Part shown: positions 1 through 64,000 of the stretch, piece by piece | How positions within the stretch are numbered: the stretch's first letter is position 1 | Layout of the letters: every line of letters begins with the position of its first letter | Assembly (NCBI GenBank): GCA_963706595.1 | Contig: OY970166.1 | Coordinates: 3,328,001 to 3,392,000, forward strand | DNA length: 64,000 bases | From: an uncultured cyanobacterium | Lineage (GTDB): Bacteria > Cyanobacteriota > Cyanobacteriia > Cyanobacteriales > Nostocaceae | Direction: 5' to 3' | The notes under the pieces: model-generated | Told to the model about the DNA's origin: nothing | Databases searched by the model: none | The model's input: only the letters and a program-made list of their open reading frames with translations | Made by a program: the position numbers and the translations under genes

Positions 1-55
1 TGATGTGAAGTTGATAGTTTTCTCTTGGTTCAACTGCAACGATATCTTTAAGCAT
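1..55 (-). CDS. DUF2442-family protein, 5' end only (putative antitoxin partner of DUF4160); truncated by window edge
   Basis: ATG at 55 reads MLKDIVAVEPRENYQLHI, typical of a DUF2442 N-terminus; starts 3 nt after the DUF4160 stop. Confidence 0.7.
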   Translation of the reverse strand, partial: MLKDIVAVEPRENYQLHI

Positions 56-58
56 GAT

Positions 59-319
59 TTACTCTAATGGGGAGATTTTCTGTAAAGTTTGATTTTCTCT
101 AGCCAGTTCCCAGTCTTCCATCAGTTCGGCTTGATGCAAAGTTGCCCATTCTGTGACTAGTTTAAAGAGTCTGGTTGTCAGTTCTCCTTCTAGAATTTCT
201 AGAGTTTGAATGCTGACTATGGCCTTTTGGTTATTGTACCGAACATGAAAGTGTGGCGGTGGATGGTCGTTGTAGTACATGGTGATGATAATTCCAAAAA
301 AACGGCTAATTTCTGGCAT
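59..319 (-). CDS. DUF4160-family protein (putative type II TA toxin)
   Basis: MPEISRFFGIIITMYYNDHPPPHFHVRY signature, 86 aa. Confidence 0.85.
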   Translation of the reverse strand: MPEISRFFGIIITMYYNDHPPPHFHVRYNNQKAIVSIQTLEILEGELTTRLFKLVTEWATLHQAELMEDWELARENQTLQKISPLE

Positions 320-323
320 TACT

Positions 324-1190
324 TCACTCCCTGGTTTCGATATCGTATAACTGGCATAAAGTGAGCAGTTTTTGTTTTAGGCGATCGCGCACATTTTCTG
401 GCATAATCACTACACAGTCTGGCGCATATTGCATCACTTCACGACTAAACCAAAAGGTACTGGATACACGCCTGATAACTCGCCGCACTTTGGGTTTATC
501 TGGTAGCCATTCATTGATATTGTCTTCTGGTTTCGCTTTATAGCCAAAAGCCAAGCCACCAAATATGTGCATTTCTACTTCTATCTCATCTAAGTGATTA
601 CGCCACTCCCCAGGAATAGAAATCACCGCCGCATCTGTAATTCTATCTAAACGCAAACACCAGTTATGAATTAGTTCGGGGATATCAAAGTTTCCTTCTG
701 TTTCTTCACACCAGCAATCAAGATATTCCCGCTTTTCGTGGGGATTAAGCTTTGCATGGCGGACGGTAAAATTAAATATACGCCCTGCTGGATCTTGATA
801 GGAAAGCTGAAATGGTTGCTGTCGCCGGATATAGTTATCTATTTGTAAGCGCCAAGCTGGGGGGAGGTTTTCTAGGAAACCTTGAATTTCGGTTCGCAAT
901 GGTATTGATAGTTCGCTGCGTTCGAGAAGTAAATTGGCAATAATTTGAGCTTGTTCTATTTGTCCAATATCGGTTAATGCACCAATACATCGGTGTAATG
1001 CCCTAATGCGGGCTTCTGTCCAATCATTATTATTACCGATAAGTAGCTTTCTTTGAGCGATCGCTTCTACCAGTTTCGAGATATTCGGGCGATCGCCCCA
1101 CATCATACCAAATTGTAAGGCGATCGCTTCTAGTTCCGCTTTATCGCGTTCTGTTAAAGAGAGAGTTATAGACTGACCTTTCCGACTCAT
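324..1190 (-). CDS. WYL-domain transcriptional regulator with N-terminal RHH-like domain, CRISPR I-D associated (Sll7009-like)
   Basis: SITLSL..DKAELEAIA N-terminus; FQLSY..REYLDCWCEE..LRLDRI WYL core; divergent from cas3. Confidence 0.85.
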   Translation of the reverse strand: MSRKGQSITLSLTERDKAELEAIALQFGMMWGDRPNISKLVEAIAQRKLLIGNNNDWTEARIRALHRCIGALTDIGQIEQAQIIANLLLERSELSIPLRTEIQGFLENLPPAWRLQIDNYIRRQQPFQLSYQDPAGRIFNFTVRHAKLNPHEKREYLDCWCEETEGNFDIPELIHNWCLRLDRITDAAVISIPGEWRNHLDEIEVEMHIFGGLAFGYKAKPEDNINEWLPDKPKVRRVIRRVSSTFWFSREVMQYAPDCVVIMPENVRDRLKQKLLTLCQLYDIETRE

Positions 1191-1286
1191 ATTTATACGG
1201 ACACTTTATATGGATATATCTTGCCAATCTTTATTTTGCATGGCAATATAAGAAGTAACAACCAGTTACGGACACTATTTAAGTTT
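1191..1286. promoter_or_regulatory. Divergent WYL/cas3 promoter region with candidate operator repeats
   Basis: TACGGACACT direct repeat at 1196-1205 and 1267-1276; TTGCCA-N14-TGGCAA inverted repeat at 1221-1246. Confidence 0.55.
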
Positions 1287-3468
1287 ATGTCCGAAGAATA
1301 CAAAATTACTCTCAAGCCTGTTTATTCTCAAACCGTCCCCACACCTGACGGAGTGAAATTACCTAAAGATTGGTCGCTTTCTTGGCATCAATTAGCTACA
1401 TTAGAAGCACTACGCGATCCAAATATTGATGTAGTATTCAACACAGCCATGACAGGCGATGGTAAAAGCTTGGCTGCATATTTAGAAGTTCTCCAAAGTC
1501 AATTTTCCGCCATTGGACTTTACCCAACTAATGAACTCGCCCGTGACCAAGAAACGCAAATTAGAGGATATATTGAACAATTCCAGCCAGAAGATGAGCC
1601 GCGTGTAGTTAGATTAAGTGGGGCTGATTTAGAAAATTATGCCGAAAATGAAGGATTGAAAAAAGCAGCAGCAATTTCTACCCTCACTAGCCAAAGAGAG
1701 GTATTACTCACTAACCCCGATATTTTTCACTACTTGCATCGAGGGGCTTATATAATTCGTGGCGATAGCCCAGATAAGTTATGGGGCAGAATTGATAAAG
1801 ATTTTGACTTATTTATTTTTGATGAGTTCCATGTTTTTGCAGCCCCTCAAATTGCCAGTGTAATTAACACAATGTTGTTAATTCGCTGTACAAATCGCCG
1901 CAAAAAATTTCTGTTTCTCTCAGCTACACCAGACACAAATTTAATTGGTAGATTAGAACAGGCAGGATTTCGTTGTCAAGTTATTAATCCTATTGCCGAA
2001 AATAAATACCAATTTCCCGAAACACCAGAAGAAGGACAGCAACTGCAAACACAGGGCTGGCGGCAGGTAGTCGCGAACAATCTCATTGAATTTTATTCCT
2101 TTAGAACCTGCTTTTAAATCTTCGGAAACTTGGCTAAAAGAAAACAGTGATTTAATTTTAGCTCAATTTCAACAGTATCCAGGTAGTAAAGGAGCAATTA
2201 TTCTCAATTCAATTGCAGCAGTCAAACGCCTAACGGTATTCTTTCAGGAAATATTCAAACCTTATAAATTAACAGTAGGAGAAAATACCGGACTTTCGGG
2301 AAAAGGCATAAAAGAGCAAAGTTTGATGGCTGATTTAGTTATTGGCACTAGCACAATTGATGTGGGGGTGGATTTTAAAATCAATTTTCTGATTTTTGAA
2401 TCATCAGATGCAGGTAACTTTATTCAGCGTTTGGGGCGATTAGGCAGACATGAAGGCTATGAGAAAAATGGTCAAATAATTAAATTTGAAAAGTTTACAG
2501 CTTTTGCCCTTGATGCCTAACTTTTTAGTAGAACGTTTATTTCAGGTAGATTCAGCACCCTTAGAGGTAAATAGTATATATGAGCGTCCATGTTTTCATA
2601 ATACAATTAGTGAAAATTATCGACAAATAAATGATTTTCGTGGTTATTATCGCCGTTGGGGAACTGTACAATCATTTTGGCTGTATTATCAATTGAGCGA
2701 TCGCACAATTAAACAACAGTATGCCCAAAGCCGAGAAACAGTTTCAAAAAGCCTGTGAGGAAGTCTTTGGAAGCAAGCTGAATCCATAGCTGGACGTAGT
2801 TTCAGGATGGGCGAAAGAATGGAAAGCACTGTCAGGTAAATCAGGAAATCCCATCGCTGACGATGCGGCTAGTTTTCGAGGTTCTAGTCCTTTGCAATGT
2901 GGTATTATACGATTTAACCGAAGAAAACGAAGCAGACAGGTTTAAAACCTACGATTTACCGGGAATTTTGGGCAATTTGGACATTGAGATGTGGACAGAG
3001 GCGGGATTTGTACGGACACTTAAAGAAACCGCACAACGCACCGGACAACCCATAGCCAAAGGTAGATTTGCTCATTGTCTAGCATTTATGAAGTTGCGTT
3101 CCTACCGCGAGGAACGGCTGAACTGGAAATTTACATATCCTGGGGACTTACAGCCAATAGCCGACGCTTGGAAAGTTCAGGTTTTAACTGGCGTGGAAAT
3201 TTGGCAACCTGACAATCAATGGATTGGTGCAATTAACAAACGACTGAAGAAGGAAGGTTTGGTTTGTTATGTAATTCGCCGTCCTGTGTCTGAGGTGCGG
3301 ATGCGGTTACGGCTACCGATGCACTTTCAGATTTATCCCATTAGTGATCAGTATAGCTTTCATGATGTTAGTGCGCCGTATGCGATCGCCTTTGGTCACT
3401 CTGCACTGCTGCTAGATACCCTCGCTTACACGTTTAAAAGCACAGGAGATGAGATATGGATTGTTTAA
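1287..3468 (+). pseudogene. cas3: Type I-D Cas3' helicase, split by several frameshifts as sequenced (possibly sequencing indels)
   Basis: Motifs TGDGKS, YPTNEL, DEFH, LSATP, TSTIDVGVD and QRLGRLGRH spread over ORFs 1221-2117, 2086-2520, 2486-2758 and 2863-3468; no HD domain; likely start ATG 1287. Confidence 0.9.
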
Positions 3469-3469
3469 C

Positions 3470-3584
3470 GTTTCAATCCCTGATAGGGATTTTAGTGATT
3501 GAAAGTCTAAAGGCGGAAGAACGAGCAGTAGTACGTTCACAGGGTATTTTTTCAATCCCTGATAGGGATTCAATGAATTTAAGC
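3470..3584 (-). CRISPR. Single-spacer mini-array (crRNA-like regulatory RNA) with two degenerate I-D repeats, opposite orientation to the main array
   Basis: Repeats 3470-3505 and 3549-3584 keep AATCCCTATCAGGGATTGAAA of the main repeat on the minus strand; 43-nt spacer 3506-3548. Confidence 0.9.
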
Positions 3585-3646
3585 GCTTTAGACTTATACT
3601 ATAATTATAGTACACAAGTTTTACACAGGGTAAAAAAGTTTCCCTG

Positions 3647-3689
3647 GTTAATACAATGTGAACTCTATGTACTGTTCATTATTCTGACT
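3647..3689 (+). promoter_or_regulatory. Predicted target of the mini-array crRNA: GTT PAM plus partial protospacer overlapping a TACAAT -10-like box upstream of ORF 3700
   Basis: PAM GTT 3647-3649; guide nt 1-14 match 12/14; after a 2-nt offset guide nt 19-38 match 15/20. Confidence 0.8.
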
Positions 3690-3699
3690 AATCAGGAAA

Positions 3700-3996
3700 A
3701 TGCAAAATCGAAATGCCGACCCCCACCTGACCAACCTTATACTCAATGCTGATTTTGAGCATCTTAACCAAGCATTGACTCTACGCCTATTTGATGAAGT
3801 CCGTGAAAACCGACGTAGTATTAGTGCGTTAAAAAGACAATTAGACGCGCTAAATGAAGATATATTACACATACTTGACAATCAAGATATGGAAATAAGC
3901 GAGTGTAAGGATCTGATTCTGAATCGTATTAGAAATCAGACTAGCGAAATTGAAGAGTTAAGGAGTCTCGTTAATTGGTATTGCATACCAGACTAA
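3700..3996 (+). CDS. Hypothetical 98-aa coiled-coil protein
   Basis: ATG preceded by AGGA; heptad-like Leu/Ile pattern; no family recognised. Confidence 0.6.
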   Translation: MQNRNADPHLTNLILNADFEHLNQALTLRLFDEVRENRRSISALKRQLDALNEDILHILDNQDMEISECKDLILNRIRNQTSEIEELRSLVNWYCIPD

Positions 3997-4055
3997 AATG
4001 AGATTTTCAACGTATTAAATGAGACAAGCCTTTACCGCCAATAACTACTGCGGCT

Positions 4056-5075
4056 ATGAATAAACCAATTTCAGACGAATACAGAAATTTACTAATAGAA
4101 GTAAAACAACGCATTCGTTCTGCCCAATATGAAGCACTGAAAGCAGTCAATAAAGAACTCATTGCCCTTTATTGGGATATTGGAAAGATGATTGTTACTC
4201 GACAACAGAATGCTACTTGGGGTAAATCAGTGGTGGAACAGTTAGCAAAAGACTTACAAGCAGAGTTTCCTGGGATTAGTGGTTTTTCTACGGCAAACCT
4301 TTGGCGAATGAGGCTTTTTTATGAAACTTATACCAAGAATGAAAAACTCGCACCATTGGTGCGAGAAATTGGATGGACTCACAATATAGTCATTTTAGAA
4401 AAGTGCAAAGATGACTTGGAACGAGAGTTTTATATCAAAATGACTCGCAAATTTGGTTGGACAAAGAATGTTTTGATTCACCAAATTGAAAATCAAACTT
4501 ATGAAAAGACTCTGTTGAATCAGACTAACTTTGATCAAACTGTTCCAGCAGAGATCCGTAATCAATTAAAACTAGCTGTCAAAGATGAATATACTTTCGA
4601 TTTCTTGGAACTAGCAGATGAACACAGCGAACGACAGCTAGAAGAAGCGATTTTGGCAAGAGTTGAACCATTTTTACAAGAAATGGGCGGGATATTTGCT
4701 TTTATCGGTAGTCAATATCGACTAGAAATTAATGATGAAGAATATTTCATAGATATTTTATTATACCATCGCTGTTTAAAGTGTTTGGTAGCAATAGAAC
4801 TAAAAATTGGTAAATTTTTACCCGAATATATTGGTAAAATGCAGTTTTATTTGGCTGTATTAGATGACACGGTAAAATTACCTGATGAAAATCCTTCCAT
4901 TGGTATAATTCTTTGTAAATCTAAGCAGAGAACCATCGTTGAATATGCATTAAAAGAATCTAATAAACCAATTGGTGTAGGAACTTATCAAATAGTTTCA
5001 ACATTGCCTGAAGAATTAAAAAATCAACTTCCAGACCCAGAGCAAGTTGCAAAACTGCTAGAAGGTTTTGAATAA
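4056..5075 (+). CDS. DUF1016 / YhcG-family PD-(D/E)XK nuclease domain protein
   Basis: YWDIGKMI, KDEYTFDFL, IDILLYH..IELKIG and GKMQFYL..PSIGIILCK motifs. Confidence 0.9.
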   Translation: MNKPISDEYRNLLIEVKQRIRSAQYEALKAVNKELIALYWDIGKMIVTRQQNATWGKSVVEQLAKDLQAEFPGISGFSTANLWRMRLFYETYTKNEKLAPLVREIGWTHNIVILEKCKDDLEREFYIKMTRKFGWTKNVLIHQIENQTYEKTLLNQTNFDQTVPAEIRNQLKLAVKDEYTFDFLELADEHSERQLEEAILARVEPFLQEMGGIFAFIGSQYRLEINDEEYFIDILLYHRCLKCLVAIELKIGKFLPEYIGKMQFYLAVLDDTVKLPDENPSIGIILCKSKQRTIVEYALKESNKPIGVGTYQIVSTLPEELKNQLPDPEQVAKLLEGFE

Positions 5076-5168
5076 ACACTCGAATTTATAAAATTAATTA
5101 TGTGGTTAATCAATATCCGTTTTACGTGCGATAAATAAATACCTATTTAATTACATTGGATGTAGATA

Positions 5169-8100
5169 ATGAATAAAAAAACAAAACCCACCGCAAAAAA
5201 TCAACAACTGTCTTTGTTTGAAAATAATACTGAAGAAACGGAAGAATTAGAAGATGATTTCTTAAATCAAGACTTTGGCTTTGATGGTGATTCTTCAGAC
5301 CGTACCATTGAAAATGACGGCGAATTACTCACACTCAAGTTATTGCGAGAAGCAATTCAGGCGGAAAATCCTGATGATCAAGTAATGGCAGATTTTGCCG
5401 AATATGTTTTACCAAACTTGCTAAAGATAGCCATTGGTGTCACGGCTAAAGGAGGTAAATTCTTTGATGAAATCGACCAACAGCGAGAAGCAGAAGGTAA
5501 AACTAAAGTTAGGCGAGATAATGCTGCTGACCAATCTCTAAATACTCACTTACTCAATGGGTTATTTCCCGCTAATTTAATAGAAAAGCGGTTAGAAAAA
5601 CTCAATACCACAGTGCGGCGAGTGGTGAAAGAAAGAGAACGCCGCTTAGTAATTGCTGGGTTTATTTTACATGATTTTGAAAAATTTCCTGATGCACCAG
5701 AAGATTGTCGCAAGTTACCGTTAGCAGAACATCGCCAAATTATTGATCAAAAAGTTCGCCAGTTAGGACTTGATAAGTTTATCAACCCAGATAACTCAGA
5801 AGCTTATCGAGAGTATTTAGATGATTTATTGTGCATGGCTTATAATGCTCAACGACGCTGGGATACTAACTGGAATTTCTCGGAATTTGGCTTAAATCCT
5901 GTTCTCAAAGACCGTACCCTTCGCAGTCTGTCTGATTTAACTTGTTTGGCTGATTCTCTCGCTTCAATTGTTAAACATCCTCAAGATGCAGAAAATACCA
6001 GACTCCAAGAAATTATCCATAATTTGAGTGATGGACAGTTGAAATTTACCTATCACAGCATTGCTGAGAATAGAGGTGTTTTAACTAATGTGGTGAATAA
6101 TGCTTTAATTAAAGCTCATACAAGTCTTAACACTGATGAAAATATCTACTATGAACCTTTGTTATATCTGCCAACAGGTGTAATTTATTTAGCTTTGCGT
6201 AATGCGCCACCTATTGCACAAGCAGACTTATCAGACCGTGTAGTTGATAGTATTAAATCACTTTGTGCAGGTCAATTGCGCCTCAGACAAACAGGATTTG
6301 GTAGAGATGGTAAAGGTATGAAATATGCCGAATATTACAATTTATTCTTTGATGATTTAGGTTTAATGCGAGTAGCTTTAGATGCTACATTACGTATATT
6401 GAATCCAAACAAAACTTCTGTTGCTCAAAGTCGCAGTGAAAATCTGATTAAATTTCAGCAAAAAAATGTTTTATCTCCTGATTATAACTTTAACTTTACA
6501 GATGATATCCGCATCGACCAAATAGCCGAATTTGGTGATTTAATCAGTCGGAAGATTTGGGAAGAAACAGTTAATCGCATTGATGTTGCTAGGAAGAAAG
6601 ATAAAAAACTGCCAGCAGTTCCAGATTTAGATTTAACTCACAAAGTGGCAGAGTTTTGGAACTTAGCAGAATATTTACCCCCCATTCGAGAAATTCAACG
6701 CATTAATGAAAGTCTCAAAGAAAATAAGTTAAAAGGAAATACTGGCGGAGTACCTTATGAATGGTATTACCTCGCAGCGAAATATCTCGAACTTCATCCT
6801 GGAATTGAAAATGTCCGCGAAACTTGTCAGCAAGTTATCGATTACTTAGCAACTTTGATTTCTCCGATTATTTCTCAGTATGAATTACCTGATGGGTGGG
6901 ATGATTTAAGGCTTTGGGTAAATCGCGTTGTCATGTTACCAAACACAAATCAAGAATTATCACCCGAAACTCAAGTTCAGACATTTTTAGAGGAGTTAAA
7001 TAACTATAATGCTGCCAAAAAACCAGGACGAGGAAAACAACTTATTTGCTCAATTTCTCACTCAGCTTATACTGTGACTGAACAAATGGAATCAGCAGTT
7101 TTATTTACGCCGCAGGTTTATACAAATAAGCAAATGTTAGGAGGTTCTAACGCCAAGCGTAATATTTCTAGTATTGCTGGTGTAGAGATGATGCTGAGGC
7201 AAATATTAATGAATCAAACTCAAGCAGTTGGGAAACGATTTGAGGATGGTAAATATCGCTATCTCTACTTTTACCCGACTTATTACTTCACACCGGAAAC
7301 TAATAAGTTTTTGCAAAAAGCTTACAACGGTATTGCTCAAACTCGCTTTGATACCAGCGTCCGTAATCATTTTATCAGTAAGGATTTACAAGCCGATTTA
7401 TCTAGAGAAAATTACCAAAGTGTAGATAGTTTCTTAATTGACGAAAATCTCCAGGCTGACAAAGACCGCACATTTAAACTTTCTTATCCAGAAGACCAGC
7501 CTTTAACATTTTACTTCATGGCACTGCCACCAGGAAGAGATAGCACAGATACAGAATCTTGGGTAATGCCAACTTGGTTAGCCTTTGCTTTTCCGATGAT
7601 TTTAGATGTGAAAACTGTGGTTTCTGAGTCGCCAATTCCACCTTTTAACGATGGTTCTGAATTTGAGGAAAGCGTTTTCTTAGATAGTGCGCCTCATGCT
7701 TTCCGGGCTTTGGTAAAAAGAGATAGATTTCGTCTTGACTATATTCTGGAAGGTTGGCAAGAAAACGGTATTCAATACCCTGCACCCTTGAATGTGCTTA
7801 CAGCCGCTTATGCCATTCATTTAGATGTGAATGCTAGACAAGGTAAAACTGGTTACGATGCCAATTGGGGGAGATTTACAGAACTAGCAAAGGATTTTGA
7901 AACCAGTTCTTTGTATGTGTTTGCTTATCTCAATCGTTGGGTGCGTAACCAAGGAGTAGAAACAGCACGCATTGAGAAAATTAGGCTTTATGTCTATCAT
8001 TTTTACCCTTGTTTTGACCCTTATGTTAAATATGACAAAAATATGGAGCAATTAATTGTGGGAGAAGAATCAAGCCTAAATCATCCGAAAAAAGTAACAG

Positions 8101-8507
8101 ATTTATACCGCCGATTTTACCGAGCAAATAAGCGTTATAATCCCAAGTCTAATGCTGTGTTGAAACCAATAGATATCGCTGCTGAAACTATTCTTAAAGC
8201 TGACTCAAGTGTGTTTCATGGAGAAACATTAGTGGCGGCTGTAGCGGCTGAAGTCTTCAAACTCATGGATCGTGTTCATTCTTCTACTGCTGAAGGACGT
8301 TGGGTAATGAGTAAACGGGAGGAAGAACGACAAGCTGTTCTGGAGTTTGCTAAATATTTTGTACAGGAGGTATTTGAGAAATCTTTTGCAGGCGATCGCG
8401 CACGTTTAGCAGGTCGTCAACTTAACTTAATTCGAGATACTTGTGAATTTCTTTATCGCCTTGAAGATGACAAAGAAAATGCAGAAAAACTTGTAGAAAC
8501 CGAATAG
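5169..8507 (+). CDS. cas10d: Type I-D large subunit Cas10d (Csc3) with HD domain
   Basis: DQSLNTHLLNG and LHDFEK HD motifs; 1112 aa; position upstream of csc2 and csc1. Confidence 0.93.
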   Translation: MNKKTKPTAKNQQLSLFENNTEETEELEDDFLNQDFGFDGDSSDRTIENDGELLTLKLLREAIQAENPDDQVMADFAEYVLPNLLKIAIGVTAKGGKFFDEIDQQREAEGKTKVRRDNAADQSLNTHLLNGLFPANLIEKRLEKLNTTVRRVVKERERRLVIAGFILHDFEKFPDAPEDCRKLPLAEHRQIIDQKVRQLGLDKFINPDNSEAYREYLDDLLCMAYNAQRRWDTNWNFSEFGLNPVLKDRTLRSLSDLTCLADSLASIVKHPQDAENTRLQEIIHNLSDGQLKFTYHSIAENRGVLTNVVNNALIKAHTSLNTDENIYYEPLLYLPTGVIYLALRNAPPIAQADLSDRVVDSIKSLCAGQLRLRQTGFGRDGKGMKYAEYYNLFFDDLGLMRVALDATLRILNPNKTSVAQSRSENLIKFQQKNVLSPDYNFNFTDDIRIDQIAEFGDLISRKIWEETVNRIDVARKKDKKLPAVPDLDLTHKVAEFWNLAEYLPPIREIQRINESLKENKLKGNTGGVPYEWYYLAAKYLELHPGIENVRETCQQVIDYLATLISPIISQYELPDGWDDLRLWVNRVVMLPNTNQELSPETQVQTFLEELNNYNAAKKPGRGKQLICSISHSAYTVTEQMESAVLFTPQVYTNKQMLGGSNAKRNISSIAGVEMMLRQILMNQTQAVGKRFEDGKYRYLYFYPTYYFTPETNKFLQKAYNGIAQTRFDTSVRNHFISKDLQADLSRENYQSVDSFLIDENLQADKDRTFKLSYPEDQPLTFYFMALPPGRDSTDTESWVMPTWLAFAFPMILDVKTVVSESPIPPFNDGSEFEESVFLDSAPHAFRALVKRDRFRLDYILEGWQENGIQYPAPLNVLTAAYAIHLDVNARQGKTGYDANWGRFTELAKDFETSSLYVFAYLNRWVRNQGVETARIEKIRLYVYHFYPCFDPYVKYDKNMEQLIVGEESSLNHPKKVTDLYRRFYRANKRYNPKSNAVLKPIDIAAETILKADSSVFHGETLVAAVAAEVFKLMDRVHSSTAEGRWVMSKREEERQAVLEFAKYFVQEVFEKSFAGDRARLAGRQLNLIRDTCEFLYRLEDDKENAEKLVETE
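8058..8507 (+). CDS. cas11d: Predicted internally initiated small subunit Cas11d (149 aa), in frame within cas10d
   Basis: GGAG at 8045-8048, 9 nt before an in-frame GTG at 8058; size fits described Cas11d. Confidence 0.6.
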   Translation: MGEESSLNHPKKVTDLYRRFYRANKRYNPKSNAVLKPIDIAAETILKADSSVFHGETLVAAVAAEVFKLMDRVHSSTAEGRWVMSKREEERQAVLEFAKYFVQEVFEKSFAGDRARLAGRQLNLIRDTCEFLYRLEDDKENAEKLVETE

Positions 8508-8559
8508 ATAAATCTGTTCTTTTGGTACATCATAAAAAATCATTCTTTGGAGACTAATT

Positions 8560-9570
8560 ATGTCATTTCTCAAAACTGTTGAATCCAAATTATTTCAATC
8601 TGAAATACCCTATAAACCAATGGGTAAATATGTCCATTTTCTCACTGTCCGCATCACTGAATCTTATCCTCTCTTTCAAACAGATGGAGAATTAAATAAA
8701 GCCAGAGTACGAGCCGGAGTCAAAGATAAGACTACAATTAGCCGTTTGTCAATGTTTAAACGCAAACAGTCTACACCAGAGCGTTTAGTTGGACGGGAAT
8801 TACTGCGTAACTATGGCTTGATGACTGCGGAAGAATGCGAATATAACGTTAGTTTTGCAATGGATAATCCTGATTGCATCATTTACGGTTTTGCTATTGG
8901 TGATTCTGGTTCTGAAAAATCTAAAGTTGTAGTAGATACCGCATTTTCAATTACATCTTTTGATCAATCACACGAAACATTTACTCTTAACGCTCCCTAT
9001 GAAAATGGTACAATGGCTTCTAAGGGTGAAAATGGTTCTAAACCGGGTGAAGTCACCAGTCGAATTAATCAGCAAGATCATATTATTCCACAGGTTTTCT
9101 TCCCTAGTATTGTCACCCTCAAAGACCCCACTGAAGCTAGTTTTCTTTACGTTTTTAACAATATCCTCAGAACGCGCCACTATGGAGCGCAGACTACCCG
9201 TACAGGTCGCGTTAGAAATGAGTTAATTGGTGTTGTATTTGCAGATGGAGAAATTACCAGTAATCTCCGTTGGACTCAAGCAATATATGATCAAATGAAG
9301 GCACAAAATACAATCAATCCTCCTGAACCTTTGGATGAAGATGATGTAATTACTGCTGCTAAAAGTGCAATTGAGGCTTTAATGGCTGATGAGTTTATTG
9401 TGCATACTGATTTCATTGGTGATGCTTTTTCACCTCTACTAAATGAAGTTAAAAGCATAGTGGGTGATGAAACAGGAATTAAGGCAGTTTTAGAAAAAGC
9501 TGATGCAGAAGCGAAAAATTATGCCAGTAAACATATTAGCAAAAAGAAAACTGCTGCTAAGGCTAAGTAA
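8560..9570 (+). CDS. cas7: Type I-D Cas7 (Csc2)
   Basis: RLSMFKRKQSTPERLVGRELLR, DCIIYGFA and YGAQTTRTG motifs. Confidence 0.93.
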   Translation: MSFLKTVESKLFQSEIPYKPMGKYVHFLTVRITESYPLFQTDGELNKARVRAGVKDKTTISRLSMFKRKQSTPERLVGRELLRNYGLMTAEECEYNVSFAMDNPDCIIYGFAIGDSGSEKSKVVVDTAFSITSFDQSHETFTLNAPYENGTMASKGENGSKPGEVTSRINQQDHIIPQVFFPSIVTLKDPTEASFLYVFNNILRTRHYGAQTTRTGRVRNELIGVVFADGEITSNLRWTQAIYDQMKAQNTINPPEPLDEDDVITAAKSAIEALMADEFIVHTDFIGDAFSPLLNEVKSIVGDETGIKAVLEKADAEAKNYASKHISKKKTAAKAK

Positions 9571-9575
9571 CAGCT

Positions 9576-10283
9576 ATGGCTATAATCTACCGATGTCAAT
9601 TAGAACTACACGACAGCCTCTATTTTGCGACTCGTGAAATTGGGCGACTCTACGAAACAGAGCCGATAATTCATAATTACGCTCTTTGTTATGCACTGGG
9701 TTTAGTTGATAGCGAAATCTACTCTACTACGGTGGCTGAAGAACATTCCTATCGCTATTTTTGCCCTGAACAAGTGCCAAAATATGAGGAGCATTTAACC
9801 CCACTTAATCAACAGGGGATTTATATTACTCCGGCTCGTTCTCTCAAGCATTCAGCCATTCTCAATACCTGGAAGTATGCTAACAACAACTACCACGTTG
9901 AAATGGAGAAAACACAGAAGAATATTCCTAGTTTTGGCAGAGCAAAGGAAATTGCGCCAGAAAGTCAATTTGAGTTTTTCGTAATTTCTCAAAAACAAGT
10001 TAAATTACCAAAATGGGTTCGTTTGGGTAAATGGATGAGTAAGGCTGAGGTGACGGTTGCAGAGTTACCTAAATCTAAAACTATTTCAGGTGTATTTACT
10101 TGTAAATATCCTTTAAATCCTTTAGATGTGATGTTTACTCATCAAGTTATTAGCTATGATGTGGTAAATATGCCTCCAGTTAGTCTGATTCAAAATGTGC
10201 AAATGCGCGGTGAATACTATCAGTTTGAGGGTATTCCAGAATTAAAGCTTCCGGCTAGGATGGAATATCGTTTTCAAGGTTAA
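9576..10283 (+). CDS. cas5: Type I-D Cas5 (Csc1)
   Basis: LYFATREIGRLYETEPIIHNYALCYALG and RLGKWMSK motifs. Confidence 0.92.
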   Translation: MAIIYRCQLELHDSLYFATREIGRLYETEPIIHNYALCYALGLVDSEIYSTTVAEEHSYRYFCPEQVPKYEEHLTPLNQQGIYITPARSLKHSAILNTWKYANNNYHVEMEKTQKNIPSFGRAKEIAPESQFEFFVISQKQVKLPKWVRLGKWMSKAEVTVAELPKSKTISGVFTCKYPLNPLDVMFTHQVISYDVVNMPPVSLIQNVQMRGEYYQFEGIPELKLPARMEYRFQG

Positions 10284-10559
10284 TCATTTGGCTTCTTGCA
10301 AAGGTCTTTTTTAGAAAGTTGAAACTGCGGTTTCAGTTAATAAATTAGTGCTTTTGCAGGAGGCGTATTCACAAGGTTGATGCAAAGGAATGAAGTTCTC
10401 TTTATTCTATTTGTGTTGTGAAGATGAACGAACCGCCAAGTCGCCAAGTGCGCCAAGGAATGACGGAGAAGATTTTAGGTTCGCGCGGGAGTGTGTCTGC
10501 AAGATTTATGATTACTGGTAGATATTTATTTTATTCTTCTATTGCTCTCTATACTGACT

Positions 10560-11171
10560 GTGAAACACTTTCAACAACAACCCAACGCTTTCCCTAGCGA
10601 ATACCTAAATAATTTATGGGGAGAAATTCAAGCTTGTCGCTATTTTGCTATCAATAATCTCAACCGCGATTTTGTCGGGACGAAGGGATTTTCTGTAGTA
10701 TTCAGGCGATCGCACATCCCCACAGTACAAGAAAAGTTCCCCTACTTCAAATCATACCTCGATTTGGCTCTGCAACCGGGTTGTAATGCTTTTTACCTCA
10801 ATCCGTTACAACTCAAGGAAGGTTCCCGTGTAGACCCGCACATTGACCGCTCGTTGCGTTCTTACTGCAAAACCATTGAACCGCCGGCAGTTGTCAGCGT
10901 TCTTTATGTGCGCTTACCTGAAAATATGGAAGGGGGAGAATTGGTACTGAAGTCGCAGAAACGCCAACTGGGACAAATTAAGCCCCAGGTAAATACTTTA
11001 GTTTACTTCCAAGGTGATTTAACCCACTCTGTCAACGCTGTGAAAACTCCGGGAAATCGCTTGAGTTTGGTTTGTGAACAGTATAGTTTGAGTGAAGCGG
11101 AACTTGCAGAAATCCCAGAATTTACTGTGGAATCAAGAATTGTTCAGTCCACAACAAAAAAACGCAAGTAA
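10560..11171 (+). CDS. 2OG-Fe(II) oxygenase superfamily protein inside the cas operon
   Basis: HxD (PHIDRS), GGEL, distal H (LTHSV) and R (NRLSLV); likely GTG start at 10560. Confidence 0.85.
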   Translation: MKHFQQQPNAFPSEYLNNLWGEIQACRYFAINNLNRDFVGTKGFSVVFRRSHIPTVQEKFPYFKSYLDLALQPGCNAFYLNPLQLKEGSRVDPHIDRSLRSYCKTIEPPAVVSVLYVRLPENMEGGELVLKSQKRQLGQIKPQVNTLVYFQGDLTHSVNAVKTPGNRLSLVCEQYSLSEAELAEIPEFTVESRIVQSTTKKRK

Positions 11172-11261
11172 ATTTCTGACTTTTAAATTCAAACCCAATT
11201 ACGAATTACGTTCGCGCAGCGTTTCCGAAGGAAATATTACGAATTACGAATTATTGAAAAT

Positions 11262-12089
11262 ATGCCTCATAGCTTAGTTCTCAACCTACTTCCGCAATCG
11301 TCTATCCCATCCCAGTTTCTCACAGGGAGACATCTGCACGCACTATTTTTGACCCTTGTTAGTTCTGTAGATCACGCATTAGGCGATCGCCTACATGATT
11401 CTACCGCAGATAAAGCCTTCACCCTCTCACCCCTACAAACTAATTTCCCGTCTCAGGGAACTAGGGGAATATCTAAATTGCAACACTCACATCAACAACC
11501 CATTTCCGCCGGAACCCCTTGTTGGTGGCGCATTTCTCTCTTAGATGACACACTTTTTAGCGAACTTACTCAACTCTGGCTGAATCTTAACCCCAATCAT
11601 CCTTGGCATCTTGGCCCTGCTGACTTGTATATTACCAGCATTCAAGGCACACCCCAATCTACCCAACCCTGGGCAAATGCCTGTAGCTATACCCAATTAT
11701 ACGAGCAAGCCAGCGATCGCGATCGCGCCATTGACTTTATTTTCTCCACACCTACCGCCTTTCGCCAAGGAAAATTTGACACTACCCTTCCTACGAGAGA
11801 ATGTGTTTTCAATTCCCTGCTTTCCCGGTGGAATAAATATAGTGGAATCGAATTTTCTCAATTTTCCATCGAGTCAATATTTCCCTCCTTTGTCAACATT
11901 CGTACAGAAATATTAGCAGACTCCCGCAGCAAATTTATCGGCATTGTCGGAGAAGTTAATTATCGGATTTTAGGTGAAATTGAACCCATACAAATTAAAC
12001 AAATTAACGCTTTAGCCGAATTTGCTTTATATGCAGGTGTAGGACGAAAAACACCAATGGGTATGGGGATGATGCGGCGACGACATTAA
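11262..12089 (+). CDS. cas6: CRISPR-associated endoribonuclease Cas6
   Basis: GRHLHALF, FSTPTAFRQ and C-terminal GVGRKTPMGMG loop. Confidence 0.95.
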   Translation: MPHSLVLNLLPQSSIPSQFLTGRHLHALFLTLVSSVDHALGDRLHDSTADKAFTLSPLQTNFPSQGTRGISKLQHSHQQPISAGTPCWWRISLLDDTLFSELTQLWLNLNPNHPWHLGPADLYITSIQGTPQSTQPWANACSYTQLYEQASDRDRAIDFIFSTPTAFRQGKFDTTLPTRECVFNSLLSRWNKYSGIEFSQFSIESIFPSFVNIRTEILADSRSKFIGIVGEVNYRILGEIEPIQIKQINALAEFALYAGVGRKTPMGMGMMRRRH

Positions 12090-12108
12090 CCACAACTTAA
12101 ACCAAATC

Positions 12109-12702
12109 ATGAAAAATACTGAATATATCGAGATAGCAGCTTTGAACCAATACGCCTATTGTTCCCATCGCTGCTGGCGGATGTTTTGTGCTGGCGAATT
12201 TGCCGACAATCAATATACAATTGAAGGTACAGCTTTACATGACAGAGTTCACACCACAGGCGATATTGAAAAAGAAGATACTTGGCAAATACGAGCAATT
12301 TATTTGAAGTCAGAAAAATATAAACTCATCGGTAAATCTGACTTAATCGAAGTCGTCTCAGGTGAATATTATCCTATTGAATACAAACGCGGACGTAAAG
12401 GTGAATGGGATAACGATGAATTGCAAGTTTGCGCCCAAGCATTATGTTTAGAAGAAATGACAGGGCAAACTATCAACATCGGATATATCTATTATGCTCA
12501 TTCCCATCAACGGCAATTAGTCGAGATTAATCAAGAACTTAGAGAAAGTGCGATCGCTACCATTGCAGCCGTGACAAATTTACTTGAAACTGGCACAATG
12601 CCACCACCATCTTACAGTAAAAGGTGCAAAGGTTGTAGTCTTTATTCGCAATGTTTACCCAAAGCATCTGACAAGTTAAGAAACTATCAAGAAGCCAATT
12701 AA
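12109..12702 (+). CDS. cas4: CRISPR-associated Cas4
   Basis: YC..R, GKSD..IEYKRG, Q..AQALCLEEM and C..C.....C cluster. Confidence 0.95.
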   Translation: MKNTEYIEIAALNQYAYCSHRCWRMFCAGEFADNQYTIEGTALHDRVHTTGDIEKEDTWQIRAIYLKSEKYKLIGKSDLIEVVSGEYYPIEYKRGRKGEWDNDELQVCAQALCLEEMTGQTINIGYIYYAHSHQRQLVEINQELRESAIATIAAVTNLLETGTMPPPSYSKRCKGCSLYSQCLPKASDKLRNYQEAN

Positions 12703-12821
12703 TTTCAGGTTTGTAACTTGGTAGAAAATACAGAACCTCACCCCCAACCCCTCTCCTTAGTAAGGAGAGGGGAGTCTTTGACGCAACTTTGAGGAAATTT
12801 TATTAAATTTTGGAGAAAATT

Positions 12822-13823
12822 ATGGGAACAGTTTACGTCACACAAGAAGAAGCCTATATTGGAAAAGTTGATGAAATTCTGATTGTCAAAGCTGATAAAA
12901 AGACAGTTTTCGACGTACCTCTGATTAAAGTTGATGGTTTAGTCATCATGGGGAGAGCTAATATTTCCCCGGCGGCTATTTCTGAACTGATTTCTCGAAA
13001 AATTCCCATTACTTATCTCAACTTTAATGGCAAATTTCTCGCTCGTTTAGAACCCGATATGGGTAAAAATATTTTTGTCAGAAATGCTCAATGGAAAGCC
13101 GCCGGCGAATCAGCACAAGCAGTCCATGTTACTCAAGGTTTTGTCAGGGGAAAACTCAAAAATTATCGTCAATCTTTATTACTAGCACAACGCCGTTATG
13201 ACCTAGATTTAAACTCTAATATTACTCAATTATCTCATGCGATCGCATCCCTAGAGCAAGCCAAAACAATTAATTCTCTCAGAGGTTATGAAGGCGCTGG
13301 AAGTGCAGCATATTTTGGTTGTTTTAATCAACTAATTCGGGTAGATAACTTTAGCTTTTCCACCCGCAACCGTCGCCCACCCACAGATCCAGTAAACTCC
13401 CTTTTGAGTTTAGGTTATTCCCTACTGCGTCACGATATCCAAGGCGCATTAAATATGATTGGTTTTGACCCTTATTTAGGATACCTGCACACAGAACGAT
13501 ATGGTAGACCTTCACTAGCACTAGATTTAATGGAAGAATTTCGACCATTAATCGTAGATGCTGTAGTTTTAGCTGCAATTAATCGCCGGATGTTAGCACC
13601 AAAAGATTTTATTACTGAACCTGTTAGTGGTGCGGTTTCACTTACTAAGGAAGGATTGCATAATTTTCTGCGATTATATCAAGAAAAGAAGCTGAGTAAA
13701 TTTAAACATCCAGTCTTGCAGAAACAATATACCTATCAAGAAACCTTTGAGATTCAAGGACGTTTCCTCGCTAAATATCTCCTGGGAGAGATTGACAAGT
13801 ATCCCCCATTAGTAATGAGATAA
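12822..13823 (+). CDS. cas1: CRISPR-associated endonuclease Cas1 (I-D)
   Basis: LRGYEG, RNRRPPTDPVNSLLS, GYLH and LALDLMEEFR motifs. Confidence 0.96.
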   Translation: MGTVYVTQEEAYIGKVDEILIVKADKKTVFDVPLIKVDGLVIMGRANISPAAISELISRKIPITYLNFNGKFLARLEPDMGKNIFVRNAQWKAAGESAQAVHVTQGFVRGKLKNYRQSLLLAQRRYDLDLNSNITQLSHAIASLEQAKTINSLRGYEGAGSAAYFGCFNQLIRVDNFSFSTRNRRPPTDPVNSLLSLGYSLLRHDIQGALNMIGFDPYLGYLHTERYGRPSLALDLMEEFRPLIVDAVVLAAINRRMLAPKDFITEPVSGAVSLTKEGLHNFLRLYQEKKLSKFKHPVLQKQYTYQETFEIQGRFLAKYLLGEIDKYPPLVMR

Positions 13824-13836
13824 CTCCCTACACCCC

Positions 13837-14109
13837 ATGTTTGTAGTAATTTCCTACGATATTTCAGAAGACAAGCGCCGCACCAAAGTTCACAAAATTC
13901 TCAAGTCTTACGGACAGTGGATGCAATATTCTGTATTTGAATGCGACTTAACCAAGACTCAGTATGCTAAACTGCGATCGCGCTTGTCTAAAGTCATCAA
14001 ACCTAACGAAGACAACATCCGTTTTTATTTCCTCTGTGCTTGCTGTCAGGGAAAAGTTGAGCGCATCGGCGGTGATATGCCAAGAGACACCACAGTATTT
14101 TTTGCCTGA
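13837..14109 (+). CDS. cas2: CRISPR-associated Cas2
   Basis: VVISYDI..KRR..QYSVFEC motifs. Confidence 0.96.
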   Translation: MFVVISYDISEDKRRTKVHKILKSYGQWMQYSVFECDLTKTQYAKLRSRLSKVIKPNEDNIRFYFLCACCQGKVERIGGDMPRDTTVFFA

Positions 14110-14362
14110 GTTTTGCGTCAACCAGTAGGTGTTTTTTTGAACATTGAAAATTTTACGCCTGTAATCCTTACCTCATCTGGTTTTGAACCCTCTCACACCT
14201 AATTTGAGGTTGACGCAAACTCCCAAACTCTTGCTATCAAAGCTTTTGAGCTATTTATTCCTCTGTCTCTCTTGACAACCCAATCGCTGAAAAGCTATAT
14301 TCATTTTAGATTGACGAAACAGCACCTTGAAAACCAAATATATCAACGCTTTCAACTGCGGG
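14110..14362 (+). promoter_or_regulatory. CRISPR leader
   Basis: Between cas2 and first repeat; inverted TTTGCGTCAACC/GGTTGACGCAAA arms at 14112-14123 and 14208-14219. Confidence 0.8.
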
Positions 14363-15353
14363 GTTCCAATTACTAATAATCCCTATCAGGGATTGAAACC
14401 AATGATTATGAAGCTGCTGCTATGGTTACAGCCTTCCAATTACTAATAATCCCTATCAGGGATTGAAACCAAAATTAAGGCAGAGGTTTCAATGTAAGGT
14501 TGAAAGTTCCAATTACTAATAATCCCTATCAGGGATTGAAACTTATCTTTGTATTTGTCGGGTAAAACACTTAACAGTTCCAATTACTAATAATCCCTAT
14601 CAGGGATTGAAACAAATACTTAGGGCAAATGCTAGCGGGTGAATTATCTGTTCCAATTACTAATAATCCCTATCAGGGATTGAAACTTTAGTATCCACTT
14701 GTTTCAGCAAACACTCGCTTAAGTTCCAATTACTAATAATCCCTATCAGGGATTGAAACACTATAATTTAATAGAAGAAAAGTGGGGAGACTCAGTTCCA
14801 ATTACTAATAATCCCTATCAGGGATTGAAACAATGGCATATCTTCATCCTCTTCTGTTGGTTCTGGGTGTTCCAATTACTAATAATCCCTATCAGGGATT
14901 GAAACTGAAGCCACGTATGAATCTGGAAATTTTGTATTCAAGTTCCAATTACTAATAATCCCTATCAGGGATTGAAACTAAGCAATTTGACCGTGAGCGG
15001 GGGACAGGTGACACGTGTTCCAATTACTAATAATCCCTATCAGGGATTGAAACCGCCGACTCTGAAGGTGAATGGGTAGCTTGGATTGGGCATCGTTCCA
15101 ATTACTAATAATCCCTATCAGGGATTGAAACGCCAGTATTCAGAGGTAAGCTCATCATTCCAATCAAGTTCCAATTACTAATAATCCCTATCAGGGATTG
15201 AAACGGGCAAATTCACGATGGCTTGCCACAGGCTACCAGTTCCAATTACTAATAATCCCTATCAGGGATTGAAACAGCAGTTCTTTTCCTTGTATTTGAA
15301 TGTATATTTGCCACATGTTCCAATTACTAATAATCCCTATCAGGGATTGAAAT
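14363..15353 (+). CRISPR. Type I-D CRISPR array, 14 repeats and 13 spacers
   Basis: 37-nt repeat GTTCCAATTACTAATAATCCCTATCAGGGATTGAAAC; spacers 33-41 nt; repeat 2 starts with C; last repeat ends GAAAT. Confidence 0.98.
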
Positions 15354-15477
15354 AAGAAAGAAGAAATTTGTATTTTCTAGAGTCCGCGCAGGCGGACTTT
15401 GTTTGTGTAGCCGCGATTTCTAATCGCCCGTGATATTTGCTTTGCGTCTTTGCGCCTTTGCGTGAAACTAACTCTTA

Positions 15478-15835
15478 GAGGATGTTTTAAAAGTAGTTAG
15501 CTGTAATGTTAAGCACGAGTCAATCCCCCCTAGCCCCCCTTAAAAAGGCAGGGCTGTTTCATTCCATCAGGAGGGAGGATTTGTCAATATCATTAGGGAT
15601 AATTTTTGGGACAGAAGTCATGGAAAACCTACATTTCAATCCAAAAAATTCAAATTTTTCTCAGGATATTTAGAGCGATTGCTTTAAATATCCCTTGACA
15701 TAATAAGCCTTTGAGGGAATGAAACAGCCCTGCCTTAAAAAGGGGGGAACTAGAATCAAAGTCCCCCTTTCTAAGGGGGATTTAGGGGGATCTAAAACGT
15801 TTTGCTACTAAAAAAAAGACTTTTAAAACATCCTC
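15478..15835. mobile_element. MITE with IS5-like ends, carrying a nested insertion
   Basis: TIR GAGGATGTTTTAAAAGT / ACTTTTAAAACATCCTC; TTA on both flanks. Confidence 0.75.
15549..15732. mobile_element. 184-bp MITE, IS4-like, nested in the previous element
   Basis: 17-bp perfect TIR CAGGGCTGTTTCATTCC; 11-bp target duplication CCTTAAAAAGG at 15538-15548 and 15733-15743. Confidence 0.85.
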
Positions 15836-15899
15836 TTAAAAAAAATCAACCTCCCACAAAAATAACATTTGCAAAAGGTTGATTAAATTCGATTAAAAA

Positions 15900-17942
15900 T
15901 TACTGCTCAATAATTGGGAGAATAGGCTCAAATACTTCAGGCTCAGGATTGAGAACATACTGCCAATTTTGAATTTGCTGTTGCGCCGTACTGTAAACAG
16001 AACTACTGCGAGGAATCAACTTAGCAGTCTCAATAGCACGAGGAATATTAACCTCACCCTGAGAACGGGCAATATCTAACAATTGCTGACTCCATTGATT
16101 AATAGCAATATTCGCATCCATCCGCAACGTGCTACTTCTGGGAACCCTATCAGCCAGTCCTATAGCCTGAGACAAAGCTTCTGGTGTACTAGCAGCAGCC
16201 ACCTGCGTCGCTCGACTCCAATTTTCTCTAGCGCGGATTTGCCCTTGCCAATCATCTATAGCCCTCCTCGCTTCACCAGCAAGCGATCGCCCAGATGATA
16301 CAATTGGCTGAACAGTATTAATCGCAGCCGTCAAATCCCCACCCCGTGCCAGCATTCTTGCTTGATCTAACAATGGCTGATCTTGTATTCTTTGAACAGT
16401 TGCTGTCCATGTGCTAATTTTTCTCTGTGCTTCCGAATACAAAGCCCTACCCCTGCGGATTTGTCCAGCCTCAGATATAGCAGCTTGCAAAGAATTCAGA
16501 TCATTTAACCATGCCAATTGTTGAGCGCGTTCCAAAATCGGTCTATCTTCAATAGTCTCCACTTGGTTACGCCAACGGTTGACTTCCTTCCTCGCTTCAG
16601 AAGCGCGAGGATTACTAGAAGAAATCATCTGGACTTCACTAATCGCTGCCGTTAAATATTCAATAGTCCCTTGGCTAGCAAGTGTCCGGGCTTTTTCTAA
16701 CCGCGCCACATCTTCAATTTCCATTTGCCAACGAGCAATCAACTGCTGCGCTTCACCATAATTTGACCTGGAAACATCAACTTGTTGCGCCTGAAAGATA
16801 GCCGTTTCCAAACCAGACACAGTACCAATCCAGGCATTCCTTTGGGCATCAGTTAAAGCTATAAAATCTGATATTTCTGATTGTAACTTAGTCTGATCTG
16901 GAATTTGTCTAGCAATATCTAAAGCTGTATTCGCGTCCCGCCTATCCAGACTTGCCTGTGCCAAATCCAGCATTTTCCGGCCAATTTCAGGAATCAACTC
17001 CTGGGCTTTTGCATACAAGTAACTTTCTGATTTAATAGACTCAGATATTTTAATCGCTTCCAGTAAATTATTTACTACTTTGCTATTTGCTAAACGTTCA
17101 GCATTTGCTAACTTATCACCATCTTCTCGTGCAGAATTAATCAAGTTATTTAACTGATCATACTTAATACTTGACCAGTATTGATTATCCACACGCAGTA
17201 ATCTAGCCGATAGCATAAATGCCGAATGCCAACGCCGTTCTTGTAGTTCCTCTTCGGCATTCTCATATACACCTTCTGCCTGAGACCAAATCAACTCCCA
17301 CTTAGTAATTTGCTCATCCACTAATTGATAAGCCGGCAGTTCATTTGGTATTTTACGCGCAGTTGCGATCGCTTCCTCCAAATTTCCCGCTTGAAAACTC
17401 TGGTCTGCAAGCTTTAAAATATCCCGTGACCATTCCTTTAAATACCGATCAATTTCTGAGCGCAACGGGTGATCATCTGGTATTTTACCTACAATGGCGA
17501 TCGCTTGCAGTAAATCATTCACATTCTGCTTAGAAGCCGATATCTGAGCGCAATGTAACTTCACCGCAGCACTGACAAAAGGTCGAGAAATCCCAGGACA
17601 ACTGGGGGCGCTGGGCAGCTTCAGCAGCATAGCCATCGCCACAAATCCCACACTGCCAGGAATGAATGTCAACATTAACACCCACAAAACCCAGCTTTTC
17701 ATCCAGCGTCGGGATTTCCCAGCAATTCTAGTAGGTAAACTAGTTTCTGCTGACTGATTATTTAAAGGTAATTCCGCACTGTCTTGTGTTTGTCGCTTCA
17801 CTGATTTAGAGGTAGAACCAGAAGCCGAGACACCAAATGCTTGAGATTCACCGAATTGTGGCGTTCGGGATAATCTGGTCATATCATCTGGCTCTCCGGC
17901 TCTGGATGGGGGCCAACGTTCTGGAATATCCCGCTCTGTCAT
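15900..17942 (-). CDS. Conserved cyanobacterial membrane-anchored helical-repeat protein
   Basis: 680 aa; one hydrophobic segment near aa 85-108, then recurrent 'AI..A..IP....Y..AQ..I..W' repeats. Confidence 0.75.
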   Translation of the reverse strand: MTERDIPERWPPSRAGEPDDMTRLSRTPQFGESQAFGVSASGSTSKSVKRQTQDSAELPLNNQSAETSLPTRIAGKSRRWMKSWVLWVLMLTFIPGSVGFVAMAMLLKLPSAPSCPGISRPFVSAAVKLHCAQISASKQNVNDLLQAIAIVGKIPDDHPLRSEIDRYLKEWSRDILKLADQSFQAGNLEEAIATARKIPNELPAYQLVDEQITKWELIWSQAEGVYENAEEELQERRWHSAFMLSARLLRVDNQYWSSIKYDQLNNLINSAREDGDKLANAERLANSKVVNNLLEAIKISESIKSESYLYAKAQELIPEIGRKMLDLAQASLDRRDANTALDIARQIPDQTKLQSEISDFIALTDAQRNAWIGTVSGLETAIFQAQQVDVSRSNYGEAQQLIARWQMEIEDVARLEKARTLASQGTIEYLTAAISEVQMISSSNPRASEARKEVNRWRNQVETIEDRPILERAQQLAWLNDLNSLQAAISEAGQIRRGRALYSEAQRKISTWTATVQRIQDQPLLDQARMLARGGDLTAAINTVQPIVSSGRSLAGEARRAIDDWQGQIRARENWSRATQVAAASTPEALSQAIGLADRVPRSSTLRMDANIAINQWSQQLLDIARSQGEVNIPRAIETAKLIPRSSSVYSTAQQQIQNWQYVLNPEPEVFEPILPIIEQ

Positions 17943-18080
17943 CTCTCACACCAAAATAGTTGAATAGCGATCTGTTTTAGGCTGATAATTCCAATGCTGC
18001 CATAGTAAAAGCTACTTGATTGAATATCCTCTGACCACAGATAGCATGAATTTTATCAGCTTTTAGTATTTATTTATACT

Positions 18081-18986
18081 TTAACCAGAAACGGAAGATT
18101 CTGTTTGCAAATCAACAATTAGCTGCGCCAAGTGATGACTATTTGCCTGATAAACTTCACCGCAAAACTCACAAATTGCCTCAGCACCATCATCTTTGAT
18201 AATCATGTCTTGCAACTCCTCTGCTCCCAGGATTTTCAGCGCCCCTAGCACACGGTCAAAAGAGCAGCCACAGTGGAAGCGCAACATTTGACGTTCAGGA
18301 AATATTGACAGCCCCATATCTCCCAGCAAATCATTAAAAATTTCTGGCAACGTCTTTCCAGCTTGTAGCAATGGTGTAAATCCAGACAAACTAGCCACCC
18401 GTGATTCCAGTATTTCCACCAAAGCTTCATCCCTCGCCGCTTTCGGTAAAACTTGCACAAGCAACCCTCCCGAAGCCGTTACACCACTTGCTCCCACAAA
18501 TACACCTAAAACCAAAGCCGAAGGCGTTTGTTCAGAACTAACTAAGTAATGAGCCACATCGTCGCCGATTTCTCCCGATACTAGTTCCACCGTACTAGAG
18601 TAAGGATAGCCATAACCGATATCTCGCACTACGTACAGATAACCGTTACCGACTGCACCACCAACATCAAGCTTACCTTTGGCATTAGGAGGCAATTCCA
18701 CCGATGGATTAGCCACATAACCGCGTACAGTGCCATCCAAGCCAGCATCTACCAAGATACCACCCAAAGGACCATCGCCCTTCACCCGGACATTCACCCT
18801 AGAACCAGGACGCTTCATACTAGAAGCCATTAATAAACCCGCCGACATACTCCGCCCCAGTGCAGCAGTTGCCACATAAGACAGCTTGTGACGTTGCCGT
18901 GCTTCTTCCGTTAAACGAGTGGTAATCACACCCACGGCACGAATTCCACCGTCGGCAGCTGTGGCACGAATTAATTGGTCAGCCAT
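18081..18986 (-). CDS. hslO: Hsp33 redox-regulated chaperone
   Basis: MADQLIRATAA start; CGCS and CEFC zinc motifs. Confidence 0.93.
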   Translation of the reverse strand: MADQLIRATAADGGIRAVGVITTRLTEEARQRHKLSYVATAALGRSMSAGLLMASSMKRPGSRVNVRVKGDGPLGGILVDAGLDGTVRGYVANPSVELPPNAKGKLDVGGAVGNGYLYVVRDIGYGYPYSSTVELVSGEIGDDVAHYLVSSEQTPSALVLGVFVGASGVTASGGLLVQVLPKAARDEALVEILESRVASLSGFTPLLQAGKTLPEIFNDLLGDMGLSIFPERQMLRFHCGCSFDRVLGALKILGAEELQDMIIKDDGAEAICEFCGEVYQANSHHLAQLIVDLQTESSVSG

Positions 18987-19136
18987 GAAAAACCTTACAT
19001 TTCTTAACAAGTCTACATTTTCTATTCTAAATTCTCATCTAGCAGAAAAACGCCACTGTGATTCGTGATTGTATTTGCAATACTAGAACTACAACGCCCT
19101 AAAAGTCAGTCCTGACCTTTAAACAATTATTAAAAA

Positions 19137-19520
19137 ATGCTAGGTAACTTTCAACAAAGTCAACTACGGATAGAAATCAACGCCAGAGCCTGTGCAATTC
19201 GTGATAGTTTGCAACAGCCTGAAAATTTAGCCAAATGGCTTGTCGGGCAAAGTTTCGCCCCAGGGATGCCAGAAGAACTGCATAGTGGGTTCCAGTTTAC
19301 AACCTGGACTGGGCCAATTTCAATTCATCATCAAGTAGAAGTGGCCAAACCCAACTGTCTCCGGTTGCTACTCAGTGGAGGCATTGATGGCTTTCATGAA
19401 TGGTACTGGGGCGAAGGTTGGGTGCAGTCCCGCTTAGAGGGAATTTCCATTCTGCCCATCAATTTAGGACAAACCTTAAATTTGTTGAGTTTGCGGCAGT
19501 TTTTGGTCAATAAATCGTAG
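19137..19520 (+). CDS. Conserved cyanobacterial hypothetical protein (possibly SRPBCC-like)
   Basis: 127-aa ORF with MLGNFQQSQLRIE and GIDGFHEWYWGEGWVQSRLEG. Confidence 0.7.
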   Translation: MLGNFQQSQLRIEINARACAIRDSLQQPENLAKWLVGQSFAPGMPEELHSGFQFTTWTGPISIHHQVEVAKPNCLRLLLSGGIDGFHEWYWGEGWVQSRLEGISILPINLGQTLNLLSLRQFLVNKS

Positions 19521-19787
19521 AAACGCCATTAATCCTGTTTCTACAACAGGAATTAAGTCACCCACTTTTATCACTCTGATTCCAGAAAAAAAGTAGCTTG
19601 GGTTGAGGCTTTACGAAACCCAACAAGAGGCAGGGGAGCAGGGCGCAGGGGGCAAGGGGGAAGGAATCAGGATTTTCCCTGCCAACACGGAATAGGGCAA
19701 CTAAATTTATTTATGAACATTAGAAAAAAAATTATTTCGAGATGCGAAGCACGAGAAATAATTTGTCCTTATTTCAAGCCCCTAAAT

Positions 19788-20258
19788 TTATTTATGGGGT
19801 TCTCCCCTGCCCCCTGCCCCCTGCCCCCCTGCCTCTTCTTTGACCACCAACACCGAACAATTAGCTTCTTCCACTACTTGAGTGCTGACAGAACCCAAAA
19901 CAATTCGCTTCATCCCAACTAATCCGCGACTGCCAATGATAATTAAATCAGCCTTGTAAATATTGGCAATCCGAATAATTTCCACCGCCGGATCACCGGT
20001 TGCCAATTCTAATTCACTGTTGAATGATAACTTTTCTTTATAACTTAACAGTTGTTTTTCAATATGGAAATCAGGAAATTTTGAAGATTCTGGATGAGGG
20101 CGGTCTGCCGGTAGTTCCCTCTCTGACTCTGCTGTAGCAAACACATGACAGAGAATGACTTTGGCATCACTAGCCAACACCAAATCATTTAAACTTTCAA
20201 TAACTCGTTCTACAATTTCCGAACCGTCAAGAGCTACCAAAACATTTTTTAGCACCAC
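19788..20258 (-). CDS. Universal stress protein (UspA family)
   Basis: NVLVALDGS and ADLIIIGSRG..LGSVS..CSVLVVK motifs. Confidence 0.9.
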   Translation of the reverse strand: MVLKNVLVALDGSEIVERVIESLNDLVLASDAKVILCHVFATAESERELPADRPHPESSKFPDFHIEKQLLSYKEKLSFNSELELATGDPAVEIIRIANIYKADLIIIGSRGLVGMKRIVLGSVSTQVVEEANCSVLVVKEEAGGQGAGGRGEPHK

Positions 20259-20364
20259 TCATCTCCTAAAAGGTAGATTCCTTTCATATAGTTACTTAAT
20301 ACAACTTGTTCGCAGTTACAGCCTTGATGACAGCATCTAAATATACCCTTAGTCACATAGGTGA

Positions 20365-20515
20365 TATCATGTTCGCCTAATTAGTTCTAATTCCCACCTC
20401 TGTGCAAAACACGTAAAATCCTCTTTCCCCCCTGCTCCCTGCTCCCCTTCGACTGCGCTCAGGGCAAGCCTGCTCCCCTGCGGCCTTAATGATAAGTCTT
20501 TCACCGAACACGATA
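20365..20515. mobile_element. MITE, copy 1 (same family as 48550-48675)
   Basis: Imperfect TIR TATCATGTTC / GAACACGATA; TGA duplication; near-identical to second copy. Confidence 0.75.
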
Positions 20516-20675
20516 TGAGGACGGTGAGAACTGGGTTTATACTCAGCGCTTTCTTCTACAGACGCGATTTGTCACCTCTGTGTAGTTGCCTGGGGGATAC
20601 TGCTGCCCAAGCTTATATCTTGCAGCTACCGAGTAGCTTTGTCCAATAGTTTATGCAAAAAATAAACATTCCAAA

Positions 20676-21978
20676 TCACTCTTCCTGCTGAATTCTGCGC
20701 CTGACTGAATCTTTATGAGACGGTAAGCCCTCGGCAGTTGCTAGCGCGTCAATAGCCCCAGCCGCCTTTTGCAGTGCAGTAGGTGAGTATTGAATAATAC
20801 TGGAATGTTTGAGGAATGTTTCCACTCCTAAAGGTGAAGCATAACGAGCCGCACCAGAAGTCGGCAAGGTGTGGTTAGGTCCTGCCAAATAGTCGCCTAC
20901 AGCTTCTGGTGTAGAATAGCCCAAGAATATTGCCCCGGCGTGACGGATATTGGGAAGTAATGCCCAAGGATCTTTAATTTCTAACTCTAAATGTTCGGGA
21001 GCAAATTCATTGGAAAATTCTGCTGCTGCTGATAAAGATTCGACAACAACAATTAATCCATAATGAGCGATCGCTTTCTCTGTGTCTATCCGTCGGGGAT
21101 GATCTACTAATTGTCTTTCCACAGCTACTTGCACGTTTTTCGCTAAAGCAGTGTCAGTGGTCAACAAAATAGCTGCGGCCATGGGGTCATGTTCAGCTTG
21201 CGCCAACAAATCAGCCGCCACATTCACCGGATTTGCAGTTTCATCGGCAATAATTAATACTTCACTCGGACCTGCTAAGGAATCAATACCAACCGTACCG
21301 TAAACCAGTTTTTTGGCTAAAGTGACATAAATATTACCAGGACCAGTAATTACATTGACTTTAGGAATCGTTTCTGTACCGTAAGCCAAAGCCGCGATCG
21401 CTTGCGCCCCCCCAACACGATAAATTTCTTGTATACCTGCTTCTTGTGCAGCTACCAACACAGCTGGATGAATTGCTTTTCTGGAACCAGGAGGCGTTAC
21501 CATCACCACACGAGGCACACCAGCCACCTTAGCCGGAATAGCATTCATGAGTACAGGTACTAGGATAAGCACCACGCCCACCCGGTACATATAACCCGGC
21601 ACGGTCTACAGGAGTATAACGTTTGCCCAGCACTACATCATCATCGCCAAAGTGTACCCAACTTTTCGGGACACGCTGGCGATGAAATGCTTCAATTTGG
21701 CGGCTAGCCAACTGAATCGCCTGGAGTAACTCCTGCGACACCTGTTGGTAAGCTGCATCCATTTCCGAGCCGGTAACACGCAATTCCTCTGACTTGAGAG
21801 TTTGATTATCGAATTCAGCTGTATAATGCAAAACAGCTTTGTCGCCTTGGCGCTGCACTGCTTGCAATACTTCGCGGACAGTTGCTTCTTTGTGAAGCAC
21901 GTGTTCATCGTGAGTACGATTGCAGATACGTTGTAGTTCTGATACAACGTCTGCCTGCTGAGTAATGATTCGCAGCAT
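20676..21978 (-). pseudogene. hisD: Histidinol dehydrogenase with one +1 frameshift near 21557 (likely sequencing error)
   Basis: GLYVPGG..YPS in one frame; VLMNAIPA, GPGNIYV, AGPSE, QAEHDP and GPNHTLPT in the next. Confidence 0.9.
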
Positions 21979-22443
21979 GGAGTAAGGAGAATGCCAAAAT
22001 TTAGAATATTCCCGCCGGAGAATCAGTCTTAACTCTTGACCCATGAGGTTGTCGAGCTAATTTTAATTCTCTTCTCTAGCTTAACCTGGATTTTTTTGAT
22101 ACTTCCCAGGCTGCCAGCATATAGGTTGCTTGAGAAGGCGACTATTATTGCTCAGTCCGATTCACCTAATTGGCTCGCCCTAGCGGCAAGCTGTTTGGTA
22201 TCCGGCAGAGAGAAGGTGTGCCATACCCTCTACCCTTACAACCTAGCCTGTACTCCTTGGGGGTTTCTTGGTGACACATTTGCACATCCATTGGCCTTGA
22301 ACAAGGAGGTGGAATAGGGTCTGAGTATATTTTTTACTTATTTTTCTACTTTAGTAGCTAACATTCCATCGAAGTAACTTATTTTAACCCATTTTTTCAA
22401 TCGGTTACACACAAACTGTAAAGTTGTCAAGGATACTTTAAAT

Positions 22444-22585
22444 TAGTCATTGGTCATTGGTCATTAGTCATTAGTCATTAGTCATTGGGAAATTACCGTC
22501 TTCTCTCCCCTGCTCCCTACTCCCCACTCCCTGCTCCCTACTCCCTGCTCCCTACTCCCCACTCCCCACTCCCTACTCCCTACTC
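22444..22585. repeat. Heptamer STRR tracts (TCATTRG and CTCCCYR types)
   Basis: Tandem 7-mers typical of Nostocales; similar tracts near 27915-28070, 30160-30230, 42973-43010 and 62437-62490. Confidence 0.85.
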
Positions 22586-22689
22586 TTAAAAAGTTTCTTT
22601 TTGAATAAATTCTGACATTGGCAGTATGGATGCTATATTAGTAAGTCTAGTAGTGTGTGTACATATTAATAGTATTTTTGGAATAGACT

Positions 22690-22989
22690 GTGGCGAATAC
22701 AAAATCTGCTCTCAAACGCGCCCAAATTGGAGAACGCAACCGTTTGCGTAACAAAGCTTACAAATCGGCAGTAAGAACGCTGATGAAAAAATATTTTAGT
22801 GCAGTAGATGTCTATGCAGCTAATCCTAACTCAGAATTAGAAAAAGAAGTACAGGTACGGCTGTCTGAAGCTGTTAGCAAAATTGACAAAGCTGTAAAGC
22901 GCGGTGTTCTCCACCCAAATAATGGCGCTCGGAAAAAATCCAGATTGGCTCGCAAACTCAAGCCACTGGCTCCAGCATCTGCTGGGTAG
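22690..22989 (+). CDS. rpsT: 30S ribosomal protein S20
   Basis: [32 protein letters not shown]. Confidence 0.96.
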
Positions 22990-23065
22990 TTTAACTGTTC
23001 AGTAATCAGTAAATATATTTGTATATCACTGATTACTGCTCACGAAATCATGACCGATAACTGCA

Positions 23066-23851
23066 ATGCAGCTGATTGATACTCACGTTCATATTAACTT
23101 TGATACATTTCAGGCGGATTTAGCCGCAGTGCGATCGCGATGGCAAGAAGCAGGTGTGGTACGCCTTGTACACTCCTGCGTCGAACCCTCAGAATTTTCC
23201 AGTATTCAATCCCTAGCGCACCAGTTTCCCGAACTCAGTTTTGCCGTGGGTCTGCATCCCTTAGATGTGGAAAAATGGCACAGCGACACAGCCGCCGAAA
23301 TCAAATCTTTGGCTAGTTCCGAAGCAAAAGTGGTAGCGGTTGGGGAAACGGGTATGGATCTTTACAAAGCCGATAACTATGCAATTCAACGCATAGCCTT
23401 TGAAGCCCAACTAGCGATCGCCTGCGAACTCAATCTACCAGTAATTATCCATTGTCGTGATGCAGCCCCAGAAGTCAGGGAAATACTGCAAAAATGGCAG
23501 GAGAACACCGGACAAACCCCTAGAGGTGTCATGCATTGTTGGGGCGGTACACCAGAAGAAACTCAATGGTTTCTGGACTTAGGCTTCTACATCAGCTTTA
23601 GCGGGACGGTAACATTCAAAAACGCTAAAACTATCCAAGCCTCAGCCGCGATGGTGACAAGCGATCGCCTGCTAGTGGAAACAGACTGCCCTTTTTTGTC
23701 TCCAGTCCCCAAACGGGGTGAAAAACGGAATGAGCCAGCTTATGTTCGTTATGTCGCCGAACAAGTAGCTCATTTACGTGGGGAGACATTAGAAGCGATC
23801 GCGGCTCAAACTACCCAAAATGCTTGTGACTTATTTGGATTAGCACTATAA
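23066..23851 (+). CDS. tatD: TatD-family hydrolase
   Basis: IDTHVH, GLHP, GETG, IIHCR, GVMHC and ETDCPFL motifs. Confidence 0.92.
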
Positions 23852-24612
23852 AGCCTGCTCATCTATATCCCAGGGAGTGCTGAAAAAATTAAACTCTAGG
23901 AGGACAAAAATATGCTAAGATTAATCCCTCCAAAACAATTTGAATACGCCATAATAGAAAAGGAAAGAATTGAAAACTTTTAAAATTGATTTTGTACTGT
24001 CAACAACTTGATCATCCACCTCATCTCCACAAGCGGATGTTCTGAATTGATGACTGATGTCAGGATTCGACAGTCACCTAGACTTTGGCCAAAAAACGTT
24101 TGTGCTGTACTTAACCTATAGAAAATTGTTAAACGTAAACTACCTTGTGAGCAAAACCCACCAAAATCAAGCCCGGAGTTACAAATCAGAGCCGACAAAA
24201 TACGCGGCTCTTTCCCTGTGTCTTAGGAGACTACCGTAGGTATAGACGGGGAATTGACGACACAAATAGTCTAGAAATGTCTAGGCAAATTCATTGAGCT
24301 TCATGGGAGGGGAAGTGAGGAAAGCACAAAAAATTCATCGATTTTTCAGCCGACGACTGTTAAGGAATCAAATTAATATCTTGATTTTAACGCATCTGGA
24401 GAGAGAAAAAGGGCGATTACCCCCCTTGCCAAAATCTTTCTTTGCAGCTTCAATAGCGGCGTTTGCCTACACCTAGAAATAGCAGATGGCATAAACAAAC
24501 AGAAGTTCCCAAATAGTTATGGACACAAGGCACTTGCTCAGGGAACAGGCCAGCAACAGAGATTAAAGCAGTGTCCTAAAACAAGTTTAACCAGGTTGAT
24601 GAAGGTAAAGGC

Positions 24613-27600
24613 ATGACTACAGATACATATATGGAATCCGCCTTTTTGTTGCCCGACTTGATTGAAATCCAGCGTGCAAGTTTTCGCTGGTTTTTAGAAG
24701 AAGGGCTGATAGAAGAACTCAACTCATTTAGTCCCATTACAGACTACACAGGCAAACTAGAACTGCACTTTTTAGGTAACAACTACAAACTTAAAGAGCC
24801 AAAATACAGCGTTGAGGAATCGAAACGGCGGGATAGTACCTATGCTGTACAGATGTATGTTCCCACCCGTCTGTTGAACAAAGAAACAGGGGATATCAAA
24901 GAACAAGAAGTATTTATTGGGGATCTGCCTTTAATGACAGACCGAGGCACGTTTATTATTAACGGAGCCGAGCGGGTAATTGTTAACCAGATAGTGCGAT
25001 CGCCTGGAGTTTACTACAAATCAGAAATCGACAAAAACGGGAGACGTACTTATTCAGCTAGCTTAATCCCTAACCGGGGAGCTTGGCTGAAATTTGAAAC
25101 AGACCGTAACGATTTAGTGTGGGTTCGCATCGACAAAACCCGTAAACTCTCAGCACAGGTGCTATTAAAAGCCCTGGGCTTGTCAGACAACGAAATATTT
25201 GATGCCCTGCGCCACCCAGAATACTTTCAAAAAACCATCGAAAAAGAAGGGCAGTTTTCCGAAGAAGAAGCCCTGATGGAGTTGTACCGGAAATTACGCC
25301 CCGGTGAACCACCCACAGTATTAGGTGGACAACAGCTATTAGACTCCCGCTTTTTCGACCCCAAACGTTATGACCTCGGTCGCGTTGGTCGTTACAAACT
25401 CAACAAAAAATTACGCTTGTCTGTTCCCGACACCATGCGCGTGCTAAGTCCTGGGGACATATTGGCAGCAGTAGATTACCTGATTAACCTCGAATATGAC
25501 ATCGGTAATATCGACGATATTGACCACTTAGGTAATCGTCGGGTGAGAAGCGTCGGCGAACTACTGCAAAACCAAGTGCGAGTCGGCTTAAACCGTTTAG
25601 AGCGGATCATTCGGGAAAGAATGACCGTATCCGATGCCGAAGTTTTAACCCCAGCTTCCTTAGTTAACCCCAAACCATTGGTAGCAGCAATCAAAGAATT
25701 CTTTGGTTCTAGCCAATTAAGTCAGTTCATGGATCAAACAAATCCCTTAGCAGAACTGACCCACAAACGCCGTCTCAGCGCCCTTGGACCTGGTGGTTTA
25801 ACTCGTGAACGGGCAGGATTTGCCGTGCGAGATATTCACCCTTCTCACTACGGTAGAATCTGCCCCATTGAGACACCAGAAGGACCTAACGCCGGTTTGA
25901 TTGGTTCCTTAGCCACCCATGCGCGAGTCAACCTCTATGGATTCTTAGAAACCCCCTTTAGACCAGTAGAAAATGGTCGAGTCCGGTTTGACTTACCGCC
26001 AGTCTATATGACAGCCGACGAAGAAGACGATTTGCGGACTGCCACAGGTGACATTCCCGTAGATGAAAATGGCTACATTAAGGGTCCACAAGTACCAGTA
26101 CGTTATCGCCAAGACTGGGCAACCACAACCCCAGAACAAGTAGACTACGTAGCTGTATCCCCAGTGCAAATTGTGTCTGTAGCGACCAGCATGATTCCCT
26201 TTTTGGAACATGACGACGCTAACCGAGCGCTAATGGGTTCCAATATGCAACGGCAAGCAGTACCCCTGCTGAAGCCGGAGCGTCCTTTGGTCGGTACTGG
26301 CTTAGAAGCCCAAGGCGCGAGAGACTCCGGAATGGTGGTGGTATCCCGTACCGATGGCGATGTTACTTATGTGGATGCCACCGAAATTCGTGTTCGTCCT
26401 AAAGGCGGTACCTCAGAAACTAGATATCGACTTTCTAAATACCAAAGATCCAACCAAGACACTTGTTTAAATCAAAAACCCCTCGTCCGCATTGGTGAGC
26501 GAGTAGTTGCTGGTCAAGTTTTAGCTGATGGTTCAGCCACCGAAGGTGGTGAATTAGCCTTGGGTCAAAATATTGTCCTCGCCTATATGCCTTGGGAAGG
26601 GTATAACTACGAAGACGCGATTTTGATTTCCGAAAGACTGGTACAGGATGATGTCTACACTTCCATTCACATTGAAAAATATGAAATTGAAGCCAGACAA
26701 ACCAAACTTGGCCCAGAAGAAATTACCAGAGAAATTCCCAACGTCGGGGAAGATGCCCTGCGTCAGTTAGATGAACAGGGAATCATCCGTATCGGTGCTT
26801 GGGTAGAAGCTGGAGATATTCTGGTAGGAAAGGTGACACCAAAAGGTGAATCTGACCAACCACCAGAAGAAAAACTCTTACGTGCCATTTTTGGTGAGAA
26901 GGCGCGAGATGTAAGGGACAATTCCTTACGAGTTCCCAACGGTGAAAAAGGACGCGTCGTTGACGTGCGTTTATTTACCCGTGAACAAGGCGATGAATTA
27001 CCACCAGGAGCGAATATGGTGGTGCGGGTGTATGTTGCCCAGAAGCGCAAAATCCAAGTGGGCGACAAAATGGCAGGTCGTCACGGTAATAAAGGGATTA
27101 TTTCTCGAATATTGCCTGTGGAAGATATGCCTTATTTAGCCGATGGTTCCACTGTGGACATCGTGCTAAACCCCTTGGGTGTACCTAGTCGGATGAATGT
27201 TGGACAGGTATTTGAGTGTATGTTGGGCTGGGCGGCTCATACTTTGGGAGTCAGGTTCAAAATTACGCCTTTTGACGAAATGTATGGGGAAGAAACATCC
27301 CGTAGCATCGTACATGGCAAGTTGCAAGAAGCACGAGACGAAACAGGCAAGGACTGGGTATACAACCCAGATAACCCCGGCAAAATTATGGTGTTTGATG
27401 GTCGGACGGGGGAACCGTTTGACCGACCGATAACTGTAGGCGTAGCTTATATTCTCAAGCTGGTGCATTTGGTGGATGACAAAATCCACGCTCGTTCCAC
27501 AGGGCCATACTCGCTAGTAACTCAGCAACCCTTGGGTGGTAAAGCCCAACAAGGTGGTCAGCGCTTTGGGGAAATGGAAGTGTGGGCTTTGGAAGCCTTT

Positions 27601-27912
27601 GGTGCCGCTTACACTTTGCAGGAATTGCTGACTGTGAAATCAGACGATATGCAGGGACGGAATGAAGCGTTAAATGCGATCGTTAAAGGCAAGTCAATTC
27701 CTCGACCAGGAACACCAGAATCCTTTAAGGTGCTAATGCGAGAACTGCAATCATTAGGATTAGACATTGCCGTACATAAGGTAGAAACCCAACCCGACGG
27801 TAGTTCCTTGGATGTGGAAGTCGATTTAATGGCAGACCAATCACCGCGACGTACACCCCCTCGACCAACCTACGAATCTCTCTCCCGTGAATCCCTAGAA
27901 GGGGAAGAGTAG
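24613..27912 (+). CDS. rpoB: RNA polymerase beta subunit
   Basis: Conserved [12 protein letters not shown] and [14 protein letters not shown] motifs. Confidence 0.99.
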
Positions 27913-28084
27913 GGAATGGGGAATGGGGAGTGGGGAGTAGGGGAAAGAGGCAGGGGAGCAGGGAGAAAGAGGCAGGGGAGCAGGGAGAAAGAGGCAGGGG
28001 GGAAAATTTCCTACCTAATCCCCATTACCTGAACTGTAATCCCTAATCCCTAATCCCCAATCCCCAAATTACGAACACTGATTA

Positions 28085-28258
28085 AAGGATTGCGCGGATG
28101 AGATTATTTGTGATAGCAACAGATGCTCAAATCCGTGAAATCCTTTAATCCGTCTAATCCGTGATCAGAATAAGGATTGCGCGGATGAGATTATTTGTAA
28201 TAGCAACAGATGCTCAAATCCGTGAAATCCTTTAATCCGTCTAATCCGTGATCAGAAT
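28085..28258. repeat. 87-bp direct tandem duplication in the rpoB-rpoC1 intergenic region
   Basis: Units 28085-28171 and 28172-28258 differ at one position seen. Confidence 0.85.
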
Positions 28259-28270
28259 AAAAAATTAATT

Positions 28271-30148
28271 ATGAGACCCGCCCAAAGTAATCAGTTTGAC
28301 TACGTTAAAATCGGCTTGGCATCACCGGAACGCATCAGGCAGTGGGGTGAGCGCACTTTACCTAATGGTCAACTCGTTGGTGAAGTAACAAAGCCGGAGA
28401 CAATTAATTACCGCACCTTGAAACCAGAGATGGACGGCTTATTTTGTGAGCGCATCTTTGGCCCGGCGAAAGATTGGGAATGCCATTGTGGTAAGTATAA
28501 AAGAGTCCGTCACCGTGGCATTGTCTGCGAGCGCTGTGGTGTAGAAGTCACCGAGTCGCGCGTGCGTCGTCACAGAATGGGGTATATTAAACTCGCTGCC
28601 CCGGTCGCCCACGTTTGGTATCTCAAGGGTATTCCTAGCTACATCTCCATTCTGCTCGATATGCCCTTGCGAGATGTGGAGCAGATAGTCTATTTCAACT
28701 CTTATGTTGTCCTGAGTCCTGGTAATGCAGAAACATTAAGCTACAAACAGCTACTCAGTGAAGACCAATGGTTGGAAATCGAAGACCAAATATATAGTGA
28801 AGATTCCCTGTTGGTAGGGGTAGAGGTCGGCATCGGTGCAGAAGCATTACTACGTTTACTAGCTGATATTAATTTAGAGCAAGAAGCCGAAAACCTGCGC
28901 GAGGAAATTGGTAATGCTAAGGGACAGAAGCGGGCAAAGCTGATTAAACGGCTACGGGTAATTGACAACTTCATTGCTACTGGTTCTAAACCAGAGTGGA
29001 TGGTGATGGCAGTGATTCCGGTAATTCCCCCTGATTTGCGCCCAATGGTACAGCTGGATGGTGGACGGTTCGCCACTAGTGATTTGAACGATTTGTATCG
29101 CCGGGTAATTAACCGTAACAATCGTTTGGCGCGTCTGCAAGAAATTCTCGCACCAGAAATTATTGTGCGGAACGAAAAGCGGATGCTGCAAGAAGCAGTG
29201 GATGCTTTGATTGACAATGGTCGTCGGGGACGCACAGTGGTGGGGGCAAATAACCGACCCCTCAAGTCTTTGTCTGACATTATTGAAGGTAAACAAGGAC
29301 GTTTCCGCCAAAACTTGTTGGGTAAACGAGTTGACTATTCGGGACGTTCGGTAATTGTAGTCGGACCGAAGCTGAGAATTCACCAGTGCGGTTTGCCCAG
29401 GGAAATGGCCATTGAGTTATTTCAGCCCTTTGTGATTAATCGCCTGATTCGTAGCGGCATGGTGAATAATATCAAGGCGGCTAAGAAGCTGATTTCTCGC
29501 AACGACCCCAGTGTGTGGGATGTGCTGGAAGAGGTAATTTCAGGACACCCAGTGATGCTGAACCGTGCGCCAACTCTACACCGCTTAGGTATTCAGGCTT
29601 TTGAACCTGTGTTGGTGGAAGGACGAGCGATTCAATTACATCCGTTGGTTTGTCCAGCTTTTAACGCTGACTTTGATGGTGACCAAATGGCGGTACACGT
29701 GCCTCTGTCTCTAGAAAGTCAGGCGGAAGCCCGGTTGTTGATGCTGGCTTCTAATAATGTTTTGTCTCCGGCTACGGGTAGACCGATTATTACTCCTAGT
29801 CAAGATATGGTGTTGGGGGCATATTATTTAACCGCCGAAAACCCTGGTGCTACTAAGGGTACTGGTAAGTTTTATGCTTCCATGGAAGATGTAATTATGG
29901 CTTTCCATCAAGACCAAGTTGACTTACACGCGTATGTTTACGTGCGGTTTGATGGCGAGGTGGAATGTGATGAACCGGATAATCAGCCGCTAGAAGTGAC
30001 GGAAAACGCTGACAAAACTCGGACTTTGCTGTATAAATATCGCCGCATTAGGGAAGATGCTCAGGGAAATATGATTTCTCAGTATGTCCGGACTACGCCT
30101 GGACGAGTTATTTACAACAATGCTATTCAGGAAGCTTTGGCGGTCTAG
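28271..30148 (+). CDS. rpoC1: RNA polymerase gamma subunit
   Basis: NADFDGDQM catalytic motif and N-terminal zinc finger. Confidence 0.99.
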
Positions 30149-30251
30149 GGAGCAAAGAATTTTGGATTTTGGATTTGCGATTTTAGATTGCAGTCTAATC
30201 CAAAATCTAAAATCTAAAATCTAAAATTGATTGACTAAGGACTAATAATTA

Positions 30252-33200
30252 ATGACTAAGGAAAAGGCTGTTTTTCGGAATCGCGTAGTTGACAAGGGTC
30301 AACTGAGAAAGTTAATTTCCTGGGCGTTTACCCATTATGGTACGGCGCGCACTGCTGTAATGGCGGATAAGTTGAAAGAGTTGGGTTTTCGCTATGCTAC
30401 TAAGGCGGGAGTCTCTATTAGTGTAGATGACTTGATGATTCCGCCCACTAAGCGATCGCTCTTAGAAGCAGCAGAAGAAGAAATTCGGGCTACGGAAACT
30501 CGTTACCAACGGGGTGAAATCACTGAGGTGGAGCGTTTCCAAAAGGTAATTGATACTTGGAACGGTACGAGTGAAGCTCTGAAGGATGAGGTGGTGGTTC
30601 ACTTTAAGAAAACTGACCCCCTGAACTCTGTCTACATGATGGCCTTCTCTGGGGCGCGGGGTAATATCTCTCAGGTGCGGCAGTTGGTGGGGATGCGGGG
30701 GCTGATGGCAGATCCGCAAGGGGAAATTATAGATTTACCGATTAAAACCAATTTCCGCGAAGGTCTGACGGTAACGGAATACATTATCTCCTCTTACGGT
30801 GCGCGCAAAGGGTTGGTAGATACTGCATTGCGGACTGCTGACTCTGGTTATCTTACCCGGCGGCTGGTGGATGTTTCCCAAGATGTAATTATTCGGGAAT
30901 TTGACTGCGGCACTACCAGAGGGATTCCGGTACGGGCGATGACCGAAGGGGGCAAAATCTTGATTCCTCTGGCTCAACGCTTGCTGGGACGGGTAGTTGC
31001 TGAGGATGTAGTGCATCCGGTCACTAAGGAAGTGATTGCCGCCCGCAATACACCAATTTCTGATGACTTGGCTATAGAAATTGGGAAAGCTGGGGTGACT
31101 CAAGTGGTGACGCGATCGCCTCTAACTTGTGAAGCCGCCCGTTCGGTGTGTCAACACTGCTACGGCTGGAGTTTGGCACACGCCAAAATGGTAGATTTGG
31201 GCGAAGCGGTGGGGATTATTGCGGCTCAAAGTATCGGTGAACCTGGAACACAGTTGACCATGCGGACATTCCACACCGGGGGTGTGTTTACCGGGGAAGT
31301 GGCGCAGCAAGTCCGTTCTAAAACCGAAGGTACTATCCGTCTACCCCGGAAATTGAGAACTAGAACCTATCGCACCCGCCACGGGGAAGATGCTCTGTAT
31401 GTTGAAGCCAATGGCATCATCAACTTGGAACCGAAAAAAGACGGTTCTGGGGACAAGGAACATCAAGAAATTCATGTGACTCAAGGTTCGACTCTCTATG
31501 TCCATGAAGGACAACAGGTAAAAATCGGTCAGTTGCTGGCTGAGGTGGCACTGGGTGGACGCACAACTCGGACGAATACTGAAAAAGCAGTCAAAGATGT
31601 AGCTTCTAACTTAGCCGGAGAGGTGCAGTTTGCTGATGTGGTTCCCGAACAAAAAACCGACCGTCAGGGAAACACCACCACCACAGCCGCACGGGGGGGT
31701 TTGATTTGGGTGCTGTCTGGAGAAGTTTATAACTTGCCTCCTGGGGCAGAATTGATTGTCAAAAATGGCGATCAAGTTGCCGAAAATGGAGTTTTGGCAG
31801 AAACCAAGTTAACTACGGTGCATGGTGGTGTAGTGCGTTTGCCAGAAGCGATCGCAGGTAAGAGTACCAGAGAAATTGAAATTATCACGGCTTCGGTAGT
31901 CTTAGACCAAGCCACGGTGACTGTGGAAAGTTCTCAAGGGCGCAACCACTATTTAATCACCACTGGTAATAACCAAGTGTTTAACCTCCGGGCTACCCCA
32001 GGCACAAAGGTGCAGAATGGTCAGGTTGTGGCTGAGTTGATTGATGAGCGCTACCGCACCAACACCGGGGGCTTCTTGAAGTTTGGCGGTGTGGAAGTTC
32101 AGAAAAAAGGCAAAGCCAAGCTGGGTTATGAAGTGGTCCAGGGGGGAACTTTGCTGTGGATTCCCGAAGAAACCCACGAAGTGAATAAAGATATCTCCTT
32201 GCTGTTGGTGGAAGATGGGCAGTTTGTGGAAGCCGGCACGGAAGTTGTCAAGGATATCTTCTGCCAAAACAGTGGTGTGATTGAAGTTACCCAGAAAAAC
32301 GACATCCTTCGGGAAGTAGTGGTGAAGCCTGGGGAACTGTTGATGGTGGATGATCCAGAAGCAGTCATGGGCAGAGATAACACCTTTGTCCAACCTGGGG
32401 AAGAATTCCAAGGAACTGTGGTGACGGAGTTACGCTACATCCAATATATTGAATCGACTGAAGGTCCGGCATTGTTGAGCCGTCCGGTGGTGGAGTTTGC
32501 TGTACCCAATAACCCAGATGTGCCTTCGACTACATCTATTAGTCAACAAACGGGACGTTCAATTCAAATGCGGGCTGTGCAACGTCTGCCTTATAAGGAT
32601 TCCGAACGGGTGAAGTCTGTTGAAGGTGTGGAATTACTGCGGACTCAGCTAGTGCTGGAAATTGAACAGGATGGGGAACAAGACCATTCTGCTTCTCCTT
32701 TGGCTGCGGATATTGAACTGGTGGAGGATACGGAAAATCCCGAAGTTCAACGCTTGCAACTGGTGATTTTGGAATCTTTGGTAATTCGCCGAGATATTAC
32801 CGCCGATGCCACCCAAGGCAGCACTCAGACGAGTTTGCAGGTGGAGGATGGAGACAGCATTGCCCCTGGTTCTGTGGTTGCCAGTACCCAAATTTTGGGT
32901 AAAGAGGGGGGTATAGTGCGGGGTGTGCGAGCCGGTACGGAAGCGGTGCGTCGTTGTTTGGTGTTGCGTGATAGCGACAAAATCACTATGACTACTAGCG
33001 CCCAACCCAAGGTGAAGAAGGGTGATTTGTTGGTAGAAGGGGCAGAAATTGCTCCGGGGGTGTTCGCTGAGGATTCTGGGCAAGTATTGGAAGTAGTAGA
33101 TAATACTGCTGCATCTGCTACTGGGGAATCGGCGCTGACTGCCCAACAGTATGCCATCAATATCCGTGTTGGTCGTCCCTATCGAGTCAGCCCTGGGGCT

Positions 33201-34322
33201 GTGTTGCAGATAGAAGATGGGGATTTGGTGCAACGGGGCGATAATTTGGTGCTGTTGGTGTTTGAACGGGCGAAAACTGGAGACATTATTCAAGGTTTGC
33301 CTCGGATTGAAGAGTTGCTGGAAGCCCGTAAACCCAAGGAAGCTTGTATTTTAGCCAAGCGCTCTGGTGAACTGAAGGTGGTTTATGCTGAGGGTAGTGA
33401 TGAAGCGATCGCTGCTAAAGTCATAGAACCCAATGGTGTAGTTACAGATTATCCTCTCGGACCTGGACAGAATTTAATGATGCCAGATGGCTCAATGATT
33501 TCCGCCGGTGAACCGTTGAGTGATGGACCATCTAACCCCCATGAGATTTTGGAGGTATTCTTTAGCCTGGGTTCTGAGGATGGGGTTTATGCTTGTGCCA
33601 GTCATGCTTTGCAGAAGGTGCAGACATTTTTGGTGAATGAAGTGCAGATGGTGTATCAGTCCCAGGGGATTGAGATTTCTGACAAGCACATTGAGGTAAT
33701 TGTCCGCCAGATGACCAACAAAGTCAGGATTGATGATGGTGGAGACACTACCATGCTGCCTGGGGAGTTGGTGGAACTGCGCCAAGTGGAACAGGTGAAT
33801 GAAGCCATGGCCATTACTGGCGGGGCGCGGGCGCAATATACGCCGGTGCTGTTGGGGATTACTAAGGCATCGTTGAACACCGACAGCTTCATTTCGGCGG
33901 CATCTTTCCAAGAGACTACGCGGGTACTCACCGAAGCAGCGATTGAAGGTAAATCTGACTGGCTGCGAGGACTGAAGGAAAACGTGATTATCGGGCGTTT
34001 GATTCCGGCTGGTACTGGTTACAATACCTATGAGGAACCAGGGGCGATTGATGAATATGCGATCGCTGATACCAATGCGGTGTTGGATGAAATTGATGAT
34101 CCTCTGGATATGGTGCTAGATGACCGCACAGCGCGTACCTACAACTTAGAATCTGCTGGGTTGGCGGAAACTGGATTTGGCAAACGACGTGCCGAAAGAC
34201 CTATTTTGGATGAAGAAGATGAGTTGATTGCTGATGAAGTGAGCGACTTGGTAGAAGAAGAAGATGATGATGAGGATGATTACGAAGAAGTAGATGACGA
34301 TGAAGATGATTACGATAGCTAG
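30252..34322 (+). CDS. rpoC2: RNA polymerase beta' subunit (cyanobacterial)
   Basis: [23 protein letters not shown] and [19 protein letters not shown] motifs; large SI3 insertion. Confidence 0.99.
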
Positions 34323-34362
34323 TGTGGCGTAGCCATAGATTAAAGCTAAAACTTCAACAGAT

Positions 34363-34396
34363 AAAAGGCAAAAGAAGTCATTCTTTTGCCTTTTTA
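34363..34396 (+). terminator. Probable intrinsic terminator after rpoC2
   Basis: AAAAGGCAAAAGAA-gtca-TTCTTTTGCCTTTT hairpin followed by T-rich sequence. Confidence 0.6.
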
Positions 34397-34611
34397 CTTT
34401 TGACTTGTTTCGGAAAATCTGCTCCAATCCAGTTCAGTTAAGCAATTCTTTCCTTCTCTTTCTTTTCTTGATCAGTCTTCTGCACCTTTGTGGTATACAC
34501 TGCACGAATGTTAAAAAAAATGACTTTAACCAAGAGTTTGGTTCCTTAACTGAACCGTATTGTGTAAAATGCTGGAATTCTATCTGCAAAAATAAACTCC
34601 CTATACACAAA

Positions 34612-34935
34612 ATGCCTTTTAAAATTATTCAAAACTTTGATACCAGTTTCACTCTACAAGCACAAGCACAAGAAACTTTATTCCAATTGTTGCAAAGTGA
34701 ATCTTTTTTACAACAAATTTGCCAACAGTCCAAATTTGAAAAAGTTGAATTTACAGAACTACTTTTTCAGCCAGTTCCTTACAGCTTATCTACTCCTAAA
34801 GGAATGCCAGCAGAATTGGAAAAATATAATGAGTCTGACGAGTATGTAATTATCAACGTACCGCCAAATTTTATGTTCACCGCCAAGATTTTCCAACCCA
34901 GTCGCCTTTGTGCAATTTATCAAAAAATTGGTTGA
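34612..34935 (+). CDS. Hypothetical protein (about 107 aa)
   Basis: Open frame from ATG 34612 with protein-like composition. Confidence 0.55.
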   Translation: MPFKIIQNFDTSFTLQAQAQETLFQLLQSESFLQQICQQSKFEKVEFTELLFQPVPYSLSTPKGMPAELEKYNESDEYVIINVPPNFMFTAKIFQPSRLCAIYQKIG

Positions 34936-34979
34936 TGATCTCGCAATTATCAAGGCATAGCAAGTTTTAGGTTTTATAT

Positions 34980-35525
34980 ATGACTAATGAAATAAATATT
35001 CCGGCTTTAGCAAATTTGGAGTATTTTCCTTACATTGACGAGCATGGGCAATTACCTGAAATTTATCAGGGAAAAATAGGAGTTTATGCCATCTTTAACC
35101 AAGAGCAGGTGCTGCAATTTGTAGGGTATTCCCGCGATGTTTACCTGAGTCTAAAGCAGCATTTAGTCCGTCAGCCTCAAGAATGTTATTGGGTGAAAGT
35201 TCAAACTATCTCCCGCCCTAGCCGCACAATTTTAGAAAATATTGAAAATGCTTGGATTGCTGAAAATGGTAGTGTTCCTTTAGGAAATGCAGATAATCAG
35301 GAAATCTGGACACAGCCGATAAATGTTAAACCGTTAATGACTTCTGAAGAACAAGAGAAATATCACCATCCAGCTAATGATGAATTGGCAGAAATCAAAA
35401 TCATTAAAAATGTGGCTAGGCGAGTAGAAGCAGAAATTTTATTGGTGTTGAAGGAACGGGGTTTGCAGGAACAATTTCGTTTTAGTCCTAAGTTGAAGGA
35501 GGAGGGGTTGTTGGATTTGAAGTGA
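34980..35525 (+). CDS. GIY-YIG nuclease-family protein
   Basis: GVYAIF..LQFVGYSRD..L.QH motif. Confidence 0.8.
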   Translation: MTNEINIPALANLEYFPYIDEHGQLPEIYQGKIGVYAIFNQEQVLQFVGYSRDVYLSLKQHLVRQPQECYWVKVQTISRPSRTILENIENAWIAENGSVPLGNADNQEIWTQPINVKPLMTSEEQEKYHHPANDELAEIKIIKNVARRVEAEILLVLKERGLQEQFRFSPKLKEEGLLDLK

Positions 35526-35609
35526 ATTGAGGTGGGGAGTTTAAACGCAAAGGGGCGCGGAGTGAAGCGCAAAGGTACGCAGAGGTTTGATGTGGGTGAA
35601 GGACCATTT

Positions 35610-37013
35610 ATGCAAATACTGCTAAACAACCGTTATCAAGTAATTCGGACTTTGGGAAGTGGTGGATTTGGGGAAACTTTTCTGGCGGAGGATACTCAAA
35701 TGCCTTCTAGCCGTTCTTGTGTGATTAAACAGCTCAGACCAATTCAGAATAATCCCCAAATTTATCAGTTGGTACAGGAACGGTTTCAACGAGAAGCGGC
35801 AATTTTAGAAGAGTTGGGTGGATGTATTGACCAAATACCGACGCTATATGCTTACTTTCAGTCGCAGGGGCAATTTTATTTAGTTCAAGAGTGGGTTTCA
35901 GGTGATACTTTAACGGCAAAACTGCAAAAGCAGGGGTTGTTTAGTGAAACTGCTGTGGGGGAAATTTTACTGGATTTGTTACCAGTGCTGGAGTATGTTC
36001 ATTCGCAGCGTATTATTCACCGTGATATCAAGCCGGATAACATTATGCTGCGTCATCGTGACGGTAAATCGGTGTTAATTGATTTCGGTGCGGTGCGGGA
36101 ATCAATGGGAACGGTGGTTAATTCTCAAGGTCTTCCTACCAGTTCGATTGTGATTGGTACGCCGGGATATATGCCGAGTGAGCAAGCAGCCGGCAGACCA
36201 GTTTATTCTAGTGATTTATATAGTTTGGGATTGACAGCGATTTATTTACTGACGGGGAAACAACCACAACAGTTAGAGTCAGATTCTCAGACAGGTGAAA
36301 TTGTCTGGCGACACTATGCTAGCCACATTAATCATACATTAGCAGGGGTGATAGACCGAGCGATCGCCTATCACCCACGAGATCGCTTTCCCACTGCCAG
36401 AGCTATGTTAGATGCATTACATCCCGTAGCAAATCCGATTCCACCGACACAACCGATTTTTGCACCACCACCAACTGTTCCTGTTAATCAGCAGACTGTA
36501 ACTCAAAGCAATAATCACCGTAGTATCCTCATGGGTGGTGTGATTGCAGGTGGGTTAATCGGTGCATCTGTAATTCTTAGTCAGGTATTGAAACCTTCCC
36601 CTCAACCTGTAGTTAACCAAGAAGTCACACCCACAGTTACAGAAACTCCTGTTGTCTCTTCATCTCCAGTCATCCAGAAAAATATTACATCTCCAGTCAT
36701 CCCACAAACTATATTGCCATCTACTACAACAAACAGTTATTTGTGGCTGTCGGAAAGAGCCGTAATTGATGCTGATTTGGAGGAAAAAGACGGTTTGGAG
36801 CTAGATATTATGCGAAATTCAATTTATGCTCGTCACGGTCGTCGCTTTGATACTCCTGGATTACAACAATATTTTAATAATCAAACTTGGTATAATCCGG
36901 TATACTCACCAAAAGCATTTCCTCCTAAATTACTGTCAAATTTAGAGCAGCGTAATGCTGAATATATTAGTAAATTTCAAGACCGTTATCAAAGAAGACA
37001 TTTTCCGAAATAA
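35610..37013 (+). CDS. Ser/Thr protein kinase with TM segment and C-terminal YARHG domain
   Basis: GSGGFG, HRDIKPDN, DFG and GTPGYM motifs; MRNSIYARHGRRF. Confidence 0.92.
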   Translation: MQILLNNRYQVIRTLGSGGFGETFLAEDTQMPSSRSCVIKQLRPIQNNPQIYQLVQERFQREAAILEELGGCIDQIPTLYAYFQSQGQFYLVQEWVSGDTLTAKLQKQGLFSETAVGEILLDLLPVLEYVHSQRIIHRDIKPDNIMLRHRDGKSVLIDFGAVRESMGTVVNSQGLPTSSIVIGTPGYMPSEQAAGRPVYSSDLYSLGLTAIYLLTGKQPQQLESDSQTGEIVWRHYASHINHTLAGVIDRAIAYHPRDRFPTARAMLDALHPVANPIPPTQPIFAPPPTVPVNQQTVTQSNNHRSILMGGVIAGGLIGASVILSQVLKPSPQPVVNQEVTPTVTETPVVSSSPVIQKNITSPVIPQTILPSTTTNSYLWLSERAVIDADLEEKDGLELDIMRNSIYARHGRRFDTPGLQQYFNNQTWYNPVYSPKAFPPKLLSNLEQRNAEYISKFQDRYQRRHFPK

Positions 37014-37090
37014 TTAGGAGTTTAAACGCAAAGGGGCGCGGAGTGAAGCGCAAAGGTACGCAGAGGTTTGATGTGGGTGAAGGACCATTT

Positions 37091-38662
37091 ATGCAAATAC
37101 TGCTAAACAACCGTTATCAAGTAATTCGGACTTTGGGAAGTGGTGGATTTGGGGAAACTTTTCTGGCGGAGGATACTCAAATGCCTTCTAGCCGTTCTTG
37201 TGTAATTAAACAGCTTAGGCCAATTCAGAATAATCCCCAAATTTATCAGTTGGTACAGGAACGGTTTCAACGAGAAGCGGCAATTTTAGAAGAGTTGGGT
37301 GGATGTATTGACCAAATACCGACGCTGTATGCTTACTTTCAGTCGGAGGGGCAATTTTATTTAGTTCAAGAGTGGGTTTCAGGTGATACTTTAACGGCAA
37401 AACTGCAAAAGCAGGGGTTGTTTAGTGAAACTGCTGTGGGGGAAATTTTACTGGATTTGTTACCAGTGCTGGAGTATGTCCATTCGCAGCGTATTATTCA
37501 CCGTGATATCAAGCCGGATAACATTATGCTGCGTCATCGTGACGGTAAATCGGTGTTAATTGATTTCGGTGCGGTGCGGGAATCAATGGGAACGGTGGTT
37601 AATTCCCAAGGTCTTCCTACCAGTTCGATTGTGATTGGTACGCCGGGATATATGCCGAGTGAGCAAGCAGCCGGCAGACCAGTTTATTCTAGTGATTTAT
37701 ATAGTTTGGGATTGACAGCGATTTATTTACTGACTGGAAAACAACCACAACAGTTAGAGTCAGATTCTCAGACAGGTGAAATTGTCTGGCGACAGTATGC
37801 TAGCCACATTAATCATACATTAGCAGGGGTGATAGACCGAGCGATCGCCTATCATCCACGCGATCGCTTTCCCACTGCCAGAGCGATGTTAGAGGCATTA
37901 CAATTAGGGTCAACAAGTTTCCCTTCTACAGTCGCTTATCAACATCCAGTAGTAGCCACAGCACCGCCTCAAATCCCATCTCAACACACAGTTGCGGTTA
38001 GCCCAGGAGCGACTATTTCCCAGCCTCCTGAGCCAGCTAGGGGAAAAAAAGGAATTTTTCTCGGCAGTTTAATTGTCGGTGGTTTAATAGGCGCTTCTAT
38101 CATTATTGGTTTTGCCCTTAATAGACCTCCGCAACCAGTTACCCAATTAACGGACTCATTTAAAGAACCTGCGCCCAATCGAAATGAAGTGCCGAATATT
38201 ACAGAACCTGCACCAAATCCTATTGAACCACCAGAAGTTATACCACCTGTAAATTCTCTACCTCCTGCAAGAGTTATTTCTCAACCCCCATCTTCTCCAC
38301 CTCCTGCGGTAACACAGCCAGAAATTAATCGACCAACTCCTACCGAAGCTGTACAAAATTATTATGTCAATATTAATCAGGGTGAATATGAAAATGCGTG
38401 GAATCAACTAGCTCCCAGTCTACAAAGTAATCAACGTCTTCATCCCGATGGTTATCTTTCTTACATCGACTGGTGGGGAGGAAAGGTTGAAAGCGTCAAT
38501 GTTGAACAAGTTAGTTTGTTAGAAGCCAGTACAGAAACAGCCACCGTCAATGCTAAGTTTAAATACTTGATGAAAAATGGTAGACAAGTTCCTGGTGCTG
38601 TGAGCTTTTCCCTTTTATGGGATGCTGAAAATAGCCGATGGGTCGTTAGTCAAGTTAAATAG
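37091..38662 (+). CDS. Ser/Thr protein kinase with TM, Pro-rich linker and a different C-terminal domain
   Basis: Kinase domain near-identical to the previous gene; C-terminal 'AVQNYY..IN.G.Y..AW..L' domain. Confidence 0.92.
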   Translation: MQILLNNRYQVIRTLGSGGFGETFLAEDTQMPSSRSCVIKQLRPIQNNPQIYQLVQERFQREAAILEELGGCIDQIPTLYAYFQSEGQFYLVQEWVSGDTLTAKLQKQGLFSETAVGEILLDLLPVLEYVHSQRIIHRDIKPDNIMLRHRDGKSVLIDFGAVRESMGTVVNSQGLPTSSIVIGTPGYMPSEQAAGRPVYSSDLYSLGLTAIYLLTGKQPQQLESDSQTGEIVWRQYASHINHTLAGVIDRAIAYHPRDRFPTARAMLEALQLGSTSFPSTVAYQHPVVATAPPQIPSQHTVAVSPGATISQPPEPARGKKGIFLGSLIVGGLIGASIIIGFALNRPPQPVTQLTDSFKEPAPNRNEVPNITEPAPNPIEPPEVIPPVNSLPPARVISQPPSSPPPAVTQPEINRPTPTEAVQNYYVNINQGEYENAWNQLAPSLQSNQRLHPDGYLSYIDWWGGKVESVNVEQVSLLEASTETATVNAKFKYLMKNGRQVPGAVSFSLLWDAENSRWVVSQVK

Positions 38663-38798
38663 TTCTGCCACAACGGAAAAATTTGGATTTATCGGCGGTT
38701 AATTATGATGATTTGAACCATATTGGGATATAACCTGTCTGAAACTCGTCTCTTGTATCTGATGTACATTTGGAAAAGGCGATCGCTTGTAAATTTTC

Positions 38799-40604
38799 AT
38801 GACAATAACGCTGCTGAACAATCGCTATCAAGTAATTAAAGTACTCGGCGCAGGTGGATTTGGGGAAACCTTTCTGGCCGAAGACACACATATCCCTTCG
38901 CGCCGGCGCTGTGTCATCAAGCAACTTAGACCGATAGCCAATGACCCAAAAACCTACCAAATGATTCAACAGCGCTTTGAGAGGGAAGCTGCAACTTTGG
39001 AGTATCTGGGTGACAGTTGTAACCAAATTCCTAAGTTATTTGCCTACTTTTCGGAGAATGAACTGTTTTTCTTGGTTCAAGAATGGATTGAAGGGCCAAC
39101 TTTGACAAATATTGTCGAGGAAAAAGGCTATGAGAAGGAAACTACTGTTCGAGAAATTCTTTTAAGTCTGTTATCAGTTTTAGATTATGTCCACAGTAAA
39201 GGTATTATTCACCGGGATATCAAACCCGATAACATTATTCTGCGCGCGACAGATAATAAGCCATTTTTGATTGATTTTGGTGCAGTCAAGGAAACTATAC
39301 GTTCAGTGGTTAGTCCCTCCAATCATCCTACGCGATCGCTTGTCATTGGCACACCTGGGTATATGCCCACAGAACAAGCCATCGGACGACCAGTTTACGC
39401 CACTGATATCTATAGTTTAGGCTTGACGGCGATTTATTTACTGACAGGTAAACACCCACCAGAACTACAGACACACCTGCAAACTGGGGAAATTATCTGG
39501 CAAGAATTCGTCCCGGATATCTCGCCACATCTAGCAAAAGTCATTAATCAGGCAATTCAGCCCCATGTGAGCGATCGCTATAGCACTGCCAGTAAAATGC
39601 TATATGCTTTAAAATCCGCCACTGATATATCTCTACAATCTTCTATCACTAACGCCACAGTCAGCCTCAGTCCAGCCAAAGCTGCATCAACTCAGGCCAC
39701 CCAGGCCATAATATCTCCTGCTGCGCCAACTATTTCTCCCAGCAACTGGCAAAAACCCGCTTTAATTATCGGTAGTTTAGTTTTGGGGGGCTTAATTGGT
39801 GGGGTAGCAATTTCTAGCGTCACTCGTCAACCACAGTCTGAAGAATCTATCATTACATCATCTACACCCACACCATCATCCAACTCAAATACTTTAGATC
39901 CCACTTCTTCATCAAAATCCTCACCTGACGAACCTGACGAACTACCAGTAGCTGTACAACCTCGTTCAGAGAGAGAAGTACCTGTACAACCGCAGCCACA
40001 AGTAACGCCCACATTTGTACCAGAACCGGATATCTCCATACCATCACCGCCGCCAGAAGATGCATTAATACCAGAAACGCCACCGCAGCCAGAAACTCCA
40101 GAAACCCCACCACAGCCAGAAACTCCAGAAACGCCACCGCAGCCAGAAACGCCAGAACCACCACCGCAGCGAAATCAAGATGCTGCTCCCAGCAACACCA
40201 GAAGTTCCAATGTGCCGGCATTTACCACTGGAACTTCTCAAGATGCGGTCAAAGCAGCATTAGGTAAGCCCAGCAAAACTTCCAAAGGCTTATGGAATAC
40301 TCGTGCGGTGCTTTATCGGTTAGAAGGTAATGTTGACCTTGGTTACTTATTTGACCAAAAAACCGGAGTCCTGCGCCAAACCGAAGTATCCTTTGCCGAA
40401 TCTATCCCGCCAGAAGTAATGCAAAGAACATTACAGGGAATGCTTGGTGGTAATGCTAATAGTGATATTAAACAAGGACTCCAAAAAGTAAGCGATCGCC
40501 AAACTAGGCGATACTCATTTAATGTCGGCGGATTAAAAGGTGTAATTGAACGCAATCAGCAAGATCGAATTTACATCGGTGTCTGGGACGCTGATTTGCA
40601 TTAA
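38799..40604 (+). CDS. Ser/Thr protein kinase with TM, PETPPQ repeats and C-terminal extracytoplasmic domain
   Basis: GAGGFG, HRDIKPDN and DFG motifs; tandem PETPETPPQ repeats near 40070-40170. Confidence 0.92.
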   Translation: MTITLLNNRYQVIKVLGAGGFGETFLAEDTHIPSRRRCVIKQLRPIANDPKTYQMIQQRFEREAATLEYLGDSCNQIPKLFAYFSENELFFLVQEWIEGPTLTNIVEEKGYEKETTVREILLSLLSVLDYVHSKGIIHRDIKPDNIILRATDNKPFLIDFGAVKETIRSVVSPSNHPTRSLVIGTPGYMPTEQAIGRPVYATDIYSLGLTAIYLLTGKHPPELQTHLQTGEIIWQEFVPDISPHLAKVINQAIQPHVSDRYSTASKMLYALKSATDISLQSSITNATVSLSPAKAASTQATQAIISPAAPTISPSNWQKPALIIGSLVLGGLIGGVAISSVTRQPQSEESIITSSTPTPSSNSNTLDPTSSSKSSPDEPDELPVAVQPRSEREVPVQPQPQVTPTFVPEPDISIPSPPPEDALIPETPPQPETPETPPQPETPETPPQPETPEPPPQRNQDAAPSNTRSSNVPAFTTGTSQDAVKAALGKPSKTSKGLWNTRAVLYRLEGNVDLGYLFDQKTGVLRQTEVSFAESIPPEVMQRTLQGMLGGNANSDIKQGLQKVSDRQTRRYSFNVGGLKGVIERNQQDRIYIGVWDADLH

Positions 40605-40632
40605 AAAAAAAGCCTGCACAAGCAGGCTTTTT
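40603..40632. terminator. Bidirectional intrinsic terminator between the kinase and rplL
   Basis: A-run AGCCTGC-acaa-GCAGGCT T-run. Confidence 0.75.
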
Positions 40633-40671
40633 CTGATAGTCCCTAAACTACAAGTCTATGGGCAATCCTAA

Positions 40672-41061
40672 TTACTTGATAGTTACCTTACCGCCAGCTT
40701 CTTCGATGCGCTTCTTGGCATCTTCAGCCGCGTCCTTAGTAATACCTTCCTTGACTGCTTTAGGCGCAGCTTCCACCATATCTTTGGCTTCTTTGAGACC
40801 TAAACCAGTCAATTCGCGGACAATCTTCAGAACAGCAATCTTCTTGTCAGCTGGAACTGAATCTAGTACCACATCAAACTCAGTTTTTTCTTCAACTGGT
40901 TCAGCAGCAGCAGCAGCACCAGGAGCCATCATCATCATTCCACCAGCAGGTGCAGCAGCACTTACGCCGAAAGCTTCTTCAATTTGCTTAACTAATTCAG
41001 ATGCTTCCAGCAAAGAGAGGGTTTTCAATTGTTCGAGAATTTGATCAGTTGTAGCAGACAT
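40672..41061 (-). CDS. rplL: 50S ribosomal protein L7/L12
   Basis: [22 protein letters not shown]. Confidence 0.97.
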
Positions 41062-41159
41062 TGATATAACTCCTGTAATGTAAATTTTGTTGTTGCCTAC
41101 CAAAAGCTGCAATTAACAGTAAACTCCAGCAGGCAGACTTGGTTGTAATTTGGCGAATT

Positions 41160-41738
41160 TTATTCAGCCGCACTTTCGGTACTCGGTTCTGCACTTTCGG
41201 TACTCTCACCTTGTTCTTGCTCTTTCTCAGCCACAGCTTGCAAAGCACGAGCCAAAGAACTGGGAACTTCGTTGATACCAACAGCCACTTTGGTAGCCAA
41301 GGCGTTGATAGCTCCGGCAATTTGCGCCATGAGTTGTTCCTTGGATGGCAAGTCTCCTAGAGCCTTGACATCAGTCTCCTTCAGCAGGCGACCTTCCATA
41401 ACGCCACCACGAAGTTCTGTCTTCTTGGTAACTTTCTGGAACTCTTGATAAGCCTTAATTGCTGAAGAAAAATCTTCTTTAACCAACAAAAAGGCCGAAG
41501 CACCTTGGAGCAATTCCGAAAGTGGTTTCCAGTTCTCGTCACCATCAATGGCAATGCCCATTAAGGTGTTTTTCGTTACCTTACAGACAGCGCCACTCGG
41601 ACGCAGCTTTTGCCGTAAGTCAGTGATTTGAGCAACTGTTAAACCCTGATAATCAATTACCAGTGCCAAAGTTGACTCACTCAGAGTGTTTTTGAGATCA
41701 GCTACAATCTCTTTTTTATTTTCTAGCGTTCTACCCAT
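41160..41738 (-). CDS. rplJ: 50S ribosomal protein L10
   Basis: [26 protein letters not shown] and KVTKNTL. Confidence 0.96.
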
Positions 41739-41924
41739 GTTTAGTTTTACCTCCAAGGGCAAAATCATTATTTTTCATCAAGTAAAACTTTCAGAACATC
41801 TACTTATGAGACTAAATTCGGTTTTACTTCGGTGCTTTAACTAAATCTGTCGCTGGGTTTTTGTTTATCGGTGTTAATTCGAGAGCCAATAGATTACCTG
41901 AAAGGGTTTTACTATCAGCCAGTA

Positions 41925-42080
41925 AAAACAATTAACCCCAGCTATCCGAGCCGGGGTTTCATAGGAAAACTCATACTACGTTAGTACTCACACCTCAATC
42001 GGTGGCACTTCAGGCAATTAGAGCTTTAACCTCGGCAGGATATTTGAGCTTTTGGCTCCTGCTGTCTCCGGCTTGGCTTA
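41925..42080 (-). promoter_or_regulatory. L10 leader autoregulatory RNA; boundaries approximate
   Basis: CCGGAGACAGCAGG..TATCCTGCCGAGG core in the rplA-rplJ spacer. Confidence 0.7.
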
Positions 42081-42168
42081 TTTAGTTTTGGGGCATGAGT
42101 TCAGTAGGTACTCAGAAAAAAATTGATTACTCAAAGAATATTTTCTAGTCTCTATTCCCTCATCTTCG

Positions 42169-42885
42169 TTAAGCTAATTCGCTTAGTTTTAAATCCCGGA
42201 GAGCGTTGATATCGACTTTAATTGATGGCCCCATAGTTGAGGTGACATAAATTGTCCGCCAATAACGGCCTTTGGCTCCTGAAGGACGGTTGCGATCAAT
42301 CGTCTCTTGCAATGCCTTCAAGTTTACCAACAAATCTTCAGGCGAGAAAGATGCCTTACCAAACATAACATGGACAATACCTGTCCGATCAGCCCGGAAT
42401 TCTAATTTACCAGCTTTGAATTCAGCGATCGCACTGGCTACGTCAAATGTCACCGTTCCACCCTTGGGTGATGGCATCAAACCACGGGGACCGAGTAACT
42501 TACCCAGTTTCGCTACCTGTGGCATTACATCCGGTGTCGCAATCAGCTTATCGAAATCCATCATCCCTTGTTGAATTTCGTTAATCAGCTCATCAGAGCC
42601 AACTATATCAGCACCAGCATTACTAGCTTCGGTAACTTTTTCACCCCTGGCAATTACTGCCACCCGCACAATTTGTCCTGTACCTTTGGGTAGAGTTACC
42701 GTTGTCCGCAACTGTTGGTCTGTATACTTAGGGTCAATCCCTAATCTGATATGCGCTTCTGCGGCTTCAGCAAACTTAGCCGTTGCCGTTTCTTTTAGCA
42801 GATTTAAAGCGTCTAGGGGCGTATAGTCCCTATCTTCGACTTTTTCTAGCAGCCCCTGCAAGCGGCGTGATACTTTTTTGCCCAT
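42169..42885 (-). CDS. rplA: 50S ribosomal protein L1
   Basis: [15 protein letters not shown] and TSTMGPS. Confidence 0.97.
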
Positions 42886-43013
42886 TTTTTTCTCCTGGGG
42901 TAATTACGAGAATTTACCTCTCCCCCGAATAATTTTTTTCTTTTGTCCTTTGCCAGTTGTATTTTTATCTACAAATGACTAATGACCAATGACCAATGAC
43001 CAATGACTAATGG

Positions 43014-43441
43014 CTAATCCGAGATGGTTACGCCCATATTTTTGGCAGTACCTGCCACAATCTTCATCGCCGCTTCGATATCATTGGCGTTGAGATCAGG
43101 CATTTTGGTTTGGGCAATTTCTTGCAATTGAGCTTTTGTAATTGATCCAACTTTATTTTTGTTGGGTTCACTAGAGCCTCTTTCGATTTTCGCTGCCTTG
43201 CGAATCAGGTACCTGATGCTGGTGGTGTCTTGAGTACAAATGTAAAACTCCGGTCTTCAAATACCGAAATTTCTACAGGGATTACCATTCCAGCTTGGTC
43301 TGCTGTTTTGGCATTGTACTCTTTGCAGAACATCATAATGTTCACACCATGTTGACCCAATGCGGGTCCCACTGGTGGTGCTGGGTTGGCTTTTCCAGCA
43401 TTCAGGGCCAGTTTAATGACCGCTACTACTTTCTTCGCCAT
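43014..43441 (-). pseudogene. rplK: 50S ribosomal protein L11 with two extra bases near 43208-43213 (likely sequencing error)
   Basis: [17 protein letters not shown] then [19 protein letters not shown] in another frame; span 428 nt = 426 + 2. Confidence 0.93.
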
Positions 43442-43447
43442 TTTGTG

Positions 43448-44080
43448 TTAACTCTGTTTTTCTACCTGATTAAATTCCAATTCTACTGGTGTATCTCGTC
43501 CAAAAATCGAAAGCAAGGCTTTTAATTTGCTTCGCTCTGGACTGACTTCAATCACCTCGCCTTCAAAGTCTTTAAAAGGACCTGAAAGCACAACTATCTT
43601 ATCACCAGCAGCCATGTCAATTTTGACAATTGGCTCCTGTTCGCTAGTCTGTTTGAAGATCCGTTCTACTTCTGATGGACCTAAAGGTACTGGTTTTACG
43701 TGACCTCGGCTTTTGCTACCGCCACGTTTTTGTTCCGCTCCCACGAAATTAATTACATGGGAGGTGTTTCGCACCACTTGCCAAGTGTCATCTTCCATCA
43801 CCATTCGTACTAGCACATAACCAGGAAAAACTTTTTCCTCTGTTTGCTGACGACTGCCATCTTTGCGAATTTTCACTGCTGGCGTGTGGGGGATTTCCAC
43901 TTGCACAATTTTGTCGGATACATCAAAGGTTTGGATACGCTGCTCCAAGTTTGTCTTGACGCGTTTTTCACAGCCTGAAGCTACTTGGACTGCATACCAG
44001 CGTACTTCATTGAGGGCTGTTTCTGCTCCTTCTTCAGAATGCAAAGCTGAGTTATATGGTTCGTCTGTTGCAGAAGTCAT
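43448..44080 (-). CDS. nusG: Transcription factor NusG
   Basis: WYAVQVASGCEK, FPGYVLV and KOW GPFKDFEG..IFGRDTPVEL. Confidence 0.96.
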   Translation of the reverse strand: MTSATDEPYNSALHSEEGAETALNEVRWYAVQVASGCEKRVKTNLEQRIQTFDVSDKIVQVEIPHTPAVKIRKDGSRQQTEEKVFPGYVLVRMVMEDDTWQVVRNTSHVINFVGAEQKRGGSKSRGHVKPVPLGPSEVERIFKQTSEQEPIVKIDMAAGDKIVVLSGPFKDFEGEVIEVSPERSKLKALLSIFGRDTPVELEFNQVEKQS

Positions 44081-44301
44081 CAGAATACCTGTTGTGCTAC
44101 CCAACCGAACAATCCATCGACCAAATATATCAAAGATGCGGAGAGTGTCACCATTAGCAGCACACCTGCTGATTCGCTCACTAGCTGCTTTCGACTTGGC
44201 CAAACCACTTTTTCCAGTTCTTCTTTCGTCCCCTGAAAGAAGTTGCCTAAACTGAATCCATTGGTGTTTGCTGGCATTTCTGCTTCATTTTTTTTGGCCA
44301 C
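44080..44301 (-). CDS. secE: Preprotein translocase SecE
   Basis: EELEKVVWPSRKQL plus TM segment. Confidence 0.95.
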   Translation of the reverse strand: MAKKNEAEMPANTNGFSLGNFFQGTKEELEKVVWPSRKQLVSESAGVLLMVTLSASLIYLVDGLFGWVAQQVF

Positions 44302-44491
44302 TGTCGTTTCCCCCTTTCTTAAATAAAGCTATACCCTGCTAATTTTCATTCAGGCTCACAGCTTTAATGGCATCATACTTAATGAAAGCAAAAAAGCTGT
44401 AAATGCAAAATATTCACACCCGAAAGCACCAGGGATATCTGCTATGTTAGCAGGCGTGCTGTTGTTTCGGGATAGGTTTTTTGCTTTTAAG

Positions 44492-44564
44492 CGCGCCCTG
44501 GAGGACTTGAACCCCCGACATCAGGTTTTGGAGACCTGCGTTCTACCAACTGAACTAAGAGCGC
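44492..44564 (-). tRNA. trnW: tRNA-Trp (CCA)
   Basis: GCGCTCTTAGTTCAGTTGGTAGAACGCAGGTCTCCAAAACCTG..GGTTCAAGTCC cloverleaf upstream of secE. Confidence 0.96.
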
Positions 44565-44713
44565 ACGAAGTGCGTTGGATTCAGTTATTTATTCTGAACC
44601 TTTTTTAGTATAACGCATTTCGAGTCTTATTTCAAGTTATTTTTGTCGGGGTCACAAATCAGGGGCAAGTTCAGGTTGCTAGTAGAAATTTCTCCCATAC
44701 TTTGAACCGAAAT

Positions 44714-45076
44714 TTACAAGGCGCGGTCAAACCGTTGCTTGATCCGGGTGGCTTTACCTACACGTCCGCGTAAATAATAGAGTTTAGCACGTCGGACTTT
44801 ACCTCGACGCAGGATTTTAATGTTGTCGATGCGGGGAGAATGCAGCAAAAATACCCGCTCAACACCAATGCCTTGAAACACGCGGCGGACTGTAATAGTT
44901 TCGTTAATGCCACCATTACGTTTGGCAATCACTACGCCTTCGTAGGGTTGGATGCGAAACTTTTCTCCTTCTTTAATCTTGACCCCGACTTTTACGGTGT
45001 CGCCCACATAGATGATGGGCAGATCCGATTTTAGTTGTTCCGCTTCAATGGAGCGGATAATCTCTTGAGCGCTCAT
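44714..45076 (-). CDS. rplS: 50S ribosomal protein L19
   Basis: [21 protein letters not shown]. Confidence 0.97.
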
Positions 45077-45231
45077 AGTCTTTCTACTTTAAAAACTCAC
45101 AATCACTAATGATAAATCGATAATCCTATTTCAGTCTACTTATTTAAAGCAAAAGATCAATAATTTTACTGATTCCAATGACCTGCACACAAAAGCTATA
45201 TTACAGTAATCTGGGCTACAGGCATCGGATT

Positions 45232-46176
45232 ATGAGATTTAGCATCGTGATTACTACTTACAATCGCTTAAATTGGCTAAAGCGAGCTATTCACTCGGCT
45301 CTTAACCAGACAGTACCTTGTGAAGTAGTTGTTGCCGATGACTGTTCATCTGATGAAACTGAAGAATACATCAAAAGCTTAGGTAATTCTGTTGTTTATC
45401 ATCGCAATGGGGTTAACAAAGGTCACTCGGCTACGGTAAATGCTGGGGTGCAACAAGCAACCGGCGAATGGATTAAGTTTTTGGATGATGATGACTATTT
45501 GGCTCCCAATTGTATAGCAGAAATGACTAGAGCGATCGCTTTATGTCCTGGTGCTGTGATCTGTTCCTGTATAGCGGCTCAGGTGGATAGCCATGAAACT
45601 GAACTCAGTCGTACCCCGAAAATTGGACCTGGTTTAGCTTTTTATATCCCACAAGCTGATATTCACTACGGTATGTTGCTAGAACTTGTACCCTTTGGTA
45701 CGCCTGTTCAGGTAGCTTGCAGCCGCGATGCTTTCTGGAAAACTTATGGTTGGGACTCCCAACTCGATGCTAACTGTGATGACATTGATTCTTGGATTCG
45801 TATCGCTCAGTTTGGTCATGCGGTTTTCCTCAATCAGTGTTTGGCTTACCGGACTATTTGGACTGGTGCTTACAATCACAAGTTTTCCTTGTCTCGGCGG
45901 CTAAATACAAATATTTTAATTAAAGAGAAAATTTACGCGTTAGTTAATATCAAACACCACTCTCATATCCCGACGCTTCAAAATATAAAAAATTACCTAA
46001 AACTACATTGGATTTTAGCGGCTCTCAAGCAAAGGAACTGCCAAAACTTGCTGTTGATGTTAGATAAAACCGTGTTTTGCCCTAGTGCTTGGCAAATTCT
46101 GTTAACAGCTATTTTATCGCGGCACTTTCATTTCTACAATTCTCATTTACGTAAATTCATTTTGATTAAATCCTAA
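45232..46176 (+). CDS. Glycosyltransferase family 2
   Basis: SIVITTYNR, VADDCSSD and FLDDDD motifs. Confidence 0.9.
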   Translation: MRFSIVITTYNRLNWLKRAIHSALNQTVPCEVVVADDCSSDETEEYIKSLGNSVVYHRNGVNKGHSATVNAGVQQATGEWIKFLDDDDYLAPNCIAEMTRAIALCPGAVICSCIAAQVDSHETELSRTPKIGPGLAFYIPQADIHYGMLLELVPFGTPVQVACSRDAFWKTYGWDSQLDANCDDIDSWIRIAQFGHAVFLNQCLAYRTIWTGAYNHKFSLSRRLNTNILIKEKIYALVNIKHHSHIPTLQNIKNYLKLHWILAALKQRNCQNLLLMLDKTVFCPSAWQILLTAILSRHFHFYNSHLRKFILIKS

Positions 46177-46265
46177 TTATTACATAAGTTCGTGAGCAAA
46201 ACTTCGGCGTAAGCGCTCAATGGAAGCATACCCACAACACCATAAATTTTGGGATATATATTTTT

Positions 46266-48383
46266 TTAAATATGAGATATTTTTAACTTAGTTTCCTGTT
46301 TTAAAGGAATTTCAATCACAAATTGTGTACCCTGGCCTGAAGATGAAATACAGTAAAATCTACCACCGTGATTTTTGGTAATAATCTGGTAGCTAATAGA
46401 CATACCCATTCCTGTTCCTTTACCAATTGGTTTGGTGGTGAAGAAAGGGTTAAAAATTAGTTGTTTAATTTTTTCGGGTATACCCATGCCATTGTCGCTA
46501 ATTTTAATCATAATTTTATCCTCGTTGAGCATTTGTGTGGAAATCCGAATGATGCTAGGAGATTCCTCTATTTTCTCCTGCAAACGTTTTTTGTCTCGTT
46601 CTTCTAAGACATCTATGGCATTAGTTAAAATGTTGATAAATACCTGATTTAATTGACCAGCGTAGCACTCTACCAGTGGTAAATCACCATATTCTTTGAT
46701 AACTTGAATGGCGGGATATCCTGGTTGACCTTTGAGACGACTTTTTAAAATTAGCAAAGAGCTATCAATTCCTTCGTGGATATCAACTGCTTTATATTCA
46801 GCTTCATCTAATCGGGAAAAATTTCTTAGTGAAAGCACAATTTGGCGAATGCGTTCGGCTCCCATTTTCATTGAGGACAGCAATTTAGGTAAATCTTGCA
46901 TCAAAAATTCTATGTCTATTACCTTATTTGCTGCCTGAATAATCGCTACAGGTTGGGGATAATATTCGTGATATAAGCTAATGAGTTTCAGTAAATCTTG
47001 AATATAGTCATTGGCTGGCGTAATATTGCCATAGATAAAATTAACTGGGTTGTTAATTTCGTGGGCTACACCTGCTACTAACTGACCAAGAGAAGACATT
47101 TTTGCACTCTGGATCATTTGAGTTTGAGTACGTTGTAATTCCTCTAGTGCCTTTTCGAGTGTTTGGGTTTGTTGGCGGAGTTGAACTTCTGATTGGCGCA
47201 AAGCTTTTTCAGCAGTTTTGCGATCGCTAATATTACTCATTGTCCCAGCTATGCAGCTAGTTCCTGTGATCTTATTCACTAAAAATTTGCCCCGATCTTC
47301 TACATAGATATAGGAACCATCTTTTTTCTGTAGACGATATTCCATTTGATACTGGCTTTTACTTTGGATTACAGATGCCCATACAAACGTAACCCTTGGG
47401 CGATCTTCATGTTGAATATGTGCTTGCCAAGTAGCTAGGTCAAATTGTTGCCATTCATCAACAGAGTATCCCGTAATTTCCTCAATTGCTCCTGCCCAAT
47501 GAATGTGACTTTGGGCAAGTTCATAAACATAAATCAATTGTCCAGTTTGCTCAACGACTAAACGAAACTGATTTTTGCTGACAGCTAAAGCTGCTTCTAC
47601 AGATTTGCGATCGCTTGATTCAATTACTAGGCGGACAAATTCAGTAATCGAGCTGATAAAGTTTTCTTCTTCTAAAGTCCACTGACGCAGACTACCCAAA
47701 TGTTCACAACATACTACACCAATCACCTTTCCTCTAGACCAAATCCTGACATCCAGCATTGAGGTAATGCCTAGCGGAATTGTATAAGTTGCAGAAAATT
47801 CTGAAGTGCGAGGATCTTGATGAACATCAACAACTGCTAGAATTTGTTCTTCTTTCAAAGCTTGAAAATAGCTAGGATAGTCACAGACGAACAATTCCGA
47901 ACCAGAACTGTGAGCATTACTAGAACGTTCATATAAATCAGCACATTGAATTTTGCTATAATCTTTACTGTATAACCAAACACTTACACGGTCTATATCT
48001 AGACCAAGACTAGCCACTTTTGTGACATATTTTATAGCAGTGGGAAAATCATCGTATTGTAGTGACTCACTTTGCACAAGTAACTGTAGAGCAGTGTTGT
48101 GTCTGCGAAAGCTTTGTTCAGTTTGCTGCTTTAATGCTTCAGCTTTCTTGTATTCATTAATCTCTTGTTGTAAATGATTGATTGTTTGATTTAACGGTGC
48201 GGTTCGTGCTTGTATTTCTTGCTCTACTTTTCCACTGATTTCCTGCAAAAGAATTTCTAATTGTTGCTCTTTATTTACATAATTAACGGTATTTTTTACC
48301 AGAATACTCCGCAGAGACATTTTAAAATCTGGTGGTAAATTTTCTTGATTGTTAGAAGTAGAAACCTGGTTTAAAAATTCCAT
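46266..48383 (-). CDS. GAF-PAS sensor histidine kinase
   Basis: GAF and PAS segments; H-box AHEINNP; NAID, DNGMG, FTTK and GTGMG boxes. Confidence 0.92.
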   Translation of the reverse strand: MEFLNQVSTSNNQENLPPDFKMSLRSILVKNTVNYVNKEQQLEILLQEISGKVEQEIQARTAPLNQTINHLQQEINEYKKAEALKQQTEQSFRRHNTALQLLVQSESLQYDDFPTAIKYVTKVASLGLDIDRVSVWLYSKDYSKIQCADLYERSSNAHSSGSELFVCDYPSYFQALKEEQILAVVDVHQDPRTSEFSATYTIPLGITSMLDVRIWSRGKVIGVVCCEHLGSLRQWTLEEENFISSITEFVRLVIESSDRKSVEAALAVSKNQFRLVVEQTGQLIYVYELAQSHIHWAGAIEEITGYSVDEWQQFDLATWQAHIQHEDRPRVTFVWASVIQSKSQYQMEYRLQKKDGSYIYVEDRGKFLVNKITGTSCIAGTMSNISDRKTAEKALRQSEVQLRQQTQTLEKALEELQRTQTQMIQSAKMSSLGQLVAGVAHEINNPVNFIYGNITPANDYIQDLLKLISLYHEYYPQPVAIIQAANKVIDIEFLMQDLPKLLSSMKMGAERIRQIVLSLRNFSRLDEAEYKAVDIHEGIDSSLLILKSRLKGQPGYPAIQVIKEYGDLPLVECYAGQLNQVFINILTNAIDVLEERDKKRLQEKIEESPSIIRISTQMLNEDKIMIKISDNGMGIPEKIKQLIFNPFFTTKPIGKGTGMGMSISYQIITKNHGGRFYCISSSGQGTQFVIEIPLKQETKLKISHI

Positions 48384-48549
48384 CTTCCTTTATCCTGCAA
48401 GGTATTAAATTTATATATTTCCGGCATATTCTCTCAAACTTTTGCCATGGGTAAATCTAAAAAAAATATATGCATAATACTGGCATGAAAATAATGTAGT
48501 CTGATTGTTCAGCAGTGGCAATCAAAAGAGCAACCGCGTTGAGGTTTTA

Positions 48550-48675
48550 TATCATGTTCGCCTAATTAGTTCTAATTCCCATCTCTGTGCAAAAAACGTA
48601 AATCCTCTTTCCCCCCTGCTCCCTGCTCCCTGCTCCCCTGCGGCCTTAATGATAAGTCTTTCACAGAACACGATA
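48550..48675. mobile_element. MITE, copy 2 (same family as 20365-20515)
   Basis: Same TIRs as copy 1; TTA duplication. Confidence 0.75.
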
Positions 48676-48887
48676 TTAGCGGGGTTTTCAGGATTTTGCT
48701 GAATCCATAGAGCTACAATGCAGAGATTAGTTTGGTTGAAACATATTATAAGGGTGCAAAACCTTACACCCCTAAGAAAGTTTTCTATTCTACACAATTA
48801 CAAAGAGCTATAGGCTAGTCACATCTCCTACACTGAATCGAAACTGTGTTTTCGCGTAGAGCAACGGACTATCCTAGATTATCGTTG

Positions 48888-51800
48888 TTAATCGAACTTT
48901 TTCTTCCATCCACCCATACGGATTAAAATTGGCTTCGCCCAACGCCAATGTAATAAATCGTGCAGCATAGTATAAAAACAGGGAATGATAAACAGCGTCA
49001 GCAATGTGGCTAAAGATAAACCCGAAAATACTACCACACCCAATGGTTGCAGGAATTCTGAACCTTCACCAATTCCCAAAGCCAGGGGAAACATACCTAG
49101 AACTGTAGTAATGGTGGTCATCAATATTGGACGTAAGCGTTGAGGAGCAGCTTGCAAAATGGCAGTTTTTCGATTAACTTTGTCTCGTTCACGAATTTGA
49201 TTTGCTAGTTCTACCATAATGATGGCATTGTTGACTACAATACCCACCAATAAAACTGCTCCGACGATGACAGTCGCACCAATGGCGGTATTGGTAATGT
49301 AAAGCCCAAAAATTCCGCCAGCTATTGCCAGAGGAATGGTCAACATAATTACCAAGGGGTCAATGAGTGAATTGTACTGCACTGCCATGACTACGAAAAC
49401 GAGAAAGCTTGCTAATCCACCTAATAGTTTCAGGGAGTTTTGCAGTTCCTGATTAGATGCAGCGGCCGAACTGGGTAACACACTCACACCTTCAGGTAAA
49501 TTTAAACTAGCTAATATGGCATCTACCTCGGTAAAAGCATCACTGAGGTTAGCTCCTTCAATCAAATTACCTGCAAATATGACTACCTGACGCTGATTAA
49601 TTCTCTGAATTTCCCCAGGCGCTTGTCCTGGAGTAATTGTCGCCACATCGCTCAGGCGGACTTGGCGATTATTGTCAACGAACAAAGGTAATCTCTCTAA
49701 TTGAGAAACCTCTTGCAGTGATGATTGATTCAACTGCACTCTGACATCGACTAAACGGTTACTACGTTGTAGTCGGGTGGGTACACTACCTTGGATAGCG
49801 GTTTGAATTGTTTCGCCAATATCTTGAGTAGTTAAGCCAAAATTGGCTACTCTGTCCCAGTCAGGAATGATTTGGAGTTCGGGTTGACGGTCATCAGCAT
49901 CAGGACGGAATCTGACTAAGGTGGCGCGGTCTTCTAAGGCTGTGAGGACTTCTCGACCAGCTTGTTCTAAGTTTTGTGTATCGTTACCCTGAAGGATGAT
50001 ATCAACATCAGCACCACGGGCTGGAGAGTTACTGAGAATTAAACCCCGCACTTCGCCAGGAGAAAGGCGCAGGCGAATTCCCACTAAATTTAGCTGATTA
50101 AACTCTTGGGTGACTCGTTCTACGTAAGCTTCGGTATCAGTCCCTGGTTTGAGGGTAATAGTGCTACTACCTCTGAGAGGATTAGCATTGACATTTGTGC
50201 CGAAAAGTGAGCCGCCTGCTGTGGTGAAGACATATTCTGTTTCGGGTTGCTTGAGGAGGATGTCATCTACCATCGCCATGACTTTGCGGTTGGTTTCTAG
50301 GGGCGTACCAGGAGGAAACTGAGCATTTAATCGAGCTTGTCCTGTGCTAATTCGCGGCAGGATTTCTTGGGGAATTTGCGGAGCTATCCATAAACTACCA
50401 CCACCGAATATGATCAGAGCGATCGCCACTGTTAAAAATCGCCAGCGTAATATATCAGTCAAAAACCGCCTATACCTGTTTGTCGCGGTCTCAAAGCGCC
50501 GGTTAAATTCTTGTAGCAGCCAAAACTTACTCAACCCACTAGAAAACTTCCATGCCAAGGTGCGGGAAGTGAGCATAGGTATAATTGTCACCGCAATCAA
50601 AATGGAAGCGGCGACGGAAAAGCTGATAGTGAGAATTAACTCATTAAACAGCAGTGAAATAAAGCCCCCAATCAGCAAAAATGGCATCACCGCCACTAAG
50701 TTGGTACTCGTAGAAGCAATTAAGGCTGATTCTACTTCCCGACTACTTTGTTCCGCTTGTTGAATTAGTTGTTGGGAATTGAGGCGAGTTTTAGTATCTT
50801 TACCGGGAGTCATCCCTGCACCCTCGGCGATGTTCTCCAACATGACGATAGAGTTATCTACGACAATACCCACACCTAAAGCTAAACCACCCAAACTGAA
50901 GACGTTTAGGGATAAGCCAAAGATTCCCATTAAAATGATGGCGGCTAAACTGGCTAAAGGAATAGCAATGACAATAATAAAAGTTTGTCGCAGGGAACCC
51001 AGGAAGAGTAAAACCGCAAACGCAGCTAGTCCCGTACCAATTAACCCGGAAGTGACAACATTAGAAATGGAATTGCGGATAAACTTTGACTCATCCAAGG
51101 TAGCTGTAAGTATTGTTCCTTCAGGAACTACACCCGATGATTGGAGTTCTGCTAAACGTTTTTTTACACCATCAACAACATTAACTGTATTAGCATCTGG
51201 CTGCTTTTGAATGCTGATTTTAACAGATGCTTCCCCGTTAAGTAAAACGTAGATGCGCTGTTGTTCAGAACCATCAATAACTTCGGCAAAATCTCGCAAA
51301 TAAACGCGGCGATTCAAAATTGGGGGCGAGGTATTGGCATCAGGGTCAGAATTGACCTCAAAAGACAAATTTTTAATTTCATCTGCACTTTGGAAACGTC
51401 CCACAGTCCGAGTTAATGGCTCATAATTTTGTCCTAACAGCCGACCACCAGAAACATCTTGATTGCGGTCTCTAAGTTCATCCAAAACATCAGTCAAACC
51501 CACACCCAAGGCTTGCAAACGATCCAAATCTAGATTGACTCTAACTTCTTCTTTGACTCCTCCTGATACGTCTACCGATGCGACTCCAGGGACAACGCCG
51601 AGTTCGCGAACTAGTTCTTCTTCAGCAAAAACCCGCAAATCCAGGCTATCTAAGGAGGGCGAAGTTAAGGCAAATTCGTAAACTGGTAACTGGGAAGGAT
51701 CAAATTTGAATAAGCGTGGTGTTTCAATAGTATCTGGTAATCTGCCTCTAGCTCGATTAAAGGAAGCTGTAGCATCGTTTAAGGCTTGGTCAATATCGCC

Positions 51801-52121
51801 CCCTGGTTGAAAGTACAAATCCAAACTGACCTGTCCTTCACGAGTTTGGGAAAAAATCTGTAGCACACCTTCAGTGGCTGAAAAGGCTGATTCTAAAGGT
51901 CTTGTGACTTCATCAATTGCTACCTCTGGAGAAATTCCTGGTGCGGCTATTCGCACACCAATTCGGGGGTAGGTAATTGATGGGAGTAAATCTACAGGTA
52001 TTTTGATGATAAAAAATACACCCATTACCACTACTGCTAAAGCCAGCATGAGTGTGCCGATATGTCGGCGGATGGAAATAGTACTAATACTAAATCCGCC
52101 GCCCTTCTGTACTTCCTGCAT
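48888..52121 (-). CDS. RND efflux permease (AcrB/CzcA family)
   Basis: 1077 aa; GIVVDNSIVMLENI and RLRPILMTT motifs. Confidence 0.94.
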   Translation of the reverse strand: MQEVQKGGGFSISTISIRRHIGTLMLALAVVVMGVFFIIKIPVDLLPSITYPRIGVRIAAPGISPEVAIDEVTRPLESAFSATEGVLQIFSQTREGQVSLDLYFQPGGDIDQALNDATASFNRARGRLPDTIETPRLFKFDPSQLPVYEFALTSPSLDSLDLRVFAEEELVRELGVVPGVASVDVSGGVKEEVRVNLDLDRLQALGVGLTDVLDELRDRNQDVSGGRLLGQNYEPLTRTVGRFQSADEIKNLSFEVNSDPDANTSPPILNRRVYLRDFAEVIDGSEQQRIYVLLNGEASVKISIQKQPDANTVNVVDGVKKRLAELQSSGVVPEGTILTATLDESKFIRNSISNVVTSGLIGTGLAAFAVLLFLGSLRQTFIIVIAIPLASLAAIILMGIFGLSLNVFSLGGLALGVGIVVDNSIVMLENIAEGAGMTPGKDTKTRLNSQQLIQQAEQSSREVESALIASTSTNLVAVMPFLLIGGFISLLFNELILTISFSVAASILIAVTIIPMLTSRTLAWKFSSGLSKFWLLQEFNRRFETATNRYRRFLTDILRWRFLTVAIALIIFGGGSLWIAPQIPQEILPRISTGQARLNAQFPPGTPLETNRKVMAMVDDILLKQPETEYVFTTAGGSLFGTNVNANPLRGSSTITLKPGTDTEAYVERVTQEFNQLNLVGIRLRLSPGEVRGLILSNSPARGADVDIILQGNDTQNLEQAGREVLTALEDRATLVRFRPDADDRQPELQIIPDWDRVANFGLTTQDIGETIQTAIQGSVPTRLQRSNRLVDVRVQLNQSSLQEVSQLERLPLFVDNNRQVRLSDVATITPGQAPGEIQRINQRQVVIFAGNLIEGANLSDAFTEVDAILASLNLPEGVSVLPSSAAASNQELQNSLKLLGGLASFLVFVVMAVQYNSLIDPLVIMLTIPLAIAGGIFGLYITNTAIGATVIVGAVLLVGIVVNNAIIMVELANQIRERDKVNRKTAILQAAPQRLRPILMTTITTVLGMFPLALGIGEGSEFLQPLGVVVFSGLSLATLLTLFIIPCFYTMLHDLLHWRWAKPILIRMGGWKKKFD

Positions 52122-52180
52122 CTATTGCTAATCTCCAATAAAAGGGCTAAATAAACGCCTCAAAAAGTGATTTTTAAGTT

Positions 52181-53629
52181 TTACTTTGCTGTTTCTGACA
52201 AAACTGAAAGAACTACAACGTCACCCTCTTTTAAAGGTCTACCACTACGAGCAACATAGGTTTCCCCGGCTTGCAAGCCAGATAAAATTTCTACGTTGCC
52301 ATCAGCTTTTTTCCCTAAAGTTACAGCACGGGTGGTTACTTTGGTTTTACCTTCTCTGTCTGTAATTACGAAGACTTTACCATTGCGGTCTTCTGACTCG
52401 CTCTGATCTTTTGTAGAGTCAGCAGAATTATTATTTTTTGCTTGTTTTTGAATCGCGGCTTGGGACACCACTACTTGCTGTGATGTCTGGGATTCAAATT
52501 TGACTCTTGCTAAAAGTCCACTGCTAATTTTGTTTTCGCTATTGGGAATTACTACTTCTACTGGGATTAAACGCGCTGTAGCATCGGCTACTGGAGAGAT
52601 GCGTGTAACTCTGCCAATTAATGATTCATTGGGGAAAGCATCTAAGCTGACTTGCACAGATTGTCCGACTTGAATTTGCGACAGTTCTAATTCGGAAACT
52701 TGCACTACGACTTTGATACGGCTAAAGTCGGCAATCTGCAAGACTTCATTTCCTGGTTGGAGAAGATTACCTGGTTCTGTGACTCTTTGGGTAATTACAC
52801 CAGTGATGGGGGAGATTAAACGCGCGTAGGATCGGCGTTCTTTCAACTGAGCAACTACGGCTTGTTGAGCTATGACTCTGCCTTGGGCGGCGGCGACGGC
52901 TTGCTGTTCTGTACGCACGCTGTCTTCGGATGCTCGTAGTGATTGGGCTGCTGTTTTTGCTTGAGTGCGGGCTTGTTCGGCGGTTTGTTGCGCGATCGCA
53001 CCGGCTTGGAACAGTTCCTGTTGTCGTTTAGAATCTGCCTGTGCCTGCACTAATTCTAATCGCGCTCTTTCCACTTCTGCACGGGCATTACTGACCTGAG
53101 TTTTTGCCCTGGCGACTTCTGAACCCAAGGCTGCTAGTTCGGCTTCTGATTGTTTTAATGATGTTAACAGGATGGCATCATCTAACAGTCCGACGTTCTG
53201 CCCCTGGTTAACTTTATCACCTACATCTAAGTTCAAAGCCAATAGTCTGGCTTCTACTTGCGATCGCAATGAAACAGTCCGAAATGGCGTAGTATTCCCT
53301 GTATAAATTGGTTGTACCCGCAATACGCCAGTGCGAGCGATCGCCACATCTACAGGTATGGCATTGTTACCGCGCCTTCCCTCACCACCTTGCTGAGATT
53401 GCGCTTTCGCAGACTCCTTTGGCATCGACCCACAACTTGCCGTCAACAGTCCCATACCTAGCAAAGAAGTAATAAATAAGATAGATAGAGGTAAAGGACG
53501 ATGCCCTGCTTTTGCTCTATCTCTGGTTTCAAAAATTGAATGCAATTGGGGATTAATTACCTGGTTTATGGAGCCGTTATCAGTTGGCAATTTTGCCTGT
53601 TTCTTAGGCATTTTTTTCTCCAAAATCAT
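52181..53629 (-). CDS. RND efflux periplasmic adaptor; start uncertain
   Basis: Lipobox-like LTASC, coiled hairpin and SPITGVI motif; upstream of the permease. Confidence 0.88.
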   Translation of the reverse strand: MILEKKMPKKQAKLPTDNGSINQVINPQLHSIFETRDRAKAGHRPLPLSILFITSLLGMGLLTASCGSMPKESAKAQSQQGGEGRRGNNAIPVDVAIARTGVLRVQPIYTGNTTPFRTVSLRSQVEARLLALNLDVGDKVNQGQNVGLLDDAILLTSLKQSEAELAALGSEVARAKTQVSNARAEVERARLELVQAQADSKRQQELFQAGAIAQQTAEQARTQAKTAAQSLRASEDSVRTEQQAVAAAQGRVIAQQAVVAQLKERRSYARLISPITGVITQRVTEPGNLLQPGNEVLQIADFSRIKVVVQVSELELSQIQVGQSVQVSLDAFPNESLIGRVTRISPVADATARLIPVEVVIPNSENKISSGLLARVKFESQTSQQVVVSQAAIQKQAKNNNSADSTKDQSESEDRNGKVFVITDREGKTKVTTRAVTLGKKADGNVEILSGLQAGETYVARSGRPLKEGDVVVLSVLSETAK

Positions 53630-54000
53630 GTATCTTGCTCCTAAAATGGAGTTTTTCACGGTAACTGCCTGTATATTTTCAAGTAATTTCAGAAGGATAT
53701 TACTAACTTGTCAGAAGGGTGAATATATAAGCGATCTGACAGCTTTTTTGGCTTGAGTGTTTCGTTTCACGCACTAAAATATTTACCATTATGCTGCCTA
53801 GTAAAAGTCAATATTTTTTAGCCCCTGAGAAAATGATGATTTTAGGAGAAATATTTGGACATTATTTGCTTGTTGCTCCAAAATGGATCAATTTTAAATA
53901 GTCATTTCCAGGAGTTTTTTTAATCTCAGACTGTATTTCGAGATCACCGAATTATTATACTTAATTTTACATAAATATACATAATGTTGCAAATCAAGTA

Positions 54001-54102
54001 TAGCGGTTATCAGTTAAGTGAGATACAAGAACCCCACCCCCAACCCCCTCCCCGCAAGCGAGGAGGGGGCTATGATGTACTTCATTCAAGTGGATAACGC
54101 TA
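54001..54102. mobile_element. Small MITE with IS630-like TA flanks, containing a REP-like hairpin
   Basis: TA|TAGCG..CGCTA|TA ends; internal CCCCCTCCCCGCAAGCGAGGAGGGGG. Confidence 0.6.
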
Positions 54103-54206
54103 TAGTATTCCTCGACGTGTATTAAAATTTTTAACTAAGAATTGCGTTTTGTCTCAATGTATTATATGAGTAATGCCAATTTTTGCTTAAGCGAGGACGA
54201 TTCAGA

Positions 54207-54743
54207 GTGACATCACCGCTAAAACTTGCACAAACTGCTGACGAAACCCAGATTGCAGAATTTTTCCAAGAATCAGTAGGTCAGTGGCGATCCGAAAGAC
54301 GCTACTATACTTTGCCAGAGGGTGAAACTAAGGAAATGGAGAGTTTGATCAGCATCCGGTTTTTAGAACCAGGATGTGATGAATTGCAAAATCTGGGACA
54401 GAGGCACGATTTGCCCAATTCCGTGAGTTTAATTTGTGGTGCGGAAGTCACTTGGGACAGTACAGATGTGTTAAAAGCCAGAAAGGAGTCTCAAGGTTCC
54501 ACATTATTTGGAGTTATGGGAAATATCTTATATCGCGATCGCGGTTTTGCCACATCCAAGCCAGTAACCGCCAAATATTATTTCCCCAATCCTAAAACAT
54601 TATGTTTACGAACCGAGTACAACGGCTCGGTATTTGAGGAAGAATTAAAACTTATTGGTAGCAGATACCGCACCAGACAGACAATTATCTCTCGTGCTGG
54701 TGAGCAGTTGATGATTGGTCAATATTTAGAAAAGAGAATGTAA
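54207..54743 (+). CDS. CpcS/CpeS-family phycobiliprotein lyase (CpcV-like)
   Basis: FFQESVGQWRSERRYY and LYRDRGF motifs. Confidence 0.8.
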   Translation: MTSPLKLAQTADETQIAEFFQESVGQWRSERRYYTLPEGETKEMESLISIRFLEPGCDELQNLGQRHDLPNSVSLICGAEVTWDSTDVLKARKESQGSTLFGVMGNILYRDRGFATSKPVTAKYYFPNPKTLCLRTEYNGSVFEEELKLIGSRYRTRQTIISRAGEQLMIGQYLEKRM

Positions 54744-54756
54744 AATTTTCTGGTTT

Positions 54757-54788
54757 GTAGTTGCGCTTTAGCGCTAAAGCGCAACTAC
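54757..54788. repeat. 32-bp perfect GTAG-type palindrome between convergent genes
   Basis: GTAGTTGCGCTTTAGCGCTAAAGCGCAACTAC. Confidence 0.7.
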
Positions 54789-54822
54789 GAGCAGTCAAGA
54801 AATAATTAAATTCGGCTAATGT

Positions 54823-56535
54823 CTAATAATGACTTGCCGTTTTACGTTGATGCACAGCAGTCACACCATCTTTATTTAAGACTTTGCCATTATCTACCGT
54901 GGCATATACCAGCCAATGATCACCCGATTCTAAGCGACCTTGTACGGAACATTCCAAATATGCCAAAGCATCAGTGAGGATAGGACAACCACTTTCGCTG
55001 TCCTGGGTAGCGACATCACCAAATCGGTCTTGTCCTGGGGCAAAAGGTTTGAGAAAATGTTTCATTAAGCCTATATGCTTACCTTCAGGGAGAATATTGA
55101 GGACAAATTTATTTCCTGAGTGCATCAGCGCTTCTAAAGCCCGGTCTTTGGCTACAGCTATGGTTAAACCAGGAGGATTAAAGCTGGCTTGAGACACCCA
55201 AGAGGCTAACATGGCGCTGGAGATATCGCCTTCTTTGGCTGTAACGACGCTCAGAGAACCCACAATGCGCCCCACCGCTTGTTCTACATTTGTGGCTGGT
55301 TGGCTGGGAACCCGCACTTTTTTAGCTTTTTTCAACGCTTGGGCAAAATCGGTTCCGGCTTCTTCACACAATTGTAAGGTGACATCATTGGGTTTGAATT
55401 TGACCCGAATGGCATCAAAACCGAATCTGTAACCCGCGTCTTTGAGTTTGTTTTCAATTAAATCGACAGCTTCACCACTCCAACCAAAAGAACCAAACAC
55501 CCCAGCCAGTTTATTATTTGTGGCGGTGGAGAGGACAATTCCTAACGCTGTTTGCACTGGTGTGGGTGCGTGACCGCCCAGGGTAGGTGAACCGATGACG
55601 AAACCGGCAGATTTTTCCACAGCAGCGCGGATTTCTTCGGGTTCTGTAAATTCACAGTTAATTGATTCGACGGCTACGCCAGCTTTAGTAATACCACGAG
55701 CGATCGCCTGAGCTAATGTAGCTGTATTTCCATAGGCTGAAGCATAAATCATCGCCACTGTCAAGTCAGAAGATGCTTGTTGTTGCAGCCATTGCCGATA
55801 AGCTTTAGTCAGTTCGATTAAGCCATAACGGACTATGGGGCCATGTCCAGTGGCGTACATTCTTGTCGGTAAATCAGCCAGTTTATCTAATGCTGTTTCC
55901 ACTTGACGCGCATGGGGAGCCATCAGACAATCAAAATAATAGCGTCGGTCTTCGTTGATTGTCTCCCAGCCTTCATCAAATACCTGATCACCACAAATAT
56001 GCGCCCCAAATAGCTTATCTGAGTAAAGAATTTCTGTTTGTGGGTCATAAGTGCAGAGTTGGTCTGCATAACGGGGGTTAGGGGTGGGAATGAACTGTAA
56101 ATCATGTCCTTTACCTAAATTCAGGGTTTCTTCGCCCCGCATGACGATAATTGGTAAATCCTGATTTTCTAAAATATCCCGTAAATTTTTGGCTCCAGGA
56201 TTAGAACAGACAAAGGTAATCTGTGGTGCTAGCTCTAATAAAGCTTTGATGGTGGCGGCGCGGTTGGGATTAATATGACCCAGAATTACATAATCAATGG
56301 TGGTTAAATCCATCCGTTGCTGCAATGCTTCCAGGTAACTTTGAGTGAATGTTTCTCCTGGAGGGTCAATTAAAGCAATTTTATCACCTTGAATTTTATA
56401 AGAATTAGCCGTTGTACCCTTAGCTAAAGCATATTCAATTTCAAATCTCAGTCTTGACCAACTGCGCGATCGCATAACTGTGGTATCTGTACCAATGGGA
56501 AGAACTTGAACGTCACGGGGTTTATTTTCTGACAT
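54823..56535 (-). CDS. flv1: Flavodiiron protein, Flv1 type
   Basis: Lactamase, flavodoxin and flavin-reductase domains; non-canonical HINPNR motif. Confidence 0.85.
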   Translation of the reverse strand: MSENKPRDVQVLPIGTDTTVMRSRSWSRLRFEIEYALAKGTTANSYKIQGDKIALIDPPGETFTQSYLEALQQRMDLTTIDYVILGHINPNRAATIKALLELAPQITFVCSNPGAKNLRDILENQDLPIIVMRGEETLNLGKGHDLQFIPTPNPRYADQLCTYDPQTEILYSDKLFGAHICGDQVFDEGWETINEDRRYYFDCLMAPHARQVETALDKLADLPTRMYATGHGPIVRYGLIELTKAYRQWLQQQASSDLTVAMIYASAYGNTATLAQAIARGITKAGVAVESINCEFTEPEEIRAAVEKSAGFVIGSPTLGGHAPTPVQTALGIVLSTATNNKLAGVFGSFGWSGEAVDLIENKLKDAGYRFGFDAIRVKFKPNDVTLQLCEEAGTDFAQALKKAKKVRVPSQPATNVEQAVGRIVGSLSVVTAKEGDISSAMLASWVSQASFNPPGLTIAVAKDRALEALMHSGNKFVLNILPEGKHIGLMKHFLKPFAPGQDRFGDVATQDSESGCPILTDALAYLECSVQGRLESGDHWLVYATVDNGKVLNKDGVTAVHQRKTASHY

Positions 56536-56620
56536 AGCTTTTGTTTTTTATTTCTAATTTCTTATTTCTAATAATTCTTGTCCCCCTCCTCGCTTGCGGG
56601 GAGGGGCTAGGGGTGGGGTC

Positions 56621-57169
56621 TTATTCCAACCAACGCGCAATTTCCTCTAAAACACTCTCCATCCTCAACAAAACATCCTCATTCTTAAACCTCACCACCC
56701 GCAAACCCAAAGATTCTAAAAACTCTTGTCGAATAGCATCTTCTACTTGAGTGTAATTGTGAACCTCTCCATCCACCTCAATCACTAATTTGATTTCGTG
56801 GCAATAAAAGTCAACGATAAATCTATCAATAATCTGCTGACGACGAAACTTAAAACCTCGCAGTTGCTGATTTTTTAATCTTTGCCAAAGTTGCTTTTCT
56901 GCTGATGTGGGTTCAGTCCGCATCTGTCGGGCTAGAGGTTTAAGTTGTTTCCAGAGGTCTGGTGGGCTTTGCCAAGAGACCCCACCCCCTAGCCCCCTCC
57001 CCGCAAGCGAGGAGGGGGGACAGGAGTTATTTGACTCTGTAAGCGAGGAGGGGGGACCGGAGTTGTTTGACTCTGTAAGTGTGGAGGGGGGATTGGAGTT
57101 GTTTGACTCTGTAAGCGAGGAGGGGGGATTGGAATGAGGATTACTGGTGATGTGTTGATTTTGCATCAT
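56621..57169 (-). CDS. DUF559 (Vsr-like) endonuclease with repeat-derived N-terminus
   Basis: ARQMR..T.AE..LW..L, KFRRQ, IVDFYC, IEVDG..H and GLRVVRF motifs. Confidence 0.88.
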   Translation of the reverse strand: MMQNQHITSNPHSNPPSSLTESNNSNPPSTLTESNNSGPPSSLTESNNSCPPSSLAGRGLGGGVSWQSPPDLWKQLKPLARQMRTEPTSAEKQLWQRLKNQQLRGFKFRRQQIIDRFIVDFYCHEIKLVIEVDGEVHNYTQVEDAIRQEFLESLGLRVVRFKNEDVLLRMESVLEEIARWLE

Positions 57170-57420
57170 TTCATATTGCTATTTAAGTATTTAGCAAAGG
57201 CGGCGTGGGTTTCTTCACAACGCTTTCACTTGAGGTTGAGACTATTAAACTCTATGGTTTTCCCCCTACTCCCTACTCCCTGTCTTCATAGCTAGGGTGT
57301 ACACAATCCTGATTCATAAATAAAGGATTTAACCGGAAATCCAGTTCCCCTCCTCGCTTGCGGGGAGGGGTTAGGGGTGGGGTCTTATGTCAGAAAAAAA
57401 CGATTTCCCCACTACCTCAC

Positions 57421-59145
57421 TTAATAATGGTTCCCGACTTTGCGATGATGGACGGCTGTGAGTGCTTCTGGTTTAGAAACTCGTCCTTCGTAAACGTTGC
57501 TATATACTGCCCAGTGGTCGCCGCAGTCCATCCGACTGACAACTTCACACTCCATATAAGCTAAGGCATCGGCGAGGATGGGAGCGCCGTTTTGGGCGGG
57601 CTGAGTTCTCACTCCTTCAAAGCGATCCGCACCAGGGGCGAACCTCTTTAAGAAGTGTCTCATGAGTGTTTGGTAATTGCCTTCTTCTAAGACGTTGAGG
57701 ACAAAGCGATCGCCTACTTGCATCAGTGATTCAATCGCCCTATCCTTAGCCACAGCAATGGATAATCCCATCGGTTTGAAGCTGGCTTGGGAAACCCAGG
57801 AGGCTAACATAGCGCTGGATACATCGCCTTTTTTGGCGGTAATAATATATAGTCCCCCACTGATTCTGCCTAGTGCTTTGTCTAGGTCTGCACCGAGAGA
57901 TTTCATGGCTTTGATGCTGCGATCGCGTGTTACCCATTGTCCCAAGTCTGTACCTGCTTCTTCACAAAGTTGGTAAGTGTTTTCTGTGGGGGTTTGTTTA
58001 ATCCGAATCGCTGGGAAAACTGTTGTTAAACCCAAGTTACGGAATTTACTCAACAGAGGATCTATAGGTTCGTCATCGCCTCCACCTGTTTCAAAGATGC
58101 CGATGGCTTGTTTTTCCTTAGCAGATCCGATAATCGTACTGAGTGCCGCTTGGATATTAGCATTACTTTCTGCCGGCGGCATCCCCACCACAATTCCTGT
58201 GCAACGGCTGACTAATTCTCGCAGTTCTTGTAAATCAACCCCTGCGCCTAAATCCACAATTTCCACAGCGACATCGGTTTTATTAATACCTTTGGCTATG
58301 GCTTGGGCTAGGCGATCGCTATACCCATATTCGGAAACGTAAAATATCCCCACTGCTGTTTCCGCTTTGCTTTGGCTTTGGCTCCAAATGCGATAACGTC
58401 CAGTTAACTCTTCAACATTGTGAGATAATAAGGGACCGTGACCAGTGGCAATCATCTCAATGGTTTTCAGTTCAGCCATCCGCTTCAGAGCAGATAAAAC
58501 TGACCGCGCATTTGGTCCCATTAAGCACTCGTAGTAATATTTAAAATCTGCTTCAATTGCTGCTAAATCTTCATCAAAGGTGCTATCTGAGCAATAATGC
58601 AGCCCAAAAGCATCACAAGTGTAAAGAATTTTCGTTTGATGATCGAAGCTGAATATAGTATCTGGCCAGTGTAAATTAGGAGCAATCACAAATTCAAATT
58701 CGTGACCATTACCTAAATCTAGGCGATCGCCATTTTTAACAATTTGGCGTTTAAACGGCTGATGGACTAAATTTTCCAGAAACTGGATTGCAACTTTAGA
58801 AGCCACAACAGTGATATCTGGAGCCATTTTTAGCAAATCTTTCACTAAGCCGCTATGATCTGGCTCGGTGTGGCTGATAATTAGATAATCAATTTCTGTG
58901 GGATTGATTAATCCGGTGAGGGTGTCAAAATATAACTGGCGAAACTTTTCGTGAGAAGTATCAACTAAGGCAGTTTTTTCACCGCGAACCAGAAACGAGT
59001 TATAGGTTGTACCGTTTTGTAACCCGAACTCAATATCAAAGCGATCGCGATCCCAATCCAAAGACCGAATAGCGATCGTTTCTTGAGCAATCTTCACAGT
59101 CTCTATGGTGAGCCGTTTTTCTGTTCTTTCGGTGAGTGCTACCAT
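57421..59145 (-). CDS. flv3: Flavodiiron protein, Flv3 type
   Basis: Canonical SHTEPDH, NLHWPD, CDAFG and GHGP iron ligands. Confidence 0.87.
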   Translation of the reverse strand: MVALTERTEKRLTIETVKIAQETIAIRSLDWDRDRFDIEFGLQNGTTYNSFLVRGEKTALVDTSHEKFRQLYFDTLTGLINPTEIDYLIISHTEPDHSGLVKDLLKMAPDITVVASKVAIQFLENLVHQPFKRQIVKNGDRLDLGNGHEFEFVIAPNLHWPDTIFSFDHQTKILYTCDAFGLHYCSDSTFDEDLAAIEADFKYYYECLMGPNARSVLSALKRMAELKTIEMIATGHGPLLSHNVEELTGRYRIWSQSQSKAETAVGIFYVSEYGYSDRLAQAIAKGINKTDVAVEIVDLGAGVDLQELRELVSRCTGIVVGMPPAESNANIQAALSTIIGSAKEKQAIGIFETGGGDDEPIDPLLSKFRNLGLTTVFPAIRIKQTPTENTYQLCEEAGTDLGQWVTRDRSIKAMKSLGADLDKALGRISGGLYIITAKKGDVSSAMLASWVSQASFKPMGLSIAVAKDRAIESLMQVGDRFVLNVLEEGNYQTLMRHFLKRFAPGADRFEGVRTQPAQNGAPILADALAYMECEVVSRMDCGDHWAVYSNVYEGRVSKPEALTAVHHRKVGNHY

Positions 59146-59256
59146 AGTTGGCCTCCTTGACACAATGAGTATATTTTCCTCTAGTTTTATTGTGACACGC
59201 CTGGATTATTAAGTTTTATTGAAAAATATAATGAATGACTTCAAAAAATTAAAAGT

Positions 59257-60081
59257 GTGAAACCACAGAGGCGCAGAGGACACAGAGAGAATATTTGGTT
59301 AGCGTTAGAAATTGGCAATTCGCGGCTGCACTGGGCGTTATTTACAGGTGAAACCCTTAACTACACTTGGGATACTGACTATTTAACCGAATCCTTAACA
59401 CATAAACTAGCTAAATGTCAAGGAATTGATGATTTACCACCAGAAATTTTTCCTCCCAGTCGCCGTAGGGAAGTAGAAGGTAAAAACTCCTCACATCCCC
59501 CTATTTTTTTAGCCTCTGTCGTTCCTCAGCAAACAGCAATTTGGCAAACTCACCCTTATGTGCGTGTGATTACCTTGGCACAAATCCCCCTGTTAAATAT
59601 GTACCCCACTTTAGGAATTGACCGGGCGCTGGCTTTGTGGGGTGCTGGAAAAACTTGGGGTTTTCCCATCTTAGTAATTGATGCTGGAACTGCATTCACT
59701 TTCACTGGGGCGGATGCTAACGAGTCTTTAGTAGGTGGCGCAATTCTGCCAGGACTGGGTTTACAATTTAGTAGTCTGAGTCAAAACACCGGACAATTAC
59801 CACAGTTAGAAACAGAAATTATCTCTTTACCGCCACGTTTTGCCATAAATACAAAACAGGCTATTCAAAGTGGGATAATTTACACTTTATTAGCTGGGAT
59901 TAAAGATTTTGTTACAGCTTGGTTGCAGTTATTTCCTGACAGTAAAATTGTAATTAAAGGAGGCGATCGCACCTTAATAGTAAACTATATCCAAAATCAA
60001 TTTCCAGACATTGCCGCGCGTTTAATCGTAGAACCAAATTTAATTTTTTGGGGAATACGAGAAATAACCAGAGACTTTTAA
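59257..60081 (+). CDS. coaX: Type III pantothenate kinase
   Basis: IGNSR, ASVVP, LGIDR, IDAGTA and GGAILPG motifs. Confidence 0.9.
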
Positions 60082-60215
60082 ATTCTCCCCACTCCTAAAT
60101 TCTCCCATCTCATATTCTCCCATCTCATATTCTCCCCTCTCATATTCTCCCCTCTCCTTAATAAGGAGAGGGGCTGGGGGTGAGGTTCTATATTTATCCC
60201 CATGCCTCAAAAACT

Positions 60216-61028
60216 TTAATTAGCCTTGATAAAATTGTGAATATCTCTAGCTACAATTCCAGCACAAGAACTAGGTAAATCACTGCCAGCGTGAGCAATT
60301 ATTTGCAACTCAACTTGAGGAAGCAGTTGAGTATAAGTTTGAGTTTTGACAACAGCATCAAGTAAATCCTGACCGCCTTGCAAAATTAAAACTGGAACTT
60401 CCATCAAGTGTAATCTTTTCTGTAGAAATTCTGCTTCAATTTCTGGTTGCCGCCTTTGGAATAATAACTGACAAGAAGTCGGATATTTTAGTAACTTCTG
60501 ACGCAGATTAAAATCTTTGTCAATTTTTCCCTTTAAACCCCAAATTTTATTTAAAGGTCGAAACCACTGCAATAATTTCGATAATATTGGCGGACTGCTG
60601 ACTAATTTTCGCATTTTCCGCGAATATTTTTCTTGTCCTTCTATGCCTACACCTTCTGGCGCTAGTAATACTAAACCATAAACTTTTTCTGGATACTTTA
60701 AAGCATAACTAGCAGCAACCCAAGCGCCAAGAGAATCGCCGACTAAGTATACTTTTTCTAATTTCACCGCTTGCAAAAACTCAGCAATACACTCCACCTG
60801 TAAATCAATTGAGTGATGAATATTAGGACTTTCTGACTCACCAAACCCTAATAAATCTGGCGAGAGGCAATGGAAATGCTGAGATAGTGAATCGATTACT
60901 GATACCCATTGACTACTATCGTTCCAAGCACCATGTAAAAAAATTACAGCAGTGCCTTCACCAGCTTCGCGCCAAAATAATAGCCCTTGAGAGAGTTTCC
61001 TCCGGGAGTTACGGTATAGGGTATCCAT
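60216..61028 (-). CDS. Alpha/beta-fold hydrolase
   Basis: FLHG, PDLLGFGES and GDSLG motifs. Confidence 0.88.
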   Translation of the reverse strand: MDTLYRNSRRKLSQGLLFWREAGEGTAVIFLHGAWNDSSQWVSVIDSLSQHFHCLSPDLLGFGESESPNIHHSIDLQVECIAEFLQAVKLEKVYLVGDSLGAWVAASYALKYPEKVYGLVLLAPEGVGIEGQEKYSRKMRKLVSSPPILSKLLQWFRPLNKIWGLKGKIDKDFNLRQKLLKYPTSCQLLFQRRQPEIEAEFLQKRLHLMEVPVLILQGGQDLLDAVVKTQTYTQLLPQVELQIIAHAGSDLPSSCAGIVARDIHNFIKAN

Positions 61029-61064
61029 TTTTATTTAACGTTAAATCTCAAATCCAAAATAGCT

Positions 61065-61556
61065 TTACGCCAGTGTTGTCAGACCATTCAAGTAGTCCTC
61101 TAACTGTCGAGTGTGATCGTGAGACATTTTGCCTAGAGGTAAAGCATCCGTAGCAAAAGCCTGGATTTCCATAACCTCCAAAGTATCTTGAATCTCCATT
61201 GTCCCTTGAACTTGTGCTTCAACCACAACACAAATTGAATGAATGCGAGGATCTCTGTCAGGTGCTGAGTAAACTCCTACTAAACGGGTAATTTTCACCA
61301 ACTCCAGTCCAGTTTCTTCTATCAATTCTCGGTCGACTGTTTTAGGAATATCCTCTCCCCAGTCCACCATGCCTCCAGGTAACGCCCAGCAACCATCATC
61401 GCGCCGCTTAATCAGCACAATTCGACCGTCTGGTAATATCGGAATGATACTAGCGCCAGTAATGGGATGACGGAAAATGATCCCCAGTACTGTTTGTCCT
61501 ACACGCCATAAATTACGTGTGGACTGGACAACTGCTGCAATAAAAAGCAAGAACAT
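61065..61556 (-). CDS. NUDIX hydrolase; start uncertain
   Basis: WALPGGMVDWGE..RELIEETG Nudix box. Confidence 0.88.
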   Translation of the reverse strand: MFLLFIAAVVQSTRNLWRVGQTVLGIIFRHPITGASIIPILPDGRIVLIKRRDDGCWALPGGMVDWGEDIPKTVDRELIEETGLELVKITRLVGVYSAPDRDPRIHSICVVVEAQVQGTMEIQDTLEVMEIQAFATDALPLGKMSHDHTRQLEDYLNGLTTLA

Positions 61557-61984
61557 TCAAACTTATGTTGTGTGTGTATTGTGTTCTCTAATTTCCGACA
61601 ATTTACCTAAAATCCAGGAAAATATGGTTAATTTTTGTGTTACACAAATCTGGTTGTAATTGAGGATTTTATTCTTATAACTTCGTATTGTAATCAATCT
61701 TCATTGAGTTTGCCCAGGTGCAGATAGTCCAACAGTTTGATTTGTAACAGAGATGTCTGGCAAAACTAGCTGATCATACCAAGCCTAAATTCTCAACACC
61801 TGAAAACTTTAAAAACGATTCTGGGTACTATTGACATAAATGTATTGAATACGATAGACTAGTATACTGTTAAAAGTATGTGGATTAATAAGCTAGGCCA
61901 AAAGTATATCAATAACATAAGTAGCTGATATTGCTTATGTAATGCCTAGTTGCACTTTTTTGTTGTTTATTAAATGAGGTGAAC

Positions 61985-62149
61985 ATGGCCAAGCGCCGTA
62001 ACCCGAAAAAAGAAAAGGCGCTACGGAACCAGGCGTATGCCAGAAAGTTTCGTAAACGGACTACTACAGGCAGAATGCAGAGAAGGTTCCAACAAAGACC
62101 TCCGAAGAGTGAGGAAGAAGAAGGCGCAGCAGCAACTGATACTGATTAA
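61985..62149 (+). CDS. 54-aa basic small protein missing from the ORF track; probably the cyanobacterial ribosome-associated cS24 (Asl3888/Ssr3189-like)
   Basis: GAGG RBS; MAKRRNPKKEKALRNQAYARKFRKR..; hairpin at 62191-62220; adjacent to argH (family name from recall). Confidence 0.7.
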   Translation: MAKRRNPKKEKALRNQAYARKFRKRTTTGRMQRRFQQRPPKSEEEEGAAATDTD

Positions 62150-62227
62150 GCCGTCTGTGGAAATCTTTATTACTTGAGTTTTTGAATTTTCAGGGCGTAC
62201 ATATATATGTACGCCCTGATTTGTTAA

Positions 62228-62375
62228 GGGACTTCCAAGAAATAAATTATCCAAATAAACGTTAGCGTAGCTTGCGCGTAGCGCGTACCACACCAGGCAC
62301 AGAGGACACAGATTCAAGAGGATTTGAGGGGTTTTTTGCGTTCAGTGGTTGAGTGTTTTTTTATTTGGAAATCCT
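62228..62375. mobile_element. Degenerate IS5-like MITE
   Basis: GGGACTTCCA / TGGAAATCCT imperfect TIR; TAA on both flanks. Confidence 0.55.
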
Positions 62376-62443
62376 TAAACGCCCTGTCCGTTGCTATAAG
62401 TTACAGGAAGAAGGGACAGACAAGGCAAAAACGTTTTCCCCAC

Positions 62444-62476
<33 letters not shown>

Positions 62477-62490
62477 ACTCCCCACTCCCT

Positions 62491-63876
62491 CTATTCACCA
62501 ATTTGAGCGCGGGCTGTGGCAATTGCCTGATTGACTTGTGTAAAACCTGTACCACCGTAACTGTTGCGGGCTGCTACAACTTGACGGGGCGATATTGCTG
62601 CATAAATATCGGCGGCAAATGCTGGATGTAATTCTTGCCACTCCTCTAAAGTCAAATCTTTTAAAAGTTTACCTGCGGCAATACTGGTTTTTACTACTTT
62701 ACCTACAAGATTATAAGCTTCTCGGAAAGGTACACCCTTTGCAGCTAAATAATCCGCTACATCGGTAGCATTGGAAAAATCTTCAGCTACGGCTGCTGCT
62801 AAACGCTGGGTACGAAATTCTAAGCCTTCCCGCAACAATATTGTCATTGCTTCTAGAGAAGCTTTGATCGTGTTAACGCTGTCAAATAAACCCTCTTTAT
62901 CTTCTTGGAGGTCTTTGTTATATGCCAGGGGTAGCCCTTTCATAATTACCAGCATTCCTTGGAGATGACCAAATACTCGCCCGGTTTTTCCTCGCACTAA
63001 TTCTGGGACATCAGGGTTTTTCTTTTGGGGCATAATGCTCGAACCCGTGGCACAGCTATCTTTGAGGGTGATAAAACGAAATTCTTCAGATGACCACAGA
63101 ATAATTTCTTCTGAAAGTCGGCTGAGGTGAACCATGATTAAGCTAGCCGCACAGAGAAATTCAATGGCAAAGTCGCGATCGCTCACTCCATCCAAGCTAT
63201 TAGCATAAATACTCTCAAAATGCAAGAGTTCGGCTGTGTAATGTCGATCAATGGGGAAAGTTGTTCCCGCCAATGCACCACACCCCAGAGGCGAAATATT
63301 CACCCTTGCAGCAACGTCCTCCAGGCGTTCCCAGTCCCGTTGTGCCATTTGGAAATAGGCCATGAGGTGATGAGCTAAACTCAGGGGTTGGGCGCGTTGT
63401 AGGTGAGTATAGCCAGGAATCAGAGTTTCAACGTGCTGTTCAGCTATATCCAGCAACACACCTTGAAATTCCCGCAAGTGACTGCGAATTTCTTGGATTT
63501 GGTCGCGGAGATAAAGTCTAGTATCGGTTCCAACTTGGTCATTACGCGATCGCGCCGTATGCAGCTTTTTACCCACATCACCCACAATTTCCGTCAATCG
63601 CCGTTCCACAGCAAAATGGACATCCTCCGCATCAATCCCCGGCTGAAATTTGCCCTGGCGGTATTCTTGGCGAATTTGTTCTAAACCCACCACCAGTTCT
63701 TCTCCCTCGCTTGGAGAAATAATCCCTGTGTGAGCCAACATTTTGGCATGAGCTTGAGAACCAGTCAGGTCATATTCGATTAATTCGATATCAAAACCTA
63801 TACTGGCATTAAACCGCGCGATCGCAGGATGCAAGGCTGATTCAAATCGTTGACTCCAGGTTTGTTCTTTGGTCAT
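62491..63876 (-). CDS. argH: Argininosuccinate lyase
   Basis: [19 protein letters not shown] and [12 protein letters not shown] motifs. Confidence 0.97.
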
Positions 63877-64000
63877 AGATGATTAGGCAATTAAGGAGGT
63901 GGTTATTTAGAAATACCACAAGGAATTTATCATAAGAAAATAGCGGAGGGTGTGGAAGCCACTTGACTTGACTGCTGTGAAAGAAACACACCACGAGTGG

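Follow-up and report, generated by a model that had tools for sequence, protein, structure and literature searches.

The locus lies near the start of a 64,000-nt stretch of cyanobacterial DNA (the window) and was assigned to CRISPR type I-D by the presence of cas10d, csc2, csc1, cas6, a frameshifted cas3', Cas4, Cas1, Cas2 and a CRISPR array. The features were as follows, with positions numbered along the window.

324..1190, minus strand: WYL/WCX-domain regulator (Pfam WCX, 4.8e-06; PADLOC Cas-associated WYL, 2.2e-12)
1221..3468, plus strand: cas3' helicase gene, in four reading frames, with DEAD and Cas3-like_C_2 on separate ORFs
3470..3505, minus strand: psi-R2, downstream degenerate repeat, beginning 2 nt past the cas3 stop codon
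3506..3548, minus strand: spacer-like guide of 43 nt, read from the sequence and conserved in 10 related loci
3549..3584 (or 3585), minus strand: psi-R1, upstream degenerate repeat, with a decayed 5' half and a retained hairpin and 8-nt handle ATTGAAAA
3585..3634, minus strand: mini-array leader and presumed promoter, with a TATAAT box at 3609-3604 on the minus strand read by eye
3647..3649, plus strand: GTT, read from the sequence, a PAM of type I-D lying on the non-target strand (GTN PAM from PMC10212523)
3650..3663, plus strand: part of the target matched by the seed, 12/14, guide positions 6 and 7 being mismatched
3670..3689, plus strand: second matched block, guide nt 19-38, 15/20, displaced by 2 extra target bases
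3700..3996, plus strand: ORF3700, 98 aa, first gene after the target
4056..5075, plus strand: DUF1016/YhcG gene of the PD-(D/E)XK nuclease family (Pfam YhcG_C, 5.5e-62, and DUF1016_N, 5.6e-49; PADLOC PDC-S02, 5.8e-154)
5169..8507, plus strand: cas10d (csc3), intact (TIGR03174, 1230.7 bits over the whole profile)
8560..9570, plus strand: csc2 (cas7d), intact (Pfam Csc2, 5.6e-123)
9576..10283, plus strand: csc1 (cas5d), intact (TIGR03159, 6.7e-80)
11262..12089, plus strand: cas6, intact (Pfam CRISPR_Cas6_N, 4e-76, and CRISPR_Cas6, 2.1e-21)
14363..15353, plus strand: main CRISPR array, 14 repeats of 37 nt with spacers of 33-41 nt

A WYL/WCX regulator gene is a usual companion of type I-D loci. 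The cas3' gene, the sole copy in the genome, carried six single-base indels relative to the intact orthologues of the related loci L021, L022 and L024: a base was inserted at about 2071, 2513, 2736, 2798 and 2904, and one was lost at about 2783. Since cas3' is broken, the system may be decaying as a whole. Repression by Cascade does not need Cas3'. Cleavage of the degenerate repeats would be expected of the cas6 product. The gaps between ORF3700 and DUF1016 (59 nt) and between DUF1016 and cas10d (93 nt) were short, and no terminator-like site was found on the plus strand in 3300-5300, including the span from 3700 to cas10d.

The mini-array and its target site

The two degenerate repeats and the guide form a mini-array within the cas locus, with cas3' on one side and the effector genes on the other, at a distance of 10.8 kb from the main array. 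The main array is on the plus strand and the mini-array on the minus strand, so that the mini-array is inverted relative to it. In global alignment psi-R2 was identical to the array repeat at 33 of 37 positions, and it scored 45 bits against Rfam CRISPR-DR5 (gathering score 40). The corresponding values for psi-R1 were 30/37 and 30.7 bits (3550-3584), the latter below the threshold. A 21-nt core, AATCCCTATCAGGGATTGAAA, which includes the hairpin and ATTGAAA, was exact in both copies, and the final base of the psi-R1 handle was A as against C in the array repeat. The predicted minus-strand guide RNA would begin with the handle AUUGAAAA, the 8 nt before 3548, and psi-R2 would be expected to provide the guide's 3' end with its Cas6 hairpin. 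Both repeat hairpins formed when the predicted precursor was folded, and they were kept in all eight family sequences. The guide was longer than every spacer of the main array.

A 10-bp stem can form between the leader (3586-3595) and the 3' end of the spacer (3503-3512); it was kept in 8/8 family sequences, with one compensatory pair. A conserved hairpin inside the guide was also considered, after palindromes in other guide families, and was rejected because a 5-bp stem without covariation was all that was predicted in this guide family. A sigma-70 consensus scan of 3300-5300 called no promoter at the target and ORF3700 or at the mini-array leader; the scan gave 6 promoter-like sites, and 7.2 were expected.

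The target lies on the plus strand beyond the leader. The seed-matched part ends 36 nt ahead of the ATG at 3700, and no ungapped match extends beyond guide nt 14. The second block has mismatches at guide positions 24, 27, 30, 34 and 36, and the whole site ends 10 nt before the ATG. A -10-like box, TACAAT, recognised by eye, is located at 3652-3657, inside the seed-matched part, from which the target would appear to be a promoter site. Type I-D uses a 5'-GTN-3' PAM, and every sixth base is flipped in I-D complexes, according to the review PMC10212523.

These features had been described in the original prediction, and its account of them was reproduced. The two minus-strand repeats were recovered at 3470-3505 and 3549-3584, with Rfam and the alignments in agreement, and the claim of a retained Cas6 hairpin and ATTGAAA handle was borne out by the exact core in both copies. 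The same guide sequence of 43 nt was obtained. The GTT at 3647-3649 followed by the 12/14 match, the 15/20 block after a 2-nt offset with the same five mismatches, and the overlap with TACAAT at 10 nt from the ATG were found again, and the GTN PAM and the flipping of every sixth base, which it had given as established, are stated in PMC10212523.

The pattern of GTN followed by the 14 seed nucleotides, with up to 2 mismatches, occurred twice in the 64-kb window, as the guide itself and as the target. In shuffled sequence 0.02 occurrences were expected, and none of 100 shuffles gave at least two. A shuffled seed equalled the observed local score in 1/200 trials, and a shuffled second block attained 15/20 in 0/5000 when all offsets between -4 and +4 were allowed. 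The seed was among the weakest of the mini-array set described below, scoring 11/15 and having neighbouring mismatches at positions 6 and 7. Genome-wide, 40 GT-flanked sites scored at least 11/15 on the same measure, three of them 12/15 and thus above the local site; the significance of the local site comes from its location and not from uniqueness in the genome. One better-scoring site, at genome position 2273606 on the minus strand, was GTG-flanked and, when compared by eye, matched 14 of the first 15 guide nucleotides. It lies inside an ORF of 431 aa and not in a promoter, and was treated as a chance match; by rough arithmetic, about 0.03 such matches would be expected genome-wide.

Guide, target and ORF3700 in related loci

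Eighty cyanobacterial loci were retrieved by the C-terminus of Cas3 and compared together with the window. Two degenerate minus-strand repeats directly after the cas3 stop codon were present in 54 of the 80 and in the window, which gave 55 mini-array loci. Among the relatives, the Cas6 hairpin and the handle were exactly conserved in both repeats. A GT-flanked site that matched 11 or more of 15 seed positions was present within 300 nt in 45 of the 55 loci, where no more than 2 of 200 shuffles equalled its score, and no GT-flanked target was found within 300 nt in the other 10. The triplet at the position of GTT was GTT in 31 loci and GTC in 14. When the PAM requirement was dropped and 17 positions were scored, the best site reached at least 12/17 in 52 of the 55 loci, and 44 of those sites had GT at -3/-2.

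Clustering at 12/16 identity or more divided the guides into eight unrelated families, and matching GT-flanked targets were found in seven. Therefore, guide and target co-vary. The original prediction had proposed this comparison across related I-D loci as a check, and the pairing proved to be kept. Its central claim, that a Cas6-processable RNA would guide I-D Cascade to the PAM-flanked adjacent promoter, is supported by the 55 loci, the GT bias and the co-variation. The intergenic sequence around the mini-array had diverged and the guide and target had been kept. In addition, the mini-array's location, both hairpins and the PAM-flanked match were retained across many genera and seven guide families. 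At the level of sequence conservation, the comparison with relatives shows that the mini-array is functional.

The mismatches of 37 unique guide-target pairs were concentrated at positions 6 (24 pairs), 12 (24 pairs) and 18 (32 pairs), and there were none at positions 1-3, 8, 9 and 14. The same picture was obtained when sites were called without the PAM requirement. Free mismatch at guide positions 6, 12 and 18 is as expected if Cascade binds these sites. In the other guide families, the match stopped after about 14-23 nt. In the ten loci of the guide family of the window, +2 was the best offset of the second block in every case (13-15/20). The second block was mismatched at position 24 in 5/10, at 30 in 8/10 and at 36 in 10/10 of these loci, the off-phase positions 25, 26, 27, 31, 34 and 35 were mismatched too, and positions 36-38 simply lay beyond the end of the match in 9/10. 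The original prediction had read the mismatches at every sixth base as a sign of selection for Cascade binding. This argument stood for positions 6, 12 and 18 across the relatives, but the periodicity in the second block (24, 30, 36) was weak. Guide position 27 changed jointly with the target, both being G in L025, L030 and L063 and both being C in L061, L053 and L056.

ORF3700 homologues occupied the same position in 10 retrieved loci. A homologue was the first ORF past the target behind three unrelated guide families, that of the window and those of L055 and L079. In L028 and L061, ORF3700 was truncated or replaced by a variant, with the mini-array retained in both. The family was small, with 4 clusters at 90% identity in a word-index search and 15 representatives at E ≤0.001 among 1.84 billion. 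ORF3700 had no match in Pfam, NCBIfam or PADLOC and resembled none of the toxin or defence families there, and a protein atlas gave no match at 0.9 or above (best 0.85, to unnamed clusters). The AlphaFold2 model (mean pLDDT 88.7) contained a helix at residues 19-94; the protein is predicted to form one long helix and shows no enzymatic fold. A Foldseek search of the PDB with this model gave no match at E ≤10, which would not be surprising for so simple a shape. The comparison singles out the ORF3700 family, a conserved, uncharacterised small protein, as the candidate regulated gene. Of the 80 retrieved loci, 41 had a full-length DUF1016 copy upstream of cas10d.

Relation to known systems

A class of I-D loci that includes "cargo" genes between cas3 and cas10d was predicted computationally by Shmakov et al. 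(2023, PMC10120712). As far as their sections on I-D describe the class, the present locus shares with it two repeat-like units in the cas3-cas10d gap oriented opposite to cas3, a seed-led partial match to a downstream site in a promoter region, the PAM of the subtype beside that site with a tolerated mismatch at position 6, and variable cargo genes after the target (PMC10120712). The cargo described there comprises toxin-antitoxin pairs, regulators and others. Their better-preserved repeat is the upstream one, whereas here the downstream repeat is nearer to the array repeat (33/37 against 30/37), and a second pairing block at a 2-nt offset is not mentioned in those sections (PMC10120712). The experimental test in the same paper concerned I-F1 and not I-D, and the name Nodularia is absent from two short text files of its supplement.

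In CreR, a degenerate mini-CRISPR guides its own effector to a partly matching site in a cas promoter, and the resulting autorepression is relieved by crRNA load and by anti-CRISPRs, as outlined in the preprint (10.1101/2023.03.10.532045). The same preprint gives experimental demonstrations for I-B, I-E and V-A only, and notes creA-like elements in I-D. The present locus likewise has a degenerate mini-CRISPR and a partly matching target in a promoter region; it differs in the two non-cas genes that separate the targeted promoter from cas10d. Because of these two genes, autorepression of Cascade at this locus is only possible.

CreTA is an I-B system of Haloarcula. CreTA/CrePA modules guard Cascade against loss or anti-CRISPRs. 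As in these modules (for CrePA, 10.1101/2024.01.05.574328), a crRNA-like RNA with degenerate repeats is predicted here to direct Cascade repression of an adjacent small gene. The present system differs from them in being I-D rather than I-B or I-F, and ORF3700 is only a candidate toxin. On the basis of Pfam, NCBIfam and PADLOC, in which it had no match, ORF3700 may also differ from CreT and CreP. In the literature found, regulation by mini-arrays was tested in I-B, I-E, I-F and V-A, and for I-D there were only computational predictions.

Proposed switch, alternatives and meaning

The stretch 3470-3584 is probably a regulatory mini-array, a CreA/CreR-type gene for a crRNA-like RNA of this I-D system, by which Cascade would repress ORF3700 together with DUF1016, and possibly cas10d too. 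The two-repeat remnant most likely yields a guide RNA that would hold Cascade at the next gene's promoter and so keep that gene off. A minus-strand transcript of the mini-array would arise from the 115-nt intergenic region, and the exactly conserved hairpin and 8-nt handle suggest that Cas6 would cleave within both degenerate repeats. The guide would then be loaded into Cascade (Cas10d, Csc2 and Csc1), the genes of which are intact. At the target, Cascade would bind GTT at 3647-3649 and pair with guide nt 1-5 and 8-14, where the match is seen, and further pairing may occur at guide nt 19-35 across a 2-nt target bulge. We know of no precedent for Cascade pairing across such a bulge. The match would be too short and too interrupted for interference, and the bound complex would lie 50 nt ahead of the ATG and span both the 5' leader and the TACAAT box. 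ORF3700 and DUF1016 would thereby be kept at a low level of transcription. As no terminator-like site turned up on the plus strand between these two genes and cas10d, the same may apply to the downstream Cascade genes. The promoter would be freed if Cascade were lost or inhibited.

What the switch mainly serves is less certain. It could be chiefly an autorepressor of the Cascade operon of the CreR type, in which the targeted promoter would be the main promoter of ORF3700-DUF1016-cas10d-csc2-csc1, the feedback would be negative, and ORF3700 and DUF1016 would be passengers. This is a serious contender, though short of probable. The short gaps and the lack of a terminator-like site from 3700 to cas10d agree with it, and I-D targets were placed in the cas10d promoter region (PMC10120712) and I-D creA-like elements beside the effector promoter (10.1101/2023.03.10.532045) in the passages of those papers on this subtype. 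However, the genes between the first small gene and cas10d vary within one guide family, L025 carrying DUF433-like and PIN-like genes and L053 and L063 a pair of 150-aa ORFs (named from their translations by eye), and the target stays beside the ORF3700 homologue, 1-3 kb from cas10d. An internal promoter ahead of cas10d, which would also weaken this explanation, is possible. The constancy of the first gene agrees with addiction of the CreTA/CrePA kind, since ORF3700-family genes were always first behind the target and behind three unrelated guides. In that case the continued presence of Cascade and the mini-array RNA would be needed to keep ORF3700, a toxin, silent, and cells in which Cascade is lost or inhibited would stop growing. 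The tiny, unannotated family also agrees with addiction, and the decay of cas3' beside intact Cascade genes and cas6 would fit a dependence on Cascade but not on Cas3. CreTA addiction reportedly has just this requirement. A protein toxin repressed by CreA has also been described for I-F in the relevant part of 10.1101/2024.01.05.574328. Against addiction, ORF3700 resembles no toxin or defence family in Pfam, NCBIfam or PADLOC, its model is one long helix with no enzymatic fold and no Foldseek match in the PDB at E ≤10, and it is truncated or replaced in L028 and L061 despite the mini-array. Addiction is accordingly a tentative explanation, somewhat less likely than autorepression. A CRISPR-repressed effector, either a toxin or an alarm protein, is by analogy with CreT and CreP the most likely single role of ORF3700, and a similarly tentative one.

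Two further explanations would do without Cascade. In a plus-strand cas3 read-through transcript, the guide's reverse complement (3506-3548) could pair with 3650-3689 as a long, imperfect RNA hairpin that terminates, processes or masks the leader of ORF3700. RNA would tolerate the 2-nt bulge between the matched blocks, the +2 offset is kept in 10/10 family loci, and guide position 27 changes on both sides together. Such pairing leaves unexplained the GT beside the match in 44 of the 55 loci, the free positions 6, 12 and 18, and the fact that both repeats keep the Cas6 hairpin and handle exactly, and in other guide families the match stops after about 14-23 nt; the hairpin is therefore improbable. 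The disfavoured and least probable view is that the mini-array is merely what is left of an inverted array fragment and has no function, with the nearby match due to chance or left by an old duplication. The modest 11/15 seed, which 1/200 shuffles equalled, the better-scoring GT-flanked sites elsewhere in the genome and the decaying cas3' would suit a relic. The retention of position, hairpins and PAM-flanked match across many genera and seven guide families, and of guide and target within diverged intergenic sequence, argues against a relic.

The locus is a well-supported new example of a switch that had already been predicted. It does not represent a new principle, because the class is in print for type I-D. 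New or open points of this locus are the conserved second pairing block at a 2-nt offset and the cas3' gene with six frameshifts beside intact Cascade genes. It is rather unlikely that two bolder claims hold jointly, namely that the target is a two-part protospacer for I-D Cascade in this guide family and that the ORF3700 family is a new CRISPR-repressed effector confined to I-D loci of cyanobacteria. If the former were true, seed pairing at nt 1-14 would be followed by pairing at nt 19-35 only with a 2-nt target bulge, and binding would be stable without a complete R-loop or self-cleavage. If the latter were true, it would explain why the Cascade genes are intact despite the decay of cas3'.

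Together with its 54 relatives, the locus provides a clean comparative data set on I-D mini-arrays. The set yields an empirical map of guide positions for putative I-D Cascade binding, in which mismatches are freely allowed at positions 6, 12 and 18 and the paired stretch usually stops at 14-23 nt. If ORF3700 is an effector freed upon failure of Cascade, the anti-anti-CRISPR "guard" idea would be extended to cyanobacteria.

Organization of the type I-D locus and its mini-array

A complete type I-D CRISPR-Cas locus opened the window, with the following features.

324-1190, minus strand, WYL/WCX regulator gene
1221-3468, cas3'
3470-3505, minus strand, first degenerate repeat
3549-3584, minus strand, second degenerate repeat
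3700-3996 and 4056-5075, two non-cas genes (ORF3700 and DUF1016/YhcG)
5169-8507, cas10d
after cas10d, in order, csc2, csc1, 2OG-Fe(II) oxygenase gene, cas6, cas4, cas1 and cas2
14363-15353, plus strand, main CRISPR array with 14 repeats

The effector genes were intact, and the profiles of cas10d, csc2, csc1, cas6, cas4, cas1 and cas2 were covered over their full length. This was the only I-D gene set in the genome and its cas3' was the sole cas3'; the array repeat sequence occurred genome-wide in six arrays and one solitary repeat. The oxygenase gene (10542-11171) was inserted between csc1 and cas6 and matched the PADLOC Cas-associated '2OG' model (2.8e-84). Compared with intact orthologues, cas3' carried six single-base indels between ~2071 and ~2904 (five insertions and one deletion), mostly outside homopolymer runs, and the helicase gene is either a true pseudogene or a badly assembled stretch. 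If the decay is real, interference has probably gone, whereas Cascade would still bind DNA, which suffices for repression.

The two minus-strand elements behind cas3' were degenerate copies of the 37-nt array repeat, the first of which began 2 nt past the cas3' stop codon. They were identical to the array repeat at 33/37 (3470-3505) and 30/37 (3549-3584) positions, shared an unchanged 21-nt core, AATCCCTATCAGGGATTGAAA, and were matched on the minus strand by Rfam CRISPR-DR5 with 45 bits (gathering score 40) and 30.7 bits, respectively. The guide enclosed by them was 43 nt long, compared with 33–41 nt for the spacers of the main array. A TATAAT box was located on the minus strand at 3609-3604, which the promoter scan did not call. 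In the predicted precursor, a perfect inverted repeat paired the leader at 3586-3595 with the spacer's 3' end at 3503-3512 in a 10-bp stem that enclosed the second degenerate repeat and the guide. This stem was kept in 8/8 sequences of the guide family, with one compensatory pair.

Guide–target match in the window and its guide family

On the plus strand, a GTT (3647-3649) was followed by a site matching guide nt 1–14 at 12/14 positions, with mismatches at 6 and 7. After two extra target bases, guide nt 19–38 matched at 15/20 positions, with mismatches at 24, 27, 30, 34, and 36. The site contained a TACAAT box (3652-3657) and stopped 10 nt short of the ATG at 3700. The repeats, guide, PAM, and match counts of the original prediction were thus reproduced. 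Within the 64 kb, the PAM-plus-seed pattern with at most two mismatches had just two occurrences, the guide and the target (0.02 expected from shuffles). The local seed score was reached by 1/200 shuffled seeds, and 15/20 by 0/5000 shuffled second blocks. On the seed measure, 40 GT-flanked sites in the genome reached 11/15 or more, and three of these outscored the local target. A GTG-flanked site at C1:2273606 (minus strand; ~5565-5607 of L101, from this genome) surpassed the local target by matching 14 of the first 15 guide nt; it fell within a 431-aa ORF and probably reflects chance. These single-locus statistics are suggestive only, and the comparative evidence was decisive.

The guide was common to ten loci, the window and nine cyanobacterial I-D loci (L025, L027, L028, L030, L057, L063, L061, L053, and L056). 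Position 6 was mismatched in all nine of the ten that had a GT-flanked target; in L061 the seed region had lost 1 nt and the flank was GGT. The second block matched best at exactly the +2 offset in 10/10 loci, with 13–15/20 positions, and its conservation indicates a real, maintained homology; Cascade may pair with it across a 2-nt bulge. Guide and target at position 27 read G/G in L025, L030, and L063, C/C in L061, L053, and L056, and G/A in the window, a two-sided change that may represent a single evolutionary event. The 6-nt mismatch rhythm originally proposed for the second block did not hold in the family. Position 24 was mismatched in 5/10 and position 30 in 8/10 loci, but positions 25, 26, 27, 31, 34, and 35 were mismatched too, and positions 36–38 lay past the match end in nine of ten loci.

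Conservation and mismatch pattern among cyanobacterial I-D loci

An initial DNA search of 60 related genomes gave the same cas3 end and minus-strand mini-array with differing spacers. The comparison set consisted of 80 named cyanobacterial loci fetched by the Cas3 C-terminus, the closest being Nodularia records with 98% identity. Two minus-strand degenerate repeats directly followed cas3 in 54/80 loci and in the window (55 in total). The first site score, which ignored positions 6 and 12 and demanded GT, gave a site within 300 nt with at least 11/15 seed positions in 45/55 loci, equalled by at most 2/200 shuffled guides. The flank was GTT in 31 and GTC in 14 of these targets, and 36 were on the plus and 9 on the minus strand. 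No GT-flanked target was found within 300 nt in the remaining loci (L031, L043, L045, L046, L049, L061, L064, L072, L087, and L097). When the call was repeated over the full 17 positions and without a PAM demand, the best site reached at least 12/17 in 52/55 loci, 44 of which had GT at -3/-2 (~1 in 16 expected); the two calls gave identical sites in 42/55 loci. Because the loci are related, such raw counts overstate independence, and the safer number is that of the guide families (at least 12/16 identity), of which 7/8 had targets. The guide–target match has therefore persisted through several replacements of its sequence.

In 37 unique guide–target pairs, mismatches numbered 24, 24, and 32 at positions 6, 12, and 18, respectively, compared with none at positions 1–3, 8, 9, and 14 and one each at positions 5 and 7. 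In the repeated call without the PAM demand (36 pairs), mismatches at positions 6, 12, and 18 numbered 23, 21, and 32. The mismatch rate at positions 6 and 12 was about two thirds, near the three quarters expected of unconstrained bases, and the matches mostly faded past 14–23 nt. This pattern would be expected for a class 1 complex reading its target as 5-nt segments. For I-D, the review PMC10212523 describes a 5'-GTN-3' PAM and every sixth base flipped out "starting at position one", whereas the free positions here were 6, 12, and 18 counted from the PAM-adjacent base.

The cas3–cas10d gap was a hotspot of turnover. Nodularia L021 and L022, the nearest of the named relatives, were without this mini-array. 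In L022 there was just a repeat stub with other genes behind it, and L021, L026, L037, L038, and L065 (~4560-4640) had, ~40 nt past cas3, a single degenerate repeat accompanied by another spacer-like sequence. In the guide families starting with CTCC/TTCC/TTCA, a second near-full-length guide copy lay upstream of the mini-array at a distance of 150–196 nt, likewise on the minus strand (L031 at ~4771-4810, minus; L043, L045, L049, L064, L077, and L099; L032 at ~150 nt), flanked by AAT or ACT and not GTN. The copy in L077 was mismatched at positions 1, 6, 12, 18, 24, 26, 30, and 31, a 6-nt rhythm across 30 nt, and the orientation of the copies makes the guide complementary to plus-strand RNA of the cargo-gene leader (cargo being the non-cas genes between cas3 and cas10d). 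They might represent either a third repeat-spacer unit that has decayed or a target for I-D Cascade at the RNA level. The guide family starting with GAATAAGTCTG had two tandem GTT-flanked targets 26 nt apart, at distances of ~81 and ~107 nt from the mini-array; a TTGACA box followed immediately downstream of them, and they preceded a conserved 65–75-aa gene (L023, L024, L029, L033–L036, L058, L074, L080, L083, and L089).

Genes behind the target and relation to known elements

ORF3700 (98 aa) had no matches in Pfam, NCBIfam, or PADLOC, and Foldseek and protein atlas searches gave nothing usable. Its family was very small, with four clusters at 90% identity including its own in a word-index search and 15 representatives (E ≤ 0.001) among 1.84 billion proteins in a profile search. 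AlphaFold2 predicted one unbroken helix at residues 19–94 (mean pLDDT 88.7, pTM 0.50). A homologue was the first ORF 3' of the target in L025, L027, L030, L057, and L063 (65–72% identity), in L053 and L056 (~33%, full length), and in L055 and L079, whose guides belong to two unrelated families; L093 also had one. Other guide families had different small genes behind the target (~65 aa or 63–69 aa) with conserved N-termini. Genes further downstream varied, with 80-aa and 119-aa ORFs in L025 and a pair of 150-aa ORFs in L053 and L063, which by eye resemble toxin-antitoxin pairs. The DUF1016/YhcG PD-(D/E)XK gene (4056-5075) matched the PADLOC candidate defence family PDC-S02 (5.8e-154). It was full-length directly upstream of cas10d in 41/80 loci independent of guide family, and seems to be a standard accessory gene in cyanobacterial I-D systems. 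No plus-strand terminator-like site was found in 3300-5300, so transcription from the targeted promoter may extend into cas10d.

The original prediction that the mini-array guides Cascade to repress the ORF3700 promoter, in the manner of CreA/CreR, is supported by the PAM-flanked targets in 7/8 guide families and the free positions 6/12/18. Transcription would start from a putative minus-strand promoter with the TATAAT box, Cas6 would process the RNA, and guide-loaded Cascade would bind the target site and repress the genes downstream of it.

The preprint of Shmakov et al. (PMC10120712) describes, for I-D, repeat-like sequences enriched beside cas3, long cas3–cas10d gaps in 18% of loci, mini-arrays transcribed against the cas3 direction, and PAM-bearing partial seed matches in the cas10d promoter region. 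In two I-D Cas3 clades, cargo (toxin-antitoxin, regulators, and others) is described between mini-array and cas10d, with targets placed before the cargo genes. The CreR preprint (10.1101/2023.03.10.532045) mentions creA-like elements for I-D and reports autorepression demonstrated in I-B, I-E, and V-A, and the CrePA report (10.1101/2024.01.05.574328) describes a protein toxin controlled by CreA in I-F. A limited literature search found no experimental I-D test or cyanobacterial study of such an element. The mini-array belongs to an already published class, of which it is a well-documented further example.

Follow-up and report, generated by a model that had tools for sequence, protein, structure and literature searches.

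The analysed window, a 64,000-nucleotide stretch of cyanobacterial DNA, begins with a type I-D CRISPR-Cas locus in which a WYL/WCX regulator gene is followed by cas3', a two-repeat mini-array, a 98-codon open reading frame (orf98), yhcG and cas10d. The locus continues through csc2, csc1, a 2OG-Fe(II) oxygenase gene, cas6, cas4, cas1 and cas2 to an array of 14 repeats, and its individual features are as follows.

324–1190, minus strand: WYL/WCX-domain regulator, divergent from cas3' (Pfam WCX, E 4.8e-6)
1221–3468, plus strand: cas3' (type I-D helicase) pseudogene, in four frames, with TIGR03158 matches on two pieces
3470–3506, minus strand: mini-array repeat B, the 3' repeat of the putative crRNA-like RNA (Rfam CRISPR-DR5, 45 bits)
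3507–3548, minus strand: mini-array guide (spacer), 42 nt
3549–3585, minus strand: mini-array repeat A, the putative source of the 5' handle, with a degenerate 5' half (Rfam CRISPR-DR5, 30.7 bits, below the gathering score)
3600–3609: palindrome TATAATTATA, read from the sequence, a candidate -10 box from which the mini-array could be transcribed on the minus strand
3647–3649 and 3650–3663, plus strand: GTT PAM and partial protospacer, matching the guide 5' end at 12/14 positions
3694–3697, plus strand: AGGA, 2 nt before the orf98 ATG
3700–3996, plus strand: orf98, ATG start, the first gene past the target site, encoding a 98-aa acidic protein predicted to be a single helix
4056–5075, plus strand: YhcG/DUF1016 PD-(D/E)XK nuclease, 339 aa (PADLOC PDC-S02)
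5093–5170, plus strand: relic of a HepT toxin gene, last 26 codons with an internal stop (tblastn, E 7e-4), abutting the cas10d start
5169–8507, plus strand: cas10d (TIGR03174), intact, with full-length matches in relatives
8560–9570, plus strand: csc2/cas7 (TIGR03157), intact, with full-length matches in relatives
9576–10283, plus strand: csc1/cas5 (TIGR03159), intact, with full-length matches in relatives
10542–11171, between csc1 and cas6: 2OG-Fe(II) oxygenase (PADLOC 'CAS-associated 2OG', E 2.8e-84)
11262–12089, plus strand: cas6, needed to process the mini-array RNA
14363–15353, plus strand: main CRISPR array of 14 repeats, oriented opposite to the mini-array

The regulator gene is kept in 16/16 related loci (tblastn), and the oxygenase gene is also found in several relatives. 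A degenerate repeat-like copy lies at 15708–15728, 372 nt after the main array's final regular repeat.

An earlier note on this DNA had placed orf98, with a mini-array, between cas3 and cas10d, and our annotation confirms that position, with cas3' ending at 3468 and cas10d starting at 5169. The note had overlooked that yhcG also lies before cas10d and that cas3' is a pseudogene. The open frame itself is a real gene: its homologues share the same start and the same position, and in loci of four different guide families the start and the two termini are conserved. Pairwise dN/dS values of 0.19–0.43 among five 98-codon copies, compared with 0.05–0.13 for the adjoining YhcG gene, indicate that orf98 is under purifying selection. 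The AGGA element named in the earlier note is present, but it lies only 2 nt from the ATG and is absent from relatives.

The encoded protein is acidic (pI 4.84), hydrophilic and soluble, with neither a membrane segment nor an enzyme domain. AlphaFold2, run with a 25-sequence alignment, predicts a single helix spanning residues 19–94 (mean pLDDT 88.8), so that the description of the protein as a coiled coil was fair; it is probably an oligomeric coiled coil. Searches of Pfam and NCBIfam gave no match to any Cas family, as had been claimed, and together with PADLOC and PHROGs they placed orf98 in no family beyond coiled-coil noise. The single PADLOC match, to BrxC, was at chance level (E 0.016), and no Pfam family, KilAC included, was found at E ≤ 0.01. 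Structure-based searches agree: a PDB profile search returned just coiled-coil matches, all with E ≥ 0.02, Foldseek of the model against the PDB returned 0 matches, and the ESM Atlas search gave no lead (best score 0.85). We rejected the reading of orf98 as a Cas11 small subunit, because the model is one 76-residue helix and not a bundle and because no Cas family matches; Cas11d arises from within cas10d. Three overlapping open frames were likewise set aside as by-products, namely 3456–3752, which spans the mini-array, has no family and is not retained where the guide differs, and the antisense frames 3412–3615 and 3648–3881, which have no family.

Homologues of orf98 are few. Among 5.8 billion protein clusters there were three close homologues, and among 1.84 billion scanned representatives six matched at E ≤ 0.001, including a 2998-aa coiled-coil protein. 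A profile search collected 39 clusters, all 'hypothetical', from Nostoc, Calothrix, Cylindrospermum and Scytonema; the family includes a protein of Calothrix sp. PCC 6303. Searching genome contigs with the single orf98 protein gave no match, and searching them with a closer orf98 alignment recovered eight loci, all already known. Relatives were not found in phages (tblastn, E ≤ 1) or plasmids (tblastn, E ≤ 0.01), and no longer or fused forms came to light in a search for them, weak evidence though this is. Within the same family of cyanobacteria, 17/389 genomes, including this one (16/388 others), contain an orf98 match. In 16/16 relatives the homologue lies in a type I-D locus, past cas3' and ahead of cas10d, whether or not YhcG intervenes, and further members of the family occupy the same slot in L043, L076, L099, L101, L119, L050, L053 and L083. 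The co-occurrence of homologues with mini-arrays, which the earlier note had proposed as a check, was found, with the family confined to cas loci beside the mini-array slot. By these searches, the orf98 family has members only in Nostocales, and there only in this slot.

The mini-array consists of two repeats around a 42-nt spacer and starts directly past the cas3' stop, with repeat B beginning 2 nt after it; the 3' half of repeat B is identical to the main-array repeat. The mini-array repeats score on the minus strand and those of the main array on the plus strand, and judged by its repeats the mini-array has its canonical orientation on the minus strand and diverges from orf98. A plus-strand reading was rejected because not one of the 73 mini-array loci offers a target for the reverse-complement guide. 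The first 14 nt of the guide match the GTT-flanked site at 3650–3663, 50 nt before the orf98 ATG, with two adjacent mismatches at positions 6 and 7; in relatives the mismatches are non-adjacent, and position 6 is usually among them. According to the available text of a study of type I-D (PMC8216271), GTT and GTC are the preferred PAMs, positions 6, 12 and 18 do not count, and a mismatch at position 6 is tolerated. None of 5000 shuffled seeds reached the GTT-flanked 12/14 match, and the 5.57-Mb genome contains just two GTN-flanked sites that match the guide at 12/14 or better, the other one beside a poorer GTG.

A second guide match at 3621–3634 (minus strand, 10/14, 9/14 in relatives) is PAM-less and was treated as non-functional; it may be the vestige of a second operator. 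Between mini-array and target sits TATAATTATA, which as a palindrome could be read as a -10-like box on both strands, and relatives carry TATAGT at the same place. A consensus promoter scan did not pick up this candidate box, nor any plus-strand promoter-like site between 3590 and 3700; with 6 sites across the region against 6.7 expected from shuffling, the scan is uninformative.

To place this arrangement among related loci, we searched the same family with the cas3' C-terminus, which matched in 200/389 genomes, and took the 3.4 kb downstream of cas3' for the best 87 further matches (all E ≤ 1e-96). The window and 15 earlier loci bring this set to 103; weaker matches from other clades (≤66% identity) and 51 further matches were left out. 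Two repeat cores lie directly past the cas3' stop in at least 73/103 loci, which is a lower bound, since the repeat pattern missed variant repeats in L050, L053, L083, L088, L091 and L093. In 65 of these 73 loci, the 5' end of the guide matches a GTN-flanked site (at least 10/14) within 300 nt downstream, and no guide target was found in the other 8/73. Controls gave 0/73 with the reverse-complement guide, 1/73 with shuffled seeds and 0/73 with guides swapped between families.

The guides fall into about eight families, each with its own matching site. Four of them (starting AATAC, ACGAG, ACACA and ATGAC) occur with the orf98 family, each again matching its own site, and in 14/14 orf98 loci with a two-repeat mini-array the best match lies on the plus strand beside GTT or GTC. 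Guide and target therefore co-vary across guide families. In L026, cas3' follows csc1, yet the mini-array, a 13/14 GTT-flanked target and orf98 stand directly before cas10d. Other loci have lost parts of the arrangement: L032 retains an intact orf98 and intact Cascade genes, but only a single repeat, that is, a dead mini-array, and no target, and deletions of 355 bp in L023 and 1.73 kb in L057 each removed parts of the mini-array together with orf98. The closest relatives, four loci of the same genus whose cas3' C-termini are 97–98% identical (L034–L037), have no orf98, one of them carrying another cassette and three no mini-array, which implies that turnover is faster in the gap between cas3' and cas10d than in the cas genes.

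The first open frame past the target falls into several unrelated families, at least four of them of small proteins. It encodes a 65–75-aa HTH protein in 29 loci (PADLOC 'HTH', E 8e-25), a member of the orf98 family in 19, an acidic 62–69-aa protein in 12 and a 110–124-aa protein with weak HTH matches in 4, with a few other types besides. Each guide family is paired with one first-gene family, and 71/73 mini-array loci carry a small first gene of such a family. Cargo further downstream varies independently of orf98 and includes DUF433/DUF5615 pairs, MNT/HepT pairs and YhcG. The latter matches the PADLOC candidate defence family PDC-S02 (E 5.8e-154) and occurs without a two-repeat mini-array in 17/30 YhcG loci, while orf98 occurs without YhcG in L027, L030, L031 and L032.

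The HTH cassettes carry two GTN-flanked sites matching the guide, arranged in tandem about 26 nt apart in 13 loci (for example L038, L041 and L044) and back to back on opposite strands in 14 (for example L045, L049 and L054); most orf98 cassettes have one target site, with a second in L099. In both the HTH and the acidic family of first genes, the proteins have C-termini of the form ...LLAA, ...LILAA or ...KLAA (L038, L041, L034, L046, L042). Such endings resemble the ssrA degradation tag, a hint that these first genes may encode short-lived proteins.

Within the locus, cas3' alone has decayed, and all other cas genes, from cas10d through cas2, are intact. Aligned with two intact genes of the same genus (blastn, 94.6–94.7% identity), cas3' shows six single-base indels, five insertions and one deletion, near 2071, 2513, 2736, 2782/2783, 2798 and 2904; in same-genus relatives the open frames are 725–763 aa long. 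By comparison, cas10d has 0 gaps in 1084 nt against one relative. A second orf98-bearing locus (L020, genome G169) has a truncated cas3', with the N-terminal third gone and an open frame of 418 aa, and intact Cascade genes. A decayed cas3' beside intact Cascade genes may be a hint that Cascade is kept for a switch rather than for DNA cutting.

The earlier note had offered, as an alternative to a regulated orf98, that the regulated unit is the downstream cas10d operon. This gains support from the absence of any predicted plus-strand terminator in 3380–5250 and from HepT, the last cargo gene, which ends 40 nt or less from the cas10d start in 47/101 loci and of which a relic abuts cas10d here. 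The target site is on the same strand as cas10d, 1.5 kb upstream of it. Together, the missing terminator and the abutting HepT suggest that the operator probably also governs Cascade's own genes, in which case the two alternatives are not mutually exclusive. A separate cas10d promoter may lie inside the cargo.

The sequence comparisons show the anatomy of the locus, the co-variation of guide and target, the linkage of the cassette and the selection on the protein; transcription of the mini-array, binding by Cascade, repression and co-transcription with cas10d are inferred from them. The guide match, co-variation and cassette linkage, taken together with confinement to the slot, strongly support the reading of a crRNA-controlled promoter ahead of orf98, as the earlier note had predicted, and the neighbouring mini-array very probably guides the locus's own type I-D complex to the site before orf98. 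We propose that orf98 is the payload of a cassette, situated between cas3' and cas10d, that combines an inverted mini-CRISPR with an operator and a first gene. The mini-array would be transcribed from the minus strand, and Cas6 would cut out one crRNA-like RNA with the 5' handle from repeat A and the 42-nt guide. Cascade (Cas10d, Csc2 and Csc1) loaded with that RNA would bind the GTT-flanked site at 3650, and since pairing ends after about 14 nt, no cleavage would be licensed. The bound complex would instead block transcription into orf98. With no terminator after orf98, the block probably extends to yhcG and, if these genes are co-transcribed, to cas10d-csc2-csc1, so that orf98 output would be inverse to the amount of working Cascade and Cascade would limit its own synthesis.

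We consider this regulatory circuit of mini-array, Cascade and operator likely to operate. For the product of orf98 our guess is a non-lethal role that depends on dose, as a modulator or as a signal that Cascade is low, which we find somewhat more likely than a lethal toxin because orf98 appears to be co-transcribed with the genes of its own repressor. The complete proposal, in which orf98 is the payload of the cassette and has a non-lethal role, has in our view about an even chance of being correct.

The strongest competitor is a toxin of the kind known as CreP, as the earlier note had suggested by analogy with CreTA-type systems: orf98 would arrest growth or kill, Cascade and the mini-array RNA would keep it silent, and loss of Cascade or an anti-CRISPR would release it, leading to addiction to Cascade or to aborted infection. 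The architecture matches that of CrePA, in which a 103-aa toxin gene sits past the CreA target in the cas3-csy1 gap, and orf98, like the CreP homologues, is confined to its slot. At least four unrelated small proteins alternate in that slot, as interchangeable toxins would, a pattern to be expected of a generic harmful payload more than of a specific modulator. The joint deletions in L023 and L057 fit what addiction logic would predict, and the decay of cas3' alongside intact Cascade genes is the pattern expected if only Cascade were guarded. On the other hand, orf98 resembles no known toxin, lacks a KilAC domain, is acidic and hydrophilic without a membrane segment, and has no relatives in the phages or plasmids searched. 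L032 keeps intact orf98 and Cascade genes with one repeat and no target, and through its probable co-transcription with the genes of its repressor orf98 would be made whenever Cascade is. We regard toxicity of orf98 as possible, if unlikely, and a toxin acting in the CreP-like manner as unlikely by a little more. A tentative variant, to which we give slightly less credence again, is that the family is a non-KilAC effector arresting growth when Cascade fails, one of at least four swappable payloads of the cassette. If this were true, Nostocales would be exchanging cassettes of mini-CRISPR, operator and gene between loci, and the cassette would have outlived interference, with cas3' dead and Cascade kept only to restrain the payload.

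It is improbable that orf98 is a mere passenger, a neutral or unrelated gene caught between the operator and cas10d in a circuit that is simply Cascade autorepression of the CreR type. This would account for a cassette that is always upstream of cas10d and in the same direction, even with cas3' elsewhere (L026), for cargo that abuts cas10d, and for a region that is a hotspot of gene turnover, both here and in the available text of Shmakov et al. 2023. A passenger, however, would hardly explain a small first gene in 71/73 mini-array loci, a family found nowhere else, with all members from the 17/389 genomes in the slot, or the purifying selection on orf98 and its conserved start and termini.

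Less probable still is that orf98 together with YhcG or toxin-antitoxin pairs forms an anti-phage module restrained by Cascade, by analogy with the CRISPR-supervised immune systems (CRISIS), whose available text describes the same logic between cas3 and cas5c (10.1101/2024.12.27.630466). The PDC-S02 match of YhcG and the DUF433/DUF5615 and MNT/HepT pairs behind orf98 in relatives are consistent with such a module; the four orf98 loci without YhcG, the 17/30 YhcG loci without a two-repeat mini-array and the independent variation of downstream cargo argue against it. That the mini-array is array debris with a chance match and no regulation, for which one could point to the agreement of just 12/14 bases, is hardly credible given the co-variation across guide families with clean controls, a target site nearly unique in the genome and a mini-array position past the cas3' stop conserved in at least 73/103 loci.

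The proposed switch, with orf98 as its payload, belongs to a class that has been predicted in print. In its available text, Shmakov et al. 2023 report a computational prediction of type I-D mini-arrays regulating cargo between cas3 and cas10d, together with a clade of type I-D Cas3 in whose loci mini-arrays occupy this position; the cargo comprises toxin-antitoxin pairs, regulators and others. The orf98 locus shares with that class the subtype, the position, two repeat-like units and a predicted target upstream of variable cargo, as well as a conserved mini-array position with varying spacers and targets; its target is partial and PAM-flanked. The same text, in its available part, does not single out the orf98 family, the strict pairing of guide and first gene or the decayed cas3'. 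Our literature search found neither bench work on a type I-D mini-array nor an account of the orf98 family. In what could be accessed, the CRISIS text (10.1101/2024.12.27.630466) contains neither 'I-D' nor 'cyanobacteri', a December 2025 review (PMC12737573) contains neither 'I-D' nor 'cyanobacter', and a preprint on Anabaena Cas6 contains nothing on mini-arrays. In the literature found, bench-tested CRISPR-repressed modules are only of types I-B, I-C, I-E, I-F and V-A.

Among those modules, as described in the accessible parts of the respective papers, CrePA of Acinetobacter type I-F is close in layout: a gene of about 100 aa lies past a PAM-flanked partial target of the two-repeat CreA in the gap after cas3, and homologues of the 103-aa CreP toxin are almost confined to the cas3-csy1 gap (10.1101/2024.01.05.574328). 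It differs in that the phage-derived CreP is a KilAC domain whose toxicity has been demonstrated, whereas orf98 has neither KilAC nor phage relatives, and in that our locus is of type I-D, with a GTN PAM, in cyanobacteria. CreR RNAs autorepress cas operons of types I-B, I-E and V-A (10.1101/2023.03.10.532045, available text), and as with CreR a degenerate mini-CRISPR here appears to direct the effector to a promoter ahead of the genes that encode it; in contrast to CreR, a small non-cas gene and usually more cargo, probably co-transcribed, precede cas10d. In the type I-C CRISIS, too, non-cas cargo separates cas3 from the first Cascade gene and is controlled by a crRNA-like RNA; the mismatches of that RNA fall at positions 6 and 12 and at the PAM-distal end (10.1101/2024.12.27.630466, available text). 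These systems have a single repeat unit behind cargo of proven defence enzymes, whereas here an inverted two-repeat mini-array lies ahead of the cargo and the first gene encodes a bare predicted helix. Beside these systems, this locus and its approximately 70 relatives represent a natural type I-D series in which one operator design is combined with varied guides and at least four unrelated first genes, so that the purpose of the payload is testable in culturable cyanobacteria. If orf98 proves not to be toxic, this would suggest that such switches also have another use.
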